Origin: an uncultured delta proteobacterium
GTDB lineage: Bacteria; Desulfobacterota; Binatia; UBA9968
Length of the DNA: 24,201 bases
Assembly: GCA_963840855.1 (NCBI GenBank)
Contig: CAWJBB010000052.1
Coordinates: 1-24,201 of the forward strand
Direction: 5' to 3'
A program made the position numbers and the translations under genes. Every line of letters begins with the position of its first letter. Position 1 is the first letter of the stretch. The notes under the pieces were generated by a model, which was not told where the DNA came from, made no database searches, and saw only the letters and a program-made list of their open reading frames with translations. This document shows positions 1 through 24,201 of this stretch, piece by piece.

Positions 1-3
1 GAG

Positions 4-51
4 TGTTGGGAAACTTTTAAAAGTGCACTGTTTAAAGTTTAAAAGTGCACT
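4..51. repeat. Left terminal inverted repeat with two internal TTTAAAAGTGCACT units
   Basis: TTTAAAAGTGCACT at 16-29 and 38-51, mirrored at the other end. Confidence 0.85.
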
Positions 52-1300
52 TTCTTGAGATCTTCGGCTTTGACTCGTTGCTCTCCCACGAGCTTCTCCT
101 GATACCAGAATCGAATGAGGGCTAACCGGGTTTTAAGGTTAAAGCTGATCCGCAGTTCCACCTCTTCGCGAATAGGAACACCCGCCACGCTGAACTGCAA
201 AGCGTTCCAGGAGACCTTGCGATAAGCATCCACCGTCCTTTTGAAACGGTAACAGAAAATATCATCGAGGGTCTGATAAGGTCGGGGAATTTCAAACCTG
301 CGAAACACGCTTCGATTCTCCCCAAGGGCTTTTTCATAACGACGAACAGGGATTTCCCCGGTGGTGGAGTGAACCCGTTGGTAATTGTACCGATGAATCT
401 CTTCATAGAGGAGCTGGCGAGCTTGATCGAGCTTGGTGATTTCCTCCCGCACACAGGTCCTGACCAGGTGATCCTGCAGCCATTGGTAGGGCCTCTCCAC
501 TTTTCCCTTGGCGGCAGGACTCAAGGCATAAACCACCTCGATGCTTAACTCCTTGAGAACCTCCTTCCACTGAACAACGGCTTGTTCTTCGGTGGTCTCA
601 AATTTCTTCCACACACTGTCTCTTTTCTCCACGTAGCGGAAGATCGAATGATTATCGACATAGTACTTCAACGGACAGCCAAACTGGGTCAGCACGGACC
701 TCTGAGCCACGATATGCGTCCAGGTGGTCTCCTTCTCCCACAGATCCCCGTGCAAAATCCTGCGGCTGTGATCGTCGATAGTCGTGATGAGATACCACTT
801 GGTTTGTGCCAGCGGGGACCACAGATGGTAGGAGGTATCGTGCTGGAGAAGTTCTCCCACATAGTTGGTCAGGACCTCCCGATCATGGACTTTTCGAGAA
901 GGCCTTTGTTCGTAATACCCATTTTTTTCGCCCGACGGATGATGGTTGGCAAAGACACATGGACTTTGTGCTTCTTTTCCAGGATCTCTTTCAAGTAACT
1001 GTAGTTGTAGAACCGCACCGGATTGCGCTTGTCCCCAATGATCTCGGCCTCTTTTTTCAGTTCTTGGGTTATCTTCGCTTCTGCTTTGGCATCGATCTTC
1101 CGAGGAGGTGTCTTCCGGGTATAATCCAAGGAAAAGCTCTCTGGCCTCTCCCGGTAGACCTTCAACAATTTGAAAAACTGACGTCTTCGAATCTTGAGTA
1201 TTGCCGACGCCTGATCGACTCCGATCTGCCGTGATAGATACCTCTGAAAAACTTCCTTTACTTGGTCTGCCGAAAACAGTTTGCGCAGATGCTTGCCCAT
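39..1300 (-). pseudogene. DDE transposase (HTH + integrase core) split by a -1 frameshift at the A7 run (922-928)
   Basis: ORF 869-1300 gives the N-terminal HTH (QIGVDQASAILKIRRRQFFKLLK...VSLPTIIRRAKK). The 39-1358 frame gives the catalytic core (GELLQHDTSYHLW, IDDHSR, YYVDNHSIF, SPAAKGKVERPYQWLQD). Adding one A to GCGAAAAAAATGGG joins them into about 420 aa. The stop lies within the left inverted repeat. Confidence 0.85.
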
Positions 1301-1351
1301 CTTGTCCTCCCTGGCTCAATGGATGATGATGAAAACCCAAAGAAGACAAAT

Positions 1352-1400
1352 AGTGCACTTTTAAAGTTTAAACGAGTGCATTTTTAATTGTTCACTGACA
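1352..1400. repeat. Right terminal inverted repeat
   Basis: AGTGCACTTTTAAAGTTTAAACGAGTGCATTTTTAATTGTTCACTGACA, an imperfect reverse complement of 4-51. Confidence 0.85.
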
Positions 1401-2198
1401 CACGGCAACTCCGGAGCTTATTTGCACGACATCGCGCACGCCTTTGACCGCTTTGGCCATTGTGGCATCGAAGCTCGCCACCTTGCCGCCAAAGACCGGA
1501 CAGCGTTGAACGGTTGCGACGAGCAGCCCTGGAACTTTCACGTCAATCCCGTAGATGCCGCGTCCGGTTACTTTGTCGGGTGTATCGACGCGGGCCACTG
1601 CCTTACCGATATAGCGGAATTGCTCGGGCGACTTGAGCTTCGGCTCTTTCGGCACCGGCTGCTCCGCGGCCTTGGCCGCAAGCTCGCCGTAGGCGAGCTT
1701 CCTGCCCGATGGGCGATGGGTCACTACGTTTTGTTCCGCAAAGCATTCATCCGGAGAGACGCCCCACTGCCTGGCCGCCGCCGAAACCAACATCTCTCTG
1801 GCCGCCGCGCCCGCCCGGCGCCAAAGGGTCAGCATATTGCGAATGCTTCGGCTGCCGTTGGTCGATTGTTCGCCGTCGCGCATCGGGTCGCCGTAGGCCG
1901 GGTCGGCCGGCGCCTGCTCGGTGCGGACTTTCGACCACTCGGCTTCCAATTCATCGGCGATGATCATGGGAATCGACGTCATCACGCCCTGTCCCATCTC
2001 CGACTGGCCGACGATAATGGTGACGGTGCCGTCTCTGGCGATGCGGACCCAGGAATTGAGTTTGGCTTGCTCCGCCGCGCTTGCCGCCACGGCTAGCCCC
2101 ACAGAGCCCGGAACATGAAAACCAAGCAACAAGCCTCCGCCCGCGCTGATGCCTGCTTTGAGAAAACCGCGCCGGCTCAGATTGACGATGGCGTTCAT
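1401..2198 (-). pseudogene. iorB: Isoquinoline 1-oxidoreductase beta-like molybdopterin subunit (xanthine dehydrogenase family), 5' part, interrupted by the IS
   Basis: Start [14 protein letters not shown] (Tat signal) overlaps the upstream stop (ATGA). Motifs SEMGQGVMT, ADELEA, TNGSRSIR, VARVDTPDKVTG. The frame ends at GVAV (266 codons), where the IS end begins, far short of a full IorB. Confidence 0.85.
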
Positions 2199-2665
2199 TT
2201 CGCACCTCCCTGGGCGAGGTTGCCCGCGGCGCGGTGAATCGCGCGCCGGATGCGCTGGTAGGTTCCGCAGCGGCAAATGTTACCCGACATCGCCGCGTCG
2301 ATGTCCGTGTCACTGGGCTTCGGCTTTGCTGCGAGCAGGGCCGCGGCCGAAATGATCTGACCCGACTGGCAGTAGCCGCACTGCGGCACCTCCTCGGCGA
2401 TCCAGGCTTTCTGGAGCGGGTGGCTGCCGCTCGCCGAAAGACCTTCGATGGTGGTGACTCTCTTTCCTTTGACGGATTCAATCGGCGTGATGCAAGAACG
2501 GATCGGTTGGCCATCGACATGGACGGTGCAAGCGCCGCACTGCGCGATGCCGCAGCCGAACTTGGTGCCGGTCAAGCCGAGATTTTCACGGAGCGTCCAG
2601 AGCAGGGGAGTATCGGAATCGACGTCGACCTGATGCTTTTTGCCGTTCACGATGATCGGGATCAT
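2195..2665 (-). CDS. iorA: (2Fe-2S)-binding small subunit, isoquinoline 1-oxidoreductase alpha-like
   Basis: [25 protein letters not shown] and NICRCGTY motifs; GAGGAGG RBS upstream; translationally coupled to iorB. Confidence 0.92.
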
Positions 2666-2840
2666 GGGGTCCTCCTCATTTATATAAAGTGAACGCGACG
2701 GGTGTGAATTTTTTATATTACAGGTCGGGTATGCGGTCGATATGGTGGCCGGAAGATTTATCTTTGGCGACCGTGTCTTAATTCTTGCGACGAACGCTCA
2801 ACGTTGACAGCTTGTTGCTGCCTTTGATAAACACAAAGGA

Positions 2841-2921
2841 ATCGTTTTCTTGCTCGGCAACGACGGCGATTACATGACCGGCCGGACCTCGCGCGTAAAC
2901 GGCGTCATGGTTCTGTCATGA
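2841..2921 (+). pseudogene. C-terminal remnant of a short-chain dehydrogenase/reductase (SDR)
   Basis: Translates as IVFLLGNDGDYMTGRTSRVNGVMVLS*, matching the SDR C-terminal pattern vFLasd.a.yiTGq.i.VdGG. No upstream part is present. Confidence 0.55.
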
Positions 2922-2980
2922 ATGACAGGACGTCGATGGTAGACCCCGGTGGGGAAAACGAAGCGCGAGGAGAAATCGTC

Positions 2981-3979
2981 ATGCTAGAATCGAATGCTTG
3001 CGCGGCGCGCCCAAAGACGACAAGCGAAGCGTTTTGTCAATACTGGCATCCCGTAGCTAGATCCACGGAGGTCACGGACAAGCCGGTTAAAGTAAGACTA
3101 CTAGATCAGCCATTAGCGCTGTGGCGATCCAACGGACAAATCGCTGCGTTTTACGACCTGTGCATTCACCGTGGTACTCCACTTTCCCTCGGTTGGCTCG
3201 AAAATGGCGAACTGGTCTGTGCTTATCATGGGTGGCGTTACGGACCGAACGGTTCCTGCACGCGCATTCCGTCGCTGCCACCGGATCGCGCGATCCCCGC
3301 CAAAGCGCGGGCAAATTCATTCAAAGCGGCGGAGCGCTACGGACTGATATGGGTGTGCTTGGGTGAACCGAGGACCGGGATCCCGGAATTCCCGCCGGAG
3401 TTCAATGATCCGGCATTTCACTGGGAACCATATTCGACGGAGGGCTTTTGGAAAGCCAACGCCGCGCGCATGCTCGAGAACCTGGCCGACTATTCACACT
3501 TTCCCTGGGTTCATCCGGGCACTCTGGGCGATCCCGCTAACCCGGAATGCGAGCCTATTGCGATAGATACCCTCGACGGCGGCTTCCAGTATGACATCCC
3601 TCAACCGGTGAACCGGTTGCGGCCCGACGCTGGCGCCAGACAAACTTACAAACTCATTCTTCCATTCATCCTGTTCATTCAGCGATGGCAACCCGGCGGC
3701 AGCGAACGTCAGACCAATATTTTTCTTTGCAGTCCGATTTCCAGGAACGAAACAAGATTCTTCAGATTCATGGGGCGCAATTTTGTCGGTCATCTTTCCG
3801 ACGAAGAGCTGAATTCCAGGCATCGTCTCACCTTCGAGCAGGACCGCGCCATCGTTGAATCGCAGCGGCCCGAGGAGTTGCCGCTCGATCTCAGTGAAGA
3901 GTTGCACCTTCGTGGTCCGGATACACCAGCCATAGAGTATCGGCGGCGGCTGCGCGAGTTGGGTATCGACTGGAATTAG
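2981..3979 (+). CDS. Rieske non-heme iron oxygenase alpha subunit (VanA/NdmA-like demethylase type)
   Basis: Rieske motifs CIHRG and CAYHGW; mononuclear Fe motif ENLADYSHFPWVH; C-terminal EQDRAIVESQRP...D...YRR. GAGGAG RBS before ATG 2981 (332 aa). Confidence 0.9.
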   Translation: MLESNACAARPKTTSEAFCQYWHPVARSTEVTDKPVKVRLLDQPLALWRSNGQIAAFYDLCIHRGTPLSLGWLENGELVCAYHGWRYGPNGSCTRIPSLPPDRAIPAKARANSFKAAERYGLIWVCLGEPRTGIPEFPPEFNDPAFHWEPYSTEGFWKANAARMLENLADYSHFPWVHPGTLGDPANPECEPIAIDTLDGGFQYDIPQPVNRLRPDAGARQTYKLILPFILFIQRWQPGGSERQTNIFLCSPISRNETRFFRFMGRNFVGHLSDEELNSRHRLTFEQDRAIVESQRPEELPLDLSEELHLRGPDTPAIEYRRRLRELGIDWN

Positions 3980-4005
3980 CTTTTCAATGACGGCGCCGCT
4001 GCAGG

Positions 4006-4149
4006 TTAAGTTTTGTTTCCGTGGGACTGCACCCAAGCCCGTATTCAGGCGTTGGTTTCCTCCGGCATTTCCCAGAAAAACCCGTGTGACTGGCCTTTGA
4101 TGAGCTTGAATTCGGCTCCCGGAATGCGCTCGGCGAGAACTTGATGCGC
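4006..4149 (-). pseudogene. C-terminal remnant of an alpha/beta hydrolase with an internal stop
   Basis: AHQVLAERIPGAEFKLIKGQSHGFFWEMPEETNA*IRAWVQSHGNKT*, the typical 'laerIPgA...GH...E.Pe' hydrolase C-terminus. TGA at 4047-4045. Confidence 0.65.
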
Positions 4150-4332
4150 GCTTGGTTGCGAAGCTCAAAGAGATTCTGAAATGACGCACGCGTTCTTGGG
4201 CGGATGCTGTTTGGCAAAGGGCACATTGAATGCTGGGCGCAGCCGGTTCAAGTAGTCAAGCCGTCTGAAACAGGAGCGGAGCGATTGAACAGCTTAAACG
4301 TTTTGAATCGTCCAAGTAAGGAGGAAAGCGAA

Positions 4333-5307
4333 ATGAAGTGCAAAGTGAAAACTCTCTCCGCCATGATACTCGTTTGCGCAGTTGCGCTGTGCTCCGGGAT
4401 GACAGCGGCACAGACCTATCCTAGTAAGCCTGTGCGCCTCATCATTCCTTTTCCGCCGGGTGGGAGCAACGACATCGTCGGGCGCTTCATCGCAACTAAA
4501 TTGACCGAACGGCTGGGCAAGCAAGTCGTCGCGGACAACCGCGGCGGGGCGGGAGGAGTCATCGGCACTGAAGCCGCGGCAAAAGCGGAGCCTGATGGTC
4601 ACACCCTTCTCATCATCTCTTCCGCGTACGCGATCAATACCTCCCTGTACAAGCTGCCCTACGATCCGGTCAAAGCCTTTAACCCAATCGCCAAGGTCGG
4701 AACCGGGCCGAACGTTTTCGCCGTCCATCCGGGCGTTCCGGTCAACTCGGTCAAAGAATTCATCGCGCTCGCGAAAGAAAAGCCCGGCCAGCTGAATTTC
4801 GCGTCGGCGGGCGTCGGCAGCTTTCAGCATCTCGGCAGCGAGCTTTTCAAGTCGATGACCGGAGTAGATGTCGGCATCGTCCAGTTCAAAGGCGGCGGCC
4901 CGGCGATGATCGACGTGATCGGTGGTCATACCCATGCGGCGCTTGGCTCCCTCATTCAGTTCATGCCCCATATCAAGTCCGGCAAGGTCAAGGCGCTGGG
5001 CACCGGCGGAGCGAAGCGCAGCGCCTCCTTGCCCGATGTACCGACCATCGCCGAGGCCGGGGTCCCGGGATACGAAGCGAACAACTGGTGGGGCATTATC
5101 GCGCCCGCCGCCACCCCGCGACCCGTTATCGACCGGCTGTACAAGGAGATCTCGGCCATTCTGAGCTCGGCGGATACACAGAAGGTGTTCGGCGACCAGG
5201 GCGCGGAAGTAGACAAACTGGGCCCGGCCGAGTTCGGTCCGTACATCGTCGCCGAAACGGCTAAATGGGGAAAGGTTATCAAAGAAGCCAACATCAAAGC
5301 GGAATAG
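4333..5307 (+). CDS. tctC: Tripartite tricarboxylate transporter substrate-binding protein (Bug/TctC)
   Basis: Signal peptide, then YPSKPVRLIIPFPPGGSNDIVGR, NRGGAGGVIG, FKGGGPAMID, LPDVPTIAEAG. AGGAGG RBS before ATG 4333. Confidence 0.93.
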   Translation: MKCKVKTLSAMILVCAVALCSGMTAAQTYPSKPVRLIIPFPPGGSNDIVGRFIATKLTERLGKQVVADNRGGAGGVIGTEAAAKAEPDGHTLLIISSAYAINTSLYKLPYDPVKAFNPIAKVGTGPNVFAVHPGVPVNSVKEFIALAKEKPGQLNFASAGVGSFQHLGSELFKSMTGVDVGIVQFKGGGPAMIDVIGGHTHAALGSLIQFMPHIKSGKVKALGTGGAKRSASLPDVPTIAEAGVPGYEANNWWGIIAPAATPRPVIDRLYKEISAILSSADTQKVFGDQGAEVDKLGPAEFGPYIVAETAKWGKVIKEANIKAE

Positions 5308-5372
5308 ACGACTCGCACAACGCCGCGACCGAACGCCGGAATATCTCGCGCAAAGACGCAAAGAAGAGGAGA

Positions 5373-5445
5373 CTCATCACGAAGGTCACGAAGTTTAAGA
5401 GAGTAAATTCCGAACCCTTCGTGTCCTTCGTGCCTTCGTGGTGAG
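5373..5445. repeat. REP-like palindromic intergenic repeat (CACGAAG / CTTCGTG units)
   Basis: CTCATCACGAAGGTCACGAAG ... CTTCGTGTCCTTCGTGCCTTCGTGGTGAG forms a long imperfect hairpin, preceded by the tandem CGCAAAGACGCAAAG. Confidence 0.7.
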
Positions 5446-5470
5446 ACCGTATTGTATTTTCATTTCACCA

Positions 5471-5923
5471 ATGAATATCGCGCTGCGCAACAACAAGGAT
5501 TTCTGGGCCGGCATCATGCTGATTGTCTTAGGCGTCGCGTCGATTTTTATTGCCCGTGACTATCCGTTCGGCAGCACGATGCGGATGGGGCCCGGTTATT
5601 TTCCAAGCATGCTCGGCGGAATCCTCGTCCTGTTCGGCATCTACGTGATGATCGTCGGACTGCGCAAGGGCGAGAAGATCGCGGTTCATTGCTCGCTTCG
5701 GGCGGTCATCGTGCTGCCCCTGTCACTCATCGCCTTCGGGGTTTTGATGACACATGCCGGCTTCATACCGGCGATGGCGGTGCTCATCTTCGGGTCGGCA
5801 TCCGCGGGGCGGGAGTTCAAGTTCGTCGAGGTGTTGCTGCTTACCGTTATCTTGACCGGGCTCTCGGTCGCCATATTCATCTGGGGTCTTGCGCTGCCAT
5901 ATCCATTGATCAAAGGCTTCTGA
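5471..5923 (+). CDS. tctB: Tripartite tricarboxylate transporter small membrane subunit TctB
   Basis: KDFWAG, RMGPGYFP motif and about four hydrophobic segments; lies between tctC and tctA. Confidence 0.88.
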   Translation: MNIALRNNKDFWAGIMLIVLGVASIFIARDYPFGSTMRMGPGYFPSMLGGILVLFGIYVMIVGLRKGEKIAVHCSLRAVIVLPLSLIAFGVLMTHAGFIPAMAVLIFGSASAGREFKFVEVLLLTVILTGLSVAIFIWGLALPYPLIKGF

Positions 5924-5933
5924 CACCGTCGCC

Positions 5934-7454
5934 ATGGAACTCTTCAACAATCTGATCTTTGGGTTCAGCGTCGCGCTCTCGCTGCAAAATCTACTCTACT
6001 GTTTCGTCGGCGTGCTGGTGGGTACGTTGATCGGCGTCCTTCCCGGCATCGGGCCGTTGGCGACCATCGCGATGCTCTTGCCGCTCACTTTCAACGTGCC
6101 GCCGGTTGCGGCGATGATCATGCTTGCCGGCATTTACTATGGTGCCATGTACGGTGGCTCGACTACTTCGATCCTGGTCAACCTGCCCGGCGAGACCGCC
6201 GCCGTGGTCACGTGCCTCGACGGCTATCAGATGGCGCGGCAGGGGCGCGCCGGAGCGGCTCTTGCCATCGCGGCAATCGGCTCGTTTTTCGCCGGCACCG
6301 TCTCTACTTTGTTGATCGCGCTGTTCGCCCCGCCGCTCGGCGAGTTCGCGCTGAAGTTCAGCTCAGCGGAGTATTTCTCGCTGATGCTGATGGGTTTGGT
6401 GGCCGCGGCGGTACTCGCCCACGGCGACATGGCGAAGTCCCTCGCCATGGTTGTCGTAGGATTGTTACTCGGCATCGTTGGCGCCGACGTCAATTCGGGG
6501 ATCAAGCGTTTCGCCTTCGGATTTTACGAGCTGGCGGACGGCATCGGGGTCGTGACGATCGCCGTGGGGGTGTTCGCCGTGGGTGAAATCTTGAGCAACT
6601 TGAGCGATCCGGAAGAACGCCAGGTCTTCACCTCCAAGGTGACAAACCTTTTTCCCACAAAGGACGATCTCAAACGCTCTTTCGGCGCGATTGTCAGAGG
6701 CACCGGAGTCGGCGCGTTCTTCGGCGTGCTGCCGGGCACGACGCCGGCGATCGCCTCGTTCTCGTCGTATATGATCGAGAAGAAGCTTAGCAAAGACCCG
6801 TCGCGTTTCGGCCAGGGCGCCATCGAGGGCGTGGCGGGACCCGAGTCCGCCAACAACGCCGACGCGCAGTGCAAGTTTATTCCGATGCTCACCCTGGGGA
6901 TTCCCGCCAGCGGCACGATGGCGCTCATGCTCGGGGCGTTGATGATTTACGGCATTGCGCCCGGCCCGCAGGTGATGACCGATAAGCCCGATCTTTTCTG
7001 GGGGCTGATCGCCAGCATGTGGATCGGCAACGTGATGCTGCTCGTGCTCAACCTGCCGCTAATCGGCATGTGGGTGAGCCTGCTCAAGATGCCCTATCGT
7101 TTGCTCTTCCCCGCGATCATGGCGTTCTCCGCCATCGGCATATATAGCGTCAACAATAGTTCATTCGATATTTATCTCATGGCGATCTTCGGCATCCTCG
7201 GCATCGTCTGGAGGATATTCGATTGCAGCCCGGTGCCGATGATGCTCGGGTTCGTGCTCGGGCCGATGGTCGAAGAAAATCTGCGCCGCACAATGCAGGT
7301 CTCGCGCGGCGATCCCTCGGTGTTCTTCACCCGGCCGATCAGCCTCGGGTTTATCGTCGCCACGATTCTCATCTTGATAGTCATGGCGGCGCCGGCCGTG
7401 CGCAGGTGGTGGGGCGCCGCCGGTGCGTCGTCGCGTGAGAACGCAGCGGAATAA
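5934..7454 (+). CDS. tctA: Tripartite tricarboxylate transporter large permease TctA
   Basis: GTLIGVLPGIGP, YYGAMYGGSTTSILVNLPGE, GVAGPESANNA, PMLTLGIP motifs; 506 aa and hydrophobic. Confidence 0.95.
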   Translation: MELFNNLIFGFSVALSLQNLLYCFVGVLVGTLIGVLPGIGPLATIAMLLPLTFNVPPVAAMIMLAGIYYGAMYGGSTTSILVNLPGETAAVVTCLDGYQMARQGRAGAALAIAAIGSFFAGTVSTLLIALFAPPLGEFALKFSSAEYFSLMLMGLVAAAVLAHGDMAKSLAMVVVGLLLGIVGADVNSGIKRFAFGFYELADGIGVVTIAVGVFAVGEILSNLSDPEERQVFTSKVTNLFPTKDDLKRSFGAIVRGTGVGAFFGVLPGTTPAIASFSSYMIEKKLSKDPSRFGQGAIEGVAGPESANNADAQCKFIPMLTLGIPASGTMALMLGALMIYGIAPGPQVMTDKPDLFWGLIASMWIGNVMLLVLNLPLIGMWVSLLKMPYRLLFPAIMAFSAIGIYSVNNSSFDIYLMAIFGILGIVWRIFDCSPVPMMLGFVLGPMVEENLRRTMQVSRGDPSVFFTRPISLGFIVATILILIVMAAPAVRRWWGAAGASSRENAAE

Positions 7455-7845
7455 AGGAAACGTCTCGCGACTTGTGATCGCCAATCATGACCCTTTTGAT
7501 CGGAGATTTAGAAGCGCCTCAAGGTTAGATAGCACGCCCTCACTCACAACACATGAAAGGACTCCTGACCCCGTTTTTGTTTCCCGCACTGCGCGAAGGC
7601 GCGGCGATCGCGAGCTAGAAATTGTGGAGTTGAATTCAAAAGTGCCCGTGCGGTATGAGCGAAACAAATCAAGAAAGTCTAGAAGTAAACGGCTACCCTT
7701 GATTTCTGTCAGTCCGACATCAGGCAAGTTTTGCGAATCAAACACACTAACCAAATTACCAAAGCCTTGCGCTATTGATCTCCCAATGCCGTTTGACGGC
7801 TCGGCGGCGAAGCGATTATAGAGAAATTGAGAAGGGAGAGGAGCC

Positions 7846-9312
7846 GTGACGATGAAGAATCGCGCCGCGGAGATACACGCCAGCCTGAAACATCCCGTGA
7901 TCGACGGCGACGGCCACTGGCTGGAACCGGTGCCGGTATTTCTAGAGTACTTGTGCGAAGTGGGCGGCGCTCAATCGGTCGACCGCATTAGAGCGCTCTG
8001 GCAGCGCAATCACGCGTGGTACCGTTCCACCTGGTCGCAGCGACAGCACAATCGCACCCGGCGCAGCAACTGGTGGGGCGTCACCAGCAAGACCCTCGAC
8101 AAGGCAACGGCGCTGCTCCCGGCCCTGATGAACGAACGGCTGCCGGAGCTGGGCATAGACTTCGCGTTGATCTATCCGAGCCTCGGACTCGCGCTCAACG
8201 GCATTGCTCAGGATGACCTGCGCCGGGCCGCGGCCCGTGCCTACAACAAAATGACGGCCGACATGTTCGCGCCCTATGCCGCAAGATTTGCCCCGGTGGC
8301 GATCATTCCCGTGCATACGCCGGAGGAAGCCATTGCGGAACTCGAATACGCCGTCGGCAAACTGGGCTACCGGGCGATCATGCTGAAGGGAACCCAGGAG
8401 CGGCCCATCCCGAGCGCGGCGGAAGGCGTCGACGTGAACAAAGCCGCGTGGTACGTCGACACCCTCGCACTCGACAGCCCGCTGGATTACGATCCGTTCT
8501 GGCAGCGCTGCGTCGACCTCGGCGTCGCCGTGACCCAACACTCGGGCAGCGGCCGCTGGCCGGATCGCTGCTCCATCAGCAACTTCACCTACAACCATAT
8601 CGGCCACTTCGCCGCATCGAATCACGCCCTCGCGAAGAGCGTTTTCCTGGGAGGCCTGGTGCGGCGCTACCCGAGCCTCAATTTCGGCTTCATGGAAGGC
8701 GGTGTGAGCTGGGCCTGTCAGTTGTGCGCCGACATGATCGAGCACTGGGAGAAGCGCCGCCCTGCCGGCTTACAAAACCCGAGCGCCACCAGCATCCCCG
8801 AGATGCATCATTTTATCGCCCAGTATGGCGACGCAAGAGTGAAAGCCAATGCGGCCGCGATCATGAACAACCTGGACTTCCTTCGGCCGGAATGCAGCGT
8901 CGAGGAACTCGCGCGGCCGGAGTTTATCACCGACGATTTTGCGGCGTCGGGAATCGAATCGAAAGAGGATATTTGCGCGCTCTTCTCCGCCAACTTCTAC
9001 TTCGGCTGCGAGGCGGACGACCGAACGACCATGTGGGCCTTCGATCCCCGGATGGGCTTTCGGCTGCGGCCGGTGTTCAGCTCAGATTTCACGCATTTCG
9101 ATGTGCCTGATTTCCGCGAGGTGATACCGGAAGCGTTCGAAATGGTCGAGAGGGGCTTCGTCACCGACCAGGATTTCCGCGAGTTCACTTTCACCAATGC
9201 CGCAAGGCTGCACGCGCGCAACAATCCGGACTTCTTCAAGGATACAGTTGTCGAGCAAGCGGTGGCCGATGAGTTGGGCCTGAAGACGGCGTCGCCCGCT
9301 GCGAACGCGTAG
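7846..9312 (+). CDS. Amidohydrolase family protein (amidohydrolase_2 TIM barrel)
   Basis: HPVIDGDGHWLE, FGFMEGGVSW, FYFGCEADD, FSSDFTHFD motifs; GAGGAG RBS before GTG. Confidence 0.88.
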   Translation: MTMKNRAAEIHASLKHPVIDGDGHWLEPVPVFLEYLCEVGGAQSVDRIRALWQRNHAWYRSTWSQRQHNRTRRSNWWGVTSKTLDKATALLPALMNERLPELGIDFALIYPSLGLALNGIAQDDLRRAAARAYNKMTADMFAPYAARFAPVAIIPVHTPEEAIAELEYAVGKLGYRAIMLKGTQERPIPSAAEGVDVNKAAWYVDTLALDSPLDYDPFWQRCVDLGVAVTQHSGSGRWPDRCSISNFTYNHIGHFAASNHALAKSVFLGGLVRRYPSLNFGFMEGGVSWACQLCADMIEHWEKRRPAGLQNPSATSIPEMHHFIAQYGDARVKANAAAIMNNLDFLRPECSVEELARPEFITDDFAASGIESKEDICALFSANFYFGCEADDRTTMWAFDPRMGFRLRPVFSSDFTHFDVPDFREVIPEAFEMVERGFVTDQDFREFTFTNAARLHARNNPDFFKDTVVEQAVADELGLKTASPAANA

Positions 9313-9660
9313 GCGACGATAGAGTAAGGCAGGATCGGACCATTACTTTTTCCGCAATCAAACGCTGAAAGTAAAGATGCGAACATAGTAGCCCAGTGGG
9401 GTGGAATAAGGACCACGGAGCTCGGTCCGTCAAACGAGGTGCGTTGATGATCAGCCCCTTGCGTGGCTGGTATGAATCGTGTCGGGACCAGGGAGCCAAA
9501 GGAAAGTGAAAAGTCGTTTAGGGCAATAATCAATACTCAGTCCTGATCCCCGTTCTCCATTCCTAATATGAAGCCATGCTTGCCGGGGCTTTATTTGTCC
9601 ATCTGGTCAACAACGTTCCAGGACCCGCCCAGGTGGAACCTTAATGAAGGACTTGAGGTC

Positions 9661-9736
9661 TGGCGCACCCGACAATATTCGAGCTTGTGATCTCCGCCTT
9701 CGGAGAGCAGCATCACTCCAGCTGAGCTCTGTGCGC
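9661..9736 (-). pseudogene. Degenerate tRNA-Arg(CCG) pseudogene
   Basis: Reverse complement GCGCACAGAGCTCAGCTGGAGTGATGCTGCTCTCCGAAGGCGGAGATCACAAGCTCGAATATTGTCGGGTGCGCCA (76 nt). It keeps the AGCTCAGCTGG D-arm, the CTGCT-CTCCGAA-GGCGG anticodon arm (CCG) and a CCA end. The acceptor stem is mismatched and the T loop is CTCGAAT. Confidence 0.75.
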
Positions 9737-10015
9737 GGGCTCGGACCACGCTAAATTGCCGTAGCTTCGGTAATGTCCTCCTCTTGAAAGCGTGTTTTCT
9801 ACTCGTAGAGGCTCATTTTAATCGCAAATTAGAACCTGGGTGTGATGGATGCCACGGGGAGAGGTGTGCCGCAGGAGTTTGTGCGTGCGTATATCTGGTT
9901 TAACCTCGCCGCAACAGAAAATGAAATCTCAATCCTCTTGTCGATTTCAGCGATGACGATTCGACTAACAAGTGAGGCCATTTAATAAAAAGCAGATGTG
10001 CAAATAGGAGGCCGC

Positions 10016-10315
10016 ATGGTTGTCGTCGTTTTTCGCGCTCGGCTCAAGCCAGGAATCGAAAAGGAGATGGAGGAGACCGATGCCCGGTTGGTCGAATTGG
10101 CTGCCGCGATGCCGGGATTCGTCTCGTATCACCAATACGTGGCCGCCGATGGCGAGGGCCTCGCCGTGGTGGAGTTCGAGTCGCACGAAACGGCTGCTGC
10201 GTGGCGCGCGCACCCCGAGCATCGCGAAGCGCAGCGGCTCGGCAGAGAGCGGTGGTTCGCCGAATACCGGATTACCGTCTGCGACGTAGCCCGAGATTAC
10301 TCGTTCAAGGCTTGA
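10016..10315 (+). CDS. Antibiotic biosynthesis monooxygenase (ABM)-family protein
   Basis: MVVVVFRAR...AAMPGFVS...AWRAHPEHREAQRLGRERWFAEYRITVC; AGGAGG RBS before ATG 10016 (99 aa). Confidence 0.85.
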   Translation: MVVVVFRARLKPGIEKEMEETDARLVELAAAMPGFVSYHQYVAADGEGLAVVEFESHETAAAWRAHPEHREAQRLGRERWFAEYRITVCDVARDYSFKA

Positions 10316-10329
10316 CTCGATCAATCGCG

Positions 10330-10403
10330 AGGAAGAGGAAGACTTGCACGAAATTTTCGACGCGGTTTACGAAGGCACCCGCGCACAGCACCCAGACGTC
10401 GGG
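10330..10403 (-). pseudogene. Possible N-terminal remnant of an MFS transporter
   Basis: PDVWVLCAGAFVNRVENFVQVFLFL resembles the first TM of MdtH-like MFS proteins (Pr.vw.l..g.fvNr.G.fv.pFL.lY). No start codon or continuation. Confidence 0.4.
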
Positions 10404-10564
10404 CGACGGGGCTCCGCAGAGGTCAGGACGTCCCTGGAAGCGTCATTGTCGATCGGTCTCTAACGATCTGCCCTGGTGGCATTGATCAAAACGAACCGCT
10501 AGGGTCAGACAGAGCCAAGCGCAAGGTTGAAAAAATGAATAAAAAAACCTACTGCTAGCCTTCG

Positions 10565-11932
10565 ATGGCCACCGGACAGACAGAGCTCGTCAACATTGGG
10601 CCGAAGGAAACCCGCAAGCGCCTGCTCATGGGCATCGTCATGGTCGTCGTAGGCGTTGTCCTGGCGGTCATCTTCTCGCATGCAGGCGTAACCCGCGGCT
10701 GGTATTTTTGGCTATTTCTGCCGTTCTGGATAGGGACTTTCGCCTTGTCCCAGGCTCGCAAAAAGACCTGAGTATTTCTCGCCGCGCGCGGCGCGCGCCA
10801 CATGAACGGCACCGAAGAACCGCTCGAAGATGAAGGCGCCGCGAAACGAGTCCGATCCCAGGCGCGTTCGATCTATGTTGAGTCGGCGATTGCCGCGCTG
10901 ATTCTAACCGCGCTTAGCTTCCTTTTTGCGAGCGTACTGCCCGAGGTAGCGCGATCCTATCAGGGCTTGCGCCTGAAAGAAGCGGTCGAATTCCTGATTA
11001 AGCACGGCTACAGTCTGCTCTTCGGATGGGTGCTGGTGGAACAGATGGGGTTGCCAATTCCGGCTATTCCTCTGTTGATCGCGGCCGGCGCGCTGGCCGG
11101 CTCAGGCAAAATGGATTTGGCGCTGGCGGTGAGCTTGGCACTCGTTGCTGTTATTTTGGCTGACCTGTTCTGGTACTCTCTAGGGCGCTACCGTGGCGGC
11201 CGCATCCTGAAACTACTTTGCCGCATTTCTCTCGAACCCGATTCGTGTGTTCGGCGAACGGAGAATCTTTTTGTCCGGCATGGCGCTCATTCTTTGCTGG
11301 TTGCGAAATTTGTACCCGGCCTGAACACCGCGGCGCCGGCGCTGGCGGGAATTTTTCGCATGCCCGTGCGGCGTTTCATGATTTTCGATTCCCTGGGTGG
11401 ATTCCTCTGGGTCGCCGCCTTCGCGGGCTTGGGCTTCATATTTAGCGATCAACTCGAGCAGATTGCGAGCCATGCATTGCGTTGGGGCGGTTGGCTGGTC
11501 GCAGTCCTGGCCGGAAGTTTGGCGGCTTATATTTTGTGGAAGTACATACAGCGCCGGCGCTTCCTCCGTAGGTTGCGCATCGCGCGCATCAGCCCGAAAG
11601 AATTAATGGACAAACTGACCGCCGGGGAACAGATTTCGATCGTGGACTTGCGTCAGCCGATTGATATTGAGGCGTTTCCCCGGATGCTGCCGGGGGCGCT
11701 TCGCATAGCTATGGAGGAGATCGAAGATCGCCACAGAGAGATCCCGCGGGATCGCGACGTCGTTCTCTACTGCTCGTGACCCAACGAAGCGACCAGCGCC
11801 CGGGTGGCGCTGCTACTGAGGGCGAAAGGAATTACTAGGGTCCGCCCGCTCGAAGGCGGAATAGACGCTTGGCTGGCGAACCATTTCCCATTCGATGCCG
11901 GAGACGTCGTCAACAAACCCATTGTCCTCTGA
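10565..11932 (+). CDS. Probable selenoprotein with two UGA-Sec codons (residues 69 and 405): small membrane domain + DedA (SNARE-associated) + rhodanese, 455 aa
   Basis: ORFs 10565-10771 and 10802-11779 share a frame, bridged by TGA-VFLAARGARH. After TGA 11777-11779 the frame continues PNEATSARVALLLRAKGITRVRPLEGGIDAW..., completing the rhodanese fold up to TGA 11930-11932. DedA motifs: EQMGLPIP, LLIAAGAL, VAKFVPGL. Both TGAs are followed by hairpins. Confidence 0.85.
10772..10800 (+). promoter_or_regulatory. Candidate bacterial SECIS element 1
   Basis: GCGCGC-GGC-GCGCGC stem-loop (10784-10798), with a G-containing apical loop about 19 nt after TGA 10769-10771. Confidence 0.6.
11780..11822 (+). 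promoter_or_regulatory. Candidate bacterial SECIS element 2
   Basis: Perfect 7-bp stem CAGCGCC-(CGGGT)-GGCGCTG (11794-11812), with a G-rich loop about 22 nt after TGA 11777-11779. Confidence 0.7.
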
Positions 11933-12008
11933 GAAAAAGCTTTGGAGCGTGCCGCGGCGTCTTTATTCTTGCGAATCATCGGCAGTGGGGCCATAGTCTC
12001 GGCAAACA

Positions 12009-13181
12009 GTGAAGCAAAAACAAACAAACGTGGCGCTTCCAGTTATTCGTCGCTTTGCGAGAATGTTTTGTTCGACGCTGCTCCTACTGACAGCGGCTTC
12101 TCATACAGCGATTTCGGCCGGCTGGCAAGAAGAATGGCAGGCGACCGTCCAGGCGGCCAAACGCGAAGGCCAGGTTACCGTCTATATCAGCGGTTACGGC
12201 GCAACGCTCGATGCCGGTCACTTCCAAAAGGACTTTCCTGAGATCAAGCTGGTCACGGTCAGCGGGCAATCCGGCCAGCTGGGCCCGCGTATTTTAGCCG
12301 AGCGGAGAGCGGAAAAATATCTCGCCGACGTCTCGAGCGCTGGCGCCAATCCCCACTACCAGCTTTTTTATGGCTCCAAGATCCTGGAGCCGATTTCCGC
12401 CGCGTTGATTCTTCCCGAGGTCACCGATCCATCGAAATGGTGGGGTGGAAAACACTGGTACATCGATCCCGAGGGGCAATACATCTTTGCCTATGTGGGC
12501 AACATGACCGGGACCGGCGCCTACGCAGTGAATGCTTTGAACCCTGCCGAGTTCAAATCCTACTGGGATTTTGTCAATCCAAAGTGGAAGGGGAAAATCG
12601 TTGCGCGCGACATCAGGATCGCAGGTCCGGGCGGCGACAACATGCGCTTCTTTTACCATCATCCGGCACTCGGCCCGAAGTTCATCCACCAGCTGTTTAG
12701 GGAAATGAATTTGACTTTGACGCGGGATTTCCGCCAGGGGATCGACTGGCTGGCGCAGGGAAAGTTTCCTCTGGCGCTTTTTTTCTCCACCTCGGATGTC
12801 AAAGCGGCCGCGCGCCAGGGACTGCCCGTCGACGTGCTCGACAACAGCCCGTTCAAAGAAGGCGTGCCCCTGGGAGTCGGTTTCGGAACGCTCGGCCTTC
12901 TGAAAAACGCGCCCCATCCCAACGCCGCCAAGGTTTTTATCAACTGGTATCTCTCCCGAAGGGCGCAGGCGGCGCTGCAGAAAGACATGACCAAAATCGC
13001 CGACGCGCCGGATTCTCTCAGGATCGATATCCCGAAGGACGACGTCGCTCCCGACAACCGCAGGGTGGAAGGGGTGAATTATATGACCATGTTTCGCCCT
13101 GAATGGACGGACATGAAGCCCGTTTACGCGGTGGTCAACGAAGCCTTGGCTGAAGCCGAAAAGAAAAAGAGCGGCAAATGA
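12009..13181 (+). CDS. ABC transporter extracellular solute-binding protein (Fe3+/thiamine-like SBP family)
   Basis: Signal peptide, AAKREGQVTVY, NPKWKGKI, APHPNAAKVFINWYLS. Start is uncertain (GTG 12009 or ATG 12063). Confidence 0.85.
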   Translation: MKQKQTNVALPVIRRFARMFCSTLLLLTAASHTAISAGWQEEWQATVQAAKREGQVTVYISGYGATLDAGHFQKDFPEIKLVTVSGQSGQLGPRILAERRAEKYLADVSSAGANPHYQLFYGSKILEPISAALILPEVTDPSKWWGGKHWYIDPEGQYIFAYVGNMTGTGAYAVNALNPAEFKSYWDFVNPKWKGKIVARDIRIAGPGGDNMRFFYHHPALGPKFIHQLFREMNLTLTRDFRQGIDWLAQGKFPLALFFSTSDVKAAARQGLPVDVLDNSPFKEGVPLGVGFGTLGLLKNAPHPNAAKVFINWYLSRRAQAALQKDMTKIADAPDSLRIDIPKDDVAPDNRRVEGVNYMTMFRPEWTDMKPVYAVVNEALAEAEKKKSGK

Positions 13182-13206
13182 GCTCACCATTAACCTGGAG
13201 GTTCGC

Positions 13207-13431
13207 ATGAAACAGAACATGTGTTCGCCCGTTATGATCGCGCTGCTATGGCTATCGGACTGTAGCGCAATGAATACTGCACGCGACGGCCTGCGCACCG
13301 TCGATCATCTGATGCCTCATATCTCCACGGTTCCCGCCAACAAGGGTGAGCAGTTAAAGATCTTTGTGCGCGAAAAGGTTCTCGCGGCCGAACTCATCGT
13401 CCTGGCCAGCCAGGGCAATCTACCGGCGTGA
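13207..13431 (+). pseudogene. Truncated secreted protein, probably the N-terminus of an alpha/beta hydrolase
   Basis: GGAGG RBS, signal-like N-terminus, then TVDHLMPHISTVPANKGEQLKIFVREKV, which I recall as the N-terminal segment of a hydrolase family. It stops after 74 aa. Confidence 0.45.
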
Positions 13432-13596
13432 ACGAGCTCGCCGGATTCAGCCACGGCAGTGAGCAAGCGCACCGCGAATTCTCGATCAACGGGGCGGCCG
13501 CCGGCATTACCGAAATCGCCAAGCTCGACGCCATTAACGGAAAACCAGTTTTATCTTTAGCGACCCGGATAGGAACTGGTGGGAGTTGAACGGCTA

Positions 13597-14679
13597 ATGG
13601 AAAACAAATACGGACTGCAAACCATCGTGTTGACCGTCTTTTTTCTGATGGTGATGTGGATCGTCTTGGTCCCTATGGCATTGGCCCAGACGCCATTTTA
13701 TGAAGGAAAGAATCTTCTTCTCGTGACCGGCACTGACGCGGGCGGTGCCGGCGATCTGCGCACGCGCGCAGTGATTCCGGTCTTGAAAAAACATATCCCC
13801 GGCCACCCTGCCATCGTTGTGCAGTACATGCCCGGCGCGGGCGGACGCAAGGCGGCCAATCACATGTACAAGTCGGTTCGGCCTGATGGTTTGACTGTCG
13901 GCGCCATGATCACCGGCATGGTGCAGGGCACGATTTTCGGCGAGAAAGACGTACTTTATGATCTCGACAAGTTCATTTATCTCGGCTCCCATGCCCGCTA
14001 TGCGCCCTATGCGTTTGTTACGCGCAAAGCCGCGGGCTTCAACAGCCGGGAAACTTTGATCGCGGCCCGCGGTGTGCGCATCGGCGCCCCAGCCGTCGGT
14101 CACAGCCTCTATACCATGGCCCGGCTGTTCGCCTACATGCTGGACATGAAAGAGCCGCGTTTGGTCACCGGCTATACGCCGCGGGAGATCGACATCGCTT
14201 TGGAACGGAACGAAATCGATGCCCGGGTGAGCATCCTGGACAGCTTGCTCACGCGCAATGCTCACTGGTTGGATAAAGATCTCGTGCATGTTCACGCCAC
14301 CATCGATATCCCCAAGGGATTCAAACACCCCGATACGAGGCTCGCCAAACTTCCCGAGATCGAGAGCTTCGCTCGCTCAAACCAAGACCGCCGTCTCATC
14401 CAGCTTTTTCGCGGCGCGCGCGACACCGGTCAGCCCTTTGTCTTGCCGCCGGGCACGCCGGCGGAGCACGTTAAAATATTGCGTGAAGCCATGCGCAGAG
14501 CCTTCGCCGATCCGGAGTACATCAAAGCCTACGAGAAACTCACTTCGGAGCCCGCCATGCCGCTAACCTGGGAGGAGTTTGAAACACAGCTCCGCGAGTT
14601 GCCGCGGGAAGCCGAGATCATCGATCTCTTCAAGCGGCTTTCTGGTCCGGCACCGCTGCCGGCTCGGCCGTCCCGGTAA
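13597..14679 (+). CDS. Bug/TctC-like tripartite tricarboxylate transporter substrate-binding protein
   Basis: Signal peptide-AQTPFYEGK, YMPGAGGRKAANHMY, PDGLT, LERNEIDAR, LPPGTPAEHVKILREA. Confidence 0.85.
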   Translation: MENKYGLQTIVLTVFFLMVMWIVLVPMALAQTPFYEGKNLLLVTGTDAGGAGDLRTRAVIPVLKKHIPGHPAIVVQYMPGAGGRKAANHMYKSVRPDGLTVGAMITGMVQGTIFGEKDVLYDLDKFIYLGSHARYAPYAFVTRKAAGFNSRETLIAARGVRIGAPAVGHSLYTMARLFAYMLDMKEPRLVTGYTPREIDIALERNEIDARVSILDSLLTRNAHWLDKDLVHVHATIDIPKGFKHPDTRLAKLPEIESFARSNQDRRLIQLFRGARDTGQPFVLPPGTPAEHVKILREAMRRAFADPEYIKAYEKLTSEPAMPLTWEEFETQLRELPREAEIIDLFKRLSGPAPLPARPSR

Positions 14680-14681
14680 GA

Positions 14682-14812
14682 GCGTTGCGAGAGCCTGGTG
14701 AAGCTTACAGGGGCCGATTTGATGTTAAAAATGAGGCTCTAAGACGAGAAAACACGCTTCCATGGGAGAGAATTACCGAAGTTGCGGCAACTTAGCGTGG
14801 TCCGACCCCGGG
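14682..14812 (+). mobile_element. 3' remnant of a putative REP-associated tyrosine (HUH/Y1) transposase element
   Basis: With one frameshift it reads ALREPGEAYRAD/DVKNEALRRENTLPWERITEVAAT*, then CGTGGTCCGACCCCGGG. Related tails occur at 20701-20846 and 21061-21156. The family assignment is from recall only. Confidence 0.45.
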
Positions 14813-14944
14813 ACAGTTCGAGTCGGCAAACCCGCTGTGCTTTGAGAGAAGGTATTTTTAACAGCCGCGGGTGCGCCAAAAATCTGCAACATCAAAATAC
14901 AAGACCTGACCGTATGACCTGACCTTATGCTTTGGAACGGAGTG

Positions 14945-16081
14945 CTAGACCTCGAAGCCGTAGAGCTTGGCGACATTGTCATGGCAGATCATCCGCTTGT
15001 CGGTCTCGGGACCGCCCGCGAAGTCACGGTCGATAAACTCGGCTGACTTCGGCCAAGTCGAAGCGGCGTGCGGATAGTCGGAGGACCACATGATTCGGTC
15101 GACGCCGATGTCGTTGCGATACCTCACCCCAAGCTCGTCGCGGATGTAGGTCACGTAGCACTGGCGTTGGAAGTATTCGGTCGGCTTCATGCTCAGCTTG
15201 GTGTCGTATCCACCGCGCCGGCTCGGGCCGACGCCGACCATCTTGTTGATACGGTCCAGCCACCACGGCGTCCAGGCAATGCCATACTCCGCGGAGATCA
15301 CGTTGAGCTTGGGGAACCGCTCGAGCACGCCTGAGGCGATGATAACTCCGAGCGAGCGCTGCACCTCCTGCGCGGCGATGACGGGGCGGAGCGGGCGGAG
15401 GTTGCGCTCGAACTCGTACTTCGGCCGGTCCATGCCGGTGGGCGGATGGAGGCTGACGGGCACTCCGAGCTCCTGGGCCTTAGCCCAAAACACGTCGTAC
15501 ATATCCAACCAGTAGGGCTGATTCTCGGGAGGCGTCACCCAGACCATGGCGCCGCTCAGACCCATCGTGACGCTGCGTTCCAGTTCCCGGGCGCCGAGCC
15601 TCGGATCGTAGAGCGAGATGAGAGCAATCCCCTTCAGTTGCTTGGGGGCGTAGGAGCAGTACTCCGCCAACCAATCGTTGTACACGCGGAAGCACTCGCG
15701 CTGCAGCTCCGGGTCCAGCAACCAGAACAGACGGAAGCCCAGCGTGGTGTAGAGCACCTCGGCAACGACGCCGTCGGCGGCCATGTCCTTCAGGCGTTCG
15801 GCCGGGTCCCAGCCCCCGGGCCGAGCATCGGCGTAGCCACCGGACTTGATGAAAGCGTGTTTCTCTTCGTCCGTTCGTATCTGACCGCCCGCTATGCCGA
15901 CTGCAAGGTCATGTGGCTTATAGCCCTCGTAGACCCACCAGGCCCCCGGCTGGCCGGCATTGTCGAACTCTACGTGCGGGGCGCGGTCGCGAAACTTCTT
16001 GTCTAACCGCGTGGTCCAAAGGTCGAGTGGCTCACTCATGTGGCCATCAGCAGAGATGAACCAGGGTGTTTGGCTGGTCAT
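14945..16081 (-). CDS. Amidohydrolase family protein (amidohydrolase_2)
   Basis: ISADGHMSEP, GGWDPAERLKDM, YNDWLAEYC, SGVLERFPKL, MWSSDYPH. Likely start ATG 16081 (378 aa). Confidence 0.9.
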   Translation of the reverse strand: MTSQTPWFISADGHMSEPLDLWTTRLDKKFRDRAPHVEFDNAGQPGAWWVYEGYKPHDLAVGIAGGQIRTDEEKHAFIKSGGYADARPGGWDPAERLKDMAADGVVAEVLYTTLGFRLFWLLDPELQRECFRVYNDWLAEYCSYAPKQLKGIALISLYDPRLGARELERSVTMGLSGAMVWVTPPENQPYWLDMYDVFWAKAQELGVPVSLHPPTGMDRPKYEFERNLRPLRPVIAAQEVQRSLGVIIASGVLERFPKLNVISAEYGIAWTPWWLDRINKMVGVGPSRRGGYDTKLSMKPTEYFQRQCYVTYIRDELGVRYRNDIGVDRIMWSSDYPHAASTWPKSAEFIDRDFAGGPETDKRMICHDNVAKLYGFEV

Positions 16082-16360
16082 GTGTCCGTCCCGGGTATCT
16101 GTTAGGCCAATCTTAGCCCATCCACCATGCGTCGCGTATGCATTGCAACGAGGGTATGGCCGGACACGAGCATGGCGCACAGCAGGCGTTACAAAGTGCC
16201 GTTGGCTCGCGTGCGTTACGGTTCTTGCCCATGAGAGCGGCTGGAGAGGCCGCTCGCATCAAACTAGGTCCGGCAAAGGAGGCGCCCATGACTGGAAATC
16301 TTGGGCACCTGTCATCGTCAGCGACCGCGCCCGCTCTTGTCGGAGTTCTACAGACTGCAC

Positions 16361-16447
16361 GTGTAGGAATTTTTAACCAACTTTTCTGTGGCCCGAGCTA
16401 TATCGCCGCACCGCGAGAGTTGTCAATCATTTTTTGCTTGATGAAAA
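16361..16447 (-). promoter_or_regulatory. Duplicated promoter module, copy 1 (TTGACA-18-TATAGC)
   Basis: Similar to 17855-17942. -35 at 16426-16421 and -10-like at 16402-16397, pointing at the amidohydrolase gene. Confidence 0.6.
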
Positions 16448-16663
16448 ACCCAGTTTGACCGAGTGCCTCCGCCGGAGAGCCGTCAGAAGGCGCAAAATTT
16501 TCGATCTAAAAATTTCGCTTCAAACAATAGACGAATTCGCCTCGTCGGGCTCTGATAAGTGAAAAACTCTGCCGTCGGACGGGATTGTCGACGCTGCGAT
16601 TTAATTTCGCAGGAATGAGTTGTAGGAGAACTCAATACAAGCCTACGCCTAAAAAACCTAGAA

Positions 16664-16789
16664 TTAGGTGTGCGCCAGACGGATCTCCAAAATAGTCTTA
16701 TCCGGGAGTGATTGCCCCACGTCGACACCGTGAATTTCGGCGCCGGTATGGGCCGATAGAGGACGGATATCGATCATCGTGTTTCTCAT
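16664..16789 (-). pseudogene. N-terminal remnant of a TauD/TfdA family dioxygenase
   Basis: MRNTMIDIRPLSAHTGAEIHGVDVGQSLPDKTILEIRLAHT* matches the TauD N-terminus (i.pL...iGAEi.GvDl...L...i..A). Only 41 aa. Confidence 0.7.
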
Positions 16790-16818
16790 TGCGGCCGGAC
16801 CTGCAAAGGGGTCGCCAC

Positions 16819-17682
16819 CTAACGCTTGCGCTTTCGCTGCCGGCGAATGAAATCAAGAACGATATTGTTGAAGAGCTTTGGATGCTCCCAATAAATCGAA
16901 TGGCCGCATTCGGCGACGGTAACGAGTTCGCTCCGGCGGATGCACTTCGCCACCATCCGCATGATCGAAGGCGGCGTTGAAGAATCCGCATCGCCGGTAA
17001 CCAGCAGCGTTGGGACTTTGATCTTGGTCAGGGTTTGCGCCGTAATAAGGAAGTTGTTCGCTTGGTGGCGGCCCTGGCGCTTGGTGGCGTGGTCGGCCAG
17101 CTTGTCCCAGGCTTTAAGGCCTCTCGGGTTGGCCGCAATATACGAGCAACTGAATTCCCGATACCAGCGCGGCATCTGGTTCCATTGTTTAGGCCGGATC
17201 GACTGGGCGCTTTTCCAAATATTACCCTTGCGGATACCGGCATAGTTACTGGTGATCGCCAAGCTTAGAATCCTTTTGGGATAGGAAAGCGCAAAATCCG
17301 CAGCAATGCTACCGCCAGCGGCGGTGCTGACGATATGGGCCTTTTCGATGGCCAACGCGTCGAGCAGGCCGTTGAGGTCATCGGCGGCCGAGTGCTTGTC
17401 GCCTTTGCGCAAGTTGTCGGACTTGTAGTAGCCGCGCCGGGCATAACTGATCACCCGATAGCCGGCCTTGGCAAAGACCGGTTGCTGGTAAGCCCAAACC
17501 TTGGGATCACCGGTCGCGGCCGGATGTAGAAAGACCACAGCCTCGCCCTCGCCGCCGGTGTCGGCGTAGAAAATTTTCCTGCCCGGCAGCCTGGCCAGGG
17601 CACGTTTGGCCGGCACCTGCTTGGGCAGGGGTATGGGATTCATTGGATTGGCGGCATTATTGCGGACAAAGCGTTCGCTCAT
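16819..17682 (-). CDS. Alpha/beta hydrolase fold protein with a non-canonical nucleophile elbow
   Basis: VVFLHPAATG, GYRVISYARRGY, HIVSTAAGG, KVPTLLVTGDAD, CGHSIYWEHP. Start ATG 17682 with a GGAG RBS (287 aa). Confidence 0.85.
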   Translation of the reverse strand: MSERFVRNNAANPMNPIPLPKQVPAKRALARLPGRKIFYADTGGEGEAVVFLHPAATGDPKVWAYQQPVFAKAGYRVISYARRGYYKSDNLRKGDKHSAADDLNGLLDALAIEKAHIVSTAAGGSIAADFALSYPKRILSLAITSNYAGIRKGNIWKSAQSIRPKQWNQMPRWYREFSCSYIAANPRGLKAWDKLADHATKRQGRHQANNFLITAQTLTKIKVPTLLVTGDADSSTPPSIMRMVAKCIRRSELVTVAECGHSIYWEHPKLFNNIVLDFIRRQRKRKR

Positions 17683-17854
17683 CGGATACTCCCGAGTTTC
17701 ATTGCGAGATTCATGTTCTGTGGTAGGGGTGCGGGCGGCGACCAGCCGATTCGGCAACTATGGCGATACCGCGTTTCGAGTCCGGAATCGACTTGGTTTA
17801 CAGAGCCATCAACTACACTTGCGGTTGCGTAACATAGCGCCAAAATCACATTAT

Positions 17855-17942
17855 GTATAGGAAATTTAAACCACCTTTTTTTCTGGCCCGAGCAATATCG
17901 CCGGACCGGGGAGTTGTCAATTTTCTTTCTGTTTGATGAAAA
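17855..17942 (-). promoter_or_regulatory. Duplicated promoter module, copy 2 (TTGACA-17-TATTGC)
   Basis: Similar to 16361-16447. -35 at 17920-17915 and -10-like at 17897-17892, pointing at the hydrolase gene. Confidence 0.6.
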
Positions 17943-18180
17943 TCTGCAGCGATGTCAAAAGCCGCAGGAGAAGACGGCGGTAGGGTGGCAGCGGGTATCT
18001 TCCTCTAGTGGCCGGATGTTGTCAATTCGAAGTCATGGGTTTGTGACAGCACCCGACATCGAGGTGATGTCGCATCGGGTTCTCCTGATTTTCTATGGCC
18101 CGCTGTTTCGTTGGTGAGCAGGCTCCAATACAAAGTGGGAAACGATTCAGCATGAAGCGGAATGCAAGGACCTTGACCGC

Positions 18181-19317
18181 TTATTCCGCCTTGGGAAAGC
18201 CGTAGGCTTCTATAATTCTTCTCTCGTATTCGGGAATCTTGTTGTAGTGGTCCCAGCCGACCACCGACAATTTTTTCCCGCGCACAGCTTTCTCTTGGAC
18301 AGTTCCCGAAATAAAAAGGGAAGCCTCATAGGGACCGTCTTCGTCCAGGATTGTTTGGCCCTCGGGAGAGGCCACGAACTCTAACCACAACAGCGCCGCG
18401 TAAGGATTCTCCGCCGTACTTAGAACACTCTGGGCTTCATTCAAGCGGACAGGAACGGGCTCTATGAGCTTGTAAGCGAGAACTTCGGAGGGGTCTTTCT
18501 CTCTTGCGCGAAGAATAGAATCAAAGTTAGGGCCAAAATGCAGCGCGTGTTCGCCTGCAAGCATAGCAGTGAGCACCCGGACGTTCCCGCGCGCCCAAAC
18601 CGGTTTCTGCGCCGCTATCTTGCGCGCAAAGTCCAGAGTTTTTTCCAGTCCCCACGCGGGAACGAGGGCAGACACATCTTTAGGACGGAGGTCAAGCACG
18701 AACTTTCTGTCCTTGAATTCGGGTCTTAGAAAGCCCTCCCAGGTATCCGGAACCTTGTCCGCTGCAATGAGTCTTTTGTTGTAGGCTACTACTTGTATTC
18801 CGCTGCCCATCGCGACGACATTGCGGTTAATCGGGTCTACCATCTGCACCGGGATCTGCAAAACCCTTTGCTCAGCCATGCCGAGGATGTCGAACTTTTT
18901 CTGATAAGGGGGATATTCGTTGTAGTAGTCGTAGGCTAAGTCGTTAACGTCCTGTCCCTTTGTCAAACCTGCCTTCATTTCCTGAATCATACGCAGGAAG
19001 ACTTCGTTTCCCCGCACCTCTTCCGTTCGAATGTCGATGAAAGGGTATTTTTTCCTAAAGCCGGCGGTCAAGTGCTTCAAGATCTTGGCATCCGTCGAGA
19101 CAATGACACGAAGTTTGCCTTCCTGTTTGGCCTTGCTTACGATCTCGTCGTGACTTTTGAGAAAAAGATATCCTTTTACCTGAGCGTCCTTTTGTGCCTT
19201 GTCCAAAGCGGCGTTTGCCGCCGCAGCGAGGGCGTGGGAACTCATTGCCGAAGCGCCCAAAACCACCAAGAGGGCACAAAGAAAAACGGGGACTGACACT
19301 AGGAAACTTGGCTTCAC
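18181..19317 (-). CDS. ABC transporter extracellular solute-binding protein
   Basis: Signal peptide, AKQEGKLRV, FRKKYPFIDI, AYNKRLI...PDTWEGFL, NPYAALLWLEFVASPEGQ; GGAGG RBS before GTG. Confidence 0.87.
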   Translation of the reverse strand: MKPSFLVSVPVFLCALLVVLGASAMSSHALAAAANAALDKAQKDAQVKGYLFLKSHDEIVSKAKQEGKLRVIVSTDAKILKHLTAGFRKKYPFIDIRTEEVRGNEVFLRMIQEMKAGLTKGQDVNDLAYDYYNEYPPYQKKFDILGMAEQRVLQIPVQMVDPINRNVVAMGSGIQVVAYNKRLIAADKVPDTWEGFLRPEFKDRKFVLDLRPKDVSALVPAWGLEKTLDFARKIAAQKPVWARGNVRVLTAMLAGEHALHFGPNFDSILRAREKDPSEVLAYKLIEPVPVRLNEAQSVLSTAENPYAALLWLEFVASPEGQTILDEDGPYEASLFISGTVQEKAVRGKKLSVVGWDHYNKIPEYERRIIEAYGFPKAE

Positions 19318-19376
19318 GTTGAACCTCCGGTTTCTATCTGTTCAGCTCCTGCCTTAATTGTTAGCAGCGCGGTGAG

Positions 19377-19405
19377 ACTTTATTCCCGTCAGGCGAATAT
19401 GTCAA
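19377..19405 (-). promoter_or_regulatory. Sigma70-like promoter for the SBP gene
   Basis: TTGACA (19405-19400)-17 nt-TAAAGT (19382-19377). The spacer carries a TATTC-N9-GAATA inverted repeat. Confidence 0.5.
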
Positions 19406-19496
19406 TCCAGCTGCGTGCCTTGACGCCACTTGGTAGGCGGGATATTTACTGGCCATCTTCTTTTGACAAAATTTGAAAAAGACCAGGAGGACCGAA

Positions 19497-20585
19497 ATGA
19501 CCGCTCCGCTTGAATCAATGCTCGTGTCTGCCGACTCACATGTCAACGAGCCGCCAGACCTGTGGGAAAAGAGGTTACCCGCATCGATGCGTGAGCGCGC
19601 GCCGAATTTCAAGAAGCTGCGGCACAGAGAGGGCCGCCCGCCGCTACACTTGAGCGGCCCAGAGGCGGCGCAACCGCGCGCGCCAAAGCCTGAGCGCCCG
19701 CGCGGTGGCAGCGATCAGGCGCAGCGACTCAAAGATATGGCGCTGGATGGAGTGATTGCGGAGGTTCTTTATCCGACTTCGGCGTCCAACCTGTTTTATA
19801 TAGAAGATTCGAGCCTGCAGCAGACATGCATTCAAGTCTACAACGATTGGATTTCCGAGTACTGCCAAACCGCGCCCGACCGTCTCTTCGGACTGGCGAT
19901 GGTCTCCACTTACGACGTCGATCATGCCGTAAAAGAACTGTTGCGGTGCAAGAAACAAGGACTCCGCGGGGCGGTCATCTGGCAGTCGCCGCCGCGGCCA
20001 ATTCCGTTTACCTCGAATCATTACGATCGTTTTTGGGCCGCTGCTCAGGATTTGGAAATGCCCGTAAGCTTGCATATCCATACGGGCCACGGCCCGAGCA
20101 AAGGCCGGCAGAATTACCGGGGTCTCGAAGCTTATCGCTTTGCGATCAATGGGCAGTTGCAGGAGATCATGGACTCCTTGTTGGAGATTATCTTTTCCGG
20201 CGTGCTCGAGCGCTTTCCGCGGTTGCGGGTCGTGCCTGCCGAGAACGAAATTGGTTGGTTGCCTTTCTGGCTGGATCAGGCGGATAAATATTTCGAGCGG
20301 TTTCGCAACGCTGAGCCGGTCCCGATTAACAAACGGCCGAGTGAGTATTTCCAGCAGCAAGTGTTTCCTACTTTTTTCAATGATGTCACCGGCGGATACC
20401 TTTTGGGTCGCTGGTACGTGGACAACTGCATGTGGTCAAATGACTATCCGCACGGGAGCTCAACGTGGCCGAATTCGCGCGACGTGATTAGACGGGACTT
20501 GAGCCATTTGTCCCGTGAGGACCAGGCAAAACTGGTGAGGGGAAACGTCGCGCGGCTCTATCAGTTAAACCTTCCGGAAGCTTGA
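19497..20585 (+). CDS. Amidohydrolase family protein (amidohydrolase_2)
   Basis: VSADSHVNEPPDLW, YNDWISEYC, SGVLERFPRL, MWSNDYPH; AGGAGG RBS before ATG 19497 (362 aa). Confidence 0.9.
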   Translation: MTAPLESMLVSADSHVNEPPDLWEKRLPASMRERAPNFKKLRHREGRPPLHLSGPEAAQPRAPKPERPRGGSDQAQRLKDMALDGVIAEVLYPTSASNLFYIEDSSLQQTCIQVYNDWISEYCQTAPDRLFGLAMVSTYDVDHAVKELLRCKKQGLRGAVIWQSPPRPIPFTSNHYDRFWAAAQDLEMPVSLHIHTGHGPSKGRQNYRGLEAYRFAINGQLQEIMDSLLEIIFSGVLERFPRLRVVPAENEIGWLPFWLDQADKYFERFRNAEPVPINKRPSEYFQQQVFPTFFNDVTGGYLLGRWYVDNCMWSNDYPHGSSTWPNSRDVIRRDLSHLSREDQAKLVRGNVARLYQLNLPEA

Positions 20586-20627
20586 AGCTGATTCCGAAGA
20601 ACTCTTGTAACGCAAGGAGGTCGCATC

Positions 20628-20768
20628 ATGTCGTACGACTTACTGATTAAAGGGGGCCGCATCTACGACGGGAGCGGACTGCCTTCTTACGCTGGGTCTT
20701 GGGACCCGACCAATCTCATATCCGTCGCTCAAGATTTTCGTTCCAAAACCTTACGTTTCCGAGCTTAG
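20628..20768 (+). pseudogene. N-terminal remnant of an N-acyl-D-amino-acid deacylase-type amidohydrolase
   Basis: AGGAGG RBS, then MSYDLLIKGGRIYDGSGLPSYAG (typical D-aminoacylase start). Similarity is lost after about 20696, and the frame stops at 20768. Confidence 0.7.
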
Positions 20769-21214
20769 CACCTCGTTGTCGGCATAATTGGACTCTGTAG
20801 ATGGGTCGCTATCTTCCTGCAGCACGTACGTTACGCCCTGCTCCATCACTGATCAGACGCACTAGCGCTAAATCCAGCTCGGCTGCGAAATTCTCTTTTT
20901 TCGCAAAGAGTTTTTCTGGAACAGCTATGGGCCGATCTCGGGGAAAGCGCTAAAGTTCAATCGAAACTGGCGTAGTGTCGGGAGAATCTGCCAAGAAGGT
21001 TGGCCAAGCGTTGACGTGCCTATGTGAGTTTATCGATAAAAGTTATGGAGGCTGTGCTTTCCCCGGGTCGGACCAAGGCAACATCTTGATTTAGCAATGT
21101 AATATAGCATAAAAGGCATCGTTCAAGAGCTTAGAGGTAGCTTTTTGACGCCGAAAAGCGATCTCTAAGAAAAACAATGCCGTGCACCAACCCATCAACG
21201 AGTTGATTCCAGCC

Positions 21215-21297
21215 GTTCAATCGCTCCGCTCACTTGATGCTGCAGCGGGTTCCAGACGTTCCACCGCTGCGCTCCGTTCCAGTCGTTCAAATCGTTT
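21215..21297. repeat. Dispersed CGTTC(A/C)A / GCTCCG repeat
   Basis: GTTCAATCGCTCCGCTC (21215-21231) is the exact reverse complement of 4274-4290. Multiple CGTTC(A/C)A units follow. Confidence 0.6.
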
Positions 21298-21601
21298 GTA
21301 GGAATCAAATCAAAGAAGAAGCAATTCGACGATTCGGGAATTCTCGTAAAGACCGCCGTTACTTGCATTGGGTTTTTTCGAAGCAAGGAAACGGTTCTAA
21401 GGTGTCCGTCAAACCGGGGCTAACTCAAAACGTCCCATAAAATCATGCGATTGCTGCGCTGGCCAAGCCACTGGTATTTTCGGCAAACGGAATTGACAAC
21501 TTTCCGCGTCCTGCGGTATTGCTCCTGTCGGAATAAAGATGGTTGAGATTTCAGGATTCCTGATTGTTGAGGAAGGTATCAGCAATTCCTGTGGAGGCCT
21601 T

Positions 21602-22762
21602 ATGTTACGTAACTATTCTTCGCTGCGGCTGATCACAGGGCTCAGCACAAACGGAAAATCACACATCTTATCGTTTACGTTGAACTTGTCGAAGGGTAAA
21701 GGATGGATTCTTCGGCAGCCTCCGAGAGTGTGGTTATTTGTGTCGGTGCTCGCCATCTCCTGTGTTGCCCTCACGAACTCGGCGGTAGCTCAGACCCCAT
21801 TCTACCAAGGCAAGACGATCACGATGGTTTTTGGCTTTGCTCCCGGCGGAACGGGAGACATGCGCGGTCGCGCGGTCACGGCCGGTCTCAAAAAACACAT
21901 TCCTGGTAGCCCGGACATCGTCGTCGACTATCGTCAAGGAGCAGGGGCGCGGGCGGCGGCGAATCACGTTTACACCAGGGTTCAACCTGATGGACTCACG
22001 ATCGGGGTCGCGGGCAGCAATCTCATTCCGGCGGCCATTCTCGGGGAAACCGGCGTGCTCTACGATATTGACAAGTTTATTTATCTGGGCACCCCTTACA
22101 GCGGCCATGCTCATATCTTTCTGACACGCAGGGCCGCCGGGCTCCGTAATTTAGAAAATCTCAGAGCCGCGAAAGGCGTCCGCGTCGGCGCTCAGGCAGT
22201 CGGTCACACGATATACTACACCGGCCGGATGTTTGCTTACCTCATGGGTTTGAATGAGCCCAAGTTCGTTGTGGGTTATACGGGAGGGGAACTCGACGTG
22301 GCGCTCCGTGCCGGCGAAATCGATGCCCGGACCAATCACTGGGAAACGCCAATACGGCAGAAGTTGTTCGACGAAAATCTTCTGGACGTCCATGCCCTTA
22401 CCGAGATACCCAAAGGAACCAAGCCCCATTCCATTTACAGTCCTGTTCCTGATCTCGAGACCTTTGCCCGGTCGGAGAGAGAGCGCAAACTCGTTTCCCT
22501 GCACCGGGCCTTCCAGGCTGGAGGAGGTCCTTACGTGCTTCCGCCCGGCGTGCCGAAGGAGCGCGTGCAGATTCTGCGCGAGGCGATGCGAAAGACATTT
22601 GCTGATCCGGAATTTATCGCGCAGTACAAGAAGACAGGCGATGATTCCAGTTCTTTGACTGGAGAGGCGCTGGAAAAAATTATCAAGGATCTGCCGCGGG
22701 AACGTGAGGTTATCGAGCTTTTCAAAAAGCTCTTCGGTCCCGATCCGCTGCCGCCGCGTTAA
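21602..22762 (+). CDS. Bug/TctC-like tripartite tricarboxylate transporter substrate-binding protein
   Basis: GGAGG RBS before ATG 21602; AQTPFYQGKT, GFAPGGTGD, GAGARAAANHVY, PDGLTIG, LPPGVPKERVQILREA. Paralog of 13597-14679. Confidence 0.85.
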   Translation: MLRNYSSLRLITGLSTNGKSHILSFTLNLSKGKGWILRQPPRVWLFVSVLAISCVALTNSAVAQTPFYQGKTITMVFGFAPGGTGDMRGRAVTAGLKKHIPGSPDIVVDYRQGAGARAAANHVYTRVQPDGLTIGVAGSNLIPAAILGETGVLYDIDKFIYLGTPYSGHAHIFLTRRAAGLRNLENLRAAKGVRVGAQAVGHTIYYTGRMFAYLMGLNEPKFVVGYTGGELDVALRAGEIDARTNHWETPIRQKLFDENLLDVHALTEIPKGTKPHSIYSPVPDLETFARSERERKLVSLHRAFQAGGGPYVLPPGVPKERVQILREAMRKTFADPEFIAQYKKTGDDSSSLTGEALEKIIKDLPREREVIELFKKLFGPDPLPPR

Positions 22763-22922
22763 AGATTTTTTTCACCGCACGTCTGCCACGAACCACCCCT
22801 GCGCTTGCCTTGACACAAAGTTGAACGCGATGTTAGAGCACGGCGGGATGGGACACTTCCACACACAACTTTTTTCGTTCTGAGTCTGACGGGTGGGGCT
22901 CCGAACGCCTTGGGAAGGTAAG

Positions 22923-23945
22923 ATGAATCATTTTATGCGGCCCGCACTCCTAGCCTTGATTGCGATTGTAAGCGTGTCGCTCCACGGCCTTGACCGGGCA
23001 TGGTCGCAGCCGGCTGATACGGCCGCGGTTATCGAAGGCGCAAAGAAGGAAGGCGAGCTGGTCATCTACGGCACTACCGACCTGCGGCAAGCGACCATAC
23101 TCAACGATAAATTCCGTCAGAAATATCCCTTTATCGACGTCAAACTAAATCGTCTGACTACCGACAATCTCTACCCCAGGTTGATCGCCGAGACGCGTTC
23201 GGGAAAATTTTTGAGCGACGTTGTACAGAACAACACTCTGGTCATGTATTTCCTCAAGCGCGGGAAGTTTTTGGCTCACTACGTTTCAGCCGAGGATCGC
23301 TATTATCCAAACGATTTCAAAGACCCGGGATATTGGATCACCAGCGGCACAAACATTCACGTCGTCGGCTACAACACCAGAGCGATTAGCCGCGACAAGC
23401 TGCCAAAGCGATGGGAAGATCTGCTAACCCCTGCGTGGAAGGGGAAAATGCTGCTCAGCCCCCGCGAACAATGGTTCGCCTGGATATTGCAGATCATGGG
23501 TAAAGAAAATGGCCTCAATTATATGCGCGCACTGGCGAAACAAAGCGTCGCGATACGGCGCGAGTCCAACGCGATGAGGGCGCAACTCATTACCGCCGGT
23601 GAGGCCGATTTAGAGATTGACTCGACTTTGAGTGTCATAACCCCGTTGATGAAAAACGGCGCGCCGGTCGGCTGGACGACGCTGGGTCCTACCCTGGTGG
23701 TGCCGGTGGCGCACGCGCTGGCCGCGCGCGCGCCGCATCCCAATGCGGCAAAGCTCTTCATCGACTTTGTCCTCTCTAGAGAAGGACAACGGATCGTTTT
23801 GGCGTCTGAACGAAACTCCGCCCGCGCCGATCTCGCCCAGGAGCAGGGTGCGTTGAAAGACGTCAAGTTGATCCCGCTTGATCCATCTCAAGGCGATAAC
23901 TTGGAGTTCTACGCGCGCCAGGCTCACGAGATCTTTGGCAAGTAA
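22923..23945 (+). CDS. ABC transporter extracellular solute-binding protein
   Basis: Signal peptide, GAKKEGELVIYG, FRQKYPFIDV, GYNTR...PKRWEDLL.P.WKGK, APHPNAAKLFIDFVLSREGQ. Confidence 0.88.
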   Translation: MNHFMRPALLALIAIVSVSLHGLDRAWSQPADTAAVIEGAKKEGELVIYGTTDLRQATILNDKFRQKYPFIDVKLNRLTTDNLYPRLIAETRSGKFLSDVVQNNTLVMYFLKRGKFLAHYVSAEDRYYPNDFKDPGYWITSGTNIHVVGYNTRAISRDKLPKRWEDLLTPAWKGKMLLSPREQWFAWILQIMGKENGLNYMRALAKQSVAIRRESNAMRAQLITAGEADLEIDSTLSVITPLMKNGAPVGWTTLGPTLVVPVAHALAARAPHPNAAKLFIDFVLSREGQRIVLASERNSARADLAQEQGALKDVKLIPLDPSQGDNLEFYARQAHEIFGK

Positions 23946-24201
23946 GGGGAAATCGCAGCCCAGATGGTCAGGTCCTGCAGCGCGAGGCTGAGGGTCAAGT
24001 TGAGCCCAAGCGGCCCACATTCTTCGTCGGGCCGCGAACCGATTGACCGAGCTCGCCGCGCGAGTTTGTCCAGCTAGTCAACAACGTCCCCTTTGCGTCC
24101 TCATTGAACACGTTCGATTCGTTCAAAACGTCTACCGGCCGTGTTCGTGCTCGTGATAGGTGAATGGCGTCGAAAATACATTTTTATCTTTCTTGAGAGT
24201 T

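What the first reader, a model, noticed from the sequence alone, without database searches (positions are those of the whole stretch)
10565..11932. Hidden 455-aa membrane selenoprotein with two UGA-Sec codons (membrane domain-DedA-rhodanese fusion)
Seen: the 68-aa ORF, the 325-aa ORF and an uncalled 50-codon tail share one frame, broken only by TGA 10769-10771 (...QARKKT-U-VFLAARG...) and TGA 11777-11779 (...VVLYCS-U-PNEATSARVA...). Coding continues sensibly past both, and each TGA is followed by a G-loop hairpin at bacterial-SECIS distance. Established: bacterial Sec insertion uses an in-gene SECIS just 3' of UGA. DedA-rhodanese proteins carry YCxCPNE. DedA proteins are membrane transporters/lipid flippases, and one was linked to selenite handling in Cupriavidus metallidurans. 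Rhodaneses transfer sulfur/selenium. Inference: a single-chain, membrane-embedded S/Se-trafficking or redox relay with Sec in two separate domains. Standard gene callers would split it in two and truncate it. I know of no description of this three-domain, two-Sec architecture.
Basis: partly seen in the sequence, partly recalled or inferred. Interest (0 to 1): 0.92.

Follow-up and report, generated by a model that had tools for sequence, protein, structure and literature searches.

The report
Two-selenocysteine membrane DedA-rhodanese protein
What databases list as a truncated membrane protein is most likely one 455-residue protein that reads two UGA stop codons as selenocysteine, one in a small membrane module of unknown function and one at the active site of a sulfur-transferase domain.

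Summary
Window 10565-11932 (+) is one frame, broken only by TGA at 10769-71 and at 11777-79, and ended by a third TGA. Both internal TGAs are best read as selenocysteine (Sec).

- Each aligns with an invariant Cys in Cys-type homologs: 29 of 29 at site 1, 13 of 13 at site 2.
- Both TGAs recur in relatives 77-98% identical, and in 12 named MAG contigs.
- Coding conservation runs past each TGA and collapses after the third.
- Each TGA is followed by a conserved GC-rich hairpin that most Cys-type genes lack.
- The genome has selA, selB and a Sec-containing selD.

Weak points:
- No tRNA-Sec was found in this assembly. Four of five relatives have one.
- selB is frameshifted here.
- No protein-level data exist.

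The novelty is narrower than claimed. A Sec rhodanese with the C-x-U motif is a listed selenoprotein type (NF041203). Sec-type DedA-rhodanese fusions without the N-terminal module occur elsewhere in the phylum. What seems undescribed:
- Sec in a DedA fusion.
- The N-terminal three-helix "T-C/U-V" family, which has no Pfam or NCBIfam model and no PDB fold match.
- The combination of both in one two-Sec chain.

Function, a thiol/selenol relay on a DedA-type transporter, is inference only.

The parts
10565..11932 (+). Whole coding sequence: 455 residues, two internal UGA (Sec) and a terminal UGA stop
10565..10969 (+). N-terminal three-helix membrane module (residues 1-135), the 'NIG...RKR...QAxxKT-U-VxLAARG' family. 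It has no Pfam or NCBIfam model
10769..10771 (+). UGA 1 = Sec69. It aligns with the invariant Cys of the T-C-V motif and sits between helix 2 and a short helix
10784..10798 (+). SECIS-like hairpin 1: GCGCGC / loop GGC / GCGCGC, starting 12 nt after UGA 1
11057..11434 (+). DedA / VTT domain (Pfam PF09335, residues 165-290). It contains the invariant C219 and C228 (LCRISLEPDSC)
11591..11878 (+). Rhodanese domain (Pfam PF00581, residues 343-438), active-site motif LYC-S-U-PNEATS
11777..11779 (+). UGA 2 = Sec405. It aligns with the invariant second Cys of LYCxCPNE, at the rhodanese catalytic-Cys position
11794..11812 (+). SECIS-like hairpin 2: CAGCGCC / loop CGGGU / GGCGCUG, starting 14 nt after UGA 2
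11930..11932 (+). True stop (UGA). Conservation ends here, and one homolog (L025) has TAA/TAG at this place

Best explanation
One gene encodes a 455-residue inner-membrane selenoprotein. The ribosome reads UGA 10769 and UGA 11777 as selenocysteine. In each case it is directed by a GC-rich hairpin that begins 12-14 nt downstream, inside the coding sequence, as a bacterial SECIS read by SelB would. Translation terminates at the third UGA, which has no such hairpin.

The protein has three modules.

1. A small three-helix membrane module. Its one conserved Cys/Sec (U69) lies at the end of helix 2, just before a short helix. It is flanked by basic residues, so it is probably on the cytoplasmic face.
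2. A DedA/VTT transporter domain with two invariant Cys (C219, C228).
3. A C-terminal cytoplasmic rhodanese domain. Its catalytic Cys is Sec (U405), and an invariant Cys lies two residues before it (C-x-U).

Shown here: frame, conservation, Cys/Sec correspondence, hairpins, and Sec machinery genes.

Inferred: all five Cys/Sec of the protein are invariant, which suggests a chain of thiol/selenol exchange at the cytoplasmic face of a DedA-type transporter. In this reading the rhodanese Sec takes up or hands on a sulfane sulfur or selenium (or forms a Se-S bond with C403). The DedA loop cysteines and the N-terminal-module Sec serve as further relay or resolving sites, and chalcogen chemistry is coupled to whatever the DedA domain moves.

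The confidence given below is for the two-Sec single-chain reading. The relay function taken alone I would put at about 0.3.
For: - Frame and TGAs.
- Site 2 Cys correspondence: U405 falls in the invariant C405 column of LYCxCPNE in 13 of 13 Cys-type DedA-rhodanese proteins. C403 and C405 are invariant in 71 of 71 sequences, down to 35% identity. Ungapped HMMER alignments to PDB rhodaneses 6mxv and 3iwh put U405 on their active-site Cys.
- Site 1 Cys correspondence: U69 aligns with an invariant Cys (T-C-V) in 29 of 29 Cys-type homologs of about 120 aa. These came from a profile search that found 1515 proteins at E<=1e-3.
- TGA conservation in relatives: of 61 related genomes, 9 carry a match to residues 1-455 with two TGAs (one of them also has a TAG). 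Four carry DedA-rhodanese alone with the site-2 TGA. Five carry the N-terminal module alone with the site-1 TGA.
- TGA conservation in named contigs: 12 of 26 loci have TGA at both sites, 4 stand-alone modules have TGA, and 5 have TGT/TGC.
- Phylum sample: 12 DedA-rhodanese loci have TGA and 5 have TGT/TGC at site 2.
- Coding signal past the TGAs: the tail (codons 406-455) keeps 38-41 of 50 residues, with changes mostly at third positions. After the final TGA, identity is 2-6 of 40. L025 ends with TAA/TAG there, whereas the two internal TGAs are never replaced by another stop.
- Hairpins at site 2: present at the same columns in 19 of 21 distinct Sec-type sequences and in 0 of 4 Cys-type sequences. 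Pair 21-33 changes C-G to U-A in two sequences.
- Hairpins at site 1: a GC hairpin in 14 of 14 Sec-type sequences and in 1 of 5 Cys-type. L076 encodes the same LAARG residues without the hairpin.
- Sec machinery: selA 616 bits, selB 208+193 bits, and selD 383 bits with an in-frame TGA in ...AAG-U-AAKL.... tRNA-Sec scores 73-77 bits in 4 of 5 relatives.
- TGA is an ordinary stop here: 5 of 16 window ORFs end in TGA.
- Structure: the N-terminal module is predicted with pLDDT 95.5 and pTM 0.85. Sec lies in the coil between helix 2 and a short helix. U405 sits between strand 398-402 and helix 406-420.
Against: - No tRNA-Sec was found in this assembly. RF01852 scored 43 bits at best, under the 47-bit cut-off. 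ARAGORN found 39 tRNAs and none was SeC. There was no blastn match to the relatives' tRNA-Sec. The assembly is 94% complete with 8% contamination.
- selB lies in two frames in this assembly. If that is real, Sec insertion would fail in this strain.
- Covariation in the hairpins is thin: one pair with double changes at site 2 (2 of 144 cells; 71 of 500 shuffles reach one such pair) and one at site 1. Most hairpin bases are also constrained by conserved amino acids.
- There are no RNA or protein data. Two UGAs in one mRNA would compound the inefficiency of Sec insertion, so truncated products may dominate.
- Against the relay idea: the N-terminal module was found in 0 of 300 other genomes of the phylum sample, although 17 of them have DedA-rhodanese.
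- Neighbours of the gene and of stand-alone modules are unrelated and not conserved.
- The full-length model gives no confident placement of the N-terminal module (pLDDT 32-63 there).
Confidence: 0.82

Rival explanations
1. Only the rhodanese UGA (11777) is Sec. The first UGA is a real stop, so the locus makes a separate 68-aa two-helix peptide plus a DedA-rhodanese selenoprotein started at ATG 10802 (M80).
For: ATG 10802 exists and gene callers use it. DedA-rhodanese works without any N-terminal module in other lineages. M80 is kept in all fused forms. Hairpin 1 is built from codons for conserved residues (AARGAR), so it could be a by-product of coding.
Against: The Cys-type family is one protein of about 120 aa that spans the site, with an invariant Cys there and a third helix after it (29 of 29). 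Stand-alone Sec-type genes also continue in frame past the TGA, through conserved ...VxLAARGxRNxDxGEE... and helix 3, to a proper stop. Residues 70-135 are conserved (7-8 of 10 and 37-44 of 56 identical). The site-1 codon is TGA or TGY and never TAA/TAG in any locus read. L076 encodes LAARG without the hairpin.
Confidence: 0.08
2. The TGAs are plain stops. On this reading the locus is a decayed or split gene: a small ORF, a truncated DedA with a crippled rhodanese, and a dead tail.
For: Public annotation treats it this way, giving 321-335-aa 'VTT domain-containing protein' entries. tRNA-Sec was not found and selB is frameshifted in this assembly.
Against: The same two TGAs recur in genomes down to 77% identity and in independent assemblies. 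There is third-position-biased conservation after each TGA and none after the third. Both sites are invariant Cys in homologs. The hairpins are specific to TGA-type genes. selD of the same genome itself needs Sec.
Confidence: 0.04
3. UGA is reassigned in this organism (for example to Trp or Gly), so the residues are not Sec.
For: None specific. The frame is open under any code that reads TGA.
Against: 5 of 16 long ORFs in the window end in TGA, and this gene itself ends in TGA. Homologs have Cys, not Trp or Gly, at both sites. The gene uses TGG ten times. The genome carries a dedicated Sec pathway.
Confidence: 0.01

Closest known systems
DedA/VTT-rhodanese fusion proteins, Cys type (PF09335 + PF00581; source names include 'DedA family protein/thiosulfate sulfurtransferase GlpE' and 'VTT domain-containing protein')
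   Same: Residues 136-455 share the same two-domain order and are 50-63% identical to these proteins. They share the same invariant C219, C228 and LYCxCPNE. The fusion is mentioned in PMC10127716, which calls its link to undecaprenyl-phosphate flipping 'unclear' (passage seen).
   Different: Here the second Cys of CxC is Sec, and a 135-residue Sec-containing membrane module is added at the N-terminus.
[quoted passage not shown]
   Same: It is the best NCBIfam match of the whole protein (residues 339-444, E 8.6e-22). It has the same C-x-U motif in LYC-x-U (Table 1 read).
   Different: The score is 77.2 bits against a cut-off of 115, so this protein is not a member. That family's model is 126 positions long. 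Here the domain is the C-terminus of a membrane protein with a second Sec.
TsoB, rhodanese/DsbD fusion-like double selenoprotein (NF045694; PMC13188914 Table 1)
   Same: By its name and table entry, it is a fusion selenoprotein with a rhodanese-like domain and 2 Sec. It is precedent for multi-Sec rhodanese fusions.
   Different: Its Sec motif is UxxxxU, with both Sec in one motif. Its partner domain is DsbD-like, not DedA. NF045694 is not among the 11 NCBIfam families matched at E<=0.1.
YgaP-like transmembrane domain (PF11127 / DUF2892). I recall, from no call, that in E. coli YgaP this domain is fused to a rhodanese domain
   Same: A small helical membrane hairpin with an N-x-G...R start and one conserved Cys after helix 2. 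5 of 32 N-terminal-module family members give weak PF11127 hits (best E 0.0012).
   Different: The window's module gives no PF11127 hit at E<=10, and a PF11127 scan of the genome did not pick it up. hhalign against 6 local DUF2892 domains aligned only 21 columns, with probability 6.5%. The module also has a third helix. This is a resemblance only.

Membership tests
Bacterial selenoprotein gene (UGA decoded as Sec) | In-frame UGA at a position occupied by Cys in homologs | tested here: met
   Site 1: 29 of 29 Cys homologs. Site 2: 13 of 13, and the column is invariant in 71 of 71.
Bacterial selenoprotein gene (UGA decoded as Sec) | Stem-loop (bacterial SECIS) just 3' of the UGA within the coding sequence | tested here: met
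   Conserved hairpins at 10784-10798 and 11794-11812. They are absent from 4 of 4 (site 2) and 4 of 5 (site 1) Cys-type genes. Covariation is weak. No bSECISearch run and no Rfam model were available, and Rfam gave no hit in the window.
Bacterial selenoprotein gene (UGA decoded as Sec) | Genome encodes selA, selB, selC (tRNA-Sec) and selD | tested here: inconclusive
   selA and selD score over their cut-offs, and selD itself carries Sec. selB is present but lies in two frames. selC was not found in this 94%-complete assembly. selC is present in 4 of 5 relatives and selB is intact in 4 of 5 relatives.
Bacterial selenoprotein gene (UGA decoded as Sec) | Selenium shown in the protein | not testable with these tools
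   Needs 75Se labelling or mass spectrometry.
DedA / VTT domain (PF09335) | Pfam score above the gathering cut-off | tested here: met
   56.4 bits against 33.9, residues 165-290.
Undecaprenyl-phosphate transporter UptA (NF052604, equivalog) | NCBIfam score above the cut-off | tested here: not met
   65 bits against 250. This is a DedA relative, not a UptA equivalog.
Rhodanese domain (PF00581) | Pfam score above the cut-off, and a Cys-type residue at the active-site position between the strand and the following helix | tested here: met
   45.9 bits against 22.2. U405 aligns with the active-site Cys of 6mxv and 3iwh without gaps, while two other PDB alignments place C403 there with a 2-residue gap. 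The model shows strand 398-402, coil 403-405 and helix 406-420.
NF041203 rhodanese_LYCAU selenoprotein | NCBIfam score above the cut-off (115 bits) | tested here: not met
   77.2 bits. The motif LYC-x-U is shared.
YgaP-like TM domain (PF11127) | Pfam match or profile-profile similarity | tested here: not met
   No hit at E<=10 for the window's module. It was not picked up by the PF11127 genome scan. hhalign probability is 6.5%.

The most novel reading that the evidence does not exclude
The N-terminal 'T-U-V' module is a previously unrecognised redox-active membrane selenoprotein family. In this Binatia lineage it has been welded onto a Sec-type DedA-rhodanese. The result would be a five-centre Sec/Cys relay (U69, C219, C228, C403, U405) that moves sulfane sulfur or selenium between the cytoplasm and a DedA transport pathway. 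That would give one DedA subfamily a chalcogen-trafficking role distinct from undecaprenyl-phosphate flipping. It could also explain the old genetic link between DedA and selenite.
Probability: 0.25. Interest if true: 0.8.

Novelty: new variant of a known kind. Interest (0 to 1): 0.6.

Why it matters
Three reasons.

1. **Annotation.** Every public protein record I saw for this gene and its close relatives is truncated at the second UGA and lacks the N-terminal module. The rhodanese active site is therefore missing from the databases. The same holds for Sec-type DedA-rhodanese genes in other families of the phylum.

2. **Selenoproteome.** The 2026 inventory of 119 prokaryotic selenoprotein families (PMC13188914, Table 1, read in full) lists no DedA protein and nothing that matches the N-terminal module. 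If real, this adds one new family and one new fusion class. It would also be one of the few selenoproteins with Sec in two separate modules.

3. **DedA biology.** The purpose of DedA-rhodanese fusions is an open question (PMC10127716). Sec at the catalytic site, four invariant Cys/Sec positions in all 71 sequences aligned, and a fifth in the added module together point to chalcogen redox chemistry as part of the function. That gives concrete residues to mutate.

Tried and rejected
**YgaP/DUF2892 idea for the N-terminal module.** Pfam gave only weak hits, in 5 of 32 family members. hhalign gave probability 6.5%. I rejected it as a membership and kept it as a faint resemblance.

**Solved-structure searches for the N-terminal module.** The sequence profile against PDB gave 0 hits at E<=10. 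Foldseek with the pLDDT-95 model gave a best E of 2.8 and TM <=0.38. No analogue was found.

**ESM Atlas.** The nearest clusters are 'hypothetical protein' with no Pfam family.

**Gene neighbourhood.**
- Window neighbours are a TctABC transporter, amidohydrolases, an ABM monooxygenase and a solute-binding protein.
- Neighbours of 9 stand-alone modules are heterogeneous.
- No operon logic was found.

**Phylogenetic co-occurrence of the N-terminal module with DedA-rhodanese.** The module was found in 0 of 300 other genomes in the phylum sample. No obligatory partnership is supported.

**Full-length AlphaFold2 model.**
- The DedA and rhodanese parts are confident.
- The N-terminal module is not (pLDDT 32-63), so no statement on U69-U405 proximity is possible.
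- The tool returns no coordinates.

**Alignment A7.** The stand-alone modules were misaligned against the long protein, so I did not use it for folding.

**Complex prediction.** Not used. Its stated rule accepts only proteins read by genetic code 11, and these proteins need TGA read through.

**Sequencing runs.** The look-up of sequencing runs and read laying were not used. Conservation of both TGAs across many independent assemblies already excludes an assembly error, and reads cannot show Sec insertion.

**Literature.**
- Searches found no paper that describes a DedA selenoprotein or this module. For searches I looked only at the listed titles and abstract starts; one search returned no paper.
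- One search was badly framed and uninformative.
- Supplements were closed and not consulted. Supplementary selenoprotein lists of the cited surveys could contain these genes.
Full report
**1. Observation**

Window 10565-11932 (+) is a single reading frame. It starts at ATG 10565 and contains TGA at 10769-71 and at 11777-79. It ends at a third TGA, 11930-32. Read through, it gives 455 residues.

Pfam places a VTT/DedA domain at residues 165-290 and a rhodanese domain at 343-438, both above their cut-offs. The best NCBIfam match is NF041203, 'rhodanese-related (seleno)protein, rhodanese_LYCAU'. It scores 77 bits, below its 115-bit cut-off. Residues 1-140 match no Pfam or NCBIfam family.

**2. 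Is the second UGA Sec?**

- A database search with the whole protein returned 120 best hits. All are 321-335 aa, that is, cut at this TGA. Some are named 'VTT domain-containing protein [Candidatus Binatia bacterium]'.
- A search restricted to residues 330-455 found 3375 proteins (E<=0.001). The listed ones are DedA-rhodanese proteins of mostly about 315 aa from many phyla, 54-65% identical over that part.
- In an alignment with 13 of them, U405 falls in an invariant Cys column of LYCxCPNE.
- In a wider alignment of 71 sequences down to 35% identity, C219, C228, C403 and C405 are all invariant.
- HMMER alignments to solved rhodaneses place U405 on the active-site Cys without gaps (6mxv, 3iwh). 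Two other alignments (3tp9, 5ve3) put C403 there with a two-residue gap.
- The AlphaFold2 model has strand 398-402, coil 403-405 and helix 406-420, the usual setting of the rhodanese nucleophile.

**3. Is the first UGA Sec?**

A six-frame search of 61 related genomes reads through stops and counts them. It gave the following.

- Nine genomes have a match to residues 1-455 with two TGAs, at 77-100% identity. This count includes the window's own genome. One of the nine also has a TAG, and one genome (G015) is unpublished.
- One further genome has the gene in two frames.
- Four genomes have DedA-rhodanese only, with one TGA.
- Five genomes have a stand-alone copy of the N-terminal module (117-130 aa, 41-48% identical) with a TGA at the same ...K/R-T-U-V... 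place.

These stand-alone genes continue in frame through conserved ...VxLAARGxRNxDxGEE... and a third hydrophobic helix.

A profile of 12 such modules was searched against 1.84 billion representative proteins. It found 1515 proteins at E<=1e-3 and 436 at E<=1e-10, most of them about 120 aa and spanning the site. In an alignment with 29 of them, the Sec column is an invariant Cys in a Q-A-x-x-x-T-C-V-x-L-A motif.

None of these proteins has a Pfam or NCBIfam family above noise. The ESM Atlas calls the nearest clusters 'hypothetical protein'.

**4. Independent assemblies**

A scan of named genome contigs returned 26 loci, mostly Candidatus Binatia or 'delta proteobacterium' MAGs. They sort as follows.

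- 12 have both sites in frame, and both are TGA.
- 4 fused copies have TGA at site 1 but are frameshifted, interrupted or cut before site 2.
- 1 ends before site 1.
- 4 stand-alone modules have TGA.
- 5 stand-alone modules have TGT/TGC. These are labelled Polyangiaceae, Melghirimyces thermohalophilus, Gemmatimonadaceae and two unnamed bacteria.

In a sample of 301 genomes of the phylum, 18 have DedA-rhodanese at E<=1e-30. Among 17 readable loci, site 2 is TGA in 12 and TGT/TGC in 5. All of these lack the N-terminal module. Sec-type DedA-rhodanese is therefore not confined to this lineage. The two-Sec fusion seems to be, within what was searched.

**5. Coding signal past the UGAs**

I compared the window with five homologs without gaps.

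- Codons 70-79 keep 7-8 of 10 residues.
- Codons 80-135 keep 37-44 of 56.
- The tail, codons 406-455, keeps 38-41 of 50. Differences are concentrated at third positions, for example 6, 3 and 14 at positions 1, 2 and 3.
- After the third TGA, identity falls to 2-6 of 40, and differences are even across codon positions.
- One homolog (L025) ends with TAA/TAG at the third position. The two internal TGAs are never replaced by another stop in any locus read.

TGA is an ordinary stop in this organism: 5 of 16 long ORFs in the window end with it.

**6. Hairpins**

RNAalifold on 12 sequences per site predicts two hairpins.

- Site 1: GCGCGC / GGN / GCGCGC at columns 16-30 from the U of UGA, which is window 10784-10798.
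- Site 2: AGCGCC / CGGGY / GGCGCU at columns 19-35, which is window 11795-11811. It is extended by a C-G pair to 11794-11812.

With the more divergent phylum loci, the results were as follows.

- Site 2: 19 of 21 distinct Sec-type sequences keep a hairpin at the same columns. One (L088) has a shifted GGCC/GGCC stem, and one (L096) would need a G-U pair. One group (L098-L101; L103) encodes different residues (SASLAR instead of SARAAL) yet keeps the stem with a GUC loop. None of the 4 distinct Cys-type sequences has the hairpin.
- Site 1: all 14 distinct Sec-type sequences fold into the GC hairpin, against 1 of 5 Cys-type. L076 encodes the same LAARG residues with other codons and has no hairpin.

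Formal covariation is weak.

- 95.8% of 144 cells are paired.
- One pair (21-33) changes C-G to U-A, in two sequences.
- 71 of 500 shuffles reach one such pair.
- 3 of 500 shuffles reach the covariation score.

I therefore take the Sec-versus-Cys contrast as the stronger argument. The distances (12-14 nt from the UGA to the stem, 18-21 nt to the loop) and the G-containing loops fit what I recall of bacterial SECIS rules. That rule is recalled, not tested with a dedicated program. Rfam found nothing in the window.

**7. Sec machinery**

The window's genome is 7.1 Mb in 93 contigs, 94% complete with 8% contamination. On contig C1 it has:

- selA (616 bits);
- selB (208 + 193 bits, in two frames);
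- selD (383 bits), with an in-frame TGA in ...KAAG-U-AAKL..., the known Sec site of SelD.

tRNA-Sec was not found here.

- RF01852 scored 43 bits at best, under the 47-bit cut-off.
- ARAGORN found 39 tRNAs, none of them SeC.
- Nothing lies near the sel genes.
- There is no blastn match to the relatives' tRNA-Sec.

Four of five relatives have a tRNA-Sec of 73-77 bits with anticodon UCA, including a 99%-complete genome of the same genus. selB is one open frame in four of five relatives. I read the gaps in G000 as assembly defects, but this is not shown.

**8. Structure**

With the 32-sequence alignment, the N-terminal module folds at pLDDT 95.5 and pTM 0.85. In protein numbering the elements are:

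- helix 13-40;
- helix 44-66;
- coil 67-69 (K-T-U);
- short helix 70-75;
- a small beta hairpin;
- a long helix 90-132.

Sec69 thus lies in the short coil between helix 2 and the short helix 70-75. It is flanked by RKK and R/K residues, which suggests the cytoplasmic face by the positive-inside rule (an inference). Foldseek found no solved analogue.

The full-length model has pLDDT 73.9 and pTM 0.61. It is confident for DedA and rhodanese but not for the N-terminal module. It therefore says nothing on how the modules pack.

**9. Function (inferred)**

All five Cys/Sec residues of the protein are invariant positions: U69, C219, C228, C403 and U405. Rhodaneses carry sulfane sulfur, or selenium, on the active-site Cys. 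A C-x-U pair could form a Se-S bond. The DedA loop LCRISLEPDSC offers two more thiols. I propose a thiol/selenol relay coupled to a DedA-type transporter.

Evidence against a necessary partnership between the N-terminal module and DedA-rhodanese:

- the module was found in 0 of 300 other genomes of the phylum sample;
- there is no conserved gene neighbourhood.

The paper itself was not read.

**10. Comparison with what is known**

- The 2026 review PMC13188914 lists 119 selenoprotein families. I read Table 1 in full.
- It includes five rhodanese forms. One is form 3 (NF041203, motif CxU). Another is the two-Sec rhodanese/DsbD fusion TsoB.
- It has no DedA entry. The words DedA, SNARE, VTT, YgaP and DUF2892 do not occur in its text.
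- PMC10127716 notes DedA-rhodanese fusions and calls their role unclear.
- Four searches found no description of a DedA selenoprotein or of this module. Supplements could not be read.

The rhodanese Sec is therefore a known type in a new context. The N-terminal module looks like a new selenoprotein family. The three-module, two-Sec chain is a new architecture.

**11. Verdict**

The finding is a real feature and very likely a genuine two-Sec selenoprotein that public annotation truncates. Its function is unknown, though there are specific residues to test. It is a solid addition to the selenoproteome rather than a new principle.

Noticed in passing
G035:C2:17584-18044 (loci L042, L079): In one relative, the tRNA-Sec gene (17584-17674, +, 76.7 bits) lies 1 nt from the end of the stand-alone Sec-type N-terminal-module gene (17676-18044, -). 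I inspected four tRNA-Sec loci and only this one has the module beside it.
   Followed up: partly
G000:C1:38613-40500 (locus L021 about 11930-12030): selB of the window's genome is split between two reading frames near codon 176. It is one open frame in four of five relatives. This is probably an assembly indel, but a real frameshift would matter for every selenoprotein of this strain.
   Followed up: partly
G000:C1:37592-38518: selD of this genome is itself a selenoprotein (…KAAG-U-AAKL…). It lies next to selB and selA in one cluster.
   Followed up: yes
L065:7595-7639; G026:C315:9864-10109 (L041): A second rhodanese-type YCxUPxE site, with TGA and the same hairpin, lies a few kb downstream of the fused gene in at least two relatives. 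That suggests a paralogous Sec rhodanese nearby.
   Followed up: no
L050 (G037:C1:142086-142226): A bona fide YgaP-like TM domain (PF11127, 34 bits) in a genome of the same order has an in-frame TGA inside the match. I did not examine it further.
   Followed up: no
L077:2240-3880 and L078:2363-3973: Two of five Cys-type stand-alone modules sit directly downstream of an O-antigen-ligase-like (Wzy_C) membrane protein. This is curious because DedA proteins are linked to undecaprenyl-phosphate recycling. The sample is too small to weigh.
   Followed up: no
protein P0199: This 371-aa database protein starts like the Binatia gene just after the first TGA. From mid-DedA on it is identical to a Nitrospirae-type Cys protein (P0192). 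It is probably a chimeric contig.
   Followed up: no
window 2918-9312 and 12009-14679: The gene is flanked by a TctC/TctA tripartite tricarboxylate transporter, amidohydrolases, an ABM monooxygenase and solute-binding proteins. Nothing there is sulfur- or selenium-related. The gene looks monocistronic, with about 240 nt of upstream and about 76 nt of downstream spacer.
   Followed up: partly
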